A DNA stretch of 64,000 nt. Source: an uncultured Candidatus Rokubacteria bacterium (GTDB taxonomy: Bacteria > Methylomirabilota > Methylomirabilia > Rokubacteriales > DASRDR01). Location of the stretch: positions 128,001 through 192,000 of the forward strand of contig CAWGVS010000002.1 in the NCBI GenBank assembly GCA_963826115.1. Reading direction: 5' to 3'. The translations under genes were made by a program, and so were the position numbers. A model generated the notes under the pieces. That model was not told the DNA's origin. It saw nothing but the letters and a program-made list of their open reading frames with translations, and did no database searches. Shown here piece after piece: positions 1-64,000 of this stretch (position 1 is its first letter; every line of letters starts with the position of its first letter).

Positions 1-893
1 GTGATCGCGCGCCGGACCCGGACGTCGGAGAACGGCTTCTTCGCGTTGTTGAGGGCCAGGATGACGTCGTTCGTCGTCTCGCCCTGGATGAGCTGGAGGC
101 TCGGCGCGCGACGGACCACCTCGACCGACTCGGGGCCGAGCCCGAACGCCATCACGTCGATGTCGCCGGCCTGGAGCGCGGCGAGCGCGGCGTTGGCGTC
201 GGGGATGAACCGGAACGTGACGCGCTCGAGCTTGGGCAGGCCCTTCACGTGATACTCGGGATTGCGCTTGAGCACGATCCGATCGCCGCGGTCCCACCGG
301 TCGAGCATGAACGGCCCGGTCCCGACGGGCTGCGACTTCTGCTGGTCCACCGCCTCACGCGGGTAGATCACCGAGCCCTGGCGCGCCAGGTTGTAGAGGA
401 ACATGGCGTTGGGGCGCTTCAGCGCGATCGTCACCGTGTGGGGGTCCCGCACGTGGATCGTCGCGATGTCCTCGTACTGCCTGGCGTGCGGATGCTTGGT
501 CTCGGGATTCCGGGCGCGGTCGAGAACGAACTTCACGTCCTCGGCGGTGAGCTCGCGACCGTTGTGGAAGCGCACGCCCTTCTTCAGGAAGAAGGTGTAG
601 TTCAGGTTGTCGGTCGTGTGCCAGCGCTCGGCGAGCCAGGGCACCAGGTGTCCCTGGGCATCGACCTTCACCAGCGCTTCCTGGATGTTGTAGAAGACGA
701 TCGTCGCCGTCGCCGACGCGGGGGTCGCGGTCAGGTCGAGCCCGGGCGGCTCCGCGGTGGTCTGGACCGCCAGCGTGGTCGGCTGGGCCCACACCGCGGG
801 CGGCCCGGCACGGCCGGCGATGCCGAGCCCGAGGCCGACGGCCAGGACCGTGGCTGCTCCCCGACGCCATCCCCCCCGAAGCCATCCGGTCAT
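1..893 (-). CDS. ABC transporter substrate-binding protein, family 5 (DppA/OppA-like); 3' end runs off the window
   Basis: Absent from the ORF track because it has no stop in the window. ATG at 893 after GGAGG. Manual translation: MTGWLRGG...signal-like segment...AEPPGLDL...NIQEALVKVD...PWLAERW...YTFFLKKGVRFHNGRELTAEDVKF, the family-5 SBP signature. Confidence 0.9.
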   Translation of the reverse strand, partial: MTGWLRGGWRRGAATVLAVGLGLGIAGRAGPPAVWAQPTTLAVQTTAEPPGLDLTATPASATATIVFYNIQEALVKVDAQGHLVPWLAERWHTTDNLNYTFFLKKGVRFHNGRELTAEDVKFVLDRARNPETKHPHARQYEDIATIHVRDPHTVTIALKRPNAMFLYNLARQGSVIYPREAVDQQKSQPVGTGPFMLDRWDRGDRIVLKRNPEYHVKGLPKLERVTFRFIPDANAALAALQAGDIDVMAFGLGPESVEVVRRAPSLQLIQGETTNDVILALNNAKKPFSDVRVRRAI

Positions 894-997
894 GATCGTG
901 CCTCCACCGACGGCGGGATAGGAACCGCGCTCACTATACCCGATGGCTGGAAGGGCGCTCAAGTCGCGGGCGCGCTCGTGTCATCATGGGCCCCGCA

Positions 998-1456
998 ATG
1001 CGCCGGGCCGTGCTCGTCCTCCTCGCGATCGCCTTGGTCCTGGCCGCGATCGCGATCGCGCTCCGCCACGATCCCACCGGCGGCCGGCCCGCGCCGCCGC
1101 CGGGGTCCGGCTCCCTCGCCGGCGCGCCCGCCGCCCCGCCCCCGGCCGCGACGACCCCGGGGGCGCGCGCCGGCCCGGGCGACGCCGTCCGCCCGGCCCC
1201 CGCGACCCTCGACCGGGCTCGAGAGGTCCTGGCCGCGATCGAGGTGCGCGGCGGCGAGCCGCTGGCCGGCTACGTCGGCGGCCGGACCTTCCAGAACCGC
1301 GAGCGACGGCTTCCGCCGGGCCGCTACCGCGAGTACGACCTTTATCCGAAGGTCCCCGGGCAGGACCGCGGTCCGGAGCGCCTCCTCGTCGAGCGCGCCT
1401 CCGGCCGCGCCTACTACACGGGCGACCACTACCGCACCTTCGTGCCGCTGAACTGA
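998..1456 (+). CDS. Exported guanyl-specific microbial ribonuclease (barnase/RNase Sa family)
   Basis: N-terminal hydrophobic anchor, Pro/Ala linker, then GGRTFQNRERRLP...YREYD...RGPERL...YYTGDHYRTF catalytic motifs. Alternative start at 986. Confidence 0.9.
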   Translation: MRRAVLVLLAIALVLAAIAIALRHDPTGGRPAPPPGSGSLAGAPAAPPPAATTPGARAGPGDAVRPAPATLDRAREVLAAIEVRGGEPLAGYVGGRTFQNRERRLPPGRYREYDLYPKVPGQDRGPERLLVERASGRAYYTGDHYRTFVPLN

Positions 1457-1467
1457 CGGAGCCCCCT

Positions 1468-1953
1468 GTGAGCGCGTCTCCCCTCGCCGACCGCCTCTCG
1501 GCCCCCGCAGCCCCCTGGGTGCATCTCCTGGTGATCGACGACCCGGGGCCCAATCGGCGATTCGACCCGCCCGACGACTTCACGATCGCCATCCTCGACG
1601 GTCGCCGGTGCCAGACGAAGTCCGCCCTCCTCGAGGAGCTGGCGCGGGTGTTCGAGTTCCCGCCGCACTTCGGGCGGACCTGGGACGCGCTCGAGGATTG
1701 CCTCACGGATCTCACCTGGCGATCGGGCGCCGGCTACTGGCTGTTCATCTACGCGGTCGACCGGCTGCTGGCGGATGATCCGCCGAGCTACGACACGTTC
1801 CTCACCCTCCTCGCGGACGTGGGGCGCACCTGGGGCACGGGCGCGACGGGCCATCCCGGGCGCGGCCCGGTGCCGTTCCACACGGTCCTCCTGGTTTTCC
1901 GGCGTCACCTCGGCGAGCGGGTGGACTGGCGCGCCGAGCGTCCCGACGACTGA
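1468..1953 (+). CDS. Barstar-family ribonuclease inhibitor
   Basis: GTG 11 bp after the RNase stop. LDGRRCQTKSALLEELARVFEFPPHFGRTWDALEDCLTDL is the barstar motif. Confidence 0.88.
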   Translation: MSASPLADRLSAPAAPWVHLLVIDDPGPNRRFDPPDDFTIAILDGRRCQTKSALLEELARVFEFPPHFGRTWDALEDCLTDLTWRSGAGYWLFIYAVDRLLADDPPSYDTFLTLLADVGRTWGTGATGHPGRGPVPFHTVLLVFRRHLGERVDWRAERPDD

Positions 1954-2044
1954 CGTGCGCTCGTGCGCCGACGCGGCGGATGACCGGCGCCGCCACGACG
2001 ACGCTTGACAATCGACGCCTCGACGACCCACGCTGAGGGCGTCC

Positions 2045-4612
2045 ATGGCGTCCCGCGCGCGCCCACCCGCCCGGGCCAAATCGAGCGGGGCCCCCAGCCC
2101 CGCTCCCGCGGAGCGCACCCCGGTGACATCCGCGCCCGCCACCCCGTCCGACTTCGAGAAGCTCGGTGTGTTCTACCTGGGCCGCCCGTACGACCTCGGA
2201 ACGAAGCAGCCGGGATCCGGCCTGCTCCTCTACGACTCGAAGGACCTCGTCACCCACGCGGTGTGCATCGGGATGACGGGCAGCGGCAAGACGGGCCTCT
2301 GCCTCGCGCTCATCGAAGAGGCGCTCCTCGACGGCATCCCTGTCCTCCTCATCGACCCGAAGGGCGACCTCGCGAACCTCTGCCTCACGTTCCCCGAGCT
2401 CCGTCCGGAGGACTTCAAGCCGTGGGTCAACGAGGACGACGCGCGCCGGAAGGGGCTCGCCGTCGACGCGTACGCGGCGCAGCAGGCCGAGCTCTGGCGG
2501 AAGGGGCTGGCGGCGTGGGGCGAGGACGGCGCCCGGATCCGGCGGCTCCGCGACGCGGCCGACGTCGCCGTCTACACGCCGGGCAGCACCGCGGGCCTCC
2601 CGGTCTCCATCGTCAAGTCGTTCGCGGCCCCCGCCGCCGGCGTCCGCGACGACGCCGAGCTCTTCCGGGACCGGATCGCGACGACCGCGACCAGTCTCCT
2701 CGGCCTTCTCGGGATCGAGGCGGACCCGCTCCAGAGCCGGGAGCACATCCTCCTGTCGAAGCTCTTCGAGGCGGCGTGGCAGGGTGGCCGCGACCTCGAC
2801 CTCCCGGCCCTGATCCAACAGATCCAGACGCCGCCGATCAGCCGCGTCGGTGCCATGAACCTCGACGCCTTCTTCCCGGCGAAGGAGCGCTTCGAGCTGG
2901 CGACCCGGCTCAACAACCTCCTGGCGGCGCCGGGCTTCGACGCCTGGCTCGAGGGCGAGCCCCTCGACGTGGGCGCGCTCCTCCACACGCGCGAGGGGAA
3001 GCCCCGGGCGGCCATCTTCTCGATCGCCCACCTGTCGGACGCCGAGCGGATGTTCTTCGTCTCGCTCCTCCTGAACGAGATGCTCGGGTGGGTGCGGGCC
3101 CAGTCCGGGACGACGAGCCTCCGGGCGATGCTCTACATGGACGAGGTGTTCGGCTACTTCCCGCCGGTCGCGAACCCGCCCTCGAAGCTCCCGCTCCTGA
3201 CGCTCCTCAAGCAGGCGCGGGCCTTCGGCGTGGGGGTCGTCCTCGCGACGCAGAATCCGGTGGACCTCGACTACAAGGGTCTCGCCAACACCGGGACCTG
3301 GTTCATCGGCCGGCTCCAGACCGAGCGCGACCGCGCGCGCGTGCTCGACGGGCTCGAGGGCGTGGCCGCCGGGAGCGACAAGCGCTTCGACCGCGCGGCG
3401 ATGGAGCGGATCCTGGGCGGGCTCGGCAGCCGCATCTTCCTGCTGAACAACGTCCACGAGGACGCGCCCGAGGTGTTCGAGACGCGCTGGGCGATGTCGT
3501 ACCTCCGGGGCCCCCTGACCCGCGCGCAGATCAAGCAGCTCATGGCGGACCGGAAGCCGGCGCCGCCGCGCGCTCCGGCTCCCGCCGCCGCGCGAGCCGC
3601 TGCGCCCGCCGCCGGGGACGCCACGACCCCCGCCCCGCCAGCTGCATCGGCGGCGGCGCGGGGCGGCACGCGTCCGGTCCTCCCGCCCGGCGTGGCCCAG
3701 CACTTCGTGCCGGTCCGCGGCAGCACGCCCGCCGGCGCCACGCTCGTCTACCAGCCCATGGCGCTGGGCGCCGCGACCATCCGGTTCGCGGACGCGAAGA
3801 CCGGTGTCGACCAGACCGACGAGGTCCTGGTCGCGACGCCCATCACGGACGCGGCGGTGCCCGTGACGTGGGAGGGCGCGACGACCCTCGATGTCGCCGT
3901 CGCCGACCTCGAGACGGACCCCGGCGCCGCGGGAGACTGGATGTCCCTCCCGGCGGCCGCCGCGAAGCCCAAGAGCTACGAGGGCTGGAGCCGCGACCTC
4001 GCGGCGTGGCTCTACGGGCAGCGCCGGCTCGACCTCCTGCGGGACCCGGCCTCGGGCGCGGTCTCGAAGCCCGGCGAGAACGAGCGCGACTTCCGCGTGC
4101 GGATCCGCGAGAGCGCGCGCGCCGATCGGGACGCCCAGGTGGAGGCCCTCCGCAAGAAGTACGCGCCGAAGCGCGCCGCCCTCGAGGAGCGCCTCCGGCG
4201 CGCCCAGCAGGCGGAGTCGCGGGAGAGCGGGCAAGCCACGCAGCGGGGCGTGCAGGCGGCAATCTCCCTCGGCGCCACGATCCTGGGCGCGGTGCTGGGG
4301 CGGAAGACGATCAGCGCCACCAACATTGGGCGCGCCACGACGGCGGCGCGCGATGCCGGGCGCGTCCTGAAGGAGCGCGAGGACGTCACGCGTGCGCAGG
4401 AGACCGTGGGCGCCGTCCAACAGGCGCTGGCTGCACTCGAGACGGAGCTTCAGGGCGAGGTGGCCGCCATCGAGGCGCGGGCGGAGGCGGGGCCGCTCGA
4501 GGCCGTGGCCATCCGCCCGAAGAAGACCGACGTGCGGGTGCGGCTGTGCGCCCTCGGCTGGGCGCCCCACTGGCGCGCCGGCGCCGGCGCCGTGACGCCG
4601 GCCTGGACGTGA
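2045..4612 (+). CDS. HerA/FtsK-superfamily P-loop ATPase (DUF87/DUF853-like) with coiled-coil C-terminal region
   Basis: Walker A GMTGSGKT, IDPKGD, Walker B LYMDE and ARAFGVGVVLATQNP; 855 aa. Confidence 0.8.
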   Translation: MASRARPPARAKSSGAPSPAPAERTPVTSAPATPSDFEKLGVFYLGRPYDLGTKQPGSGLLLYDSKDLVTHAVCIGMTGSGKTGLCLALIEEALLDGIPVLLIDPKGDLANLCLTFPELRPEDFKPWVNEDDARRKGLAVDAYAAQQAELWRKGLAAWGEDGARIRRLRDAADVAVYTPGSTAGLPVSIVKSFAAPAAGVRDDAELFRDRIATTATSLLGLLGIEADPLQSREHILLSKLFEAAWQGGRDLDLPALIQQIQTPPISRVGAMNLDAFFPAKERFELATRLNNLLAAPGFDAWLEGEPLDVGALLHTREGKPRAAIFSIAHLSDAERMFFVSLLLNEMLGWVRAQSGTTSLRAMLYMDEVFGYFPPVANPPSKLPLLTLLKQARAFGVGVVLATQNPVDLDYKGLANTGTWFIGRLQTERDRARVLDGLEGVAAGSDKRFDRAAMERILGGLGSRIFLLNNVHEDAPEVFETRWAMSYLRGPLTRAQIKQLMADRKPAPPRAPAPAAARAAAPAAGDATTPAPPAASAAARGGTRPVLPPGVAQHFVPVRGSTPAGATLVYQPMALGAATIRFADAKTGVDQTDEVLVATPITDAAVPVTWEGATTLDVAVADLETDPGAAGDWMSLPAAAAKPKSYEGWSRDLAAWLYGQRRLDLLRDPASGAVSKPGENERDFRVRIRESARADRDAQVEALRKKYAPKRAALEERLRRAQQAESRESGQATQRGVQAAISLGATILGAVLGRKTISATNIGRATTAARDAGRVLKEREDVTRAQETVGAVQQALAALETELQGEVAAIEARAEAGPLEAVAIRPKKTDVRVRLCALGWAPHWRAGAGAVTPAWT

Positions 4613-4707
4613 GCGTCGTCCCGATCCACTTGCCGGCCGGCCGGCGCCCACCCGTGCATCCCTGTTCGGAGAGGGCGGCATCGCCGCCCCGAAAGGAGCA
4701 GCATCCC

Positions 4708-4974
4708 ATGCGGAACCGCTTCCTGATGGCCGCGCTCGCCATCCTCGTGGTCGTGGGGCTGGCCGCGACGCTCTCGATGGCCGCCGGGCCCAAGCAGTAT
4801 CAGTGGACGGGTACCGTCACCGATGTCGATGCGAAGACGAAGACCATGGTGGTCGACAAGGGCGGTGAGACCTGGGAGTTCTCCACCGAGGGCATGAAGG
4901 ACCTCAAGGTGAAGAAGGGCGACAAGGTCACGGTCTACTACGTGGCCATCGCCAAGAAGATCGAGGCCAAGTAG
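4708..4974 (+). CDS. Small exported beta-rich (OB-fold-like) protein
   Basis: AAGGAG RBS and signal peptide [26 protein letters not shown], followed by a Lys-rich domain WTGTVTDVD...[12 protein letters not shown]. Confidence 0.8.
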
Positions 4975-4991
4975 CGCACTCCCGGCGCCCG

Positions 4992-5039
4992 CCGCTGGCG
5001 CGCGCGCTCCGGCTCGTCGGGCCGGGCGCGCGCCAGCGG
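4992..5039. terminator. GC-rich hairpin between convergent genes (possible bidirectional terminator)
   Basis: 14-bp perfect arms CCGCTGGCGCGCGC / GCGCGCGCCAGCGG with further inner pairing; no U-tract. Confidence 0.45.
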
Positions 5040-5065
5040 GGCGACGCCGCGCTCCTCCGCGTCGT

Positions 5066-6457
5066 CTACCCGCCCACCAGGAACGCGCAGGCCACGGCGC
5101 CTTGCCGCGCCACGTTCACGACGGGCTCGCGGCTCACGCGGACGTGGAGCCCGAGATCTCCGGGCGCGTAGAAGAGTCCGAGCGAAAAGTAGCCGGGGCC
5201 CGCGTACGGGCGCCCCCCGCGCAGGTAGACCATGGTCCGTCGTGTGCCGGGCCGGCGGGCCTGGACGACCCAGCGGCCGGGCTCGCGCAGCGCGCGGTCG
5301 ATCCGGGCCCCCCAGCGGGCCGGCCCCGCCTCCCGTCCGAGAAGCACGCCGGCACCGCTCGACCCCACGTTGGGCTTGATCAGGAGCCGCACCCGCGCCC
5401 GGCGCGCGAACTCCGGAAGGTCCACCCGGCGACCGGCGGGATCCTCCGTCGCGCGCGCGGCGAGGACGCGCGTCCACGGCACCGTCCGGCGCAGGAACCG
5501 CCGCTCGGCCGGTGTGAAGAGCGACGCGAGCTCCGGACGCCCCAGGCACTCGAGGAGCCCCTTCTGGCTGAACTCGCCCGAGACACCCGGCAGGATCGCC
5601 CCGGCGTCGAAGCGGTCGAGGAACGCGGCGAGCCGCCGGTCGGCGGGGCTGCCGGCGTCCTCGAAGGCGAGGTCGCGGTACACGACGTCGGCGGCCACGT
5701 CGCCGAGCCGGACGCCGGTCCGCGTCCGGCGAAGCGCCGACGGCGGGCCCTGCGCCGCGGGAATGCCGGCCGCGCGGAACGCCGCAACGAGCCGCGGGAC
5801 CTCGCTGTAGCCGTCGACGGGCAGCGCGTCCTCGACGAAGGCGACGCCGCGGAGACGCCGCCGCCCGAGGCGTCGCGCGGCAGCCCGGACCCAGCGCACC
5901 ACGAGGGCGAGGAGATCCGGCGGGTCGGCGAGACGGCGCGCCTCGGCGGCGGCGTACACGCGCGGGAAGACCTCGGCGCGCAGGATGCGGACGCCCGCCG
6001 CGTGATTGTAGAGCCCGGCGAGCCCCGTGGCGTTCGTCTCGAAGAGCACGGGCGCGAGCGTCCCGTCCGCGCGCCGCTCGAGGCCGACGTCGGGCCGGAT
6101 CATGAGCTGCCACGGCGCCGGCACGCGCGCCGGATCGCGAGCCACCCAGGCCGCGGTCGCCTCGCTGATCGGGCACAGCCGGCGGAACTCGCCCGCGTCG
6201 GCGCGCCAGAGCGCGGGGGCATGGGCCTGGACGCGGTGCACGAGCGCGGCGAGCCTCCCGAGGTCCGGCAGCGTGCGGCGCGTCACCACGAATGGCGTGA
6301 GGGCGATCGGATGCGGGATCGCAGGCGCGCCGGCGCGGTAGCGATGGAAGAGCGCGGCCGCCGACTCGGCGGCCTCCACCGCGCGGAAAAGCTCCCGCCG
6401 TCGCCCGGGGGCGAGACGGGCGATCCGCGTGGTGGCCAGCTGATCCAGCGCCGTCAC
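5066..6457 (-). CDS. Circularly permuted ATP-grasp / glutathionylspermidine-synthase-like ligase
   Basis: GTG at 6457. IRPDVG...[53 protein letters not shown] and VVNVARQG motifs. Confidence 0.7.
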
Positions 6458-6478
6458 GGCTCGCGTATTATAGAACTC
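6458..6478. promoter_or_regulatory. Overlapping bidirectional -10 elements, probably leaderless transcripts
   Basis: TATTAT at 6466-6471 (+) lies 7 nt before GTG 6479. TATAAT at 6472-6467 (-) lies 9 nt before GTG 6457. No SD on either side. Confidence 0.65.
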
Positions 6479-7717
6479 GTGCCCGACCCAGGCAGCCCAC
6501 CGGCAGCGGGGCACGAGCAGGTCCTCGTCGACGCCCTCGCGCGGCTCCGAGCCGAAGGCCGCTACCGCGTCTTCGCCGACCTCGAGCGCCACTGCGGACG
6601 CTTCCCGTCCGCCACGTGGCACGGTCCCGACGGCCCGGTCGAGGTCACGGTCTGGTGCTCGAATGACTACCTCGGCATGGGCCAGCACCCGGTGGTGCTG
6701 AAGGCCATGGCCGACGCGCTCGACCACGTCGGCGCGGGCGCGGGCGGCACGCGGAACATCGCGGGGACCTCGCACGCCCACGTCCTCCTCGAGCGGGAGC
6801 TGGCGGAGCTCCACGGCAAGCCGGCGGCCCTCCTCTTCAGCTCCGGCTACGCTGCCAACGAGGCGGCCATCAGCACGATCGCGCGCCTGCTCCCCGGGTG
6901 CGTGATCCTGTCGGACGAGAAGAACCACGCCTCGATGATCGAGGGCATCCGCCGGAGCGGCGCCGAGAAGCGGATCTTCCGCCACAACGATCCCGAGGAC
7001 CTCGCGCGCCACCTGGCGGCCGCGGGCGCCGGCGCGGGCCGGCCGGCGCTCGTCTGCTTCGAGTCGGTCTACTCGATGGACGGCGACATCGCGCCCCTCC
7101 GGGAGCTCTGCGGCGTGGCCGAGCGCTACGGCGCCCTCACCTACCTCGACGAGGTCCACGCGGTGGGCCTCTACGGGGACCGCGGGGCGGGCGTCGCGGA
7201 GCGCGATGGCGTGCTCGACCGGCTGAGCGTCATCCAGGGGACGCTCGCCAAGGCCTTCGGCGTCGTGGGCGGGTACATCGCCGGCTCGGCCGCGGTCGTG
7301 GACGCCGTGCGGAGCTTCGCGCCGGGCTTCATCTTCACGACCGCCATGCCGCCGGTCGTGGCGGCCGGCGCGCTCGCGAGCGTCCGGCATCTCAAGGCCA
7401 GCCGCGCCGAGCGCGAGCGGCACCAGGAGCGCGCCGCACGGCTGAAGCGTCTCCTCGCCGCGGCGGGGCTGCCCCTGATGCCGACGCCCAGCCACATCGT
7501 GCCGGTCCTCGTCGGCGACGCCGCCCTCTGCAAGCGCGCCTCGGACGAGCTGCTCGAGCGGCACCGGATCTACGTCCAGCCCATCAACTACCCCACGGTG
7601 CCCCGCGGGACCGAGCGGCTCAGGCTCACGCCGAGCCCTCTGCACGACGACGCGACGATGGATCGCCTCGTCGCCGCGCTCCGAGAGGTCTGGCCCCGCC
7701 TCGGGCTTCAGCGATGA
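6479..7717 (+). CDS. hemA: 5-aminolevulinate synthase (PLP-dependent, C4/Shemin pathway type)
   Basis: [72 protein letters not shown] (PLP Lys), FIFTT and [18 protein letters not shown]. Confidence 0.92.
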
Positions 7718-7724
7718 CCCGCCC

Positions 7725-8477
7725 GTGACCGTCGATCCGTTCTTCAACGACCGGGCGACGATCGGCGTCTTCGAGCGGTCGTTCTACGCCGGCCGCGAGG
7801 CCGCCGAGGAGGTCGACGCCATCCTCGAGTGGGCGCCCCGCCCTCGTCGCGTCCTCGACATCGGGTGCAACGCCGGCCTCCACGCGCTCGAGTGGGCCCG
7901 GCGGGGCGTCGAGACCGTGGGAATCGACTCGGCGCCGGTGGCCATCGCCCTCGCGCGCCAGCGCGCCGGCGGCGATCCGCAGCTCCGCTTCGAGGTGGGG
8001 GACCTCGCCGACCCGGACCTCGGCCGGCTCGGACGCTTCGACCTGGTGACCGTCCTCGGCGGCGTGTTCAACTGCATCCCACGCTCCGCCCTCGTCCCGG
8101 CCTTCCGCGCGATCCGCGCGATCCTCGAGCCGGAGGGGGACCTCGTCTTCGACGTGCTCCGCTGGCGGGACACGCCGCGGACGGTCTTCCTCCGCCGCGA
8201 CGCGCAGGGCGCGCTCCGGATCGTGTGGGAGTTCACGCTGGACCCCGTCGAGGGACGGGGGCACGTGGTCGGCCAGTTCCTCGAGACCGGCGCCGTCCAG
8301 GACTCCTGGCGCAACTTCTACACCGCGCCCGAGATCGCGACGCTCCTCGAGCTCGCCGGGCTCGAGCCCCGTGCCGTCGCGGGCGACCTCGCCCTGGCGG
8401 TCCCCGCGCGCGAGGCCGAGCCGAGCTTCTTCTTCCGCGCGCGGCTCCGCCCGCCGGCGGGCGCGGTGGTAGAGTAG
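7725..8477 (+). CDS. Class I SAM-dependent methyltransferase
   Basis: VLDIGCNAG motif I, GIDS, GDL, FDLV and LEPEGDLVFD. Confidence 0.85.
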   Translation: MTVDPFFNDRATIGVFERSFYAGREAAEEVDAILEWAPRPRRVLDIGCNAGLHALEWARRGVETVGIDSAPVAIALARQRAGGDPQLRFEVGDLADPDLGRLGRFDLVTVLGGVFNCIPRSALVPAFRAIRAILEPEGDLVFDVLRWRDTPRTVFLRRDAQGALRIVWEFTLDPVEGRGHVVGQFLETGAVQDSWRNFYTAPEIATLLELAGLEPRAVAGDLALAVPAREAEPSFFFRARLRPPAGAVVE

Positions 8478-8526
8478 CCGGCGCCATGGCGATCCCGCCC
8501 TTCGCATCGGGGGGCGCGCCGCGCCG

Positions 8527-9135
8527 GTGAGCCCCGAGGAGGCGCGCGCGCGACTCGAGAGCGCGAGCCCGGCCGAGCGCCGGGTCATCCTCTCCGCCCT
8601 CGCCCGCGAGGCCGATGCGCGCGTCACGCCGGCGGTGGCCGCGCTCCTTCACGCGGACGACCTGGAGCTGGTCGCGCTCGCGGAAGCGACGCTCTGGCAG
8701 GTCTGGAGCCGGTCGGGCGATCCCGCCGCCGACGCCCTCTTCGCCGAGGGGCTCCGGGCGATGGAGAAGCAGGACTGGCTCGGCGCGGTCGCGGCGTTCA
8801 CCCGCGTCGTGGAGACGGCCCCGGCGTTCGCGGAGGGCTGGAACAAGCGCGCGACCGCGCGCTTCCTGGCCACCCACTACGCGACGTCGATCGCCGACTG
8901 CGAGGAGGTCGTGCGGCTGAACCCGCATCACTTCGGCGCGCTGTCGGGCCAGGGGCTCTGCCACGCGGCGCTCGGTCAGCTCCGCCAGGCCGCCCGCTGC
9001 TTCCGGCGCGCCCTCCAGGTGCATCCGCGGCTCGAGACGGTCCGCCAGCACCTCGCGCGCACCGAGGCCACGCTGGCCCGCGCCAACGGGCACGCGCTCG
9101 GCGTGGCGCCGGCCGAGCCGGGCGGCGTGGCGTGA
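8527..9135 (+). CDS. Tetratricopeptide repeat protein
   Basis: PAFAEGWNKRAT, LNPHHFGALSGQGLC and ALQVHP TPR-type helices. Confidence 0.8.
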   Translation: MSPEEARARLESASPAERRVILSALAREADARVTPAVAALLHADDLELVALAEATLWQVWSRSGDPAADALFAEGLRAMEKQDWLGAVAAFTRVVETAPAFAEGWNKRATARFLATHYATSIADCEEVVRLNPHHFGALSGQGLCHAALGQLRQAARCFRRALQVHPRLETVRQHLARTEATLARANGHALGVAPAEPGGVA

Positions 9136-9797
9136 CGGCATCGGGGCGGCGGGCCGCGCTCTTCGACATGGACGGCGTCCTGGTCGACAACAAGCTCTTC
9201 CATCGCGAGGCGTGGCGGCGGCTCGCGCGCGAGGAGGGCTTCGCCCTGACCGATCCGGAGTTCTGGCGCCAGGCGATCGGGCGCCCGGTGGAGGAGGCGG
9301 TGCCCCTCGTCCTCGGACGGCCCGTCCCGGTGGCCGAGGCGATGCGCCTCGCGCAGCGCAAGACCGCGCTCTATCACGAGCTCGCCGACGGGCACGCCGC
9401 GCCGGTGGCCGGCGTCGTCGAGTTCGTCCGCGCCCTCGCGGCCGCGGGCGTCCCGCGCGCGCTCGCCACGTCCGCGGTGGCCGGGAGCGCGGCGCGCATC
9501 CTGGAGGGGCTCGGGCTCGCCGCCGCCTTCCCGGTCCGGGTGACCGCCGGGCAGGTCGTGCGCGGCAAGCCCGATCCCGAGGTCTACCTGACGGCCGCGG
9601 CGCGCCTCGGCGTGCCGCCGGCCGCCTGCGTCGTGTTCGAGGACGCGGTGGTCGGGGTGGAGGCGGCCCGGCGCGCCGGCATGGCGGTGGTGGGACTCAC
9701 GACGGCCCACGCCGACACCGAGCTCCGCGACGCGGGCGCCGTCTGGACGGCCCCGGACTTCACCGGCCTCGTCTGGGCCGCGCTCGCTTCCCCGTGA
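9132..9797 (+). CDS. HAD-family phosphatase (beta-phosphoglucomutase/CbbY-like)
   Basis: LFDMDGVLVD motif I, ATS, GKPDPEVY, VFEDAVVG; GTGA overlap with the upstream gene. Confidence 0.9.
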   Translation: MTASGRRAALFDMDGVLVDNKLFHREAWRRLAREEGFALTDPEFWRQAIGRPVEEAVPLVLGRPVPVAEAMRLAQRKTALYHELADGHAAPVAGVVEFVRALAAAGVPRALATSAVAGSAARILEGLGLAAAFPVRVTAGQVVRGKPDPEVYLTAAARLGVPPAACVVFEDAVVGVEAARRAGMAVVGLTTAHADTELRDAGAVWTAPDFTGLVWAALASP

Positions 9798-9814
9798 ACT
9801 GAGGAGGGCATCCC

Positions 9815-10723
9815 GTGGCGACGAACTGGGCGATCTTCCCCGAAGGCAGCGAGCCCCCGACGTCCGTCGCGGCACTCGCCGAGCAGGTCCAGCGGGACGG
9901 CGGGCAGGTGCTGGCGATCTACCGGGAGCCGCTGAAAGACGCGTGGCAGCTCTTCGTGCTGCTCCCGCTCGCGAAGGTGGAGCCCACGCCCTACCAGCGC
10001 GACCTGTCGAAGCCCCACGTCAAGCGTCTCCAGGAGGTCATCAAGAAGCTCGGGCGCTTCATCGACCCGATCGTCGTGGTGTCCACCGGCCCCGGCAAGT
10101 ACTGGACGCCCAACGGCAACCATCGCCGCGAGGCGCTCACCAAGCTCAAGGCGGAGTGGATGCCGGCCATCCTCATCCCGGAGCCCGAGGTCGCCTACCA
10201 GATCCTCGCCCTCAACACCGAAAAGGCGCACAACGTGAAGGAGAAGTCCCTCGAGGTGATCCGCATGTACCGCGGCCTCGTCGCGGAGGGCTCGAAGGTC
10301 TCCGAGGAGGATTTCGCCTTCCAGTTCGAGGCGCCGCACTTCATCACGCTCGGGCTCCTCTACGACGCGCGCCCTCGCTTCGCGGGCGGCGCGTTCGCGC
10401 CCATCCTCCGCCGCGTCGACAAGTTCCTGAAGTCGCCGCTTCCGAAGGCCTACGCCGAGCGCGAGCACCGGGCCGAGCTGGTCCGCGCGGCCGACGACGC
10501 GCTGGCCGACGTGGTGGCGAAGATCAAGAAGCGCGGCGTGAACCACCCGTACGTGAAGAACTACGTCCTGGCCCGCACCACCCCGCTCAGCCGGGCCCGG
10601 AAGACCATGCCGTCGTTCGAGCAGACCTTCGAGCGCCTGAAGGAGAACCTCGAGGCCTTCGACCCCGCCAAGGTCCGCCTGGACGAGATCGCACGCTCGG
10701 CCATGTTCGCGGCGCCGGCCTAG
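9815..10723 (+). CDS. ParB/Srx N-terminal domain protein (orphan)
   Basis: PTPYQRD, FIDPIVV, PNGNHRREAL (GxxR motif) and ALNTE; GAGGAGG RBS. Confidence 0.75.
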   Translation: MATNWAIFPEGSEPPTSVAALAEQVQRDGGQVLAIYREPLKDAWQLFVLLPLAKVEPTPYQRDLSKPHVKRLQEVIKKLGRFIDPIVVVSTGPGKYWTPNGNHRREALTKLKAEWMPAILIPEPEVAYQILALNTEKAHNVKEKSLEVIRMYRGLVAEGSKVSEEDFAFQFEAPHFITLGLLYDARPRFAGGAFAPILRRVDKFLKSPLPKAYAEREHRAELVRAADDALADVVAKIKKRGVNHPYVKNYVLARTTPLSRARKTMPSFEQTFERLKENLEAFDPAKVRLDEIARSAMFAAPA

Positions 10724-10764
10724 GGGCCTCGGGAAGGAACAGGCCGCCGGGCGGCGCCGTCGAA

Positions 10765-10797
10765 CCCTCCGGGCGCCGGACTCCGGCGCCCGGAGGG
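10765..10797 (+). repeat. Perfect 16-bp inverted repeat covering the downstream RBS
   Basis: CCCTCCGGGCGCCGGA-C-TCCGGCGCCCGGAGGG; the right arm contains GGAGG. Confidence 0.85.
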
Positions 10798-10803
10798 ATG
10801 GCC

Positions 10804-11127
10804 ATGGCCCACTCCGGCGTCCGAGTCACGCTCGCGGCCGGCGCCCTGCTCCTTCTGACCGCCTGCGTGGTCGAGGAGCCGGTCCACGTCCACCACGCCC
10901 CGCCTCCGGCGCCCCCGCCTCCGGTGGAGGTCATCCCCGCCACCCCCGGGCCCGGCTATGTCTGGGTGCCCGGGTACTGGAGCTGGCGCGGGCCGCGCCG
11001 CGGCTACGTGTGGATACCGGGCACCTACGCCGTGCCGGCCCAGCCCACCTACGTGTGGGTGCCCGGGTACTGGGCGCAGCGCCCGGGCGGCTGGGTCTGG
11101 GTCGAGGGGCACTGGCGCGCGCGGTGA
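10804..11127 (+). CDS. YXWGXW/WXXGXW-repeat lipoprotein
   Basis: Lipobox LLLLTAC, Pro-rich linker, then repeats YVWVPGYW, YVWIPGTY, YVWVPGYW, WVWVEGHW. Alternative start at 10798. Confidence 0.85.
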   Translation: MAHSGVRVTLAAGALLLLTACVVEEPVHVHHAPPPAPPPPVEVIPATPGPGYVWVPGYWSWRGPRRGYVWIPGTYAVPAQPTYVWVPGYWAQRPGGWVWVEGHWRAR

Positions 11128-11149
11128 GCCGCGAGGCGCCGCCGCGGCG

Positions 11150-12100
11150 TCAGCTCGGGCCCGCCGCGTGGCGGCCGGCGGAGCGCGGGGCGCCGCGGAG
11201 CGCCCGGCGCCCCGCGCGGCGGAGGTCGTCGGGGAGCCGGTTGAGGGCCAGCCGCTTCGCGGTCACCTGCGCGGCGGCCGCGAGCGCGACCGCGGTCGCG
11301 CCGGGCGAGCCGCCGTACCGGGCCGCGTAGCAACCGAGGGTCCAGCCCAGCGAGAGGTCGTGTCTCACGCGGCGCCGCCACGTCCGGTGGGCCGAGGCCG
11401 CATGGTACCGCTTGAGGCACGCGACCTCCGGCACGTAGCGCAGTCGGCCGAGCAGCGCCATCCCGAACACCCACGCGACGTCCGCGTCGATGCCATCCCG
11501 CGTCGCCGGGAGGAACAGGCCCCGCGCCACGACGGGTTCGCGCCGGAACAGCCCGCGGAACGCGTAGCCGCCACGCCACCGCCGGAGGGCGGTCACGGCG
11601 TCGCCGACGGTCCACGTCCCCGCCCCGGTCCCGGGCGCCGGATGCCGATAGTCCTCCAGGTTGTCCGGCGTCCCGTCGATCTCGAGCGGCTCGACTCGGC
11701 CGAAGGCCATCAGGAGATCCGGCTCCGCCTCGAGGTGGCGGACGAGCGTGGGCACCCACTCGGCCGGGAAGCTGTCGTCGTGGGGCATCCAGCAGAAGTA
11801 GCGGCCTCGCGCCCGACGGAGGAGCGCGTTGCAGTGCTGGACCCAGCCGGCGCGGTCATGCGCCCGGAGCGTCGCGACGCGGCGATCGGCCCCGTGGCGG
11901 GCGGCCAGGACGTCGAGCGCGTCGTCCAGGCCGGTGCGATCCGAGAGGAGGATCTCGACGTCCGCTCCGGGGAGCGCCTCAATGTTCGCGCTCACCACAT
12001 CGACGAACGGCCGCGAGCGGTGGAGCGGGATCCCGACGGTCACCCGCGGCGCGGACGGCGCCGCCCCCGCGATCAGGGTCGGCGGCTCGACCACCACCAC
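11150..12100 (-). CDS. Glycosyltransferase family 2 (GT-A fold)
   Basis: PRVTVGIPLH, EILLSD, GWVQHCN, ARGRYFCWMPHDD, GLFRR and DADVAW. Start approximate. Confidence 0.8.
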   Translation of the reverse strand: MVVVEPPTLIAGAAPSAPRVTVGIPLHRSRPFVDVVSANIEALPGADVEILLSDRTGLDDALDVLAARHGADRRVATLRAHDRAGWVQHCNALLRRARGRYFCWMPHDDSFPAEWVPTLVRHLEAEPDLLMAFGRVEPLEIDGTPDNLEDYRHPAPGTGAGTWTVGDAVTALRRWRGGYAFRGLFRREPVVARGLFLPATRDGIDADVAWVFGMALLGRLRYVPEVACLKRYHAASAHRTWRRRVRHDLSLGWTLGCYAARYGGSPGATAVALAAAAQVTAKRLALNRLPDDLRRAGRRALRGAPRSAGRHAAGPS

Positions 12101-12870
12101 CGCTCGACGCGCCGGCGCAGGCGGCGGGCCAGCGAGGAAGGCGGGCGCCGCCAGACCGTGGAATGCGGCGTCACACCCGCGCGGGGGGCCGCGAAGTAGT
12201 AGAGCTGGAGCGACTGCCGGCTCTCGCCCGCCGGGCACCGCACGGGATCGGGGAACCCGTGGTACCCGTCGTCCTGGAGAGTGAACACGATCATCCGGTT
12301 GAACACCGGCGGCACGCGCGTCACGCAGGCGGTCAGCCGGGCGTCCCAGAGCTCGAGCGCGCCGCCGTACTCTTCGGGCCAGCGGGCGTTCAGGTAGAGG
12401 ATCAGGTTGACGCGGCGCTCGAGGCCCAGGCGCGCCCGCTGGTTGAAGTCGGCGTGGACCGCCAGGCGACCGCCCGGCGCGTAATGCCGGAGCGCGCTGT
12501 CGACGCCGCGCGGATCCGCGACGAGCCCGGGCACGCCGGACAGTCGCTCCAGGAAGTCCGTGAAGGGCGCGCAGGAGAGCTGGCCCAGCAGCTGTCGCGT
12601 GAACGCGCCGAGCGGCGTCGCCGCCGTCGAGTTGAACTTCCCGATCTTGTTGCCGCCCTCGGGGTCGTCGGGCTCGAACGCGTCGATCGGCGGGAACTCT
12701 TCCGCGACCCGCGCGGCCGCCGCGGCGGGGAGGAAGTCGTCCAGCACCACGTGGGGGAACGGCTGCGCGGCCGCGTACTCCGCGCGGCGCCGGTCCGCCA
12801 GGGCCTCGAGGGTCGCCCGGTCGAAGAGGAGCGTCGGGCCCTCCGCGACGCGGCCGACGAGCGCGCTCAC
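12073..12870 (-). CDS. 2OG-Fe(II) oxygenase (prolyl-4-hydroxylase-like)
   Basis: PFPHVVLDDFL, HADFN (HxD), NLILYLN-x2-W-x3-YGGALELWD, PVFNR, YHGF and RQSL; GTGA coupling to the upstream nuclease. Confidence 0.88.
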   Translation of the reverse strand: MSALVGRVAEGPTLLFDRATLEALADRRRAEYAAAQPFPHVVLDDFLPAAAAARVAEEFPPIDAFEPDDPEGGNKIGKFNSTAATPLGAFTRQLLGQLSCAPFTDFLERLSGVPGLVADPRGVDSALRHYAPGGRLAVHADFNQRARLGLERRVNLILYLNARWPEEYGGALELWDARLTACVTRVPPVFNRMIVFTLQDDGYHGFPDPVRCPAGESRQSLQLYYFAAPRAGVTPHSTVWRRPPSSLARRLRRRVERWWWSSRRP

Positions 12871-13796
12871 GGCGCGGGCGCCAGGAGCTCGGGGCGACAG
12901 ACGCCCTTGAAGTTGCACCAGCGGCAGAGCCGGAGGTCCTCGGTGCGCTCGAAGTCCTCGAGGACCGCGAGGTTCGCGTCGGCGTCGCGCAGCCAGGCCT
13001 TCATCCCGCGGATGGAGAGTTTGAGGCGCTCGCGGATGTCGTCGAGCCGCGCCTCGTCCCACGGGTGGACCGTGACCTCCCCGGCGCGGAGGTTCACCTC
13101 CAGGAGATCGATCCGGTCCGGGGGCACGTCCAGGATGTCGCGCGCGTAGAGCGCGTACCCGCCCAGCTGGACCGCCGTCTCGTCGGGATCTGGGCTCCCC
13201 GTCTTCCAGTCGACCAGCGCGAGCCGGTCCGCGCGGGTCCAGTACCCGAAGTCGGGCGCCGCGAAGATCGGCGTGCCCTCGAACTCGAACGCGCGGATGT
13301 CCTCGATCAGGATCCAGCGCTCGGGCGGCGTCGCCCGGATCTCCGCGAGGAGCGGCAGCCGGTGGAAGTTGCGGAGGCACCGGCAGACGTGGTCCCGCAG
13401 GATCTGCCACACCTGGTCGGACACCTCGAGGCCGTACTCGTGCTCGAAGAGCGCGACCGCTTCCTTCGGCCGCTCGCGATAGCCCCCGCGCCGGCTGAAC
13501 CGGAACTCGTCGCGCATGCGCCCCACCGTGTCCTCGATGAGCCGCGCCTCCGAGAGCTCCTGCCCCGCGTGGAGCGCCCGCAGCACGAGCTCCACCGCCG
13601 AGTGGACGGTCCGCCCGGCCCAGCCCTGCCGGCCGGTGAGCTGCTTCAGGACGTAGAGCCGGCGCACGTCCGGCGGGGCGGCGCTGTCCCAGCCGCCCCA
13701 GGCCCCGTAGTAGTGGTAGTAGTAGCGGCGGCGGCAGTCCGCGAACATTCCTGCGCGCGAGCGTGACCAGGAGAAGAGGTTGACGAGGTCCGCCAT
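12867..13796 (-). CDS. PD-(D/E)xK nuclease, Cas4/AddB-like with 4-Cys Fe-S staple
   Basis: SWSRS...CRRRYY, GRTVH, APDF...LVDWKTG, QLGGYALY and C-terminal CRWCNFKGVC. TGCTATCCT extended -10 lies 8 nt upstream. Confidence 0.85.
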   Translation of the reverse strand: MADLVNLFSWSRSRAGMFADCRRRYYYHYYGAWGGWDSAAPPDVRRLYVLKQLTGRQGWAGRTVHSAVELVLRALHAGQELSEARLIEDTVGRMRDEFRFSRRGGYRERPKEAVALFEHEYGLEVSDQVWQILRDHVCRCLRNFHRLPLLAEIRATPPERWILIEDIRAFEFEGTPIFAAPDFGYWTRADRLALVDWKTGSPDPDETAVQLGGYALYARDILDVPPDRIDLLEVNLRAGEVTVHPWDEARLDDIRERLKLSIRGMKAWLRDADANLAVLEDFERTEDLRLCRWCNFKGVCRPELLAPAP

Positions 13797-13824
13797 CGGC
13801 CCAAAGGATAGCATCCGTCCACGC

Positions 13825-13853
13825 TTGACCGTGCCGCGCCCCTCTGGTACCAA
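13825..13853 (+). promoter_or_regulatory. Putative sigma-70 promoter for the CoA-transferase gene
   Basis: TTGACC-N17-TACCAA, divergent from the nuclease -10 box. Confidence 0.4.
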
Positions 13854-13973
13854 GGCAGGCGCCGGACCGTCCGGCGCCATGCCGCCCGCGCGATCCCCGG
13901 CCGAGGAGGCTCCGTGACGACGGCCCAGACGCTCGCGACCGCGGCCGCCCCCGGCGCCCGGAGCTGAGCTGCC

Positions 13974-15155
13974 GTGCCCGGACCCCTCGCGCGCCACCGC
14001 GTGGTCGACTGCTCGGCGATCATCGCGGGGCCGATCGCGACCGCGTTCCTCGCCACCTACGGCGCCGACGTCGTCAAGCTGGAGCCCCTCGAGGGGGACG
14101 CGCTCCGCAGCTATCCGTCGACGCTCCCCGGCCTCTCCCGCTACTTCCTCGGCATCAACCGCGGGAAGCGCAGCCTCGCCGTCGACCTGAAGCACCCGGA
14201 CGGCCTCCGGATCGCGCGGCGGCTCGCGCGCGACGCCGACGTGTTCGTCGAGAGCTTCCGCCCCGGCGTGGCGGCCCGCCTCGGGCTCGACGACGCGACG
14301 CTCCGCGCCGAGAACGCGCGGCTCGTCTACTGCTCCGTGTCCGCGTTCGGCCAGACGGGGCCGCTCGCCGAGCGGCCCGGGCTCGACCCGGTGGTCCAGT
14401 CCTACGGCGGCCTCGCGTGGGAGCAGGGCGCGGCGGACGAGGCCGCCCCGGAGCTGGTCCGCGGGAGCCTCGTCGACTACTACACCGGGAGCCTGGCCGT
14501 CTCGGGCATCCTGCTCGCGCTCATCGCCCGCGGCCAGACGGGCGTGGGCCAGCGGATCGAGACGTCGCTCCTCGACGGCGTCCTCGCCATGCAGGCCGGC
14601 CGGGCGTTCTGGGCGGAGGCGCACGAGCCGCCCGAGGCCGTGCGCGACCTCCTCGGCGACCGCGTGTCGCGGATCTACCCCACGCGGGACGGCCACCTCT
14701 ATCTCTACGTGGAGCTCCCCAAGTTCTGGACGGGGCTCTGCCGGACGCTCGGCCTCGAGGTCTGGCTCGACGACCCGCGGCTCCAGACGATGGTCGGGCG
14801 TCACACGCACAAGGCCGAGCTGGTCCGCGCGATCGGCGAGCGCCTCCTCACGGGGACCGCCGCCGAATGGGAGGTGCGCTTCGCCGAGGCGGACGTCCCG
14901 TGCACGCGCGTCCGCTCCGTGCCGGAGATGCTGGTCGACCCCCAAGCCCTCGCGAACGGCACGCTCGCCACCGTCCAGCATCCGACGCTCGGGCCGGTGC
15001 GACTCCTGGGCGTCCCCGTCCGGCTCGGCAGCACGCCCGGCGCGCCGGCCGGCCCGCCTCCGGCCATCGGCGAGCACACCGACGCGATCCTCGCGGAGGC
15101 CGGGCTGTCGCCGGCCGAGATCGCGCGCCTCCGCGAGGCCCGCGTCGTACGATGA
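13974..15155 (+). CDS. CoA transferase family III (CaiB/BaiF)
   Basis: IAGP...GADVVKLEP, NRGKRSLAVDLK, ADVFVESFRPG, SAFGQTGP, PGLDPVVQ and PPAIGEHT. Confidence 0.93.
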   Translation: MPGPLARHRVVDCSAIIAGPIATAFLATYGADVVKLEPLEGDALRSYPSTLPGLSRYFLGINRGKRSLAVDLKHPDGLRIARRLARDADVFVESFRPGVAARLGLDDATLRAENARLVYCSVSAFGQTGPLAERPGLDPVVQSYGGLAWEQGAADEAAPELVRGSLVDYYTGSLAVSGILLALIARGQTGVGQRIETSLLDGVLAMQAGRAFWAEAHEPPEAVRDLLGDRVSRIYPTRDGHLYLYVELPKFWTGLCRTLGLEVWLDDPRLQTMVGRHTHKAELVRAIGERLLTGTAAEWEVRFAEADVPCTRVRSVPEMLVDPQALANGTLATVQHPTLGPVRLLGVPVRLGSTPGAPAGPPPAIGEHTDAILAEAGLSPAEIARLREARVVR

Positions 15156-15196
15156 AGGAGTCCCCTCCCCGGAGGGCGACGAGGGAGGGAGGATCG

Positions 15197-15577
15197 ATGC
15201 GGAGGTCACTGGCGCTCGTCCTGGTCGCGTTCGTCATCGGCGTGCTCGTGGGCCAGGCCGGCGGGCAGGCGAAGCCGCGCATGTGGGCCGATCGCCTGCT
15301 GGACGTGGTCACGGACGAGCTCCCGCGCAAGGCCCGGGTCGTCACGAACATGAACCACTGGGATCCGGGCGCCGAGACGGGTCGCCACACGCACCCGGGC
15401 CCCACCGTCTTCGTCCTGCTCGAGGGCGAGCTCGAAGAGACGCTGGCCGACGGGAGCACCCGGAGCATCCGGCCCGGGCAGGCGTTCTGGAACCGCTCGC
15501 GCTGGCAGCACAACGTCCGGAACGCGAGCGGGCAGCCCGCCCGCGCGGTGGCCGTTCACATCGACCCGGCCGGCTGA
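15197..15577 (+). CDS. Exported cupin-domain protein
   Basis: Signal peptide, GRHTHPG-x5-LEGELE and WQHNVRN cupin motifs; GGAGG RBS. Confidence 0.85.
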   Translation: MRRSLALVLVAFVIGVLVGQAGGQAKPRMWADRLLDVVTDELPRKARVVTNMNHWDPGAETGRHTHPGPTVFVLLEGELEETLADGSTRSIRPGQAFWNRSRWQHNVRNASGQPARAVAVHIDPAG

Positions 15578-15654
15578 GGCCGCCGGCCGGCTTGCCGGCC
15601 GGGGCCGGCCGGGCCATGCTGAAGGCAGCCGATCACCCATCCTCGGAGGGATTC

Positions 15655-16191
15655 ATGGCAACGATCCGCGTGCTCTCGCCCGTGGTCGACGCGAAGGTGA
15701 GCCAGACGGCCACGCAGCTCTTGCCGGCCTCGCTCGCCGGGAAGCGCCTCGGATTCCTCGACAACACGAAGCCGAACTTCGAGCTGCTCCTCCGCCGCAT
15801 GGAGGCCCGTCTCCGCGCGGAGACGGAGCTCGGCGCCGTTGTCTACGAGCGGAAGACGAACTCATCGACGCCCGCCCCGCCCGAGGTGCTCGAGCGGCTC
15901 CGCGACGTCGACCTGGTGGTCACCGGCTCCGCCGACTGAGGGTCCTGCACGTCGTGGAGTCTCCACGACGCAGTGACCCTCCAGCGGGCGGGCACGCCCG
16001 CGGTGGTCGTGACGACGACGGCCTTCGAGATCCTCGCGCGCCACGAGGCGCAGACGCTCGGGATGGAGGGCCTGCCGCTCCTCGTGGTGGACCACCCGCT
16101 CGGCGGTGAGCCCGCGGAGCGCATCGAGACTCGCGCGGCCCGCGCGGTGAGCCAGCTCCTGGAGCGCCTCGCCGCCGCGCCCGGACGGTGA
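15655..16191 (+). CDS. UGSC-family selenoprotein (178 aa, Sec at codon 95)
   Basis: ORFs ending at 15939 and starting at 15973 are in the same frame, separated only by TGA 15937-15939. Read-through gives VVTGSAD-U-GSCTSWSLHDAVTLQRAGTP. N-terminal LDNTKPN motif, GGAGG RBS and downstream hairpin. Confidence 0.9.
15938..15981 (+). promoter_or_regulatory. Bacterial SECIS-like hairpin
   Basis: GAGGGTC/GACCCTC, CTGC/GCAG and GTCGTGG-AGTCT-CCACGAC stems directly at and after the UGA. Confidence 0.8.
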
Positions 16192-17267
16192 GCGTGGCGC
16201 GCGCCGCGCCGGTCCTCGCGTCCGAGGTCCTCGAGCTCCCCGACTCGCTCGAGGCGGTCGAGGCGCACTACCGCGCCCAGGGCTGGACGGACGGGTTGCC
16301 CATCGTGCCGCCGACCGAGGCGCGCGTCACGGCGATGCTCGCGGGCATCGACCTGGACGGGGACCACGTCGTCGGCAAGATCCCGCCCCTCTGGGCGGAG
16401 GCCACGGTCGAGAAGATCGCGGTCAATGCCGTCATGGCCGGCTGCGAGCCGACGGTGATGCCGGTCCTGGTGGCAGCGCTCGAGGCGATGCTCGACCCGG
16501 CGTTCAACCTCTACGGCGTGCAGGCCACCACCCACCCCGTGGCGCCCCTCCTGATCGTCCACGGGCCCGCCGCCGCGCGACTCGGCATGCACGCCGGCCC
16601 CGGCGTCTTCGGCCCGGGCAACCGCGCGAACGCGACGCTCGGGCGCGCGGTCCGCCTCTGCCTCTGGAACCTCGGGGGCGCGCGACCCGGGCAGGGCGAC
16701 ATGGCGACGCAGGGAAGCCCGGCAAAGTACACCTACGCGATCGCCGAGCGCGTCGAGGCGAGCCCGTGGGGGCCGCTCCACGCGAGCCTCGGGCTCGACC
16801 CCGGCACGGATGCGGTCACCGTCTTCGGCGGCGAGGGGCCGCACAACGTCAACGACCACGTGAGCCAGAAGGCCGCGAACCTCCTCACGGTGGTCGCCGA
16901 CACCGCTGCCACCCTCGGCTCGAACGTGGGCTGGTACTTCACCCAGAGCCAGCTCCTCCTCGTCCTGGGGCCGGAGCACGCCGCCACGATCGCGGAGGAC
17001 GGCTTCACGCGCGCCGACGTGCAGCGGTACGTCTACGAGCACGCGCGCCTGCCCCTCCACCGCCTGAAGCAGGGCGGGATGTGGGACAACCGAGACTGGC
17101 CGCGCTGGATGAATACGGCGGACGACCACGCCCTTCTCCCGGTCGTCCCGGGGCCGGAGGACATCTACGTGATGGTCGCCGGGGGGTCGGGCAAGCACTC
17201 GACCGTCGTCCCCAACTGCTGCTTCTCCCGGGCCGTCACCCGCGAGGTCACGCGCTGGCCACGGTGA
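16188..17267 (+). CDS. Uncharacterised UGSC-partner protein (TDGLP-x2-PPT family)
   Basis: GWTDGLPIVPPT, TVEKIAVNAVMAGC, QATTHP, GNRANATLGRA and VAGGSGKHS; GTGA coupling to the selenoprotein. Confidence 0.85.
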   Translation: MSVARAAPVLASEVLELPDSLEAVEAHYRAQGWTDGLPIVPPTEARVTAMLAGIDLDGDHVVGKIPPLWAEATVEKIAVNAVMAGCEPTVMPVLVAALEAMLDPAFNLYGVQATTHPVAPLLIVHGPAAARLGMHAGPGVFGPGNRANATLGRAVRLCLWNLGGARPGQGDMATQGSPAKYTYAIAERVEASPWGPLHASLGLDPGTDAVTVFGGEGPHNVNDHVSQKAANLLTVVADTAATLGSNVGWYFTQSQLLLVLGPEHAATIAEDGFTRADVQRYVYEHARLPLHRLKQGGMWDNRDWPRWMNTADDHALLPVVPGPEDIYVMVAGGSGKHSTVVPNCCFSRAVTREVTRWPR

Positions 17268-18115
17268 CGGCCCGCCGCGGGACCGCGGCCGACGCGGCGC
17301 CCACGCCCGCGCGCCGCCGCCGGGCGGCGCCGCGCCGAAAGTCCGGCGGGTCCTGGGGGACCCGGCTCGTCCGGGCCGCGCTGCTGGCCCCGCTCACGCT
17401 CCGCCTGGCCGCGCTGGGCTTGCTCCTCGGGGTCCTCCTCGTCGCGCTGAACGTCGCCTACCAGGTGGCCCGCAAGCCGACCGAGCTCCTCGGGCTCGTG
17501 TTCGCACCGGCGCCCCTCACCGCGGCCGAAACATGGGCGCGCTACGGCGGCCAGTTCCGGGCTCACGCGACCGAGCTGGTCCGCCCCGAGCTCCTCGCCG
17601 CCCTCGCCCACGCGGAGAGCCTGGGGGATCCCCTCGCCCGCACCGCCTGGCAGTGGCGCTGGACCTGGAACCCGCTGGCCCTCTACGCGCCGGCGTCCAG
17701 CGCGGTCGGCCTCTTCCAGATGACCGACGCCGCGTTCGAGGAGGGGCGACGGCTCTGCGTCCACGACCACCAGGTCGCCCGCGCCGGCGCGTGGCACGAC
17801 GTGCACGCCTGCTGGTTCCCGGCTCTCTACATGCGGACGGTGCCCGGCCATGCCATCGAGATGACGGCGGCCCGGCTCCACGTGCACCTCGCCCAGATCC
17901 TCGGACCCGACCGGGCCGGGCGGACCGGGCTCCGGGCCCGCGAGCAGCTGGCCGCGGTCGTCCACCTGTGCGGGCCCGCCCGCGGGGCGGCGTTCGCCCG
18001 CCGCGGCTTCCGGGTCACCCCCGGGGAAGCCTGCGGGGCCCACGACCTGGCGGCGTACCTGGCGCGAGTGGACCGCGCCACGGTCTCGTTCGAGCGGCTC
18101 GCCCGCAAGGCGTGA
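17264..18115 (+). CDS. Membrane-anchored lytic transglycosylase (SLT)-like protein
   Basis: TM segment, ALAHAESLG (catalytic ES) and SAVGLFQMT; GTGA overlap. Confidence 0.7.
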   Translation: MTARRGTAADAAPTPARRRRAAPRRKSGGSWGTRLVRAALLAPLTLRLAALGLLLGVLLVALNVAYQVARKPTELLGLVFAPAPLTAAETWARYGGQFRAHATELVRPELLAALAHAESLGDPLARTAWQWRWTWNPLALYAPASSAVGLFQMTDAAFEEGRRLCVHDHQVARAGAWHDVHACWFPALYMRTVPGHAIEMTAARLHVHLAQILGPDRAGRTGLRAREQLAAVVHLCGPARGAAFARRGFRVTPGEACGAHDLAAYLARVDRATVSFERLARKA

Positions 18116-18170
18116 GCCTGCCGCCACGCCCGGGTTGCGGCCGCGCCCCCCGCGTGATAGGCAGGACAGC

Positions 18171-18476
18171 ATGGGGAAGTCAGCGTCCACACCCTTCGAG
18201 GTCACCTGCCCGTGCTGCAAGGCGATCCTGACCATCGACGGCGAGGTCCGGGCGGTGCTGGCCCACAAGAATCCGCCGCGCAGTGGCCCCCTCTCGAGCC
18301 TCGACCAGGCCATGGACCACCTCCGCGGGGCGGGAGCACGGCGGGAGGCGGCGTTCCAGCAGGCGGCAGAGTCGGAGCGGACCAAGGGCGACGTCCTGGC
18401 GCGGAAGTTCGGCGAGGGCCTCAAGCGGGCGAAGGACGACCCGGACCCGCCGATCCGCCCGATCGACCTCGACTAG
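18171..18476 (+). CDS. Small protein with N-terminal CPCC knuckle and helical C-terminus
   Basis: MGKSASTPFEVTCPCCKAILTID...PIRPIDLD; AGGA RBS. Confidence 0.75.
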   Translation: MGKSASTPFEVTCPCCKAILTIDGEVRAVLAHKNPPRSGPLSSLDQAMDHLRGAGARREAAFQQAAESERTKGDVLARKFGEGLKRAKDDPDPPIRPIDLD

Positions 18477-18498
18477 CGGCGCACCGAGCTCACTGGCC

Positions 18499-19539
18499 GT
18501 GACGCGGGCCCGGGCGTCCGGCGAGGTCGCGGCTCCGGACCTCCTCCGCGACATCCTGCCGGGCGTCAGCCGTTCGTTCGCGCTCTCCCTCCGAGTCCTG
18601 CCCCGATCTCTCCGGCGCGCCTTCGGCGTGACCTATCTCGTCGCGCGGGCGGCGGACACGATCGCCGACACGCGGGCGCTCGCGCCCGCCAAGCGGCTCG
18701 GGACGCTCCATGCCCTCCGCGCCGCCCTCGACGACGGCGGGGCTCCGCCGGCGCCCGACGACTCCGCGGCCGGCGGGCACACGGCAGCCGAGCGCAGGCT
18801 CCTGGCCCGCCTTCCCGACGTCCTGACCGCCTATCACGCCCTCGCGCCCGACGACCGGGCGCGGGCGCGCGACGTCCTTCTCACGCTGACGCAGGCGATG
18901 GTCGAGGTCCTCGAGCGCTTTCCGCCGGAGATGGCGGCGCGGGTGGGCGCGCTCGACACGCGGGCGGACCTGGATCGCTACGTGCACATGAACGCCGGCT
19001 GCGTCGGCGAGTTCTGGACCGACATGGTGGCGGCGCACCGGCCGCGCTGCGCGGGCTGGGACCTCGCGGCGATGCGCGCGCGCGGCGCGCGCTTCGGCCA
19101 GGGGCTCCAGCTGGTCAACGTGCTCCGCGACCTGCCGCGCGACCTCCGGATCGGGCGGTGCTATGTCCCGCGCGCGGAGCTGACGGCGCTCGGGCTCGCG
19201 CCGGAGGACCTCTTGAACCCCGCCGCGCTCGCGCGCGTCCGCCCCCTGCTCCACGCCCTGATCGACGAGGCGCTCCGCCGGCTCGACGAGGGCCGCCGGT
19301 ACACGCTCGCCGTGCCCCGTCGCGAGGCTCGGCTCCGGCTGGCGTCGCTCTGGCCGCTCCTGATCGGGCTCGCCACGCTCGCCCGGCTCCGCGTCGCCGA
19401 GAACCTGCTCGAGCCCGCCGTCACGATCAAGGTGTCGCGCGGCGAGGTCCGCTGGATGCTCGCCCGCTCGCTCGCGCTCGTGTGGTCCGACCGCGCGCTC
19501 GACGCGTGGATCGAGCGCCTCGCCGCCGCCGCCCGCTGA
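18499..19539 (+). CDS. Squalene/phytoene synthase family (single-enzyme SQS-like)
   Basis: VSRSFALSL, YLVARAADTIAD, AGCVGEFWT and FGQGLQLVNVLRDLPRD...GRCYVP. Confidence 0.88.
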   Translation: MTRARASGEVAAPDLLRDILPGVSRSFALSLRVLPRSLRRAFGVTYLVARAADTIADTRALAPAKRLGTLHALRAALDDGGAPPAPDDSAAGGHTAAERRLLARLPDVLTAYHALAPDDRARARDVLLTLTQAMVEVLERFPPEMAARVGALDTRADLDRYVHMNAGCVGEFWTDMVAAHRPRCAGWDLAAMRARGARFGQGLQLVNVLRDLPRDLRIGRCYVPRAELTALGLAPEDLLNPAALARVRPLLHALIDEALRRLDEGRRYTLAVPRREARLRLASLWPLLIGLATLARLRVAENLLEPAVTIKVSRGEVRWMLARSLALVWSDRALDAWIERLAAAAR

Positions 19540-19558
19540 AGCCGGGGGCGGCCGCCGG

Positions 19559-20449
19559 CTAGGAGGCGCGCTCCTCCGGGGGCACGAGGTGGAGGAGCGC
19601 TTCCGGATCGACGCGCGCGCCGCCGAGCTGCACGGCGAAGTGGAGGTGCGGGCCCGTCACGCGCCCGGTCGCGCCCACGGTCCCGATGACCTGGCCGGCG
19701 CTCACGGCCTCGCCCGTGGCGATGCGAGCCTCGGTGAGATGGAAGTAGAAGCTGAAGAGGCCGAGGCCGTGGTCCAGCACCACGTTGCGTCCGGCGAAGA
19801 AGTGCTCGGCCACGAGCGCCGCCCGGCCCGCGTTCGCCGCGAGGACGAGCGTGCCGGCGGGGGCGGCCCAGTCGTAACCGGTGTGGGGGCTCCGCGGCTG
19901 CCCGTTGATGAGGCGGCGGAGCCCGAAGCCGCCGGTCGGCTGTCCCCCCTCCACCGGGATCCGGAACGGCCCCCGCCAGAGCCGCTCCGCCGCGCCCGCC
20001 GCGAGCGCCGCCTTGAGCTCGGCGCGCTCGACGTCGACGCGGGCGAGCGTGGGCGCGTCGAGGTCGACCATGCCCTTCGGCAAGGTCAGCTGCTGCGTCG
20101 GGAAGGTCCGCGGGCGCACGGTGACGGCGCCCGCCGCGAGCGCGCCGCCATTCTTGGCGGCGCTCGGCCGGGTGATGCGCCAGCCGACGGGGCCCGGGCG
20201 CACCTCGAGGTCGATTCCGACCAGCGCGGCCACGCCGCGCTCCGTCGGGAACACCGGGACCGCGCGGCCGTCCCATTCGGCGCGGGCCTCGGGCGGCGCG
20301 CCGGTGACCTCGAGAAGGACGATGTCGCCCGGCTGGGGACTGGGCGGCCGGACCGTCACCCGCACGGGCCCGTCGGTGCCCCCCCGCGCGCGCGAGGGCC
20401 GCGCGAGACCCAGGAGCGCGGCGCCGAGCAGGAAGGTGCGGCGTCTCAC
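19559..20449 (-). CDS. M23 family metallopeptidase
   Basis: Tat-like RRRTFLLG N-terminus, HTGYD (HxxxD), DHGLG and GATGRVTGPHLHF; GTGA overlap. Confidence 0.92.
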   Translation of the reverse strand: MRRRTFLLGAALLGLARPSRARGGTDGPVRVTVRPPSPQPGDIVLLEVTGAPPEARAEWDGRAVPVFPTERGVAALVGIDLEVRPGPVGWRITRPSAAKNGGALAAGAVTVRPRTFPTQQLTLPKGMVDLDAPTLARVDVERAELKAALAAGAAERLWRGPFRIPVEGGQPTGGFGLRRLINGQPRSPHTGYDWAAPAGTLVLAANAGRAALVAEHFFAGRNVVLDHGLGLFSFYFHLTEARIATGEAVSAGQVIGTVGATGRVTGPHLHFAVQLGGARVDPEALLHLVPPEERAS

Positions 20450-21330
20450 TCCGGCGTCGGCCCCGGCGGCTGCTGGCGCAGGAAGCGCTCGATCTCGGCC
20501 ACCAGGTCGGTCGTGTTCGGCAGGTCGCCGGGGGGCCGCGGCTCGGGCTCCTCCGCCTCCTGGTCCTTCGTCTCGAGGCGACGCACGTAGTTCGCGACCT
20601 TCCGGTTCTGCTGGAGCACCTCGGTCAGCTGGGAGTCGAACTGGGTCCCCGCCTCCTCCAGCTCCCGGTAGTCGAGGGGCCCGTCGAAGAGCCGGTTCGC
20701 GCGCTGGACCAGCGCCAGGGTCGCGCGCGGATTCTCCATCGCCGAGATGTAGTGCGGGACGTTCGCCCAGAGGCTCGCGGTCGCGAGGCCGTTCGCGCGG
20801 GCCGTCGAGGACAGCACCCCGACGATCCCGGTCGGCCCCTCGTAGCGGGTCGGGCGCACGCCGAGGACGGCGCCCAGCTCGGGATCGGTGGCGAAGCCCG
20901 TCAGCCGGACCGGACGGGTGTGCGGGACCTCGGCCAGGAGCGCGCCGAGGGTGACCACGAGGCCGACCTCCAGCTCCTTCGCGAAGTCGAGCACCGCGCG
21001 GCAGTACGTCTTCCAGCGGAGGTGGGGTTCGATCCCCACGCCGACGACGACGTCCCGGTTCGCCCGCGTGCAGAGGAAGAACTCCATCTCGGGCCAGACG
21101 ATCTCCCGCTCGAGCGTCCCCGGCACGAGGCGCACGAGCGGCCGCTGGAGACCGAAGTGGTAGAACTCCTCGGGGTCGAGGCTCGCGATCCGCTGGCCGT
21201 CCCACGCGCTCCGGAGGAAACGGGCCGCGTTGGTCGCCGACTCGGCGGCGTCGTTCCAGCCGGCGAAGGCCAGGAGCAGGACGGGCCGGCGGAGCCGCCC
21301 CGGACGCTCGTGGATCGTCACCTGGACCAT
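20446..21330 (-). CDS. PAC2-family protein (proteasome-assembly-chaperone-like)
   Basis: AFAGWNDAAE, DPEEFY, GIEPHLRW, LGALLAEVPHTRP, YEGPTGIVG, WANVPHY and EIERFL. Confidence 0.88.
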   Translation of the reverse strand: MVQVTIHERPGRLRRPVLLLAFAGWNDAAESATNAARFLRSAWDGQRIASLDPEEFYHFGLQRPLVRLVPGTLEREIVWPEMEFFLCTRANRDVVVGVGIEPHLRWKTYCRAVLDFAKELEVGLVVTLGALLAEVPHTRPVRLTGFATDPELGAVLGVRPTRYEGPTGIVGVLSSTARANGLATASLWANVPHYISAMENPRATLALVQRANRLFDGPLDYRELEEAGTQFDSQLTEVLQQNRKVANYVRRLETKDQEAEEPEPRPPGDLPNTTDLVAEIERFLRQQPPGPTPE

Positions 21331-21450
21331 TGATCGCCGCTCTCACGCCGGATTGTAGGGCGCGGCGCCCGCCGCCACAACCGGATTGTGCCGGGCGGCG
21401 ACGCAAGTGGCTGGCCCGCGCGGGGCCCTCGGCTATACTGGCGTCAAGCC

Positions 21451-22917
21451 GTGAGGAACCGTCACCGCGTTCCGGGTCTCCCCCTGACGTTCGCGCTCCT
21501 GCTGCTCCTCGTCGCGGGCGGCGCGCCTCTCCGGGCCCACGCGGCCAAGTCGTCCGACCTGATCGACGCCGTGGAGAACGTCCGCGCGACGGGCGACCTC
21601 GACAAGATGATCGCGCGGCGGCGGATCCGTGTCCTGCTCGTCTACAGCAAGACCTTCTACTTCCTCGACCGGGGCCGCCAGCGGGGCGCCACCTACGACT
21701 TCATGCGGGCCTTCGAGGACGACCTCAACAAGCGCCTCGGGACGGGGCATCTCCGGGTCCAGGCCGTCTTCATCCCGGTGGGGCGGGACGAGCTGCTTCC
21801 GGGCCTCGTGGAGGGCCGGGGAGACATCGCGGCCGCCAACCTGACGATCACCGACGAGCGCCGACAGCAGGTCGACTTCTCGAATCCGATCGGCACCGGC
21901 GTGGACGAGATCGTCGTCACCGGGCCCGCCTCGCCCCCGATCGAGAACGTCCAGGACCTCGCCGGCCAGGAGGTCTTCGTCCGCAAGTCGAGCAGCTACT
22001 ACGAGAGCCTGGTGCGCCTGAACGCCGAGCTCGAGAAGGCGGGCAAGAAGCCCGTGCGCTTGAAGCTCGCGCCCGAGACCCTCGAGGACGAGGACCTCCT
22101 CGAGATGGTCAACGCCGGCCTGGTGAGGCTGGTCGTCGTCGACAGCCACAAGGCCGAGTTCTGGACCCAGATCTTCCCGAAGATCAAGCTCCACCCGGAG
22201 GCGGCGGTCCGGACCGGCGGCGAGATCGCGTGGGCGTTCCGGAAGAACAGCCCCAAGCTCGCCGCGGCGGTGAACCGCTTCATCGCGGCGAACCGCAAGG
22301 GGACGAACCTCGGAAACCAGATCTTCAACCGCTACCTGCGGAGCGCGAAGTACGTGCAGAACGCGCTCGATCCGGACGGGCTCCGGAAGTACGAGCAGAC
22401 CGTCGCGCTGTTCCGCAAGTACGGCGAGCGCTACGACTTCGACGCGCTCATGCTGACAGCCCAGGGGTACCAGGAGTCCCAGCTGGACAACCAGCGCCGG
22501 AGCCACGCGGGCGCGGTCGGCGTGATGCAGGTCCTGCCGTCGACGGGCAAGGAGATGCAGGTCGGGGACATCAGTCAGCTCGATCCGAACATCCACGCCG
22601 GGACCAAGTACCTCCGGTTCATGGTGGACCGCTACTTCAAGGACGCCCCCATGGACCCGGTGGACAAGATGCTCTTCGCCTTCGCCTCGTACAACGCGGG
22701 GCCCGCGAAGATTGCGCGGCTCCGGAAGGAGGCGAAGGCGGCGGGCCTCGACCCGAACGTGTGGTTCAACAACGTCGAGCGGATCGCCGCGAAACGGATC
22801 GGCCGCGAGACGGTGCAGTACGTGAGCAACATCTTCAAGTATTACGTCGCCTACAAGCTCGTCGAGGACGAGCGGCAGGAACGGGAGCGCGCCAAGGAGC
22901 AGAAGCCCACCGGGTAG
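21451..22917 (+). CDS. MltF-like lytic transglycosylase (SBP family 3 + SLT domains)
   Basis: GDIAAANLTIT, VRKSSSY, AQGYQES, GAVGVMQV, ASYNAGP and ETVQYV; TATACT -10 upstream. Confidence 0.9.
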   Translation: MRNRHRVPGLPLTFALLLLLVAGGAPLRAHAAKSSDLIDAVENVRATGDLDKMIARRRIRVLLVYSKTFYFLDRGRQRGATYDFMRAFEDDLNKRLGTGHLRVQAVFIPVGRDELLPGLVEGRGDIAAANLTITDERRQQVDFSNPIGTGVDEIVVTGPASPPIENVQDLAGQEVFVRKSSSYYESLVRLNAELEKAGKKPVRLKLAPETLEDEDLLEMVNAGLVRLVVVDSHKAEFWTQIFPKIKLHPEAAVRTGGEIAWAFRKNSPKLAAAVNRFIAANRKGTNLGNQIFNRYLRSAKYVQNALDPDGLRKYEQTVALFRKYGERYDFDALMLTAQGYQESQLDNQRRSHAGAVGVMQVLPSTGKEMQVGDISQLDPNIHAGTKYLRFMVDRYFKDAPMDPVDKMLFAFASYNAGPAKIARLRKEAKAAGLDPNVWFNNVERIAAKRIGRETVQYVSNIFKYYVAYKLVEDERQERERAKEQKPTG

Positions 22918-22944
22918 ACCGGGCCGGGCTATGATCCCCGCGGC

Positions 22945-24408
22945 ATGAGCCACGATCTCGTCGTGCGGGGCGGGACGGTCGTCACCGACACCGAGACCCT
23001 CCGGTGCGACGTCGGCGTCGACGGGGGCCGGATCACGGCGCTGGGCGAGACGCTGCCGCCGGGGCGCCGCGAGCTCGACGCCCGCGACCTCTACGTCCTC
23101 CCGGGCGGGATCGACAGCCACGTCCACATCGAGCAGCTCTCCTCGGCCGGCGTCGTGTGTGCGGACGACTTCCACTCCGGCACCGTGGCCGCGGCCTTCG
23201 GCGGCACCACCACCGTGGTCCCCTTCGCCGCCCAGCACCGGGGGATGAAGCTCCGGGCCGTCGTCGAGGACTACCACCGGCGGGCCACCGAGAAGGCGGT
23301 CATCGACTACGCGTTCCACCTGATCCTCGCCGATCCGACGGAGGAGGCGCTCCGCGAGGACCTGCCGCGGCTCGTCGCGGAAGGCATCACCTCGTTGAAG
23401 GTCTACATGACCTACGACCGCCTCCGCGTGACCGACGAGCAGCTCCTCGACGTCCTGGCCGCGGCCCGGCGGCTCGGCGCCCTCACCATGGTCCACGCCG
23501 AGAACCACGGCATGATCGCCTGGCTGTCGCACCGCCTCGTCGACGCCGGCGCGACCGCCCCGCGCTACCACGCCATCGCGCATCCGCGCGTGGCGGAAGG
23601 CGAGGCGGTCCAGCGCGCGATCGCGCTCGCCGAGCTGATCGACGTGCCCGTCCTGATCGTGCACGTGTCGGACGCGGCGGGGGCGAGCGCGATCCACCGG
23701 GCGCAGGCGCGCGGCCTCCGCGTCTACGGCGAGACCTGCCCCCAGTACCTCTTCCTCACCGCGGAGGATCTCGACCGCCCCGGGCTCGAGGGTGCGAAGT
23801 ACGGCTGTAGCCCCCCGCCGCGGGACCGCGCGTCGCACGAGGCGATCTGGCGGGGCCTCGTCGACGGGACGTTCCAGGCCTACTCGTCCGACCACGCGCC
23901 GTACCGCTTCGACGAGTCGGGCAAGCTCCCGAAGGGCGAGCGCACGACGTTCAAGGACATGGCCAACGGCGTGCCCGGGATCGAGCTCCGGCTGCCGCTG
24001 CTCTTCTCGGAGGGCGTCGGCGGGGGCCGCCTCTCGTTGAACGAGTTCGTGGCCCTCGGCGCGACCAACCACGCGAAGCTCTACGGGCTCTACCCCCGCA
24101 AGGGCACGATCACGCTCGGGGCGGACGCGGACCTCGCGCTCTGGGATCCCCGGCGCCGCGTCCGCGTCGCGTGGTCCATGCTCCACGACCGCACGGGCTA
24201 CACCCCTTACGAGGGCCGCGAGCTCACGGGGTGGCCGGTCACGGTGGTCTCCCGCGGGCGGGTCGTCGTCCACGAGGGCCGGCTCGACGCCGAGCCGGGC
24301 TCGGGACAGTTCGTGCCGGCCACGCCCTCTGCCTGGGCGCGCCCGCGCGGAGTGGCCGTGCCCGAGCTGGCGCGGCTCCGGGAGCTCGGCCCCGCCCTCG
24401 ACCTCTAG
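22945..24408 (+). CDS. hydA: Dihydropyrimidinase / D-hydantoinase
   Basis: PGGIDSHVH, AAAFGGTTT, GITSLKVYMTY, VHAEN, ETCPQYL, SSDHAP, NGVPGIE and GADADLALWDP. Confidence 0.9.
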   Translation: MSHDLVVRGGTVVTDTETLRCDVGVDGGRITALGETLPPGRRELDARDLYVLPGGIDSHVHIEQLSSAGVVCADDFHSGTVAAAFGGTTTVVPFAAQHRGMKLRAVVEDYHRRATEKAVIDYAFHLILADPTEEALREDLPRLVAEGITSLKVYMTYDRLRVTDEQLLDVLAAARRLGALTMVHAENHGMIAWLSHRLVDAGATAPRYHAIAHPRVAEGEAVQRAIALAELIDVPVLIVHVSDAAGASAIHRAQARGLRVYGETCPQYLFLTAEDLDRPGLEGAKYGCSPPPRDRASHEAIWRGLVDGTFQAYSSDHAPYRFDESGKLPKGERTTFKDMANGVPGIELRLPLLFSEGVGGGRLSLNEFVALGATNHAKLYGLYPRKGTITLGADADLALWDPRRRVRVAWSMLHDRTGYTPYEGRELTGWPVTVVSRGRVVVHEGRLDAEPGSGQFVPATPSAWARPRGVAVPELARLRELGPALDL

Positions 24409-24460
24409 GCGCCGACCCGTCGCCTCACGCGATGAACAGGCAGTAGAGCGCGACCGGGTA

Positions 24461-25177
24461 GTGAGCCGACGGGACCGGGGCGGACGGAGTCAGGCGCCCG
24501 CGAGCGCGGTCCCCCCGGGGCCGCCGCCGGCCATCGCGTCCGGCGGACCCATGTGGCGCGCGATCCGGCTCGTCCTCGTCGTGGCGCGCAACGGGGTGGG
24601 GATCGTCGGCACCCTGGTCTTCGGCTGGTCGGCCTCGACGCTGATCCTGCTCTACTTTGCGGACACGCTCGCCGGCATGTGGGCGGTGTTCGCCGCCGCC
24701 GGCTACAAGTTCAGCTCCGCCGACCCGCGCCTGGGGGTCTGGAGCGTCGTGGAAGGCGCCGTGAGCGCCTCCCTGGTCGCGCTCTTCCTGACGGCGGTGG
24801 TCGCGGTGCCGCTCGGCGTGCCCGTCATCATCCTGTTCGGGGCGTCGAGCATCGGCTGGGGCCAGCTGGGGGCCGATCCGACGCTCTCCACCGGGATCCT
24901 CGTCGTGGCGCTGATCGCGATCGTCGGCGCGGTCCGGCACGTCTTCACGCTGGCCGAGGGCGCGGCGGGAGACGCGCTGGTCAAGCGGACGTTCGGGATC
25001 CTGATGACCCGCTGGGTGCTGGTGCTGATGGCGATCTACTCCCTGGTCGGGATCGCCGGCCGCGCCGCGCTCTACGTCGTGGTGGCGGCCTACGGCGTGG
25101 CCGGCGCGTGGAGCGAGCTCGACCCCGAGCGCTTCACCCGCCTCTTCCCCGCCCGCCGCCCGCCCGCCGCGCGGTAG
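24461..25177 (+). CDS. Hypothetical multi-pass membrane protein
   Basis: About six hydrophobic segments; the start may instead be ATG 24551. Confidence 0.7.
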   Translation: MSRRDRGGRSQAPASAVPPGPPPAIASGGPMWRAIRLVLVVARNGVGIVGTLVFGWSASTLILLYFADTLAGMWAVFAAAGYKFSSADPRLGVWSVVEGAVSASLVALFLTAVVAVPLGVPVIILFGASSIGWGQLGADPTLSTGILVVALIAIVGAVRHVFTLAEGAAGDALVKRTFGILMTRWVLVLMAIYSLVGIAGRAALYVVVAAYGVAGAWSELDPERFTRLFPARRPPAAR

Positions 25178-25192
25178 CGGCGGCCGGCGGGC

Positions 25193-26218
25193 TCACCCGC
25201 CGGCGGCGACGCGGCGACGGACCTCGGGCAGCACGGCGCGCCCGAGCAGCTCGAGGCTCGCCATGACGTCCTCCTGCGGCATCCCGGGCCAGCTGACGCG
25301 CATGGTCGCGTGCGTCACGCCGGCCCGGCGCTGGGCGAGGAGCGCCTCGACCACCTGCGCCGGCGAGCCGACCGCGAAGCGATTCGCGGCAAGGCGCCGG
25401 AGCTGCGTCGCCGGCGGCGCGGCCGGGTCGAGGGTGATGCCGGGAATCCCCCACGCGAGGTAGGCCGCGTACTTGGTCAGGAGGAACGGCGCGGCCCGCC
25501 GGATCGCCGTCTCCTCGTCGGGCCCGCACGCGACCTCGATCAGGCGCCCGACGTAGGGGCTGGGAGGGAGCCCGGCCTCCGCGCGGGCGCGCGCGAACTC
25601 GGTCGCCTGGACGGCGAACTCGTCCACGGTCGGCACCGGGACCACCAGCCAGCCATCGCCGATGCGGGCCGCGCGGGCGATGCCCGCCGGCACCTGAGAG
25701 CCGACGAGGATCGGCGGCCGCGGCGACTGGACCGGCCGCGGGCGGATCGTCACGTCGTCGAGCCGCCAGTGACGGCCGTGGTGGGTGACGCGGTCCTCGG
25801 TCCAGAGCCGCCGGATGATCTCGACGCCCTCGACCAGCCGGCTGACACGCTCGGCCATCGGCACGCCGAAGATGGCGAACTCCTCGGGCCGGTAGCCGAG
25901 TCCCACGCCCAGGACGAACCGGCCGCCGGTGATGACGTCCAGAAAGGCGCCGATCTCCGCGACCTCGACGGGATTGTGGAGCGGCAAGAGGACCAGGTTC
26001 GTGCCAAGCCCGAGGCCCTCGGCCTCGGGCGCGAGCCGCTGGAGGAACGGGAGCAGCGGGAAGTAGTGGAACCCCGGCGTGGCGTGGTGCTCCCCGCCCC
26101 AGATGGAGTCGAAGCCGAGCGCGCGGATGAGGCGCACCTGCTCGACCGTCTCGGCGAACCGGCGCGCCGGGTCGTCCGTCGCCGGATGCTGCGCGTTGAC
26201 GTAGATGCCGAGGTGCAC
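25193..26218 (-). CDS. LLM-class (luciferase-like) flavin-dependent oxidoreductase
   Basis: GFDSIWGGEHH, PLHNPVEVAE, GRFVLGVGLGYR and PRPVQSPRPPI; GAGGAG RBS. Confidence 0.92.
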   Translation of the reverse strand: MHLGIYVNAQHPATDDPARRFAETVEQVRLIRALGFDSIWGGEHHATPGFHYFPLLPFLQRLAPEAEGLGLGTNLVLLPLHNPVEVAEIGAFLDVITGGRFVLGVGLGYRPEEFAIFGVPMAERVSRLVEGVEIIRRLWTEDRVTHHGRHWRLDDVTIRPRPVQSPRPPILVGSQVPAGIARAARIGDGWLVVPVPTVDEFAVQATEFARARAEAGLPPSPYVGRLIEVACGPDEETAIRRAAPFLLTKYAAYLAWGIPGITLDPAAPPATQLRRLAANRFAVGSPAQVVEALLAQRRAGVTHATMRVSWPGMPQEDVMASLELLGRAVLPEVRRRVAAGG

Positions 26219-26299
26219 GCGTCACTCCTCGCCGGCCGCGGCCGGACTCGATGGGTCCCGCGCGGCCACCGCCGCGGGCCATAGGGTACACTCGCTTCC

Positions 26300-29200
26300 A
26301 TGGATGCGCTGGCTGGCTTCCACCCCGCCATCCGCGCCTGGTTCGCGCGCCGGTTCCCGGCCGGCCCCACGGACCCCCAGGCCCTCGGCTGGCCGGCGAT
26401 CGCCGCCGGCGAGGACACCCTGATCGCCGCGCCGACCGGGTCGGGGAAGACGCTGGCGGCGTTCCTCGTCGGCATCGACCGGCTCCTCCGTGCGGCGACG
26501 GCCGAGCCCGGCGGCGAGCCGGTCACCGAGGTCGTCTACGTGTCGCCGCTGAAGGCGCTCGCGGTCGACATCCGCGAGAACCTGGAGCGCCCGCTGGCGG
26601 AGATCCGGGAGGTGGCGCGGGAGCTCGGGCTCACCCTCCCCGACCTCCGCGTCGTGGCCCGCACGGGGGACACCTCGCCGAGCGCGCGGGCGGCCATGCT
26701 CCGCCAGCCGCCGCACCTCCTCATCACGACGCCCGAGTCCCTCTACCTTCTCGTGACCGCGGCCCGGAGCCGGGAGCGCCTCCGCGGCGTGCGCACCGTG
26801 ATCGTCGACGAGATCCACGCGGTGGCGCGCGACAAGCGTGGCTCCCACCTCGCGCTCACCCTCGAGCGCCTGGACGCCCTCGCGAAGAGCCGGCCGCAGC
26901 GCATCGGGCTCTCGGCCACGCAGCGGCCGATCGAGACGATCGCGCGCCTCCTGGTCGGCGCCGGCGCGGACCGGACCGCGCCGGGCGGCGCGCCCGCGTG
27001 CCGCGTCGTGGACCTCGGCCACCGGCGCGACCTCGACCTCGCGATCGAGCTGCCGGACAGCGAGCTGGAGGCCGTCGCATCCCACGAGCAGTGGGGCGAG
27101 ATCCTGGACCGCATCGCGATGCACGTGCGGGCCCATCGCACGACGCTCGTCTTCGTGAACACGCGGCGGCTCGCCGAGCGCGTGGCGCATCTCCTGGGCG
27201 AGCGGCTCGGCGAGGGCCAGGTCGCCGCCCACCACGGAAGCCTGTCCAAGGACCGCCGGCTCCAGCTCGAGACGCGCCTCCGCGCGGGCGAGCTCGGCGC
27301 GCTGGTCGCGACCGCCTCCCTCGAGCTCGGCATCGACATCGGTCCGGTCGAGCTCGTGTGCCAGATCGGCTCCCCGCGGAGCATCGCCACGCTCCTCCAG
27401 CGGATCGGCCGCTCGGGCCACGCCCGCGGCGCGGTGGCGAAGGGCCGGCTCTACCCCACCACCCGCGACGAGCTGGTCGAGATGACGGCGCTGTTGCGCG
27501 CGGTCCGCGCGGGGCAGCTCGACCGGGTGCTCCCTCCGCGGGCGCCGCTCGACGTCCTCGCGCAGCAGATCGTGGCCGCGTGCGCGACGGACGCGTGGCC
27601 TGAGACGGAGCTCTTCGACCGCGTCCGGCGCGCGGCGCCCTACGCGGACCTCGCGCGCGCCGACTTCGACGCCGTCGTCGAGATGCTCTCGGACGGCATC
27701 CAGACCGGGCGCGGGCGCCGCGGAGCGTACCTCCACCGGGACCGCGTGCACGGCGTCCTGCGCGGCCGGCGGAGCGCGCGGCTTGCCGCCATCACGTCGG
27801 GCGGCGCCATCCCGGAAACCGCGGATTATCGCGTCGTCGCCGACCCGGACGACACCACGGTCGGCACCGTCAACGAGGATTGGGCGATCGAGAGCATGCA
27901 GGGGGACGTGTTCCTCCTGGGCAGCACGTCCTGGCGGATCCGGCGGGTCGAGGCGGGCGTCGTGCGCGTGGTGAATGCCGAGGGCGCGCCGCCGACCGTG
28001 CCCTTCTGGTTGGGCGAGGCCCCGGCGCGCACCGCGGAGGCCTCGCTGGCCGTGTCGGCGCTCCGCGAGGCCCTGGATGAGCGGCTCCACGCGGGCGACC
28101 TCGCCGCGGCGGCCGCGTGGCTCGCCCCCGAGGCGGGCATCGACGCGCGGGTCGCGACGGAGGTCGTCCGCTATCTCGGCGCCGCGCGCGGGGCCCTCGG
28201 CGTGCTCCCGACCCAGCGGCGCGTCGTCTTCGAGCGCTTCTTCGACGAGGCCGGCGGGATGCAGCTCGTCGTCCACGCGCCGTACGGGGGCCGGATCAAC
28301 CGGGCCCTCGGCCTCGCCCTCCGCAAGCGCTTCTGCCGGCGCTTCGACTTCGAGCTCCAGGCCGCGGCCAGCGACGACGCGGTCGTGCTGTCGCTCGGCC
28401 CGGGCCAGAGCTTCCCGCTCCCGGACGTGCCGCAGTTCCTGACCCCCGAGAACGCGGAGGAGGTGCTCGCGCAGGCGCTCCTCCTGTCGCCGATGTTCCA
28501 GGTGCGGTGGCGCTGGAACCTCGGCCGCGCCCTGATGGTGCTGCGGCAGCGCGGCGGGCGGCGGACGCCGCCGCCGATCCAGCGGATGGAGGCCGACGAC
28601 CTGATGGCCGCGGTCTTCCCCGCCCTCGCCGGGTGCCAGGAGAACGCCGGCGCCGGGCCGATCCCGATCCCTGACCACCCGATCGTGCGCCAGACGATGC
28701 ACGACTGCCTCCACGAGGCGACCGACGCGGACGGCCTCGTCCGCCTCTTCGAGGGCTTCCGGAGCGGCGCGGTCGAGCCGGTGTTCCGGGAGACGACCGA
28801 GCCCTCGCCGCTCGCGCACGAGATCCTCAACGGCCGGCCCTACACGTTCCTCGACGACGCACCCCTCGAGGAGCGGCGGACGCGCGCGGTCGCGCTCCGG
28901 CGGGGGCTCCCGGAGGCCGCGCGCGACTTGGGACAGCTCGACCCGGAGGCGATCGCCCGCGTGCGCGAGGAAGCGCGCCCCGATTGCCGCGACGCCGAGG
29001 AGCTCCACGACCTCCTCCTGGAGCTGGTGGTGCTCCGCCCCGAGCCCGCCTATGACGCCTGGTTCCGGGCGCTCGCCGACGCGGGGCGCGCCGCGCGTGT
29101 CCGCACCGCCGCGGGCCCGCTCTGGCTCGCCGCGGAGCAGCGGCCCCGCGTGGCCGCCCTGTTCCCCGGCGTGCCGATCGAGCCGGACGTCCGCGTGCCT

Positions 29201-30595
29201 GACGGGGTCGCGCCCGGCGGCGACGAGGAGGAGGCCCGGATCGCCGTGGTCCGGGGACACCTCGGGCACCTCGGGCCCACGACGGTGGCGGAGCTGGCGG
29301 CGCGGACCGGTCTCGCCGAGCGGGCCATCCCCGGCCCGCTCGCTCGCCTCGAGGCGGACGGCGTCGTGCTGCGGGGACGGTTCGACCCCGCGCGGTCCGG
29401 CGCCGAGGAGTTCTGCGAGCGGCGGCTTCTCGCACGGATCCACCGGTACACGACGGATCGCCTGCGGCGCGAGATCGAGCCCGTCACCGCCCAGGACCTC
29501 GTGCGCTTCCTCCTCCGGTGGCAACACGTCGCGCCGGACACGCAGCTCGAGGGCCGGCAGGGGCTCTTGACCGCGATCGAGCAGCTCCAGGGCTTCGAGA
29601 TCGCGGCCGGATCCTGGGAGACGTCGGTGCTGCCCGCGCGCGTCCGGGGTTATCGGCCCGAGTGGCTCGACGAGCTCTGCCTGTCGGGCCAGGTCGCGTG
29701 GGCGCGGCTGTCGGTCCGGAGCGCGACGCCGGGCGACGGGGCCGAGGCGCCAGGCCGCGGCGGCCTGACCCCGTCCCACGTGACGCCGGTCAGCTTCCTC
29801 GTGCGGGAGAACCTCCCGTGGCTCCTGCGCGCCGCGCGGGACGACGCGACGCCCGGCCTGCCCGGGCCGGGGCCGACCCACGACGTGCTGGAGTGCCTGC
29901 GGACGCGGGGCGCGCTCTTCTACCACGATCTCGTCCGGGCGACCGGACGGCTCAGCGTCGAGGTGACGGACGCGCTCTGGGACCTGGTCGCGCGGGGGCT
30001 CGTCACCGCCGACGGGTTCGGAAGCGTCCGCGCGCTCTTCAGCGCCCGCCAGCGATGGTCGCGCCGCGCCGCGCGGCCCGGTCCGGCCGAGCGGCTCCGG
30101 AAGAGCGGCGCGCGCGCGAGTGGCGGCGAGGGCCGGTGGGCCCTCGTGCCGGCGCCGCCGCCGCGAGCCGCGGTGGACGTGGAGACGCTGGCGGAAGCCG
30201 TCGCCGAGCAGCTCCTGGCCCGCTGGGGTGTCGTGTTCCGCGATCTCGTCGCGCGCGAGGCGCTCGCGGTGTCGTGGCGCGAGGTCCTGTGGGCGTTCCG
30301 GCGGCTCGAGGCGCGGGGCACGATCCGCGGCGGCCGCTTCGTCACGGGCTTCGTCGGCGAGCAGTACGCCCTGCCCGAGGCGGTCGAGGCGCTCCGCGAG
30401 ACGCGGCGCCGCGAGCGCGTCGGCGAGGTCGTCCGCGTGCCCGCGGTCGATCCGCTGAACCTGGTCGGCATCCTCACGCCGGGCCCGCGTGTCCCGGCCG
30501 TCCGCCGGAACGCGATCGTGTACCACGACGGCGCGCCAGTGCCGGCCGGCGGCGCCACGGCTCCCCGCCCCGCGGTCGGCGTCGGCCCCCGCTGA
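26300..30595 (+). CDS. lhr: Lhr-family SF2 helicase, long form with C-terminal winged-helix region
   Basis: APTGSGKT, YVSPLKAL, ITTPESL, DEIH, GLSAT, HHGSLS, SLELGID, QRIGRSGH and C-terminal RGGRFVTGFVGEQYALP. TACACT lies 7 nt before the ATG. Confidence 0.92.
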   Translation: MDALAGFHPAIRAWFARRFPAGPTDPQALGWPAIAAGEDTLIAAPTGSGKTLAAFLVGIDRLLRAATAEPGGEPVTEVVYVSPLKALAVDIRENLERPLAEIREVARELGLTLPDLRVVARTGDTSPSARAAMLRQPPHLLITTPESLYLLVTAARSRERLRGVRTVIVDEIHAVARDKRGSHLALTLERLDALAKSRPQRIGLSATQRPIETIARLLVGAGADRTAPGGAPACRVVDLGHRRDLDLAIELPDSELEAVASHEQWGEILDRIAMHVRAHRTTLVFVNTRRLAERVAHLLGERLGEGQVAAHHGSLSKDRRLQLETRLRAGELGALVATASLELGIDIGPVELVCQIGSPRSIATLLQRIGRSGHARGAVAKGRLYPTTRDELVEMTALLRAVRAGQLDRVLPPRAPLDVLAQQIVAACATDAWPETELFDRVRRAAPYADLARADFDAVVEMLSDGIQTGRGRRGAYLHRDRVHGVLRGRRSARLAAITSGGAIPETADYRVVADPDDTTVGTVNEDWAIESMQGDVFLLGSTSWRIRRVEAGVVRVVNAEGAPPTVPFWLGEAPARTAEASLAVSALREALDERLHAGDLAAAAAWLAPEAGIDARVATEVVRYLGAARGALGVLPTQRRVVFERFFDEAGGMQLVVHAPYGGRINRALGLALRKRFCRRFDFELQAAASDDAVVLSLGPGQSFPLPDVPQFLTPENAEEVLAQALLLSPMFQVRWRWNLGRALMVLRQRGGRRTPPPIQRMEADDLMAAVFPALAGCQENAGAGPIPIPDHPIVRQTMHDCLHEATDADGLVRLFEGFRSGAVEPVFRETTEPSPLAHEILNGRPYTFLDDAPLEERRTRAVALRRGLPEAARDLGQLDPEAIARVREEARPDCRDAEELHDLLLELVVLRPEPAYDAWFRALADAGRAARVRTAAGPLWLAAEQRPRVAALFPGVPIEPDVRVPDGVAPGGDEEEARIAVVRGHLGHLGPTTVAELAARTGLAERAIPGPLARLEADGVVLRGRFDPARSGAEEFCERRLLARIHRYTTDRLRREIEPVTAQDLVRFLLRWQHVAPDTQLEGRQGLLTAIEQLQGFEIAAGSWETSVLPARVRGYRPEWLDELCLSGQVAWARLSVRSATPGDGAEAPGRGGLTPSHVTPVSFLVRENLPWLLRAARDDATPGLPGPGPTHDVLECLRTRGALFYHDLVRATGRLSVEVTDALWDLVARGLVTADGFGSVRALFSARQRWSRRAARPGPAERLRKSGARASGGEGRWALVPAPPPRAAVDVETLAEAVAEQLLARWGVVFRDLVAREALAVSWREVLWAFRRLEARGTIRGGRFVTGFVGEQYALPEAVEALRETRRRERVGEVVRVPAVDPLNLVGILTPGPRVPAVRRNAIVYHDGAPVPAGGATAPRPAVGVGPR

Positions 30596-30718
30596 CCCGC
30601 GCGGGCGCGCGCGGGACCGGCGCCATTTCCCCCACTCCTGCCGGTGCTCCCCCCGCTCGACGAGAGCCCCAGTTGGGTGATGAGGATGTAACTAGCTAAT
30701 TCAAATGTCTTTCTTCGC

Positions 30719-30733
30719 TGGTCTCTCGATTGC
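30719..30733 (+). promoter_or_regulatory. Possible sigma-54 promoter preceded by an AT-rich patch
   Basis: TGGTCTCTCGATTGC has GG-N10-GC spacing; AT-rich 30687-30715 lies just upstream. Confidence 0.35.
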
Positions 30734-30780
30734 GCCTCCGTCCGGGCACACGCGGCACATGCCGACGGAGGAGGCGAGCG

Positions 30781-31239
30781 ATGCTTCAGGAGCGGGCGCG
30801 TCAACGAGGCTGGTGGCAGCCCATCCCCGCGGTTCTGACGGGGTGCTATCTGCTCGTGGCCGCGGGTTGCGGCTACGAAACCTCGCTCACCGGGCCGGAC
30901 GACCACAACCACATCGACGTCGACCCCTCCCTCTTCGAGCCCGGCGATCCGAATCGGGTGCGCGTGCGGTCGGCGCGGCTCCGCCGCACGCCCGGGGGGT
31001 GCGAGGTCGACGTCACCTTCACGAACGTTTCGGACCAGTCGCTCAGCGCGGGCTTTCGGTACGACATTCTCGATGCGGCGGGAGGCCGGGTCGCGCGGCG
31101 CGACACCGCGGTGCAGCTCGCCGCGCCCGGAACGACGCAGACGGTCTCGAGCGAGGGCACGACGGCCGGGCCGAGCGGCGTTCCCTGCCCGCGCGGCGGC
31201 CGGGCGAATCTCGTCGAGACCTCCGTGTTCAACTTCTGA
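30781..31239 (+). CDS. Hypothetical lipoprotein (beta-sandwich-like)
   Basis: GGAGG RBS, lipobox-like LLVAAGC and two further Cys. Confidence 0.6.
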   Translation: MLQERARQRGWWQPIPAVLTGCYLLVAAGCGYETSLTGPDDHNHIDVDPSLFEPGDPNRVRVRSARLRRTPGGCEVDVTFTNVSDQSLSAGFRYDILDAAGGRVARRDTAVQLAAPGTTQTVSSEGTTAGPSGVPCPRGGRANLVETSVFNF

Positions 31240-31368
31240 CGGGCGGCGGTCTGGTCGTCCCCCGACCGCGCGGCTACACTCGTCGTCGACGGCGAGACCG
31301 TCGATCCGACGCTCCCGCGCGCGCCGCCGGAGGCGTCTCCTCAGGGCGCGCGTGACGAAGGAGGGCCC

Positions 31369-31617
31369 GTGCTCCAGCTCCGCCCCGGCTGCGAATGCTG
31401 CGATCGAGACCTGCCCCCGGCGTCGCCGGACGCGACGATCTGCTCGTTCGAGTGCACCTTCTGCCGGACGTGCGCCGACGGGCACCTCGGGGGCCGCTGC
31501 CCGAACTGCGGCGGCGAGCTCGTGCGGCGCCCGGTCCGCCCGGCCGACCGGCTCGAGCGCCACCCCGCGTCGACCGAGCGCGTGTTCAAGCCCGGCCGCT
31601 GCCGCCGCGTGGCGTAG
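31369..31617 (+). CDS. DUF1272 family Cys-rich small protein
   Basis: LRPGCECCDRDLP...ICSFECTFC-x2-C...CPNCGGELVRRP. Confidence 0.9.
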   Translation: MLQLRPGCECCDRDLPPASPDATICSFECTFCRTCADGHLGGRCPNCGGELVRRPVRPADRLERHPASTERVFKPGRCRRVA

Positions 31618-31634
31618 CCGGCGAGGAGGCCCGC

Positions 31635-32579
31635 ATGACTGGCGACGTCAAGGTGATCAGCGGCACCGCCCATCCCGGGCTGGCCCAGGACGTGTGCCGG
31701 CACCTGGGCATCCCCGTGTGCCGCTCGACCGTGATCCGCTTCTCGAACGAGAACATGCTCGTCCAGATCGAGGAGAACGTCCGCGAGGCCGACGTGTTCG
31801 TCATACAGCCCTCGTGCCCGCCCGTCTCGGACGGCATCATGGAGCTCCTGATCACGATCGACGCGCTCCGACACGCCTCGGCCGGGCGGATCACCGCCGT
31901 CCTGCCCTACTTCCCGTACGCGCGCTCCGACAAGAAGGACCGGCCCCGGATCTCGATCACCGCGCGGCTCATGGCGGATCTCCTGCAGACCGCGGGGGCC
32001 AACCGGGTGCTGACGATGGACCTCCACTCGCCGCAGATGCAGGGGTTCTTCCGCATCCCGGCCGACCAGCTGCAGGCGGCGCCCATCCTCTGCGACTACC
32101 TCCGCCAGAGCCGCGACCTGTCGAACTACGTCCTGGTCGCCGGCGACGTGGGCGAGTCCAAGGAGGTGGAGCACTACGCGACCCGGTTGGACCTCCCCAT
32201 CGCCATCGTCGACAAGCGCCGGGACGGGGACGACGAGCGGGCGCGGGCCACCGACCTGATCGGCGACGTGCAGGGCAAGGTGGCCCTGATCGTGGACGAC
32301 GAGGTGGCGAGCGGGGGGACCTTGCTGGAGGCCGCCCGGGTGGTGCTGGAGCGCGGCGCGACGGCCGTGGAGGCGTGCGTCGTGCACCCGGTCCTGTCCG
32401 GGCGCGCCGTCGAGCGCCTGGCGGCCTCGCCGATCCGGCAGCTCGTCGTGACCGACACGATCCCGCTGCCGCCGCAGAAGCGCGTCGAGCGGATCCACGT
32501 GCGGTCGGTGGCGGGGCTGTTCGCGGAGGCCATTCAGGCCATCCACGACGGCTCGAGCGTGTCCCGCCTCTTCCGGTAG
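31635..32579 (+). CDS. prs: Ribose-phosphate pyrophosphokinase
   Basis: FSNEN-x2-VQIEENVR, MELLI, VLPYFPYARSD, MDLHSPQMQGFF, DKRR, IGDV, VDDE-x2-SGGT and VVTDTIP. Confidence 0.9.
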   Translation: MTGDVKVISGTAHPGLAQDVCRHLGIPVCRSTVIRFSNENMLVQIEENVREADVFVIQPSCPPVSDGIMELLITIDALRHASAGRITAVLPYFPYARSDKKDRPRISITARLMADLLQTAGANRVLTMDLHSPQMQGFFRIPADQLQAAPILCDYLRQSRDLSNYVLVAGDVGESKEVEHYATRLDLPIAIVDKRRDGDDERARATDLIGDVQGKVALIVDDEVASGGTLLEAARVVLERGATAVEACVVHPVLSGRAVERLAASPIRQLVVTDTIPLPPQKRVERIHVRSVAGLFAEAIQAIHDGSSVSRLFR

Positions 32580-32620
32580 TCCGCGGCCGGCGCGCGGCGC
32601 CGGGCGCGTGGCCGGGTCGC

Positions 32621-33178
32621 CTACTTCGGGGCGGCGAGGAGGGCCTGAAAGAGGGCCCGGCCGTCGGGGCCGGTCCAGGGGCGCGGGCCAACGGCCCGCC
32701 CCACGATGGTCCCGTCCCGCGCGATCACGAAGGCGGTCGGCGTCGCGCGGATGCCGTAGGCGTCGCTGACCTCACCGTCCGCGTCCAGCACGACCCGTGC
32801 GACGTAGCCTCGCTCGGCGACCGCCCGCGCCACCTTGCCGCGCTCCTCGCGGATGTTCATGAGGAGCACGGTCACGCCCTTCGTCTCCCACTCCCGGTGC
32901 ACCTGGTTGATCGAGGGCAACTCCCTCGTGCAGTAGGGTCACCAGGTCGCCCAGAAGTACAGCAGGACGACGCGGCCCCGGAGGTCGGCGAGGCGTACCG
33001 GCTTGCCGTCGAGCGTGGCGCGGTCGAACCCCGGCGCCTCGGCGCGCGCGGCGGGGCGTCCGAGTCGGAGCGCCTCCAGCAGCGGGGCCGGGACGCTGGG
33101 CCAGGCGAGGTCGAGGAACAGGAGCGGAGCGATCAGGGCGACCGCCGCGACCCACCGGGCGCCGGGCCATCTGCGCAT
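32621..33178 (-). CDS. TlpA/ResA-like thioredoxin-fold selenoprotein (UPYC active site)
   Basis: ORFs 32939..33190 and 32621..32920 are in frame across TGA 32941-32939, giving LLYFWATW-U-PYCTRELP. cis-Pro motif YGIRATPT and N-terminal anchor present. TATGAT lies 7 nt before ATG 33178. Confidence 0.9.
32898..32938 (-). promoter_or_regulatory. Bacterial SECIS-like hairpin
   Basis: CGAGGG-AGTTG-CCCTCG apical stem-loop starting 11 nt after the UGA, with possible lower TGCA/TGCA pairing. Confidence 0.65.
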
Positions 33179-33215
33179 GGGCCCCATCATACATGGCGGT
33201 CGGCGCGACCCGGAC

Positions 33216-34637
33216 TCAGGCGGGGACGCCGAGGATCTCCGCCCAGCGCGCCGGGGCGAGGGCCAGCGCTCCCTCGACGATCCGGGGATCGAACTGCTTG
33301 CCGGCCCCTTCGCGGAGCGCCTCCAGCGCTTCGCGGAGCGGGCGGGCCTTCCGGTAGGGCCGATCGTGGGTCATCGCGTCGAGGGCGTCCGCCACCGCGA
33401 CGATGCGCGCGGTGAGCGGGATCGCGTCCTCGCGGAGCCCGTCCGGGTAGCCGCCGCCGTCCCACCGCTCGTGGTGACCGCCGACGACGTCGAGCGCCGG
33501 CGTCAGCAGCGGCACCGTCTCCAGGATCTCGACGCCTTGCATGGGATGCGCCTCGACCACCCGCCGCTCTTCGGGCGTGAGGGCACCCGGCTTCGACAGG
33601 ATCGCCTCCGGCGTCCGGATCTCGCCCACGTCGTGGAGAAGCGCCCCCAGCTCGAGGGCCTCGCGCTGGGCGGGCGAGAGCGCGAGGCCGTCGCCGATGG
33701 CAAGCGCCGCGGCCGCGACCCGCCCGAGGGCGCCGGCCTCTCCGCCGCGCGCCTCGAGAGCACGCACCAGGACGTCCACTAGGCTGCGCTGGGAGACGCC
33801 CAGGCGCTCCACCATCAGGTGGAACACGTTGCCGAGCATGCCGATCTCGTCCCGCGCCCGCACGCGGGCCCGCGCGGTGAGGTCGCCCTCCACGACGCGC
33901 CGGGCGAGAGCCGCCAGCTGGCCGACGGGCCCGGTGACCCGTCGCGCGACGAGGACGCCGGCGACGGCCGCCAGCGCGCCGCCCGCGAGGAGATGCCCGA
34001 CGAGCCGGCGACGGGCGGCCGCGAGGGCCATCACGTAGACGTCGGCCTTGTAGTCCACCTCGAGGACGGCGAGGGTCTGCCCGTCAGCGCCCTTCACCGG
34101 CGCGAAGGCCGTGAGCCACGTCCCGCCCTCGGTCCGGTAGATCGGTGTCGTGCTCGGTACGCCCTCGCCGAACGTCCGCTCGAAGGCGGGGACGAGCTCG
34201 GGCACCAGCGCGTACGGCTCGCCCGGGGCGGCGGGCCCTTGGCCCATGACCACGATCCGCGCCCGCCGCGCGGCCGGCTCGTAGTCGCTCAGCGTCCGCA
34301 CCGGCGTCGCGAGCTCGTTCGCGTCCTGGATCGCCGCGAGCGACCGACGCAGGTAGCGATAGGCCTCCGAATCCGCCGTCCGCGTGAGCTGCACCTCGAG
34401 GTGGAGCGCCGGGTCGATCAGCAGCGTGCCGGTCCGCGCGATGTTCAGAAGCAGCGCCCCCAGGGACTGTCGGATCCCGTCGGCCTCGGCGCGGTACTGG
34501 AGGCCGCCGCTCAGCAGGATGCCGGCCGCGGTCACGGCGACGAAGGCGGCCCCCAGGCGCCACGCGAGCCGACGCCACACGGGCAGCCGGCGGCCGCGCG
34601 GCGCGAGATTGGGAGCAGCGGCCGGATAGTCCGTCAT
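33216..34637 (-). CDS. Membrane-bound HAMP + HD-GYP domain protein
   Basis: Two TM segments flanking a sensor domain, HAMP (RDEIGML), LLHDVGE, HHERWDGGGYP, VADALDAM and GKQFDP. Confidence 0.88.
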   Translation of the reverse strand: MTDYPAAAPNLAPRGRRLPVWRRLAWRLGAAFVAVTAAGILLSGGLQYRAEADGIRQSLGALLLNIARTGTLLIDPALHLEVQLTRTADSEAYRYLRRSLAAIQDANELATPVRTLSDYEPAARRARIVVMGQGPAAPGEPYALVPELVPAFERTFGEGVPSTTPIYRTEGGTWLTAFAPVKGADGQTLAVLEVDYKADVYVMALAAARRRLVGHLLAGGALAAVAGVLVARRVTGPVGQLAALARRVVEGDLTARARVRARDEIGMLGNVFHLMVERLGVSQRSLVDVLVRALEARGGEAGALGRVAAAALAIGDGLALSPAQREALELGALLHDVGEIRTPEAILSKPGALTPEERRVVEAHPMQGVEILETVPLLTPALDVVGGHHERWDGGGYPDGLREDAIPLTARIVAVADALDAMTHDRPYRKARPLREALEALREGAGKQFDPRIVEGALALAPARWAEILGVPA

Positions 34638-34638
34638 G

Positions 34639-36018
34639 TCAGGCCCCCCGCTTCTCGTCGACGGTCAGCTCGGAGACGTCGCGCTCGAAGAACAGCTCCA
34701 CCGTCCAGTCGAGCACCACGCGGACGCGCGTGGCGAGGGTGGGGAGCTTCAGCATGTAGATCGTCTTCCACAGGAACCACGCCGGGAACCCGACGAGGCG
34801 GAGCCCCATGAGGTCCGCGACGGCGGTGCGGCGCGAGAGCGGCACCATCTCGCCCAGGAGCTTGAAGCGGAACGGCCGCCGGTCGCGGCCGGTGAGGACA
34901 GCCTCGAGCTGCGCGCCCAGGGTCCGCCCCTGGCGGATCGCCACCTGCGCCGTCGCGACGTACGGCTGGCCCGTGTGGGCGTCCGCCTGGGCGGCGTTGT
35001 CCCCGAGGGCGTAGACACCCGGCCGGCCGACGACCTCGAAGTACTCGTCGACGAGGAGGCGGCCGTCCTTGCCGCGGGGGGCGTCGAGGGCCGCGACGAC
35101 CGGGCTCACCCGGTTCCCCGCGGTCCAGATGACGCAGCGGCTCGGGACGAATCGGCCGTCGGCCAGGTGGAGCCCGTCGGGCGTCACCCGCGCGGCGCGG
35201 GCGGTCTCGATCTCGATGCCGCGCCCCTCGAGCTGCGCCCGGGCCCACGCCGCGAGGTGCGGGGCCGTCTGCGGCAGGATGCCGCTTCCCACGAGGACGA
35301 GCCGTACGGTGTCGCCCGGGACCGTGGGGTAGTGGCGCAAGAGGATCCCCCGGGCCAGCTCCTCGACGGCCGCCATCAGCTCGGTTCCCGCGTGCCCGGC
35401 CCCGACGACGACGAAGGTCAGGAGCTGGCGCCGGACCCACGGATCGTCCGTGAGGGCGGCCGCCTCGAAGAGGTCGATCACGCGGTTCCGGATCTGGATC
35501 GCGTCCCCGGCCCCCTTGAAGGTGAGGGCGTGCTCGGCCGCGCCGGGCGCGATCGCGGTGTTCGGGGCCGCGCCGAGCGCGATCACGAGCCGGTCGTAGT
35601 GAAGCTCCTGGCGAACGGCCGAGCGCTGGTGGCGCACGACGACCCGGCGCCGGTCGAGGTCGATCCCCTCCACCGTCATCTCGGCGAACTCGATGCCAGC
35701 CGCCGTGCAGAGGGGCCGGATCGGATGGAGGACGTGGCGCGTGTCCACCGCGCCCGTCGCCGCCTCCGCGAGCATCGGCGTGAAGAGGAAGTAGTTCCGG
35801 TCGCTGACGAGCGTCACCCGCACGGGGAGGAGACCCGCGCAGCGCCGCGCGAGCTCGAGCGCGGTCGTCAGCCCGCCGAAGCCGCCGCCCAGGACCACGA
35901 TCCGCGGCGCCAGCGACGTGGAGCGGGCCGCGAGGACGCGGCCGCCGGTCGGCGCACGGCGCGGCGCGGCCGGGGCGCCGCGGGGAGTCTCGGGCACGAC
36001 CGCGAGCTCGGCGCTCAT
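34639..36018 (-). CDS. NDH-2-like NAD(P)/FAD-dependent oxidoreductase
   Basis: VVLGGGFGG, LFTPML, YDRLVIALGA, VVVGAG, IWTAG, YALGD, AQVA-x2-QG and GFPAWFLW. Confidence 0.88.
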   Translation of the reverse strand: MSAELAVVPETPRGAPAAPRRAPTGGRVLAARSTSLAPRIVVLGGGFGGLTTALELARRCAGLLPVRVTLVSDRNYFLFTPMLAEAATGAVDTRHVLHPIRPLCTAAGIEFAEMTVEGIDLDRRRVVVRHQRSAVRQELHYDRLVIALGAAPNTAIAPGAAEHALTFKGAGDAIQIRNRVIDLFEAAALTDDPWVRRQLLTFVVVGAGHAGTELMAAVEELARGILLRHYPTVPGDTVRLVLVGSGILPQTAPHLAAWARAQLEGRGIEIETARAARVTPDGLHLADGRFVPSRCVIWTAGNRVSPVVAALDAPRGKDGRLLVDEYFEVVGRPGVYALGDNAAQADAHTGQPYVATAQVAIRQGRTLGAQLEAVLTGRDRRPFRFKLLGEMVPLSRRTAVADLMGLRLVGFPAWFLWKTIYMLKLPTLATRVRVVLDWTVELFFERDVSELTVDEKRGA

Positions 36019-37049
36019 CGCTCGACGATCTGGAAGGCGTGGCCGTCGGGATCTCGGACGAGGAACCCCTTCGTGAACCCGATCGTGGGATCCGGCCGCG
36101 CGACGCCGGGCGACGCCATCCGGCACGCGCCGCCCCCGAGCGCGCGGGCGGCCGCCTCGGCGTCCCGCGACTCCAGCACCGTCTGCCAGTGCGCGAGGTC
36201 GCTCGGGCGTGCGTCGGCCGGGATGGGCCGGCCGTCGCGCGGCGCGAGGTACTCGAGGAACTCGATGCCGGGGCCCGCCGCCGCGCGGAGCGTGGTGATC
36301 CGGAGCCGCGCGCCGAAGACGTTGTTGAGCCGCTCCTGCTCGGGCCCCCAGTTCTCGCCGGTCCCCGCCACCTGGAGCCCGAGCGCGTCGCGGTAGCACC
36401 GGAGGCTCGCCTCGGTGTCGGCGACCACGATGGCCGTGTGGTCGATCCCGAGGAACAGCCGCCCGCCCGCGTCCTGCCACCGCGGGTCGCCCTTGCCCGG
36501 CGGGAACTGCAGGACCTCCAGCGGATGGCCGTCCGGATCCCGGAAGTAGAAGGCGCGGATGCCGCCCGCGCTCGGGTTCCAGTTCGGCAGCCGCTGCGGG
36601 CCGGGCGACGCGTGCTCGACGCGGTTTCGCCGGAGCCAGGCGTACGCGCGGTCCATGTCGCTCACGATCAGGGCGACGTGCTGGAACCAGCGGTCCTGGC
36701 TCCGCGAGTCGACCGGGATCGGCCGGCCACGCGGCGCGAGGTACTCCGTGAGCTCGAGTGTCTCGTCGCCGAGCCGGAGACGGGCGACGCGCAGCCGGAG
36801 ACCGAACAGCCCCTGGAGGCGCTCCGCCTCGTCGCCGGCCGCTTCCGTCTCGCCGGCCATCTCGAAGCCGAGCACCCGCGTGTAGAAAGCGACCGCGCGG
36901 TCGAGGTCGGACACCGTCAGGCCGACCGCCGCCACTGCCTGGACCACCGGCGGCCGCGCGTCCGCCGGGGCCGCGGGCCGGGTCGCCCCGATCGCCAGCG
37001 CGATCCCGGCCAGGATGCCGACGAGCCGCCGGAGCTCGCGTCGGGCCAT
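36015..37049 (-). CDS. Exported VOC/glyoxalase-family protein (tandem domains)
   Basis: Signal peptide, VSDLDRAVAFY, FQHVAL, FRDPDGHPLE, GIDHTAI and VRDPDGH. Confidence 0.88.
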   Translation of the reverse strand: MARRELRRLVGILAGIALAIGATRPAAPADARPPVVQAVAAVGLTVSDLDRAVAFYTRVLGFEMAGETEAAGDEAERLQGLFGLRLRVARLRLGDETLELTEYLAPRGRPIPVDSRSQDRWFQHVALIVSDMDRAYAWLRRNRVEHASPGPQRLPNWNPSAGGIRAFYFRDPDGHPLEVLQFPPGKGDPRWQDAGGRLFLGIDHTAIVVADTEASLRCYRDALGLQVAGTGENWGPEQERLNNVFGARLRITTLRAAAGPGIEFLEYLAPRDGRPIPADARPSDLAHWQTVLESRDAEAAARALGGGACRMASPGVARPDPTIGFTKGFLVRDPDGHAFQIVER

Positions 37050-37057
37050 GGCCCCGC

Positions 37058-38642
37058 CTATCCCAGCCGTCCGAGGAGGTGGTCGCCCACCCGGAGCGCG
37101 TTCGCCATGATCGTCAGCGCCGGGTTCACCGCGCCGCTCGACGGGAAGAAGCTTCCGTCCACGACGTAGAGATTGTCGACCTCGTGCGCTCGGCAGTGGA
37201 CGTCGAGCGCCGACGTCCGGGGGTCGTGGCCGAAGCGGACGGTGCCGTTCTGGTGGGCCACGCCCGCGAGCGGGATGCGGTCCCCGAGGAAGAGCGAACG
37301 GGCGAACACGCCCTGGTGGCAGTCGTGGCCGTGGACGCGGCACTCCGCCTGCTGCTGCATGATCGCCTTGAGCTTCGCGATCAGCCGCTCGTGGCCCTCC
37401 TCGTTGTTCGGCTGGTAGGCGAGAACGACCCGGCCCTCGCGGTCCACGGTCACGCGGTTGTCCGGATCGGGCAGGTCCTCCGAGGTGAGCCAGAAGTCGA
37501 GCGAGTGGCGCGCCATGAGGTCGAGAGTCCAGCCGGGCGCGATCGCGGGCGCGCCGGCCGACAGGGCGACCGCGTCGAGCTTCCCGACGAAGGAGATGTG
37601 CCCCATCGGGAACTCCCACTCCGGGGACCCGAAGTAGAAGTCGTTGAGCCCGAGCGTCTTCTGGAACACGGTCGGGTTCGAGCAGCGCGAGAGCGCGAGC
37701 TGGACCGAGTTGACGTGGCCCATGTAGTGGCGCCCCACCACGCCCGAGCCGTTGGCGAGCCCCCGGGGATGGCGGTCGCTGGCCGAGCGGAGGAGCAAGG
37801 CCGCCGAGTTGATCGCGCCGCCGGCGACCACGACGATGTCCGCCCGGTAGACCTCGGTGCGCACGGAGCCCGCGCCGCCGTCCCGCCGAACGTGGACCTC
37901 CGTGACCTCGCGCCCCCCGGGCTCGTCCCGAGCCGCCAGACCAGCGCGTTGGTCAGGAGTCGCACGTTCGGGTGCCGGAGCGCCGGATCGACGCACATGG
38001 CCTGGGCATCCGACTTCGCCTGGACCAGGCACGGATAGCCGTCGCAGGTCCCGCACCGGATGCACGGGCTCGTCCGCGGGTCCCGCTCGTCGAGCCGGAT
38101 CCCGAGCGGCACGGGAAACGGACGCAACCCCTGGCGCGCGAAGTCGTCGTGGAGCTCCTGGATGCGCGGCTCGTGGCTCACGGCCGGCCACGGGTAGGGC
38201 GCGCTCGCCGGCGGGTCCGTCGGGTCCGCGCCGCGCGCGCCGTGGACCTGGTACAGGCGCTCGGCCGCCGTGTAGTAGGACTCGAGGTCCTCATACGCGA
38301 TCGGCCACGCCGGCGACGCTCCCCCCAGTGCTTCAGCTCGCCGAAGTCCTCGCGCCGGAGCCGGAAGAGCGCCGCCCCGTAGAACTTCGTGTTGCCCCCG
38401 ACGTAGTAGTTCGTGTGGGGGCGAAGCTCCGCGCCCGCCGTGTCGCGCCAGACCTCGGTCGTGTGGTACCGCGCCTCGACGTTGACGGCGCGCGAGCTCC
38501 AGTTGGCCGGCTCGCGGCGCACGTAATCGCCGCGCTCCAGGAGCAGGATGCGCTTCCCGGACGGCGCGAGCCGGTGGGCGAGCGTGCCCCCACCCGCGCC
38601 CGTTCCGATGATGATCACGTCGTAGCGGGTCTCCATGTCCAT
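37058..38642 (-). pseudogene. GMC-family oxidoreductase split by two frameshifts (probable sequencing error, or recent pseudogene)
   Basis: YDVIIIGTGAGGG, then AWPIAYEDLESYY...CDGYPC, then GAINS...HQNGTVRFG...DNLYVVDGSFFPSSGAVNP, in three successive frames. The switches fall at G6 runs (plus-strand C6 at 38321-38326 and 37913-37918); adding one G to each restores a single ORF. Confidence 0.85.
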
Positions 38643-38661
38643 CGGCGATTCCCTCCGGGGT

Positions 38662-38692
38662 CTTAGACACGGCGCGGCGCCCGCGCGATTCG
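38662..38692 (-). promoter_or_regulatory. ECF-sigma-type promoter, copy 2
   Basis: CGAATC-N16-GTGTCTAAG upstream of the GMC gene; matches the copy at 48943-48973. Confidence 0.7.
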
Positions 38693-38721
38693 GGGTGGAC
38701 GAGACGACCGGCCGGCGCGCC

Positions 38722-39339
38722 CTAGTGGGCGGGCGACGCGAGCGCGAGACGCTCGCGGAGCGCCATCCGGGCCCGATGGAGCCGCGGCCGGATGGACGCG
38801 TGGGGCAGCTCGAGGGCCTCGGCGATCTCGCCCTCGGACAGACCTTCCCCGTCCCGCAAGACGAGCACCGCCCGATGACCGAGCGGGAGCTGGCGTGTGG
38901 CCTCGCGGGCGCGCGCACTGGCGTCCGGCCCGTCGGCGCCGCCCGCCTCAGACGAGTCGGCCAGGGCCCCGGGGGCGCCGCGCCGGTGGCCGGACGCGTC
39001 GAAGCTCGGCAGCCACGCGTCGAGCCCGTCGTTCTCGCCCGACGTCGGGTCAGGGCCGCACCGGGCCCGGACGGCCGTCACCGCGAGCCGGCAGACGTGG
39101 ACTGCGAGCGAGCTCACCGCCGTGTCCGCCGTGGGTCCGTCGAGCAGCTCCACGATGACGGTCTGGACGACGCCCTCCGCCGTCCGGGCGTCGCCGGTCA
39201 GCGCGTGGGCGACACGCCACGCACGCGCGGCGTGCTCGGTCACCAGGGTCTCGAGCATCTCGAGACCCTGGTGGTTGGCGCCGCCCCCGGCGCCAGGGAA
39301 CGGTCGACGCGAGACCGGGACGGTCGTCTGGCTCAGCAT
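38722..39339 (-). CDS. Degenerate ECF sigma-factor paralog (region 4 intact, region 2 eroded)
   Basis: LPLGHRAVLVLRDGEGLSEGEIAEAL...RLHRARMALRERL; clearly paralogous to 47282..47935. Confidence 0.75.
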   Translation of the reverse strand: MLSQTTVPVSRRPFPGAGGGANHQGLEMLETLVTEHAARAWRVAHALTGDARTAEGVVQTVIVELLDGPTADTAVSSLAVHVCRLAVTAVRARCGPDPTSGENDGLDAWLPSFDASGHRRGAPGALADSSEAGGADGPDASARAREATRQLPLGHRAVLVLRDGEGLSEGEIAEALELPHASIRPRLHRARMALRERLALASPAH

Positions 39340-39608
39340 GGCAGGATCCCCCTGAGCTGCTCGGCCACGAAGGGCGAGCAGTTCGTCACCCGGACGCGCC
39401 GGCTGTCGAGCTCGCGGAACAGCGCGAGGCCGGCGTGGTCGATGAACCCCACGGCGCCGAGGTCGAGCGTCACGGCGTCGTGAGCGGCGAGCGCCCGGGC
39501 ACAGGCCTGGCGAAGCTCGTCCACCCAGGGGCCCAGCACGCCCCCTTCCAGGACGAGCGTCGTGCGGTCGCTCGCGGCGGCCCGGGTCCCGATCATCAGC
39601 ACGCTCAT
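39333..39608 (-). CDS. STAS-domain protein
   Basis: LVLEGGVLGPWVDEL, LDLGAVGFIDHAG and NCSPFV; GGAGG RBS. Confidence 0.8.
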   Translation of the reverse strand: MSVLMIGTRAAASDRTTLVLEGGVLGPWVDELRQACARALAAHDAVTLDLGAVGFIDHAGLALFRELDSRRVRVTNCSPFVAEQLRGILPC

Positions 39609-39629
39609 GTCCTCCGGCGGTCATGCAGG

Positions 39630-39644
39630 GCAAGGGACGTGCCG
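39630..39644 (-). promoter_or_regulatory. Sigma-54 (-24/-12) promoter
   Basis: CGGCAC-GTCCC-TTGC on the minus strand, between the EBP gene and the STAS gene. Confidence 0.75.
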
Positions 39645-39771
39645 GACCGAGCGCGGCAGGGGTCTCGCTCGTAAGTGTCAGAAAGATTGATCTTTGCTGT
39701 GACCGGCTGACGAGGCGCCGGGGCGCGGCCCACGACGCGGCGTGGGAGGCCCCGCGCGGGGCCGTGGGCGA

Positions 39772-41397
39772 CTACGACCGGTCGGGGGTGGGTCTCCTGA
39801 TGCCGAGGCGCGCCATGCGACTCCGGAGGGTGTTCGGGTGGAGCTCGAGACGGCGGGCGGCGCCTTGCGGCCCCTCGATCACCCAGCCCGCCGCGGTCAG
39901 CGTCGCGAGGATGTGGCGGCGCTCGACGTCCTCGAGCGATCCGCTCGATTCGGTCGGCGACTCGGCGGGCACCCCGTCGCTCTCGGGCGACGGGGCGCTC
40001 GCGGGCAAGAGGGACCGATCGAGCTCGAGGATGGGCGTCTCCGCGAGGACCACCGCCCGCTCGATGACGTTCTGGAGCTCCCGGACGTTGCCCGGCCACG
40101 GATACGCGAGGAGCCGCTCGAGGCTCCCGTGCGACATCGCGTCCACGCGCTTGCCGAACCGCTTGGCGAAGCGGGCGAGGAAGAACATGGCGAGCTGCGG
40201 GATGTCCTCGCGGCGCGCGCGGAGCGGCGGCACCTCGACCGGGAGGACCGCCAGGCGGTAGTAGAGGTCGGCCCGGAAGCGCCCGGTCCGCACGGCCTCG
40301 GCCAGATCGCGGTTCGTCGCCGCGAGGACGCGCACGTCGACGCGGAGCGACTGGCTCGAGCCGACGGGCTCGAACTCCTGCTCCTGGAGGACGCGCAGCA
40401 GCTTCACCTGGGTCTCGAGCGGGAGCTCCCCGACCTCGTCGAGCAGGAGCGTGCCCCCGTCGGCGAGCTCGAAGCGGCCGTGGCGGCGCTCGAGCGCGCC
40501 CGTGAAGGCGCCCTTCACGTGCCCGAAGAGCTCGCTCTCCACGAGACCGGCCGAGATCGCCGCGCAGTTGACCTTCACGAGGGGCCGCTCCCGGCGCGGG
40601 CTCCGGTCGTGGATCGCGCGGGCGATGAGCTCCTTGCCCGTGCCGGTCTCGCCGGAGATCAGGACCGTGGAGTCGGTCGGCGCGACCTGCTCGACGCGCC
40701 GGAGCGCGGCGAGAAGCGCCGGACTCGACCCCACCATCTCCACGAAGTTGTGCTCCCGGCGGATCTCCTCCTGGAGGTAGACGTTCTCGCGCTGCAGCCG
40801 GTTCTTGAGCTCCTCCACCTCCGCGAGCAGCCGGGCGTTCGCCGCGGCCCGCGCGGCCAGCTCCTCGTGCGCGCGCATGTTCTCGACGGCGAGCGCCACC
40901 TGGCCCGCCAGCTGCTCGAGGAGCGCGACCTCGTCGGGTCCGTACTGCGCCGGAGTGTTGCTCGCCACGGCCAGCGTGCCGATCGCCCGGCCGCGAAGGA
41001 GGAGGGGCACGATGACGTACGAGCGGATGCCCTCCGCCACCGCGCTGCGCTCCAGCTCGAACTCGGCCTCGGCCGGGAGATCGCGCCGGACCATGGGGCG
41101 GGCGTTCCGGAAGACCCAGCCCACGTGGCTCTCTCCGGCCGGCATCTCGAAGCCCACCGCGAAGTAGGCGGACGGCGTCGGCGCCTCAAGCATGTAGAGC
41201 GTGAGCACGTCGCGCGCCGGGTCATGGAGGAAAATCCCGGTCCGGTCGTAGGGCAGGACGCGTCCGAGCGCCGCGGCGACCGCGCGGAAGAGCGCGGCGC
41301 GCGTCAGGTTCGAGACGATCGCGTTGTTGACCTCGAGGAGCGTTCGGTAGCGCTCCGCGGTGTCGAGCGGCGGGGGTCGGTTGGCAGGGATCTTCAC
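39772..41397 (-). CDS. GAF-domain sigma-54 enhancer-binding protein (FhlA/NifA-like)
   Basis: GAF domain, GETGTGKE, ESELFGHVKGAFTGA, LLDEVGE, WPGNVREL and C-terminal HTH. Confidence 0.95.
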   Translation of the reverse strand: MKIPANRPPPLDTAERYRTLLEVNNAIVSNLTRAALFRAVAAALGRVLPYDRTGIFLHDPARDVLTLYMLEAPTPSAYFAVGFEMPAGESHVGWVFRNARPMVRRDLPAEAEFELERSAVAEGIRSYVIVPLLLRGRAIGTLAVASNTPAQYGPDEVALLEQLAGQVALAVENMRAHEELAARAAANARLLAEVEELKNRLQRENVYLQEEIRREHNFVEMVGSSPALLAALRRVEQVAPTDSTVLISGETGTGKELIARAIHDRSPRRERPLVKVNCAAISAGLVESELFGHVKGAFTGALERRHGRFELADGGTLLLDEVGELPLETQVKLLRVLQEQEFEPVGSSQSLRVDVRVLAATNRDLAEAVRTGRFRADLYYRLAVLPVEVPPLRARREDIPQLAMFFLARFAKRFGKRVDAMSHGSLERLLAYPWPGNVRELQNVIERAVVLAETPILELDRSLLPASAPSPESDGVPAESPTESSGSLEDVERRHILATLTAAGWVIEGPQGAARRLELHPNTLRSRMARLGIRRPTPDRS

Positions 41398-41436
41398 GGG
41401 GGTGGCCCGCCGCCCACCATACCACCGGGCGATGGG

Positions 41437-42639
41437 TCAGTCGGTCGGGGCGCGCACCGACACGGCAGCCGCGCGCGCGGGCCGGACGAGCCCCGCCCCG
41501 AGCGCGATCAGGGCGCAGGCGAGCGCGACCAGCCCGAGCGCCACCGGCAGCCCGCGGGCGTCCGCCACGAGGCCGATGGCCGGCGGGCCCGCGAGGAAGC
41601 CGCCATAGCCGGTCGTGGCTACGGCGGCGAGCGCGGCGCCGGGCGCGAGCCCGGGCATCCGCCCCGCGGCGCCGAAGAGCACCGGGATCGAGTTCGCGAG
41701 CCCGAGCCCCACCAGTCCCGCCCCGACGATCGCCGCCCCGGGGTGGGCCGCGACCAGCGCCGCGGCGAGCCCGCCGGCGGCCAGACCCCCGGAGAGCCGG
41801 AGGAGCCGGACCGGGCCGAGCCGGACGGCCAGGCGGTCGCCGCCGAACCGGCCGACCGCCATCGCGAGGGAGAACGCCGCGAACCCCGCGCCGGCCAGGG
41901 CCGGCGGCGCGCCGAGATCGTCGCGGAGATAGACCGCGCTCCAGTCGCCCATCGCGCCCTCGGCCAGGAGCGCGCAGAAGGTCAGGCCCCCGAGCCCGAG
42001 GAGTCGCCGCGGCGGCCAGGCGAAGACCGGCGCTCGCGCGGCGGCCCGCGGCGCCGAAGGCACGAGGGCGCCCCTCACCGCGCCGAGGACGGCGAGGGCG
42101 CCGACCGTCACCGCGGTCACGTGCGCGACGGCCGGCGCACCGACCGCCATGGCGCCGACCGCCAGCGCGGCGCCCACGAGGCCGCCGAGGCTGAAGAGCC
42201 CGTGGAAGCTCGAGAGCACCGGCCGCTCGAGGGCCGCCTCGACGGCCACGCCCTGGGCGTTCATCGCGACGTCGAGCGTCGCGTTCGCCGCGCCGAAGCA
42301 CGCCAGGGCGGCCGCGACCAGTGCCGCGCTCGGCGCGATGACGGGCACGGGCAGCCCGAGGGCCAGCGCGGCCGCCGCGAGGAGCGTCACGCGCCGGCTC
42401 CCCAGCCGGCCCACGAGCCAGCCCGCGGCGGGCAGGACGGCCACGGCGCCCACGGCCATCGCGAGGAGCACGCGGCCGAGGGCGCCGTCGCCCAATCCGT
42501 GCGTGGTCTTGATCAGCGGGATGTACGGCACCCAGCTCGCGAGGAGGAGGCCGTTCAGGAGGAAGATCGTGCCGACCGCGGCTCGCGGGGAAAGCCGCCC
42601 GCGCGCGCCGGTCGTGCGGGCGCCGCCATCGAAGGCCAT
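41437..42639 (-). CDS. MFS transporter
   Basis: About 12 TM segments; GRLGSR, LDVAMN, AEGAMGDWS and GFLAGPP. Confidence 0.88.
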   Translation of the reverse strand: MAFDGGARTTGARGRLSPRAAVGTIFLLNGLLLASWVPYIPLIKTTHGLGDGALGRVLLAMAVGAVAVLPAAGWLVGRLGSRRVTLLAAAALALGLPVPVIAPSAALVAAALACFGAANATLDVAMNAQGVAVEAALERPVLSSFHGLFSLGGLVGAALAVGAMAVGAPAVAHVTAVTVGALAVLGAVRGALVPSAPRAAARAPVFAWPPRRLLGLGGLTFCALLAEGAMGDWSAVYLRDDLGAPPALAGAGFAAFSLAMAVGRFGGDRLAVRLGPVRLLRLSGGLAAGGLAAALVAAHPGAAIVGAGLVGLGLANSIPVLFGAAGRMPGLAPGAALAAVATTGYGGFLAGPPAIGLVADARGLPVALGLVALACALIALGAGLVRPARAAAVSVRAPTD

Positions 42640-42650
42640 GGCGCCGACGA

Positions 42651-43529
42651 TCAGCGCGCCCCCGCGGCGTACCCGCACCGGAAGATGCAGCGCTGGCGCC
42701 CGTCGTGCACGAGCTTGGCGCACCGGACCGCTGGCTGCCGGGGCGCCCGGCGGTACGCCTCGGTCGCGAGCAGCATACCGAGCGGGGGCGCGAGGAGGTA
42801 CACCCAGAAGGCCATCCACGTCCCCGCCCACGCCGCGGACCCGGTGGAACGCGCCGGGTTCAGGCTCATCCCGGACAGGGGGGCCTCGACGATGATGTAC
42901 GTCGCGACGAGCGCGGCGGCGCCGAGCCCCGCGAAGCGCGCAAGCTCGTCCCGGTTCGAGACCCGCAGCACGACGGTCATGAGCCCGAACGCCATCAGGA
43001 CCTCGGCGACGAACGCCACGCCCGCGCCCGGCGCGCCCGGCGTGGTCGCCGCGAAGCGCACCGCCGGGTCCGCGACCCGGGCCCCGAGCAGCGCGGTCGC
43101 GAGCCCGACGCCGGCCACCGCGCCGCCGAACTGCGCGAGCACGTAGAACACCGCGTCCCACCCCGCCACCTTGCCGAGGCGCCAGAACGCGAGCGTCGTG
43201 GCCGGGTTGAAGTGGGCGCCCGACCGGCGACCCCACGGCGAGTAGATCAGCGCGATCGCCGTGAGCGCCATCGCGAGCCCCATGGGGAGCCGGCGCCACA
43301 CGGCGACCGGTATGGCCTGGCGGACCGGCGAGCCCGGGTGCTCGAGGATCGTGGCGAACAGGCACGCCGACAGCATGAAGACGCCCAGCCCGGCCGCCTC
43401 GATCAGGTACTCCGGCCAGTGGGCGCCGAGCGTCGCCCCGGCGCGTGCGGCCCATCCGCGGGTGGCGACGGCCGGCTCGGCCAGCGCGCCCGCGGGACGC
43501 CGGACCTCGGCGGGAGCGGTGGCGGCCAT
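42651..43529 (-). CDS. Aquaporin (MIP family) with Cys/His-rich tail
   Basis: SGAHFNPA and SLNPARS NPA boxes; C-terminal CAKLVH-x5-CIFRC. Confidence 0.92.
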   Translation of the reverse strand: MAATAPAEVRRPAGALAEPAVATRGWAARAGATLGAHWPEYLIEAAGLGVFMLSACLFATILEHPGSPVRQAIPVAVWRRLPMGLAMALTAIALIYSPWGRRSGAHFNPATTLAFWRLGKVAGWDAVFYVLAQFGGAVAGVGLATALLGARVADPAVRFAATTPGAPGAGVAFVAEVLMAFGLMTVVLRVSNRDELARFAGLGAAALVATYIIVEAPLSGMSLNPARSTGSAAWAGTWMAFWVYLLAPPLGMLLATEAYRRAPRQPAVRCAKLVHDGRQRCIFRCGYAAGAR

Positions 43530-43533
43530 CCCG

Positions 43534-46186
<2,653 letters not shown>

Positions 46187-46197
<11 letters not shown>

Positions 46198-46996
46198 GCG
46201 CGAACTCCGGGTAGAGCGTCATGCCGCCGTCGACGAACAGGGTCTGCCCGTGGACGTAGTCGGCGTCGTCGGACACGAGCCACGCCACCGCCTTGCCGAT
46301 GTCCTCGGGGCGGCCGATGCGCCCGTAGGGGATCAGGGTGAGGAGGCTCTGGAGCGCTTCGGGGGCCTCCCACGCCGCCCGGTTGATCGGCGTCTGGATC
46401 GCCCCCGGCCCGACCGAGTTCACCCGGATCCGGTGCGGCGCCAGCTCCTGCGCGACGGACTGCATGAACAGCATCATGCCGCCCTTGGAGGCCGCGTAGT
46501 TCACGTGCCCGGCCCAGGGAATCCGCTCGTGGACCGAGGACATGCAGATGATCTTGCCGGTGGCCCGGGAGACCGCCGGCCGGGGGCCCCGCCGGATCAT
46601 CTCGCGGGCCGCCTCGCGCACGCAGAGGAACGTCCCGGTGAGGTTGACGCCGAGCACGGTGTTCCACTGGTCGAGCGTCATGTCGACGAGGCTCGCGTCC
46701 CGCTGGAGCCCCGCGTTCGACACCAGGATGTCGATCGTGCCCCAGGCCGCGATCATCTCCTGGAACATCGACCGCACCTCGGCCTCGCGCGACACGTCCG
46801 CGCGGATGGCCATGGCGGCGACGCCCGCCTCCTTGAGCTCGCCGACCAGCCGGTCGGCGTCCTCGGGCCGGCTCACGTAGTTGACGACCACGTCCGCGCC
46901 CGCGGCGGCGAGCGCCCGCGCGACGCCCTCGCCGATGCCGGAGTTCGCCCCGGTGACGAGCGCCTTCTGGCCCTTCAACGGCTGGTGCGAGGTCAT
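46187..46996 (-). CDS. Glucose 1-dehydrogenase-like SDR
   Basis: [18 protein letters not shown]-x-[19 protein letters not shown] and VDGGMTLYP. Confidence 0.9.
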
Positions 46997-47274
46997 GTCG
47001 ATCCGTCCTCCCTCGGCGCGCCGGAACCGGGCGGGCGCTCGAGCCGGTTCAGCAGGAACTGTCGGAGCCGCGTCCGCATGTCCTCCGGCATGGCGACCCG
47101 GGTCACCTCGCCGGTGAGCTCGCGCGTCCTCCGGTAGGTGTTGACGTAGGCGACGCACGCCGGGCAGCGGTCGAGATGCCCGTTGAGGCCCTCGAGCGTC
47201 TCCGCCGGCAGGCTCTGCTCCAGGTAGTCGGCCAGGAGCGCGATGACGTCGCGGCAGGTCAGTCTCTCCGTCAT
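46993..47274 (-). CDS. zf-HC2 (ZAS) anti-sigma factor, soluble
   Basis: C...HLDRCPAC (HxxxCxxC), immediately downstream of the ECF gene. Confidence 0.9.
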   Translation of the reverse strand: MTERLTCRDVIALLADYLEQSLPAETLEGLNGHLDRCPACVAYVNTYRRTRELTGEVTRVAMPEDMRTRLRQFLLNRLERPPGSGAPREDGST

Positions 47275-47281
47275 GTCTGCC

Positions 47282-47935
47282 TCACGTGAGCGCCTGGGTG
47301 AGCTGCTCGCGCAGCGCCATGCGCGCCCGGTGGAGTCGGGACTTCACGGACGCGACCGTCTCGCCGAGGATGTCGGCGACCTCCTCGTTCGACAGCCCCT
47401 CGAGGTCCCGGAGCAGCACCACCGCCCGGTAGGTGTCGGGCAGCCGCTCGAGCGCCTGCGTCAGGACCGCGCGCGTCTCGACCGCCTGGGCCGCCTCGTC
47501 CGGCTTCTGCGACCAGTCCGCGCACAGGTAGGCGCGGTCCCCCTCGCGGTGCCCGTCCTCCAGGAATCGCGGAAGGTAGTCCTCCAGCAGCACCTCGAGC
47601 TCCGCCCGCTTGCCGCGCCGCTTGATGAGCGCCGCATTCGTGGTGACGCGGTAGATCCAGGTCCCGAGGGCCGAGCGTTCCTCGAAGGTGTCGATCTTGC
47701 GGAAGAGCGTCAGGAACACGTCCTGGACGATCTCCTCGGCGTCCGCGTCGTTGCGCGTGATCCCATAGGCCAGGCGGTAGATGCGGCCCGAGTAGCGGGC
47801 CATCAACGACTCGAGCGCCCCGGTGTCCCCCAGCCGGAGCCGCTCGATCAGCCGGGCCTCCGACGCGAGCTCCGCCATCGTCCTCCCCGCATCCGGCGCC
47901 GGGGTCGCCTCCCCCGGACCGCCGTGGCGCTCCAT
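47282..47935 (-). CDS. ECF RNA polymerase sigma factor
   Basis: DAEEIVQDVF, TWIYRVTTN and LRDLEGLSNEEVA...VKSRLHRAR. The start may be 47878. Confidence 0.92.
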   Translation of the reverse strand: MERHGGPGEATPAPDAGRTMAELASEARLIERLRLGDTGALESLMARYSGRIYRLAYGITRNDADAEEIVQDVFLTLFRKIDTFEERSALGTWIYRVTTNAALIKRRGKRAELEVLLEDYLPRFLEDGHREGDRAYLCADWSQKPDEAAQAVETRAVLTQALERLPDTYRAVVLLRDLEGLSNEEVADILGETVASVKSRLHRARMALREQLTQALT

Positions 47936-47960
47936 GGTCGCAGATGAGCCCGGCATGGGG

Positions 47961-48905
47961 CTACTGGCCCACTGCCAGGGGCCGCCCGGCACGAGCCGGG
48001 TGCTCGACCTGACGGCGCGTCGCGAACACCCGCGCGGGATCGCCCAGGTCGTTCCAGGCGACGCCGGCGACCGGGAGCACCGCCAGGCGCTCGGGACGGG
48101 CCGCCAGCACGTCCCGCGAGAAGTCCGCCGCCGGGAGGGCCGCGTACGCCTCCCGGACGGCGCCGGGCTCGGCGGGCCGTTCGAAGGCCGGCCGGGCGGC
48201 CGCGAGGGTGCGGTAGACCGCCGGCAGGGTTTGCCGGACCAGCCCGATCAGGGCGCTCACCCGGGACACGATCACGAAGCTGTTCCAGAGGCAGCCCCGC
48301 GCCTCGAGCTGGGCGGCGATCCGCGGCCCGGGCTTCTCCCAAAAGCGGCGGACTCGGGAGACGAGCAGCGGCCGGGGCCGCGCGAGCGGCACCACGGGCC
48401 CGCCCGGCTCGATCCAGCCGTACTCGGTCTCCGGGCGGTCCGGCCGGATCCCGAGGAGAACCGTGAGGTCGGGGCACGCCCGGACCGCGTCGAACGCGGC
48501 GTCCACGTAGGCCATGAAGGCCTCGTCGTCCGAGACGTAGTGGTCCGAGGGAAAGAGCGCCACCGCGTCCGAAGCGGTCACGGTCTCGAGCCGCAGGAGC
48601 GGATAGAGGATGCCCGCGGCCGTGCCGCGGTTCGCGGGCTGGACGACCACCGCGTGGGGCGGGAGATCCGCGAGCGCGTCCCGGTAGAACGGCTCGTGTT
48701 GACGCGTGACGACGACCAGCGTCCGGAGCGGCGAGATCGACTGGCTCACGCGCCGGCGGGTCTGCTCGAGCAGCGTCTCGTCGCCCAGCACCCGGCAGTA
48801 CTGCTTCGGCCGCTCGTCCCCGGCCAGCTCCCGGGTCAGCGTCCGGAGACGCATCCCGTCCCCGCCCGCCAGGATCACCGCCCATCGCCTCCCGTAGTCG
48901 GTCAT
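47961..48905 (-). CDS. Mannose-1-phosphate guanylyltransferase-like nucleotidyltransferase
   Basis: VILAGGDGMRL, PKQY, QPANRGTA, PSDH, EYGWI, FWEKP, LWNSF, DFS and WNDLG. Confidence 0.85.
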   Translation of the reverse strand: MTDYGRRWAVILAGGDGMRLRTLTRELAGDERPKQYCRVLGDETLLEQTRRRVSQSISPLRTLVVVTRQHEPFYRDALADLPPHAVVVQPANRGTAAGILYPLLRLETVTASDAVALFPSDHYVSDDEAFMAYVDAAFDAVRACPDLTVLLGIRPDRPETEYGWIEPGGPVVPLARPRPLLVSRVRRFWEKPGPRIAAQLEARGCLWNSFVIVSRVSALIGLVRQTLPAVYRTLAAARPAFERPAEPGAVREAYAALPAADFSRDVLAARPERLAVLPVAGVAWNDLGDPARVFATRRQVEHPARAGRPLAVGQ

Positions 48906-48942
48906 GGCCCCCCTCCCGCGTGTCTCTGCGCCCGACAGTTCC

Positions 48943-48973
48943 CTTAGACACAGGCGGACGGGATCACGGTTCG
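48943..48973 (-). promoter_or_regulatory. ECF-sigma-type promoter, copy 1
   Basis: CGAACC-N16-GTGTCTAAG upstream of the operon that contains the ECF gene. Confidence 0.7.
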
Positions 48974-49177
48974 ACGAGGGGAGGCGGCGCTCGCTGACGG
49001 CGAGGGGGCCCCGCTCGGCGCGGCGAACCGCGCGATTCCGTTGACGCGCGATGGGAGAGGTGGCCCCCTTGACGCGGGGTCCCCGGGGGGACGATTCTCG
49101 GCCCATCTCGGGGCGCGCCTCGTCCCGGGGCGGCCACAGTGCCGCGGGCCGAGACCTCACGCTCAGGGAGGACCCTC

Positions 49178-50404
49178 ATGGCGTCAGACTCGCCGGACAC
49201 AGCCATTCACACGTCGATCTCGCGACGCAGACTCATCACCGGGGTCGGCTTGGCCGCCGGGGCGGCCGTCATGGCTCCCCGACTCGGGCGGGCCCAGACG
49301 GGGCCCATGGCCCCGCCGAGCACGATCACGACGCCGCCGCGGGACTTCGGCCCGAACGGCGCGCCGACCACCTACTTCACGGACCCCGACGTCCTCAGCG
49401 TGGACCCGATGTTCAACGGCATCGCCCAGCCGAACAGCGCCATCCAGCGCCTGTGGACCGGCGCGCTCTGGGCGGAGGGGCCGGCGTGGAGCGGCCAGGG
49501 CCGCTACCTGGTCTTCAGCGACATCCCCAACAACCGGCAGATGCGGTGGGTCGAGGACACCGGCCACGTCAGCGTCTTCCGGATGCCGTCCAACAACAGC
49601 AACGGCAACACGTTCGACTTCCAGGGCCGCCAGCTCTCGTGCGAGCACCTGACGCGCCGGGTGGTCCGCTACGAGCACGACGGCTCCATCACCATCCTCG
49701 CGGAGGCGTTCGAGGGCAAGCGTCTGAACTCCCCGAACGACGTCGTCCCCCATCCGGACGGGAGCTACTGGTTCACCGACCCGCCGTACGGCGGGCAGCT
49801 CTACGAGGGCGCGCCGGACGCCGCGGGCGGGCCCAGCAACCCGGCCGGGCGCCTGAAGAACCGGCTGGGGCAGGCCGCGGAGATCGGCGGGGCGAAGCGG
49901 GAGCTCCCAACGAACTGCTACCGGATCGACCCCAGCGGGCGCATCGACCTCGTCATCACCGAGGCCCAGGTGCCCGATCCGAACGGGCTCTGCTTCTCCC
50001 CCGACTACAAGAAGCTCTACGTCGCCAGCACCGGGAAGGGTCCGGGCGACCAGGGACCCGGTGGCAAGGGCGACATCCACGTCTTCGACGTGGGGAGCGA
50101 CAACAAGGTCTCCAACCAGAAGCTCTTCTCCGACTGCATGGTGGACGGCGTCAAGTGCGGGCCGGACGGCGTCCGCTGCGACGTGGACGGCAACCTCTGG
50201 ACGTCGAGCAACGCGGGCCGCGCGGTCGGCTACAGCGGGGTCCTCGTGTTCACGCCGGAGGCGAAGCTGATCGGGCGCATCCGGCTCCCGGAGATCTGCG
50301 GGAACGTCGCCTTCGGCGGCCCGAAGCGGAACCGCCTCTTCATGGCCGGCAGCCAGTCGCTGTACGCCGTCTACGTCAACACCCAGGGGGCCGCGCCGGG
50401 CTAG
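49178..50404 (+). CDS. SMP-30/gluconolactonase family protein with Tat signal
   Basis: SRRRLI Tat-like leader, WAEGP, FSDIPN, SNGN, LNSPND, FTDP, PNGLCFSPD and PDGVRCD. Confidence 0.92.
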   Translation: MASDSPDTAIHTSISRRRLITGVGLAAGAAVMAPRLGRAQTGPMAPPSTITTPPRDFGPNGAPTTYFTDPDVLSVDPMFNGIAQPNSAIQRLWTGALWAEGPAWSGQGRYLVFSDIPNNRQMRWVEDTGHVSVFRMPSNNSNGNTFDFQGRQLSCEHLTRRVVRYEHDGSITILAEAFEGKRLNSPNDVVPHPDGSYWFTDPPYGGQLYEGAPDAAGGPSNPAGRLKNRLGQAAEIGGAKRELPTNCYRIDPSGRIDLVITEAQVPDPNGLCFSPDYKKLYVASTGKGPGDQGPGGKGDIHVFDVGSDNKVSNQKLFSDCMVDGVKCGPDGVRCDVDGNLWTSSNAGRAVGYSGVLVFTPEAKLIGRIRLPEICGNVAFGGPKRNRLFMAGSQSLYAVYVNTQGAAPG

Positions 50405-50524
50405 CCGCGCCGAGCACCCCGGATTCACGAGAGCCCGGCGCCGGTCAATGGCGTCGGGCTCTCGTCCTCGCACCGCGCTCCCATCCCGTTCACGGCACCA
50501 GGCCCGGAGGTCGCAGACCCAGCC

Positions 50525-51880
50525 ATGAGCATCCTCATCCGAGACGCGACGGTCATCACGGTGGACGCCCGGCGCCGCATCCTCGAGCCCGGCGCGGTCT
50601 ACGTCGACGGGGCGCGCATCGTCGACGTGGGCCCGAGCGACGAGGTCGTCCGCCGGCACCCGACCGCGGGCCGGGTCATCGACGGCCGGCGCAAGGTCGT
50701 CATCCCCGGGCTCGTCAGCGCGCACAACCACGTCGGCTACACGCTCTTCCGCGGCCGGGCCGAGGACGCGGGCCTCGGCTGTGTCACCGGCATGTACTTC
50801 CCGATGACGACCGTCGTCACGCGCCCGGAGCGCCTGGCGGTGGGCTCTCTCACCTACGCGGAGCTCCTGCAGAGCGGCGTGACGACCGCGCTCGAGATGG
50901 AGGAGGACGCCGACGTCTACGCGCCCTTCGTGGAGCGGCTCGGAATCCGGAGCCTCATGGGCGTCATGACCCTCGACGTCGACGTGGACGGGCTCCGCCA
51001 CAACCGGTACCACTACGACCCCGCCCTCCGGCGGGCCCAGCTCCGCCAGGCCGTCGAGTTCGCCGAGGCCTGGCACGGCAAGGCCGACGGCCGGATCTCG
51101 GTCATCATGGCGCCGAACATGACGATCAGCTCCTCGCCGGAGCTGCTCCGGGAATCCCGCGCCGCCGCCGACCGCCTGGGGCTGCGCCTCAGCATTCACC
51201 TCGGCTGGGGTCCGGCCGAGGGGGTCGCCATCCGCCGACTCCACGGCGTCGGGGCGTTCGAGTACGCGCGGGCCAACGGGCTCCTCGCCCCCGACGTCGT
51301 CGCGGCGCACTGCTACGTCATCGAGGACCCGGACATCGCGCTTCTCGCGGAGACGCGCACGGCCGTCGCGCACTGTCCGCTCATGAACTCGGTCCGCGGC
51401 CTCATCGCGCCCGTCGGCGAGTTCCGGCGCCGCGGCATCACCGTCGGTCTCGGCATCGACAACATGTTCGCCGACTACTTCGACGTGATCCGCGCGTGCG
51501 TCCTGATGGCGCGCATCAAGGAGCGGAACGCGCTGACGATGCTCACGCCCGAGGCGCTCGAGCTCGCCACGATGGGCGGCGCGCGGGCGCTCGGCCTCGA
51601 CCGCGAGATCGGGTCCATCGAGACGGGCAAGCGCGCGGACCTGGTGGTGCTCGACTACCGGGCCTTCGGCCTCACGCCCACCCTCGACCCCATCCAGAAT
51701 CTCGTCTACCACGGCCACTCGAAGGACGTGGAGACCGTGCTCGTGGACGGCCGCGTCGTCGTCGACGGCCACCGCCTGGTCCACGCCGACGCCGGCGCGC
51801 TCCTGGACGCCGCGCAGGACGCCGCGACGGCCGCCTGGGGGCGCTTCGTCGCGAAGTACGGCGGGATCATGGCCGGGTAG
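50525..51880 (+). CDS. Metal-dependent amidohydrolase (MtaD/AtzA-like)
   Basis: PGLVSAHNH, SGVTT, AAHC, AHCP, GLGID, ATMGGARALG and GSIETGKRADL. Confidence 0.88.
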   Translation: MSILIRDATVITVDARRRILEPGAVYVDGARIVDVGPSDEVVRRHPTAGRVIDGRRKVVIPGLVSAHNHVGYTLFRGRAEDAGLGCVTGMYFPMTTVVTRPERLAVGSLTYAELLQSGVTTALEMEEDADVYAPFVERLGIRSLMGVMTLDVDVDGLRHNRYHYDPALRRAQLRQAVEFAEAWHGKADGRISVIMAPNMTISSSPELLRESRAAADRLGLRLSIHLGWGPAEGVAIRRLHGVGAFEYARANGLLAPDVVAAHCYVIEDPDIALLAETRTAVAHCPLMNSVRGLIAPVGEFRRRGITVGLGIDNMFADYFDVIRACVLMARIKERNALTMLTPEALELATMGGARALGLDREIGSIETGKRADLVVLDYRAFGLTPTLDPIQNLVYHGHSKDVETVLVDGRVVVDGHRLVHADAGALLDAAQDAATAAWGRFVAKYGGIMAG

Positions 51881-51903
51881 CGGGCCATCCGGGAACGACG
51901 GCG

Positions 51904-52638
51904 ATGACGAGCCCCGCCGAGCTTCGGGCCCGGATCCGCGTGTGCATGTTCGACCAGTACGGCACCGTCGTCGACATGCAGACGGGGCTCCGGGAGGCGG
52001 TCACGCCCTATCTCCGGCAGAAGGGCTGGGCCGGTGACCCCGACCAGTTCGTGACGTGGTGGCGGCGCACCCACTTCGAGAACTCGATGATCGACGCGCT
52101 CCTCCAGCGCGAGCACACGCCCTACCGGGAGATCGGCCATCGGTCGGTGGCCTGGGTGCTCGACCGCGCGGGCATCCCCCACACGCTGGACGAGGTGCGG
52201 CATCTAGTCGCGCAGATCGAGACGCTGCGCCCGTTTCCCGAAGTCCCCGACGCGCTCGCCCGTCTCCAGGCCCGCTTCAAGCTCGTCGTCCTCTCGAACG
52301 GCGACCCGGACATGCTCGAGGCGGCAAAGCCGCACCACCGGATCCCGTTCGACGCGGTCATCTCCGTGGCGATCGCCAATGCGTTCAAGCCACACGTGGC
52401 GACCTACACTCGCGCCGCCGAGATCCTGGACGTCCCGATGGCGGACGTCCTCTTCGTCGCCAACCACGCCTTCGACTGCGTCGGGGCCAAGTCCGCCGGC
52501 ATGCACAGCGCCTTCATCGACCGCCGCCGGCGGCCTTTCGGCGCGACGCCGCACCAGCCGGACCTGATCGTCGCCAGCATGACGGAGCTCGCGGACCTGC
52601 TCACCGGCGGGCCGAGTCCCGGAGGAGCAGACGGATGA
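51904..52638 (+). CDS. Haloacid dehalogenase type II
   Basis: FDQYGTVVD, WRR, LSNG, FKP, VANHAFD and GAKSAG. Confidence 0.85.
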   Translation: MTSPAELRARIRVCMFDQYGTVVDMQTGLREAVTPYLRQKGWAGDPDQFVTWWRRTHFENSMIDALLQREHTPYREIGHRSVAWVLDRAGIPHTLDEVRHLVAQIETLRPFPEVPDALARLQARFKLVVLSNGDPDMLEAAKPHHRIPFDAVISVAIANAFKPHVATYTRAAEILDVPMADVLFVANHAFDCVGAKSAGMHSAFIDRRRRPFGATPHQPDLIVASMTELADLLTGGPSPGGADG

Positions 52639-53321
52639 TCACCTGGCATCCCTCGAGACCTGTCCCCGCGCCCGCCGCTTTGGGCGCGTGCCTCCTGGCC
52701 GTGACGCTCGTCGGCTCGGACCGCCCGGCCGCCCTGGCCGGCGGCGCCGGGGTCTCGCGCCTCGCCCAGGCCACGCCCGCTCAGGCGGACCGACCGGTCA
52801 CGCTTCGGGGCAGCATCGTCAGCCTCGAGGGGACCCAGCTCCGCGTGGCCACCGCCACCGGCGTCGAGGCCGTCACCCTGGTCCCTCCGCTCACGGTCAC
52901 CGGGGCGAGCCGAGCCAGCCTCGCTGACATCGGCCCCGGGACGTTCCTCGGGACGGCCGCGCGCACTCAGCCGGACGGCACGTTCCGTGCGCTGGAGGTG
53001 CACATCTTCGACGAATCCATGCGCGGGACGGGCGAGGGGCATCGGCCCATGGACGCGCCCGGCACGACCATGACCAACGCGGCCGTCGACGCCCTCGTGC
53101 AACGGGCAGACGGCCCCCTCTTGACTCTCAAGCACAAGGATGGCGTGACGCAGGTCCTGGTGCCGCCCGAGGCGCCCATCGTGCGATTCGCACCGGGGAA
53201 CCCGAGCCTCCTCGTCGCGGGGGCCAGCGTCGCGGTGTTCCGAGCGACCCGGGCCACCGACGGCACCCTCAGCGCCTCGCGCCTCACCGTCGGCGTGAAC
53301 GGCACGCGGCTGCCGATGTAG
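52635..53321 (+). CDS. Exported tandem OB-fold-like hypothetical protein
   Basis: Hydrophobic leader, LRGSIVS, ALEVHIF-x4-RGTGEGHRP, MTNA and VPPEAPIV; ATGA overlap. Confidence 0.75.
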   Translation: MITWHPSRPVPAPAALGACLLAVTLVGSDRPAALAGGAGVSRLAQATPAQADRPVTLRGSIVSLEGTQLRVATATGVEAVTLVPPLTVTGASRASLADIGPGTFLGTAARTQPDGTFRALEVHIFDESMRGTGEGHRPMDAPGTTMTNAAVDALVQRADGPLLTLKHKDGVTQVLVPPEAPIVRFAPGNPSLLVAGASVAVFRATRATDGTLSASRLTVGVNGTRLPM

Positions 53322-53398
53322 ATCGAAGCCCGCTGGAGCACGTCACCTCGTTCGCGCTCGGGGCGAGCGTGAGCGCGTGGAAGCGGCCGCCCCTCGGT

Positions 53399-55024
53399 CT
53401 AGAGCTCCCAGGGCGGCTCGATCGCGACGGGGACCTCGATCAGCGCGGGGCCGCCCAGGGCCAGCGCCTGGTCGAGGGTCGACCGGAGCGCGTCGGCGTC
53501 CGCCGCGCGATAGGCCTCGACCCCGAAGGCCCGCGCCAGCGCGAGGACGTCCGGGCCCCCGAGGGCGTGCTCGCCGGTCCGCCCGTAGAGGCGGTGCTGG
53601 AGGTACCGGATCGCGCCGTAGTCCTGGTCATTCATGACGACGTACACGACCGGGAGGCGATACTTCGCGGCCGTGGCCAGCTCGGCCCCCGTGAACAGCA
53701 ACCCGCCGTCGCCGACGACCGCGACCACCGCACGGTCCGGGTGCGCCACCTTGGCGCCGATCGCCGCCGGGACGCCGTAGCCGAGCGTCGCCGAGCCGAT
53801 CGGGTAGAGGAACGTGCGCGGCGCGAAGACCGGCAGGTGCCACTCCATCCAGTAGTTCAGGCACGTCTGGTCGCCGACGAAGATCCCGTCCGCGGGAACC
53901 GCCTCGCGGAGGGCCCGGAGCAGGGCGTCGATGGTCGCCGTGTAGCGGGGGCTCCGCGCGTCGCGGGCCTGGCCGAGCGCCGCCCGGTCCCAGCGCGCGG
54001 CGGCAGTCCCGGCGGGCAGCGCCGCCAGGATGCCGGCGAGTCCGTCCCGCGCGTCCCCGACGAGCCCGAGCGCGGGCGCGTGCATGCGCCCGATGGCCCG
54101 CGGGTCCAGATCGAGCTGGATCAGCGCCTGCTCGGGGCGGAGCTCGAAGTTGAGGAGCAGCCCCCGGGTCGACCGGTGCGAGAAGCGGCAGCCAACCGAC
54201 AGGATCACGTCGGCGGACTCCAGCGCGGCCTGGGTGGCGCGACGGTTCGGCAGGACGCCCTGCCAGAGCGGGTCGGTCTCGGCGATGGCGCCGCGTCCCA
54301 TCACGGACGTGATCACGGGCGCCCGGAGCCGGCGCGCGAGCGCCTGGAGCTCGGCCGTCGCCTCCGCCGCGATGACGCCGCCGCCCGCGACCACGAGCGG
54401 CCGCTCAGCCCGGGCGAGATACCGAGCGGCCTCCTCGACGAGGCCGACGTCGCACGGCGGGCGGCGGCCGGCGCCCGCCGGCGTGAGCCGCGCGGCCGCG
54501 ACTCCCGTGAGGAGATCGGTCGGGATCGACAGCGCGACCGGCCCGGGCCGGCCGGTGCGGAAGAGGTGGAAGGCGCCCTGTACCGCGCCGGGGATCTCGG
54601 CGCCGCTTCGCAGCGCGTCCGCCCAGCGAGAGACCGGCCGGAAGCACTCGATCTGGTTCGGGACCTCGTGGAGCGCGCCCAGCTCCCGGCCGACCAGGGC
54701 GTTCGGGATGTCGGACATGACGAGGAGGAGCGGCTGGCACCCCGCGTGGGCCTCGACGAGCGGCGTGAGGGCGTTGGTCGCGCCGGGCCCGGTGGTCACC
54801 AGGATGACGCCGGGGCGCCCCGACGCGCGGGCGTAGCCGTCCGCCATGAATCCCGCGCCCTGCTCGTGCCGCGCGAGGACGTGCGCGATCCGGTCCTGAC
54901 GGAGGAGGGCGTCGTAGATCGCGAGGTTGTGGACGCCGGGGATCCCGAACACGTGGCGCACGCCCTCGGCGTCGAGCGCCGCGACGACCCACTCGCCCCC
55001 GGTGCGCGCCACCGTGTCACTCAC
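53399..55024 (-). CDS. Thiamine pyrophosphate-binding enzyme (acetolactate-synthase-like)
   Basis: VFGIPG, RHEQGAGFMADGYAR, TTGPGATN, LGYGVPAAIG and GDGG...N TPP motif. Confidence 0.92.
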   Translation of the reverse strand: MSDTVARTGGEWVVAALDAEGVRHVFGIPGVHNLAIYDALLRQDRIAHVLARHEQGAGFMADGYARASGRPGVILVTTGPGATNALTPLVEAHAGCQPLLLVMSDIPNALVGRELGALHEVPNQIECFRPVSRWADALRSGAEIPGAVQGAFHLFRTGRPGPVALSIPTDLLTGVAAARLTPAGAGRRPPCDVGLVEEAARYLARAERPLVVAGGGVIAAEATAELQALARRLRAPVITSVMGRGAIAETDPLWQGVLPNRRATQAALESADVILSVGCRFSHRSTRGLLLNFELRPEQALIQLDLDPRAIGRMHAPALGLVGDARDGLAGILAALPAGTAAARWDRAALGQARDARSPRYTATIDALLRALREAVPADGIFVGDQTCLNYWMEWHLPVFAPRTFLYPIGSATLGYGVPAAIGAKVAHPDRAVVAVVGDGGLLFTGAELATAAKYRLPVVYVVMNDQDYGAIRYLQHRLYGRTGEHALGGPDVLALARAFGVEAYRAADADALRSTLDQALALGGPALIEVPVAIEPPWEL

Positions 55025-55115
55025 GGATCGAGGGCCGCCCCCCGTCGGATCACGGTGCCCGCAGCGTAATCGGGGGCGCTCCCGACCGTCAAGGCGCGTC
55101 GCGCGGGTGGCCCCG

Positions 55116-57860
55116 TCAGAGGAGCTCGAATGCCTCCAGCGTCAGCCCGAGCGGCACCGGCCGGTCCCGGCCGACGACGGCCCGGACGGCCCGCGGCCCC
55201 CAGTCCTCGATCGCGTCGCCCGTGCGCGCTCCGCGCACGCCGATCAGGACGTGGGACCACCCCGGCATCCCCCTGAGATCCGCGCGACCGCCGACGGCGC
55301 CGAGCGCGCGCACGGCGCGCTCGCTGAGCTGGGACTCCGCCCCGTCCGTCGCGACCGCGACGACGATCGTGCCCTCCGGCCAGCCGCCCACGTACGCCGC
55401 GAGCCGCTCCGACTCCTCGCCGGGCTCGCGCGTGTCGAAGCGGCGCGTGCCCAGGACACGGCCGTCGGTCGGCGCCAGGGCCGCGACCCAGTAGCCGCGG
55501 CAGCGGACGCCCGCCAGCTCGCGCCCGTTGACCCGGACGGAGACGAGGCCGTGGGGGCCGCCCGCGCTCCGCACGTCCAGATCGACGGGGGAGGACTGCC
55601 CCGTCCTGCCGATCCGGTAGGGCGCGCTTCGCGTCACGGCCGACGGGATGTCGTAGACGTGCTGGAAGACCAGCTCGTTCCGATCGGCGTCGGGAAACGG
55701 CGGCGGCAGGACGGCGCGGCCGGACACGGGCCCGGTCGCGGTCTCGAGGAGCCGGCCGTTGAAGCGCACCTCGACCCGCCGGTGGACCTCCGGATCCTCC
55801 CCCGCGAGCCGGAGCGCGTACGCGGCCTGCGGGTGGCGCCGAACGAAGTCCGACGAGAACTGGCGGCGGATCACGGCGCCCGTCTCCGGCGTCGGGGTCA
55901 CCCGGTAGACCTCATCGTCGCGCTCGAACGTCCGGACGAGCCCCAGGCCCGGCACGCCACCCTCGCGCAGGAGCTCCCACATGGGCCGCCACGTCCGGCC
56001 GAGCCCCAGGCCGCGGTGGACGACGACGTACCGGACGGGATAGATCGCCCGGATGGCCGTGCTGAGCCGGTCGGGATCCCGCGCCTCGGCGGCCCACACC
56101 AGCTCCTCCCAGTGCGGGAGCGCGAAGCCGCCGTGCCCGTTCACGACGCGCTTGCCGTGGTCCACCGCCCAGAGCATCGCCCACGCGTCCGCGCCCTTGT
56201 CGTGGATCGGCAGCTGCAGGATGGCGAGGTCCCCGGGCTCGTCGCGGAGCCAGTCGTAGACCGCGGGCCTCGACGGGGACCGGTGCCAGGGCAGCGGCAC
56301 CACGGCCAGCTCCACCAGCACGAGGGCCAGCAGGGCGCCGGGCGCCAGCCGGGCCCACGGTCCGGAGAAGCGCGCCCCGATGGCGCGGACCCCCAGGGCC
56401 GCGAGCAGCGCGAGCGGGAGCGCGAAGACGAGGCTCCAGCGCCCCGGGGCCCGAAACGCGCTGCCGCCCGGCACGTGGAGGTACACCCAACGAAAGAGCG
56501 TCGCGCCCCACGCCTCGCCGAACAGGATGATGGTCGGCGCCAGACAGAGAAGGTAGGCGAGGAGCGCGAGGAACAGGAGCACGAGCATCCACTCTCGCGG
56601 TCCGAGGGCACCGCGGGCGCGGCGGCGCCCCTCGAGCCCGAGCCACACCAGGGCCAGCAACGGGAGCGCGTTCACCGCCAGGGTCAGGTCGCGAACCGCC
56701 AGCGCCCCGAGAACGCCCCCCCGCGGGGCCCGACCGAGCGCGAGGGCCAGCCCGATCGCGCCGAGGACGGCCGCCGCGAGACCGAGGAGGCCCCACCGCG
56801 CGCGACGCACCCATCCCGGGAGCGCCGGCGGGCCCGACGCCCGCGCGTGGAGGACGACGGCCGCCCCCGCCAGGAGGAGCGCCGCGAACCCCGGAAACAG
56901 GCCGCCCTCCGGCCGCCCGAGCGACATGAGGCGGTGCCGGTAGAAGCGGCTGAACTCCGCCGGATCCAGGATGGACAGGAGCTCCATCCCGAACACGTCG
57001 CCCTCCGCGAGGGTTCGCTGGAACCCGAGCTCCCGGTGCACGCTCACGTACGGCCACAGGAAGGGCGCGAGGGCGAGCCCGAGCCCGGCACCGGCCACCC
57101 CGAGGCGCCCGGCGAGGCTCCACGTCAGCCGATCCGGTCGGAGCACGAAGAGCCCGAGGAGGAGGCCGCCCACGAGGATCGCGAGCGCGTAGCCGTTGTA
57201 GAGCGACGACAGCATCTGGGCCCACCCGGCGACCGCCGCCAGCCACAGGTGGCCCGGCCGTCCGTCGATGACGAAGCGATACAGCGCCCAGACGATGAGC
57301 GGGAACAGCACCGCCTGCTGGTAGGTGAACTGCCCGAGGTGGTCCATGCGGTTCGGATAGAACGCGAAGATCGCGCCCGCCACGAGCCCCGGGATCACCC
57401 CGCCGGTCACCGCGCGCGTCAGCACGTACGTCAGGACGCCGCTCGCCGTCAGACCCGCGAGGAGGAGGAGGTTCACGGCCAGGAGCGGCTCGATCCCCGT
57501 CGCGAGGAGCGGCGCGGCCAGGAGTCCCGTGAAGAACGCCGACTGCTGGTACGCGACGCCGTTCGCGTAGGGGTAGTAGAAGGGCACCTGGAACAGGCGC
57601 GTGGGGTCGCGGAACGTCTGCCGCGCGTTCCACGCCACCATGCTGGTCTCGGTCAGGTAGTCGCCGTGGCCGCCCCGCAGGGTGAGCCGGGGGTGGAGGG
57701 CCAGCGGGTACGTGTAGACCACCGTGGCGGCGCCGAAGAAGGCCGTGATCAGGAGCGCGTGCGTCAGGCGCCGGAGCCGCGGCCGCGCGCCGCTCACGGG
57801 CCGCGCGGTCGCGACCGACGCGGTCCCGCCGGCCGGGCGGTCAGGCGAGGTCGCGGTCAA
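55116..57860 (-). CDS. Polytopic GT-C-like membrane protein with C-terminal ILEI/PANDER-like domain
   Basis: More than 12 TM segments, FYYPY, EGGLFPG, FRAPGR and VVNGHGGF. C-terminus RRFDT...PEGTIVVAVATDGA...WSHVLIGVRG. The start may be GTG 57797. Confidence 0.7.
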   Translation of the reverse strand: MTATSPDRPAGGTASVATARPVSGARPRLRRLTHALLITAFFGAATVVYTYPLALHPRLTLRGGHGDYLTETSMVAWNARQTFRDPTRLFQVPFYYPYANGVAYQQSAFFTGLLAAPLLATGIEPLLAVNLLLLAGLTASGVLTYVLTRAVTGGVIPGLVAGAIFAFYPNRMDHLGQFTYQQAVLFPLIVWALYRFVIDGRPGHLWLAAVAGWAQMLSSLYNGYALAILVGGLLLGLFVLRPDRLTWSLAGRLGVAGAGLGLALAPFLWPYVSVHRELGFQRTLAEGDVFGMELLSILDPAEFSRFYRHRLMSLGRPEGGLFPGFAALLLAGAAVVLHARASGPPALPGWVRRARWGLLGLAAAVLGAIGLALALGRAPRGGVLGALAVRDLTLAVNALPLLALVWLGLEGRRRARGALGPREWMLVLLFLALLAYLLCLAPTIILFGEAWGATLFRWVYLHVPGGSAFRAPGRWSLVFALPLALLAALGVRAIGARFSGPWARLAPGALLALVLVELAVVPLPWHRSPSRPAVYDWLRDEPGDLAILQLPIHDKGADAWAMLWAVDHGKRVVNGHGGFALPHWEELVWAAEARDPDRLSTAIRAIYPVRYVVVHRGLGLGRTWRPMWELLREGGVPGLGLVRTFERDDEVYRVTPTPETGAVIRRQFSSDFVRRHPQAAYALRLAGEDPEVHRRVEVRFNGRLLETATGPVSGRAVLPPPFPDADRNELVFQHVYDIPSAVTRSAPYRIGRTGQSSPVDLDVRSAGGPHGLVSVRVNGRELAGVRCRGYWVAALAPTDGRVLGTRRFDTREPGEESERLAAYVGGWPEGTIVVAVATDGAESQLSERAVRALGAVGGRADLRGMPGWSHVLIGVRGARTGDAIEDWGPRAVRAVVGRDRPVPLGLTLEAFELL

Positions 57861-59097
57861 GGCGGAGGAGCAGCTCCAGGAGCACCCGGGCGCCGGTCAC
57901 CAGGTGGTCGACGTCGGCCCACTCCTCCGGGCAGTGGCTGCGGCCGTCGCGGCAAGGGATGAAGAGGAGCCCGATCGGGCAGAGCCGCGCCATGTGATTC
58001 GCGTCGTGGCTGGCGCCGCTCGTGAGACGCCGGTGGGGGATCCCGAGCGCCGATGCCGCGGCGTCCGCGGCGGCCACCATCTCGGGCGCCACGGTGAGGG
58101 GCGGGTCCCGCATGAGGACGGTCCACTCGACGGCGACGGCGCGCCGCGCGGCGATCTCCCGTGTCCCGGTCTCGAAGCGCGCCAGCGTCTCGGCGATCGC
58201 GGGTGGGTCGATCCCACGGAAGTCCACGAGGAGATCCGCCTCCCCGGGGACGATGTTGATCATGTTCGGGCGCGCCTCGACGACGCCGACCGTCCCCACC
58301 ATCCCGCGGCCGGCCTCGCGCGCGACCTGCTCCACGAGCAGGACGATCTCCGCGGCCGCCGCGACCGCGTCCCGCCGATCCGCCATCGGCGTCCCGCCCG
58401 CGTGGTCCTGGCGGCCCCGCACCGCGACCCGGTAGCGGCTCGGCGCCGCGATGGCGGTCACCACGCCGAGCGGCAGACCCGCCCGGTCGAGCGAGACCGC
58501 CTGCTCGATGTGGAGCTCGAGGTACCGGAGGACGTCGCCGGACGACCGCCGCGCGCCGTCGAGGGCCGCGCCACGCCCGCCCACCGAGTCGACCGCGTCG
58601 GCGAGGCTCTGTCCCACGCGGTCGCGGAGCCCGACCGCGGTGGCGGCGTCCAGCTTGCCGCTCATCGCGCGGCTGCCGATCGTCGAGAGGCCGAAGTCCG
58701 ACGGCTCCTCGCAGGTGAAGTTGATCACCTCGAACGGGTGCGCGAGCCGGTGACCGGCCGCCTCGAGGCAGCGAGCCACCTCGAGGCCCGCCAGGACGCC
58801 CGCGATCCCGTCGAAGCGCCCGCCCGCCTCGACGGTGTCGAGATGCGAGCCGATCACGAGCGCGGGCCCCGGACCGCCGCGCCGCCCGATCTGGTTGCCG
58901 GCGGCGTCGACCGACGGGGTGAGCCCCGCCTCCGCCATCCGCCGGGTGAGCCACTGGCGCGCCGCGCGATCCTCGTCGGAGAAGGCCCGGCGCGTGTACG
59001 GCCGGTCCGGCCGCGTGAAGGCCTCGAGCGCGCGGAGGTCGGCCGCGAGCCGCTCCGGCGACGGGCGCGGCAGGCCCGCAGAGCGGGCGTCAGGCAC
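57841..59097 (-). CDS. M20 Zn-dependent hydrolase (N-carbamoyl-amino-acid/allantoate amidohydrolase family)
   Basis: DAAGN, GSHLDTV-x2-GGRFDG, CEE, ELHIEQ, HAGGTPM, SGASHDA and SHCPEE. Confidence 0.92.
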   Translation of the reverse strand: MPDARSAGLPRPSPERLAADLRALEAFTRPDRPYTRRAFSDEDRAARQWLTRRMAEAGLTPSVDAAGNQIGRRGGPGPALVIGSHLDTVEAGGRFDGIAGVLAGLEVARCLEAAGHRLAHPFEVINFTCEEPSDFGLSTIGSRAMSGKLDAATAVGLRDRVGQSLADAVDSVGGRGAALDGARRSSGDVLRYLELHIEQAVSLDRAGLPLGVVTAIAAPSRYRVAVRGRQDHAGGTPMADRRDAVAAAAEIVLLVEQVAREAGRGMVGTVGVVEARPNMINIVPGEADLLVDFRGIDPPAIAETLARFETGTREIAARRAVAVEWTVLMRDPPLTVAPEMVAAADAAASALGIPHRRLTSGASHDANHMARLCPIGLLFIPCRDGRSHCPEEWADVDHLVTGARVLLELLLRLDRDLA

Positions 59098-59130
59098 GCG
59101 CCGCGCTCCGCTGCCGGGCCGCGGCGGCGC

Positions 59131-60018
59131 TCATCGCGGCAGGACCGCCTCGGCGAGCGTCCCGGCGATCGCGGTCAAGGCCCGCGCCGCCGCCGCGTCG
59201 GGGTGCTCGAGCACGAACGGCCGGCCGCGGTCCGCGGCCGCGGCGAGCCGCGGGTCGAACGGCACGCGCCCGAGGAAGGCCACGCCGTGCTGGGCAGCCG
59301 TCGCTTCCCCGCCGGGACCGTCGAAGAGCGGCCCGACGGCGCCGCAGGTCGGACAGGCGTAGCCCGCCATGTTCTCGATCAGCCCGAGCAGACGCGCCCC
59401 CCGCTCGCGCGCGAGGGTCATCGCGCGGCGCACGACGAGGTGCGAGACGGCCGAGGGAATCGTGACGACCACGGCGCCGGTCAGGCCGGGCAGGAGGTCG
59501 AGGAGCGTCGGCAATCGCTCGGCGCCCGGCGGCAGGTCGAGGAGCAGCACGTCGAGGGCGCCCCATGCCGTGTCCGCGAGGAACTCCCGGAGCGCGGTCC
59601 CCTCCATGGTCCCGCGCCAGGTGTGCGCCTCGGCCTGGGTCGGCGCGTCCCAGACCACGGGCGTGTCGTCGCCGGGCAGGAGGAGGTCCATCGACAGGAC
59701 CCGGATCCCGTCGGCCGACACGGCGGGGCGAACGCCGTCGGGCGCGACCTCCAGCGTCTGGCCGCGCACGCCGAGCATCTTGCCCATCGACGGGCCGTTC
59801 AGGTCCGCGTCGAGCACGCCGACGGCGAGCCCGCGCGCGGCGAGGGCGCCCGCGAGGTTCGCGGTCACCGAGCTCTTCCCCACCCCGCCCTTCCCCGAAA
59901 CGACCGCGACGCTCGCGCGGACCGGCGCCATCCGGGCGGCGAGCCGCGTCTGCTGCGCGACCACCTGCTCCACGATGTTCGAGCCGCCGTCGCCCGCAAT
60001 GTCGCGATAGCCCTTCAT
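59131..60018 (-). CDS. Mrp/NBP35 (ApbC-like) ATP-binding Fe-S carrier
   Basis: SGKGGVGKS, DADLNGPS, WRG, DLPPG, VTIP and IENMAGYACPTC; ATGA coupling to the upstream gene. Confidence 0.9.
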   Translation of the reverse strand: MKGYRDIAGDGGSNIVEQVVAQQTRLAARMAPVRASVAVVSGKGGVGKSSVTANLAGALAARGLAVGVLDADLNGPSMGKMLGVRGQTLEVAPDGVRPAVSADGIRVLSMDLLLPGDDTPVVWDAPTQAEAHTWRGTMEGTALREFLADTAWGALDVLLLDLPPGAERLPTLLDLLPGLTGAVVVTIPSAVSHLVVRRAMTLARERGARLLGLIENMAGYACPTCGAVGPLFDGPGGEATAAQHGVAFLGRVPFDPRLAAAADRGRPFVLEHPDAAAARALTAIAGTLAEAVLPR

Positions 60019-61034
60019 GCGCCGCTGCCCTCGTCGCTGGTGTCGAGCGGGGCCGACGCGGGGTCCCGCAGGTGCGCGCGGAAGCGCCGCATGAGGTCCT
60101 GCCCGAGGAAGTCCCCGGGGGCGCCATGCCGCTCGGCCTCGAAATAGTGCCGGATCCGGTCGAGCCGCTCCTGCGCCTCCGGGTTCAGACTGACGGTGCG
60201 GATCTCGGCCTTCGCGGCGTCGAACGCGTCGAAGGTGAGCTCGGTGAAGCCGAGCTCGCGGATGCGCTTGACGGCCTTCATCATCGCCTGGTTCCGGAAC
60301 CGCGTGAGGAGCGGCGAGTCGATCTCCGCCACGCCCATCCGCCGGGCGCGCCGCTCCGCCGCCTTGCGGATGCCCTCGCGCACGAACTCCGGAGCCGTCT
60401 GGAGCCGCGCCCAGGCCTCGGGGCGCCACCGGACCGGCGTGTCGGGCGCCGCCTGCCAGAGCCGGTCGACGACCTCCGCGGTGACCCGCTCGTACCCGGC
60501 GCGCCGGGCCTCGACCTCGACGTCTCGCTGGAAGAGGCGGAGCACGAAGTCCGCCATCATGGCCGGGGCCTTGCCGAGTCGCGCGACGAGCCGGGCCTCC
60601 GCGTCGGGCGTCCAGGGGAGCGGCGCCGCGGCCGCCTCGGTCTCGGCTTCCGCCTCGGCCTCCCGGATCAGATCATGTGTCACCGCGACCGCTCCGCGCT
60701 CGGCGGCCAGCTCCTCGCAGATCCGGCGCGTCATGGGCCGCATGAAGGAGGGCGCCGCCTCGAGCACCGCCAGCGCCTCCGGCGTCCACGGCGGGGCGGA
60801 CTGCGGGACCTGGTAGGCGCCGCTCTCGGCGAGGCCCATCATCTCGCTCTTGTAGCGGGTCATGAGCTCGGGCGTGATCACCTCCACGCCCTCGGCGCGC
60901 GCCCGCCGCTCGGCCAGCCGCCGGACCATGCCCCGGAGGAAGAACGGCGCGCGCGCGACCCGCGCCTCGGCCTCCGGCGTCCAGCGCACCTCGCCGGACG
61001 GGGGCGGGGCCGGCGCGCCGGATGCGCCGCTCAC
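60015..61034 (-). CDS. Protein of four tandem PCP_red-like helical domains
   Basis: WTPEAEARVARAPFFLR, WTPEALAVLEAAPSFMR, WTPDAEARL and WRPEAWARLQTAPEFVR, each followed by A-x3-G-x3-[IV][TD]; GTGA coupling. Confidence 0.82.
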   Translation of the reverse strand: MSGASGAPAPPPSGEVRWTPEAEARVARAPFFLRGMVRRLAERRARAEGVEVITPELMTRYKSEMMGLAESGAYQVPQSAPPWTPEALAVLEAAPSFMRPMTRRICEELAAERGAVAVTHDLIREAEAEAETEAAAAPLPWTPDAEARLVARLGKAPAMMADFVLRLFQRDVEVEARRAGYERVTAEVVDRLWQAAPDTPVRWRPEAWARLQTAPEFVREGIRKAAERRARRMGVAEIDSPLLTRFRNQAMMKAVKRIRELGFTELTFDAFDAAKAEIRTVSLNPEAQERLDRIRHYFEAERHGAPGDFLGQDLMRRFRAHLRDPASAPLDTSDEGSGA

Positions 61035-61456
61035 GCCTCGCGGCTCCACGCCGCCCGCGCGAGGATCACGGCCGTGAAGATCGTGAGGAGGCAGAAGGCC
61101 CACGCGCCCACGCGCATCGGCACGTCGAGCCCGAGGACGGGGATGGTCTCCGCGCGAGGCGCCCGGGCGATCCGCGCCACCTCGATCGCGCGGATGGCGA
61201 CCAGCAGGGTCAGGATGCGGGCGAAGTCCCGGCGGGAGAGGAGCCAGCGATCGAGCCACCCGCGCTCCTTCACAAGGAGCCACGGAATCACGATCACGAA
61301 CAGCGCGCCGACGACGAACCACGCCGCGCCCCCACGCTCCATTCCCCGTGGGCCGAGGCCGCTCTGCGCGAGCGCGAGCCCCCCGAGCCAGTAGACGACG
61401 CCGTAGGCGACGTACGTCCATGCGGCCTGGCGGTAGAGCGCGTCCCGCGGGGCCAT
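61031..61456 (-). CDS. Small 4-TM membrane protein
   Basis: Four hydrophobic segments; embedded in the operon with a 7-bp gap upstream and a 4-bp overlap downstream. Confidence 0.8.
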   Translation of the reverse strand: MAPRDALYRQAAWTYVAYGVVYWLGGLALAQSGLGPRGMERGGAAWFVVGALFVIVIPWLLVKERGWLDRWLLSRRDFARILTLLVAIRAIEVARIARAPRAETIPVLGLDVPMRVGAWAFCLLTIFTAVILARAAWSREA

Positions 61457-61463
61457 CCCGCGC

Positions 61464-62840
61464 TCAGCCGTCCCCGGCCGTGGGCGGGCGGCCGGCCGCG
61501 GGCGTGAACGGCCGCCCCGGCGAGATGCCCCAGCGGCTCCGCACCTCGGCGAGGATCGCCGGGGTCACGGTCGTCTGCCCCTGGCCGCGCGCGTAGGCCT
61601 CGACCGCCTGGACGACCATGGCGCGGGCGAACGCCGGGATCGCGTCGAGCCGCGCCCGGGCCGCCGGCTCCCACGCGAGCGCGAACCGCGCCTCGAGCCC
61701 GAACGTCTGCTCGACCCCGAGCCGGATCAGCTCGCCGCCGTGGGCGCCGGGCTGGTAGCCGCAAGCCGGGTCCTCGGCGAGATAGTCGCCGTAGGTCGCG
61801 TAGGCGCGGCAGCGGCAGCCGCCGCAGAGCTCGCGGAACTCGCAGGCGCCGCAGCGCCCGCCGAGCGGCCGGTGACGGAGCTCCGTGAAGACTTCCGCCC
61901 GTTCCCAGAGCTCGGCGAAGCCGGTCTCGCGCAGGTTGCCGGCGGACACCGGCATGTACGGGCACGGCGTCACGTCGCCCGTCGGCGTGATGCGGCAGTA
62001 GTACTTCCCGGCCGGGCACGAGCCGTGCGCGTAGTTCGCGAGCAGCGGCGAGCTCGGGTCCAGCTCGTAGAGCACCCGCCGGAAGTGGGGCGCGCACTTC
62101 GCGCGGATCAGGAGGCCGCCGGCCCGGCCGACGGGCACGCTCCAGGGGTCCTCGCGCCGCTCGAGCACGGAGTCGGACGCGGAGCTCTCTGGCGCGCGGC
62201 CCGCCCCCTGAGTCCGGGCCAGATAGGTCAGGATCTCCTCGTACTGCGCGGGTGTGATGTCGGTGAGCCCTTCGCCGCGGCCTGTCCGGACGAGGAAGAA
62301 GAAGTTGAGGACCCGCGCCCCGAGCTCCCGCGCGAGGTCGATCATCGCGGGGATCTCGCCGACGTTCCAGTCGGTGACGCTCATGTGGAGCGAGAAGTCG
62401 ATGCGCTCCGCCCGGAGGGCCTCGGTCGCCCGGATGGCGCCCTTCCAGGCGCCGGGCAGATGCCGGAACTCGTCATGACGCGCGGCATCGACCGAGTCGA
62501 GGGAGAGCGACGCCCCCTGGACGCCGTGGGTCTTCATGAGGCGCGCCTGCTTCGCGCGGAGGAGGACGCCGTTGGTCCCGAGGACGACCGTGAAGCCGTG
62601 CTCCCGCCCCTCGGCCGCCAGCTCGAAGATGTCCGGACGCAGCAGCGGCTCGCCGCCGGTGAGGATCAGGAAGGTCCCGGGGTTCACGCGGGCCATGTCC
62701 GCCATCACCCGGCGGCACTCCTCCGTCGAGAGCTCGCCCGCCGCCGAGGCGCTCGGGGCCCCGCTGATGTAGCAGTGGGCGCAGAAGAGGTTGCAGCGCT
62801 GGGTGAGGTTCCAGGAGACCGCGTACGCCTTGTACGTCAC
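61464..62840 (-). CDS. Radical SAM/SPASM enzyme (AhbC/AhbD/NirJ-like) with C-terminal PCP_red-like domain
   Basis: WNLTQRCNLFCAHCY (Cx3Cx2C), TGGEP, KCAPHF, SPASM CPAG...GDVTPC...CGAC-x5-CGGCRCRA...DPAC, then WEPAARARLDAIPAFAR. Confidence 0.9.
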   Translation of the reverse strand: MTYKAYAVSWNLTQRCNLFCAHCYISGAPSASAAGELSTEECRRVMADMARVNPGTFLILTGGEPLLRPDIFELAAEGREHGFTVVLGTNGVLLRAKQARLMKTHGVQGASLSLDSVDAARHDEFRHLPGAWKGAIRATEALRAERIDFSLHMSVTDWNVGEIPAMIDLARELGARVLNFFFLVRTGRGEGLTDITPAQYEEILTYLARTQGAGRAPESSASDSVLERREDPWSVPVGRAGGLLIRAKCAPHFRRVLYELDPSSPLLANYAHGSCPAGKYYCRITPTGDVTPCPYMPVSAGNLRETGFAELWERAEVFTELRHRPLGGRCGACEFRELCGGCRCRAYATYGDYLAEDPACGYQPGAHGGELIRLGVEQTFGLEARFALAWEPAARARLDAIPAFARAMVVQAVEAYARGQGQTTVTPAILAEVRSRWGISPGRPFTPAAGRPPTAGDG

Positions 62841-62926
62841 TGGATGACGGCCGGTTGCGCCTCGACCGGGGCTTTTCCCGCGAGGACGCTCAGCGAGCCG
62901 GCGATGAACGCGCGCCTGGCCAGCAT
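62837..62926 (-). CDS. Putative 29-aa peptide resembling an isolated Tat signal
   Basis: MLARRAFIAGSLSVLAGKAPVEAQPAVIQ; its stop overlaps the radical SAM GTG (GTGA). No clear RBS. Confidence 0.3.
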   Translation of the reverse strand: MLARRAFIAGSLSVLAGKAPVEAQPAVIQ

Positions 62927-63000
62927 CGGAGGGCGCCCGCTCTCGCCAGCCGCCACCGTGGCAACGCCCCGCGCGGCCTCGACCGACGTGACCTCGCCGC

Positions 63001-63999
63001 CTAGCCCTGCGGCTTGTTCTTGATGTAGCCGGCGATGACCTCGTTCATCGTGGTGCGGGCGTGGCCGATCCCCTCCTCGCAGACGTCGAGATCGATGAAT
63101 CCGACCTGCTTCTCCCCCGCCACCTTCTCGATCGCCTCGCGGGTCATGTCGCGCATGAAGCCGGCCGGCACGCGGTTCAGACGGGCGACGGCGTCCTCGG
63201 TCCACGTGAAGGCGCCGTTCGGGTCGGTCACGTCCTTGAGGGTCGCCCCGGCGAACTTCGTGTTGGCAATGAGCGTGTCCCAGCCGTCGCCGAGCTTGTC
63301 GCGCCCGACCGTCTCCTCGATGAGCGGGAAGGCGACCTCCTTCGTGATGACGGGGAGCTTCCGCGTCCGCGCGTACTTCTCGATCCGCGCCTTCGCGCGC
63401 CGGCGGAGGTAGGCGTCGGTGACCTGGCGGAGCCCCTCCCGCGCGTCGTTGGCCCAGCGGACCGTCACGCCGGGCATGACCTCCTCCTCGGCGATCCCGC
63501 CCTCCAGGGTGGCGATCTGCTCCACCGCCTTCCGGTCGACGAGGGTGAACGCCTCCGGGCCGCCCGAGCAGACCGGGCACTTCACGACGGGGTTCGGGCC
63601 CTTCACGACGTACCCGCAGACCGAGCAGATCGCCGTCACGGCGGCGTCCTCGGCCCGGAGCTTCGCGACCGCCAGGTCCTCGGCGAGGATCTGCATCTTC
63701 TCGGCCATGCGGCCGGGCATGAAGATCGCCATCGCCTCGTCGATGACCTTCGAGGTGATGACGGTGTGCCCCTGCTCGATCGCGTAGCGGAGGAGCGCCG
63801 TGCGCGCCACCCCGGCCACCTGCTCGGGCACGCGCTTCATCCGGTCCCGGGCCTCGTCCGTCCAGGCGATGATCTCCTCGGCCTTGACGTCGAGCGGCGG
63901 GTAGAACTTGCCGCCCACCAGCAGCACGTTGCACGGGGCCAGGCGGAGCAGGTTCTCCGTGTTCGAGCCGAGGTCCGCCTCCCGCTCGTCCGAGTGGAC
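63001..63999 (-). CDS. Universal stress protein domain + rubredoxin-like knuckle + three PCP_red-like domains; 5' end outside the window
   Basis: The frame is open to the window edge. LGSNTENLLRLAPCNVLLV (USP C-terminus), WTDEARDRMKRVP, CSVCGY-x10-CPVC, WANDAREGL and WTEDAVARLNRVPAGFMR. Confidence 0.85.
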   Translation of the reverse strand, partial: VHSDEREADLGSNTENLLRLAPCNVLLVGGKFYPPLDVKAEEIIAWTDEARDRMKRVPEQVAGVARTALLRYAIEQGHTVITSKVIDEAMAIFMPGRMAEKMQILAEDLAVAKLRAEDAAVTAICSVCGYVVKGPNPVVKCPVCSGGPEAFTLVDRKAVEQIATLEGGIAEEEVMPGVTVRWANDAREGLRQVTDAYLRRRAKARIEKYARTRKLPVITKEVAFPLIEETVGRDKLGDGWDTLIANTKFAGATLKDVTDPNGAFTWTEDAVARLNRVPAGFMRDMTREAIEKVAGEKQVGFIDLDVCEEGIGHARTTMNEVIAGYIKNKPQG

Positions 64000-64000
64000 G

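What the first reader, a model, noticed from the sequence alone, without database searches (positions are those of the whole stretch)
59131..64000. Operon built around one repeated module: eight PCP_red-like domains across USP-rubredoxin, radical SAM and repeat proteins, plus an Mrp ATPase
Seen: a ~50-aa helical unit (W-x2-[ED]A-x3-L-x3-P-x-F-x-R...A-x3-G-x3-[IV]T) occurs 3 times in the USP/rubredoxin fusion, once at the radical SAM C-terminus and 4 times in the 60015-61034 protein. The downstream genes are tightly coupled by GTGA/ATGA overlaps and include a 4-TM protein and an Mrp/NBP35 ATPase. Known: this unit resembles the C-terminal PCP_red domain of the dark-operative protochlorophyllide reductase B subunit; Mrp proteins carry Fe-S clusters; AhbC/AhbD/NirJ enzymes modify tetrapyrroles; USP domains often bind adenine nucleotides. 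Inference: the module is a docking tag that assembles a nucleotide- or redox-gated Fe-S or cofactor maturation complex, or the repeat proteins are substrates of the radical SAM enzyme. I know of no characterised pathway with this architecture, and no chlorophyll genes are present in the window.
Basis: partly seen in the sequence, partly recalled or inferred. Interest (0 to 1): 0.88.

Follow-up and report, generated by a model that had tools for sequence, protein, structure and literature searches.

The report
Oxidase-linked radical SAM PCP_red module
Next to a respiratory oxidase gene cluster lies a conserved set of genes for a heme-synthase-like radical SAM enzyme and helper proteins that all share one small domain otherwise known only from a chlorophyll enzyme; nobody has studied it, and it probably supplies or tailors heme for that oxidase.

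Summary
Pfam finds eight PCP_red domains in three adjacent minus-strand proteins: 3 in a USPx2-rubredoxin fusion, 1 at the C-terminus of a radical SAM/SPASM enzyme and 4 in a repeat protein. A 4-TM protein and an Mrp/NBP35 ATPase are coupled to them by GTGA/ATGA overlaps. A ninth PCP_red (Zn-ribbon-PCP_red) lies elsewhere in the genome and belongs to the same system in other phyla.

The set is conserved in Methylomirabilota (90 of 151 sampled genomes) and in a few Nitrospirota, and single members carry names from other phyla. It is gained and lost as a unit together with one heme-copper oxidase paralog and a dedicated Mrp paralog.

The radical SAM enzyme forms a clade of its own, sister to AhbD/NirJ2 heme synthases. 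It is not an ordinary AhbD. No carrier has AhbA/B, 3 of 50 have true HemN, and 8 relatives without the system still have an A-type oxidase.

Best reading (about 0.5): an accessory module acting on an iron tetrapyrrole for a terminal oxidase, with PCP_red as the shared interaction module and Mrp as Fe-S or electron supplier. The chemistry is inferred. An Mrp-dimer/Zn-ribbon-PCP_red fold gave only weak support. No literature on this system was found.

The parts
63004..64000 (-). C-terminal 332 residues (302-633) of a 633-aa fusion: USP-USP-PCP_red-rubredoxin-like-PCP_red-PCP_red. The gene runs on to window-equivalent position 64901, beyond the window.
   Evidence: Pfam. Full length was read from the contig. 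Highly conserved across phyla, with 4 invariant Cys.
63733..63864 (-). PCP_red unit 1 of the USP fusion
   Evidence: 39.3 bits
63547..63627 (-). Rubredoxin-like CxxC...CxxC knuckle of the USP fusion (residues 426-452)
   Evidence: PF21349, 28.5-29.6 bits against cut-off 26.5. C426, C429, C442 and C445 are invariant in 26 sequences.
63334..63456 (-). PCP_red unit 2 of the USP fusion (weak)
   Evidence: 26.6 bits, below the cut-off, E 4.5e-5. Aligns with the others.
63073..63204 (-). PCP_red unit 3 of the USP fusion
   Evidence: 39.3 bits
61467..62840 (-). Radical SAM/SPASM enzyme, AhbD/NirJ2-like, 458 aa, with C-terminal PCP_red
   Evidence: PF04055 79.2, PF13186 40.7, PF08369 44.5 bits. TIGR04545 298.6 and TIGR04055 292.4 bits, both below the cut-off of 500. 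CX3CX2C and 10 further invariant Cys. Own clade.
61539..61673 (-). PCP_red domain of the radical SAM enzyme
   Evidence: 49.3 bits
61034..61456 (-). 141-aa four-helix membrane protein of no known family, without His. It starts 7 nt after the radical SAM stop, and its stop overlaps the next start (GTGA).
   Evidence: No Pfam or NCBIfam match. AF2 pLDDT 77.7, four helices plus a hairpin. No fold match. Atlas neighbours only from the same phylum. Found downstream of the enzyme in 48 of 74 loci.
60018..61034 (-). 339-aa protein of four PCP_red units plus a conserved ~80-residue C-terminal tail. Its stop overlaps the Mrp start (ATGA).
   Evidence: PF08369 142.3 bits, 4 stretches. Units at 60852-60983, 60657-60788, 60462-60614 (23.5 bits) and 60300-60428. 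Model and fold match. Orthologs in Nitrospirota at 41-45% identity.
59134..60018 (-). Dedicated Mrp/NBP35-type P-loop ATPase, 295 aa, with GKGGVGKS and CPTC motifs and no N-terminal extra domain
   Evidence: PF10609 243.2 bits. MrpORP 238.7 and ApbC 167.3 bits, both below their cut-offs. The genome's second, housekeeping-type copy is only 42% identical. Close orthologs occur only in genomes that carry the system.

Best explanation
WHAT IT IS. This is a real, conserved module with these members:
- a USPx2-PCP_red-rubredoxin-PCP_redx2 protein;
- an AhbD/NirJ2-like radical SAM/SPASM enzyme ending in PCP_red;
- a small membrane protein;
- PCP_red-only proteins (here 4xPCP_red in the operon and a Zn-ribbon-PCP_red elsewhere in the genome);
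- a dedicated Mrp/NBP35 ATPase.

In this phylum it is an accessory of one particular A-type heme-copper oxidase cluster that carries its own heme O and heme A synthase genes.

HOW IT MOST LIKELY WORKS.
- The radical SAM enzyme performs an oxygen-independent side-chain reaction on an iron tetrapyrrole. The simplest candidate is coproheme to heme b, as AhbD does (about 0.3). Another tailoring or hand-off step on heme for the oxidase is about 0.35.
- The dedicated Mrp loads or repairs the enzyme's three [4Fe-4S] clusters, or feeds it electrons.
- The rubredoxin-bearing tandem-USP protein couples this to the cell's nucleotide or redox state.
- PCP_red is the shared interaction module that holds the soluble parts together.

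SHOWN: domain make-up, conservation, co-inheritance, family placement.
INFERRED: substrate, chemistry, every protein contact, and the roles of USP and rubredoxin.
For: (1) The enzyme's relatives are tetrapyrrole enzymes.
- Its best curated families are the two heme b synthase models: TIGR04545 at 298.6 and TIGR04055 at 292.4 bits. That is more than 100 bits above NirJ (194.1) and AhbC (170.4).
- In a search of 1.84 billion representatives I scanned 67 of the 150 best hits. 24 are radical SAM+PCP_red (1-3 copies). 18 are radical SAM fused to siroheme-decarboxylase domains (PF17805).
- The relatives without PCP_red score up to 498 (AhbD) and 533 (NirJ2) bits.

(2) The genes form a unit.
- All 120 listed close homologs carry PCP_red.
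- The USP fusion lies directly upstream in 57 of 65 loci. Mrp lies downstream in 43 of 65. The 4-TM gene lies downstream in 48 of 74.
- All 50 carrier genomes hold 2-13 PCP_red matches. In most of them the best-scoring copy lies in a short frame like that of the Zn-ribbon-PCP_red protein; six such genes were read.
- Where the enzyme gene has moved (Methylomirabilis-type loci), USP fusion, (4-TM), Mrp and Zn-ribbon-PCP_red stay together behind cyoE-COX3-DUF420-DUF983.

(3) Co-loss.
- Of 14 high-quality same-phylum genomes without the enzyme, 8 (91-100% complete; 3 genera) have no PCP_red at all.
- Those 8 have only a 44-48% identical paralog of the window's CoxA. Six of six other carriers have a 72-78% ortholog.
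- 0 of 4 system-less genomes tested have the dedicated Mrp (best 39-40%). 4 of 5 carriers do (59-69%).

(4) Heme context.
- coxB, coxA, ctaA-like, cyoE, COX3x2, DUF420 and DUF983 lie directly upstream on the same strand. cox genes are upstream in 34 of 50 loci with enough sequence.
- In other lineages the neighbours are a cytochrome bd-like subunit I and cytochromes c, or DUF420 plus a heme-oxygenase-like protein, or a CopD/UPF0093-like membrane protein.

(5) The genome fits a coproporphyrin route.
- It has hemE, an adjacent hemY/CgoX-type gene and hemH. It has no AhbA/B, no HemF, no true HemN and no recognised ChdC.
- Reviews state that AhbD occurs in coproporphyrin-pathway organisms lacking other Ahb enzymes (PMC13564367 and PMC7242693, passages read).

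(6) Complex fold: Mrp dimer + Zn-ribbon-PCP_red.
- Score 0.51 (runs 0.53, 0.49, 0.51); best of 3 controls 0.01; verdict 'weak support'.
- The mark was reached by 116 of 157 solved complexes and 2 of 215 mismatched pairs. At 0.60 or under it was reached by only 18 of those 157 and by both mismatches that passed.
- Runs agree in at least 54% of contacts; partner pLDDT at least 61; own alignments were used.

(7) Contigs of four RNA libraries (3 studies), 90-99% alike, lie on all genes. Single contigs bridge the radical SAM/4-TM junction and the repeat protein/Mrp junction. This is weak evidence: DNA can be present in such libraries and most contigs are from relatives.
Against: - The enzyme misses every curated cut-off. 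It sits in a clade apart from AhbD/NirJ2/TIGR04053 (24 against 42 rows, SH-aLRT 97). AhbD chemistry is therefore extrapolated.
- It fills no clear pathway hole. 17 of 50 carriers have a full-length Chlor_dismutase-family protein (149-202 bits). 27 have only a divergent C-terminal-half match (25-54 bits). The strong and weak forms rarely occur together (2 of the 17 strong-form genomes also hold a weak match), so the weak form may be this lineage's ChdC.
- 3 of 50 carriers (a Nitrospiria group) have a true HemN (582-600 bits) and no ChdC. They should not make coproheme, yet they keep the whole system.
- Eight system-less relatives have an A-type oxidase (8 of 8), no HemN (0 of 8) and only the divergent Cld-like protein (8 of 8). 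Heme b and an aa3-type oxidase can therefore be made without the system.
- The oxidase link is not universal. 10 of 50 carriers (all of them genomes of loci titled Nitrospirota, Nitrospiria or Manganitrophaceae) have no COX1 at E<=1e-30.
- In one Manganitrophus-type genome, Mrp and Zn-ribbon-PCP_red sit beside SufU and SufS. This points to Fe-S assembly rather than heme.
- In DPOR the part of BchB that contacts the pigment in trans is helix 398-420 (PMC12022308, passages). The PCP_red stretch is residues 468-520. PCP_red is therefore not a demonstrated tetrapyrrole binder.
- It has no conserved His or Cys.
- The co-loss rests on 3 genera, and kin are not independent.
Confidence: 0.5

Rival explanations
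1. Ordinary AhbD. The radical SAM enzyme is simply the oxygen-independent coproheme decarboxylase of a coproporphyrin-dependent pathway. It works alone, and the neighbours are unrelated genes that happen to share a domain.
For: - The best curated matches are the two AhbD models.
- The genome has hemE, hemY and hemH but no HemN, HemF, AhbA/B or recognised ChdC.
- AhbD is known in coproporphyrin-pathway organisms without other Ahb genes (PMC13564367, passages).
- In Methylomirabilis-type genomes the enzyme gene stands alone.
Against: - It forms a separate clade defined by the PCP_red fusion.
- The partner genes are retained in the same genomes even when unlinked.
- All PCP_red proteins are lost together, along with the dedicated Mrp.
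- It is kept in 3 genomes that have HemN and lack ChdC.
Confidence: 0.08
2. Non-catalytic heme chaperone. As HemW derives from HemN, this clade derives from AhbD. It binds heme and hands it to a membrane oxidase, with the PCP_red proteins and the small membrane protein as the delivery chain.
For: - The system is co-inherited with one oxidase paralog and sits behind DUF420, DUF983 and the heme O/A synthase genes.
- It is dispensable for heme synthesis in relatives.
- It is kept in HemN-bearing genomes.
- A membrane protein is always near: the 4-TM protein or a CopD/UPF0093-like one.
- The HemW precedent is recalled, and seen only in search listings.
Against: - All cluster-binding cysteines, including both auxiliary sets, are invariant, and a dedicated Fe-S carrier is kept. 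This suggests catalysis.
- Ten carriers lack COX1.
Confidence: 0.12
3. Fe-S assembly or repair stress module unrelated to tetrapyrroles. Mrp, rubredoxin-like and Zn-ribbon proteins and USP domains act in cluster delivery under stress, and the radical SAM enzyme is merely their client.
For: - SufU-SufS-Mrp-Zn-ribbon-PCP_red are adjacent in a Manganitrophus-type genome.
- Mrp is the most constant neighbour of PCP_red-only proteins.
- The Mrp/Zn-ribbon-PCP_red fold gave weak support: score 0.51 against best control 0.01, with the counts given under the best explanation.
- USP domains are stress-associated (recalled).
Against: - The housekeeping Mrp paralog is present everywhere.
- The system tracks one oxidase cluster.
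- The enzyme's family is tetrapyrrole-specific.
Confidence: 0.1
4. Protein-modifying maturase. The SPASM enzyme modifies the PCP_red repeats themselves (or a small peptide), with its own PCP_red as the recognition element.
For: - SPASM enzymes often modify peptides. The curated matches include PqqE and several peptide maturases, at lower scores.
- The best solved relative by sequence is PqqE.
Against: - The repeat-only protein is absent from most loci (found in 19 of 68).
- PCP_red has no conserved Cys, Thr or Lys target pattern.
- A 29-codon ORF before the enzyme is not conserved at the syntenic place.
- The nearest relatives are fused to siroheme decarboxylase, not to peptide-recognition domains.
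Confidence: 0.05

Closest known systems
[quoted passage not shown]
   Same: - Full-length alignment to both models (positions 2-339 of TIGR04545, in two pieces).
- CX3CX2C motif plus cysteines for two auxiliary clusters.
- It is the closest family in a search of 1.84 billion proteins.
   Different: - Scores of 298.6 and 292.4 against a cut-off of 500.
- A separate clade.
- A ~35-residue insert and a C-terminal PCP_red.
- No AhbA/B in any of the 51 genomes.
- A set of co-inherited partner proteins that known AhbD enzymes do not have.
C-terminal PCP_red domain of DPOR subunit BchB/ChlB (PF08369; 2kru, 3aek_B residues 468-520, 2ynm_D) and the stand-alone Asr4154 (2l09)
   Same: The same small fold (one strand plus three helices) and the same sequence motif.
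   Different: - Here it occurs outside any nitrogenase-like protein, in up to 13 copies per genome.
- It is fused to USP, rubredoxin-like, Zn-ribbon and radical SAM modules, in non-phototrophs.
- Its role in DPOR itself is not established by anything I read.
Mrp/NBP35/ApbC Fe-S carrier ATPases (PF10609), including MrpORP of sulfate reducers
   Same: P-loop, CxxC motif and full-length Pfam match.
   Different: - Below the curated cut-offs of MrpORP (238.7 against 450) and ApbC (167.3 against 348).
- It lacks extra N- or C-terminal domains.
- It is a second, dedicated paralog, only 42% identical to the genome's other copy, and is present only with the system.
HemW (HemN-derived radical SAM heme chaperone)
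   Same: It gives a precedent for a heme-pathway radical SAM protein serving respiratory enzymes. It is kept alongside a complete heme pathway.
   Different: HemW belongs to a different radical SAM subfamily with no sequence relation tested here. This is an analogy from recall; it was seen only in search listings.

Membership tests
AhbD / NirJ2 heme b synthase (TIGR04545 / TIGR04055) | Radical SAM CX3CX2C motif and a SPASM domain with cysteines for auxiliary [4Fe-4S] clusters | tested here: met
   PF04055 and PF13186 match. C16, C20 and C23, plus C249, C275, C282, C293, C330, C333, C339, C342, C344 and C360, are invariant in 28 sequences.
AhbD / NirJ2 heme b synthase (TIGR04545 / TIGR04055) | Score at or above the curated equivalog cut-off (500 bits) | tested here: not met
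   298.6 and 292.4 bits. No paralog in the genome reaches it either.
AhbD / NirJ2 heme b synthase (TIGR04545 / TIGR04055) | Falls inside the clade of AhbD/NirJ2 sequences | tested here: not met
   In a 66-row tree the PCP_red-fused enzymes form a 24-row group, split from the 42 AhbD/NirJ2/TIGR04053-like rows by a branch with SH-aLRT 97. The tree is unrooted and came from a quick search.
AhbD / NirJ2 heme b synthase (TIGR04545 / TIGR04055) | Pathway context that supplies coproheme (AhbA/B/C, or a coproporphyrin-dependent route) | tested here: inconclusive
   AhbA/B are absent in 0 of 1 and 0 of 50 genomes. hemE, hemY and hemH are present in the own genome. However, 3 of 50 carriers have HemN and no ChdC.
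AhbD / NirJ2 heme b synthase (TIGR04545 / TIGR04055) | Converts Fe-coproporphyrin III to heme b | not testable with these tools
   This needs an enzyme assay.
PCP_red (PF08369) | Pfam match above the gathering score, and the fold of the solved domain | tested here: met
   All three proteins are above 32.5 bits. Six of eight units are individually above it. One unit superposes on 2kru at 1.3 A.
Mrp/NBP35/ApbC (PF10609) | Deviant Walker A (GKGGVGKS) and a CxxC cluster-bridging motif | tested here: met
   Both motifs are read in the translation. PF10609 scores 243.2 bits. S41-S49 are invariant. That these motifs define the family is recalled.
MrpORP / ApbC equivalogs (NF041136, NF008669) | Score at or above the curated cut-off | tested here: not met
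   238.7 against 450, and 167.3 against 348.
Universal stress protein (PF00582), ATP-binding type | Pfam match; G-x2-G-x9-G-[ST] nucleotide motif | tested here: met
   Two stretches, 125.1 bits. G130-x2-G133-x9-G143-S144 is invariant in the first domain. The motif definition is recalled. Nucleotide binding itself was not tested.
Peptide-modifying radical SAM/SPASM maturases (RiPP type) | A conserved precursor peptide gene beside the enzyme | tested here: not met
   The only small ORF, 29 codons directly upstream, has no syntenic counterpart in 80 loci.

The most novel reading that the evidence does not exclude
PCP_red is a docking module for Fe-S ATPases of the Mrp/NifH class. In DPOR it ends the BchB arm. 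Here it would let a dedicated Mrp dimer, helped by rubredoxin-like and Zn-ribbon proteins and gated by the ATP-binding USP domains, deliver low-potential electrons (or clusters) to a radical SAM enzyme at the cost of ATP. That would be a nitrogenase-like two-component logic applied to radical SAM chemistry. It would suit organisms that live on high-potential donors or in oxic soil, where low-potential reductant is scarce.
Probability: 0.08. Interest if true: 0.9.

Novelty: new variant of a known kind. Interest (0 to 1): 0.62.

Why it matters
- It gives the first genomic context for the PCP_red domain outside chlorophyll synthesis.
- It defines an unstudied sister clade of the heme b synthases AhbD/NirJ2. 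The clade is present in about 60% of sampled Methylomirabilota genomes and in some Nitrospirota, and members carry names from Planctomycetota, Nitrospinota and other phyla.
- If the enzyme makes or tailors heme, it adds a branch to bacterial heme metabolism and shows how a specific terminal oxidase gets its cofactor under low oxygen.
- If Mrp drives it, that would be a new way to activate radical SAM enzymes.
- The strict co-inheritance with one oxidase paralog makes the question testable by expression, pull-down and heme analysis.

Tried and rejected
- A 29-codon ORF with a twin-arginine-like start lies between the USP fusion and the radical SAM gene. It is not conserved at the syntenic place in 80 loci and the gap there varies from about 0 to 1.2 kb. 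Rejected as a gene.
- Rfam scan of 57500-64000 gave only a chance snoRNA match below threshold.
- The promoter/terminator scan found nothing on the minus strand and is uninformative at 75% G+C.
- The fold search of the 4-TM model gave no match at E<=0.001, only generic helix bundles. The Atlas gave only same-phylum hypothetical proteins.
- I searched for longer proteins sharing the Zn-ribbon protein's PCP_red. Of 221 candidates none scored, so this gave no census of architectures.
- The Atlas for the repeat protein gave its own family plus a lead to DUF2621 proteins of Bacillota (22% with PCP_red). Not followed.
- Literature: 'PCP_red'/'PF08369' (9 papers, none relevant); 'IPR013580', 'Asr4154', '2KRU', '2L09', 'DUF2621' (none of the 15 listed of 290 papers relevant); AhbD with Nitrospira/Methylomirabilis/Acidobacteria (the query was too loose, and none of the 15 listed papers holds 'AhbD'). 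The DPOR reviews and preprint read say nothing about the PCP_red domain.
- My recollection that PCP_red caps the pigment in DPOR was not borne out. The trans-acting element described is helix 398-420.
- The complex fold first planned (radical SAM enzyme + C-terminal half of the USP fusion) was never run because the queue was full. That pair is untested.
- M20 amidase downstream (57841-59097): it is conserved only in the closest relatives, so it is not counted as part of the system.
- Depth differences and uncovered parts in the RNA-library contigs are not interpreted.

Full report
ANATOMY

All genes of the finding lie on the minus strand of a ~75% G+C contig. The window is positions 128001-192000 of contig C2 of a 6.24-Mb, 99%-complete genome. 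I read the next 15 kb of the contig. In the direction of transcription the order is:
- coxB, coxA, a ctaA-like gene, cyoE (UbiA family), two COX3 genes, DUF420, DUF983 and a secreted CarboxypepD_reg protein;
- 38 nt later, a 633-aa protein with two USP domains, PCP_red, a rubredoxin-like knuckle and two more PCP_red. Only its last 332 residues are in the window;
- 160 nt later, a 458-aa radical SAM/SPASM enzyme with a C-terminal PCP_red;
- 7 nt later, a 141-aa four-helix membrane protein;
- by GTGA overlap, a 339-aa protein of four PCP_red units;
- by ATGA overlap, a 295-aa Mrp/NBP35 ATPase;
- 33 nt later, an M20 amidase. It is kept only in the closest relatives, and I do not count it.

- Pfam gives 3 + 1 + 4 PCP_red stretches.
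- A six-frame scan of the genome gives nine matches. Eight are here (six above the 32.5-bit cut-off, two at 26.6 and 23.5 bits). The ninth lies in a 178-aa Zn-ribbon-PCP_red protein on another contig.
- The family rings in 1 of 14 control genomes.
- The repeat protein matches solved PCP_red domains by sequence (2kru, 3aek_B residues 468-520, 2l09). One unit of a moderate model (pLDDT 63; units 75-87) also matches by fold: 2kru at rmsd 1.3 A, TM 0.75. Foldseek E-values are weak (0.15-0.39) because the domain is short.

WHO HAS IT

Names of the closest homologs place the organism among Rokubacteria-type Methylomirabilota.
- All 120 listed close homologs of the enzyme carry PCP_red.
- A scan of one genome per species confirmed 580 relatives. 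The best 80 loci are titled mostly Methylomirabilota. The rest are Nitrospirota (Nitrospiria, Manganitrophaceae) and single contigs titled Entotheonella, Binatia, Acidoferrum and Proteobacteria.
- More distant members at 42-49% identity carry names from Planctomycetota and Nitrospinota.
- In a sample of the window's phylum, 90 of 151 genomes have an ortholog at E<=1e-120. Among high-quality genomes it is 62 of 98. These counts include G000 and three genomes flagged as unpublished (G079, G097, G151, all positive); without those three it is 87 of 148.
- In a sample of the phylum of the Manganitrophus-type genome, only the centre itself matched (1 of 151). The system is therefore patchy there.

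THE GENES ARE A UNIT

From a tblastn map of the 80 loci:

| Feature relative to the enzyme gene | Loci with it | Loci with enough flank |
|---|---|---|
| USP fusion directly upstream | 57 | 65 |
| 4-TM gene downstream | 48 | 74 |
| Mrp downstream | 43 | 65 |
| 4xPCP_red-type gene downstream | 19 | 68 |
| cox genes upstream | 34 | 50 |

Arrangements in other lineages:
- Manganitrophaceae-type loci: an ~890-aa USP fusion (five PCP_red, two rubredoxin-like), the enzyme, a 4xPCP_red protein, and a CopD/UPF0093-like membrane protein.
- One Nitrospiria group: 4xPCP_red, Mrp, Zn-ribbon-2xPCP_red, a heme-oxygenase-like protein and DUF420 on the opposite strand nearby.
- One Methylomirabilota locus: Mrp and Zn-ribbon-PCP_red followed by a cytochrome bd-like subunit I and cytochromes c.
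- Methylomirabilis-type genomes: the enzyme gene stands alone. In one locus read, the USP fusion, 4-TM gene, a frame in Mrp's position, Zn-ribbon-PCP_red and a CopD-like gene follow cyoE-COX3-COX3-DUF420-DUF983; in a second, USP fusion, Mrp and Zn-ribbon-PCP_red follow DUF420 and DUF983.

All 50 carrier genomes tested hold 2-13 PCP_red matches. In most of them the best-scoring copy lies in a short frame like that of the Zn-ribbon protein.

CO-LOSS

Of 14 high-quality same-phylum genomes without an enzyme match, 6 still have PCP_red. These are probably missed or split genes, and one of them, G108, is flagged unpublished. The other 8 have none (91-100% complete; genera g11, g15, g17). The table compares those 8 with carriers.

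| Test | 8 system-less genomes | Carriers |
|---|---|---|
| A-type COX1 | 8 of 8 | 40 of 50 |
| Best match to the window's CoxA | 44-48% identity | 72-78% ortholog plus a 45-49% paralog in 5 of 6 (the sixth: a 78% ortholog alone) |
| Best match to the window's Mrp | 39-40%, housekeeping type, 4 of 4 tested | 59-69% dedicated copy in 4 of 5 |

The own genome has both Mrp copies (100% and 42%). In this phylum the PCP_red proteins, the dedicated Mrp and one oxidase cluster therefore travel together. Three genera are few independent events.

WHAT THE ENZYME IS

- Its best curated families are the archaeal and bacterial heme b synthase models, at 298.6 and 292.4 bits against cut-offs of 500. NirJ (194.1), AhbC (170.4) and peptide maturases score lower.
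- No solved AhbD exists by sequence. PqqE is the best solved relative.
- I scanned 67 of the 150 best of 40,574 hits in a 50%-clustered library. I left out fragments and rows I did not need. 24 are radical SAM+PCP_red with one to three copies. 18 are fused to siroheme decarboxylase domains.
- 53 relatives were scanned against NCBIfam. They give AhbD up to 498 bits and NirJ2 up to 533 bits.
- A tree of 66 rows used the query and 65 full-length hits that I had labelled; the other 85 hits were left out. It puts 22 PCP_red-bearing rows and two rows in which Pfam found no PCP_red on one side of a branch with SH-aLRT 97. The 42 AhbD/NirJ2/TIGR04053-like rows are on the other side.

The enzyme is therefore a sister clade, not an ordinary AhbD. 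Its kinship is with enzymes that cut side chains of iron tetrapyrroles.

HEME PATHWAY LOGIC CUTS BOTH WAYS

For a heme b synthase role:
- The own genome has hemE, an adjacent hemY-type gene and hemH. It has no AhbA/B, no HemF and no true HemN. Its only Chlor_dismutase-family protein scores 26.7 bits against a HemQ cut-off of 235.
- Reviews say AhbD serves as the oxygen-independent coproheme decarboxylase in some coproporphyrin-pathway organisms (passages of PMC13564367 and PMC7242693).

Against it:
- Among 50 carriers, 17 have a full-length Chlor_dismutase-family protein, 27 have only the divergent form and 6 have none. Only 2 of the 17 hold a weak match as well, which suggests the divergent form is an orthologous ChdC.
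- AhbA/B are absent in 0 of 50.
- Three carriers have true HemN and no ChdC.
- The eight system-less relatives make do with the divergent form alone.

The system is therefore not the sole route to heme b. At most it is a conditional route (for example a low-oxygen one), or it does something else to heme.

WHAT PCP_red DOES IS OPEN

- I found no paper on it outside DPOR.
- In DPOR the element described as touching the pigment in trans is BchB helix 398-420 (PMC12022308, passages). The PCP_red stretch (468-520) follows it. The domain may therefore anchor the swapped arm rather than bind pigment.
- It has no conserved His or Cys.
- The one complex fold I could run, the Mrp paralog as a dimer with the Zn-ribbon-PCP_red protein, scored 0.51 (runs 0.53, 0.49, 0.51) against a best control of 0.01. 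The verdict was weak support. The mark was reached by 116 of 157 solved complexes and 2 of 215 mismatched pairs. At 0.60 or under it was reached by only 18 of those 157 and by both mismatches that passed. Runs agree in at least 54% of contacts, partner pLDDT is at least 61, and my own alignments were used. No interface was given.
- Together with the ATGA coupling and the constant Mrp/PCP_red adjacency, this makes an Mrp-PCP_red-protein complex plausible, not shown.

OTHER PARTS

- The USP fusion is strikingly conserved across phyla (47-52% identity to the Nitrospirota members in the alignment). It has an invariant G-x2-G-x9-G-S in the first USP domain and four invariant knuckle cysteines. That the motif marks ATP-binding USPs is recalled.
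- The 4-TM protein is phylum-specific, has no His and has no fold relative.
- Contigs from four RNA libraries of three studies, 90-99% alike, lie on every gene. Two bridge gene junctions. This is only a weak hint of expression.

VERDICT

The closest known kind is AhbD-type heme synthesis, and the system is a new variant of it with an accessory protein set built on PCP_red. In this phylum it is tied to one terminal oxidase cluster. The substrate and all protein contacts remain to be shown.

Noticed in passing
L003 5941-6705 and 13882-15000 (minus strand; window-equivalent 64941-65705 and 72882-74000, beyond the window): Two secreted proteins flank the cox cluster. Each has a C-terminal CarboxypepD_reg domain and an N-terminal part carrying a Cys-x-x-His-x-x-Met-like motif. 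They may be copper proteins serving the oxidase. Relatives occur at the same places in most Rokubacteria-type loci.
   Followed up: partly
G000:C5:905000-905308 (L093 1480-2109, minus strand): A ~210-aa divergent Chlor_dismutase-family protein. It scores 42.5 bits to Pfam over the C-terminal half only, and 26.7 bits to HemQ against a cut-off of 235. It rarely occurs together with full-length forms across 50 + 14 genomes and may be a lineage-specific coproheme decarboxylase.
   Followed up: partly
window 57841-59097 (minus strand): An M20 amidase just below the ErtE (N-carbamyl-L-glutamate amidohydrolase) cut-off (478.8 against 520). It is above an allantoate amidohydrolase subfamily cut-off (401.7 against 399). 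It follows Mrp only in the closest relatives.
   Followed up: partly
L115 3212-6648 (Manganitrophus-type genome G034): A SufU-like gene, a split cysteine desulfurase-like gene, the Mrp paralog, Zn-ribbon-2xPCP_red and a heme-oxygenase-like/CADD-like gene lie in a row. Only the SufU-like gene and the CADD-like gene were scanned; the others were named from their first residues.
   Followed up: partly
L044 2286-8296 and L066 11380-14307 (Nitrospiria): Beside the system lie a CopD/UPF0093(HemJ)-like 149-aa membrane protein, a 133-aa membrane protein and an FGE-sulfatase-domain protein. On the other strand is a DUF420 protein next to a Haem_oxygenas_2 protein. These genomes have true HemN and no ChdC.
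   Followed up: partly
Proteins P0175, P0176, P0193, P0194, P0196, P0205 and others: Many AhbD/NirJ2-like radical SAM enzymes are fused to one or two siroheme decarboxylase (NirDL HTH + AsnC_trans_reg2) modules. This parallels the PCP_red fusion in the sister clade.
   Followed up: no
L058 4146-6806 (minus strand): In the complete Manganitrophus-type genome a hybrid histidine kinase with an ethylene-receptor-like N-terminal domain (ETR1_N) lies about 0.7 kb upstream of the USP fusion, on the opposite strand. Beyond it is an ORF that starts like a response regulator (not scanned).
   Followed up: no
window 60018-60260 (C-terminal ~80 residues of the 4xPCP_red protein): A helical tail after the fourth repeat is conserved from Rokubacteria-type genomes to Nitrospirota (invariant or near-invariant R257, G262, F268, F271, N284, Y297 and others). 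It has low model confidence and no family.
   Followed up: no
Atlas cluster list: A Bacillota cluster named DUF2621 has PCP_red on 22% of its members. This may be a link of the domain to Gram-positive bacteria.
   Followed up: no
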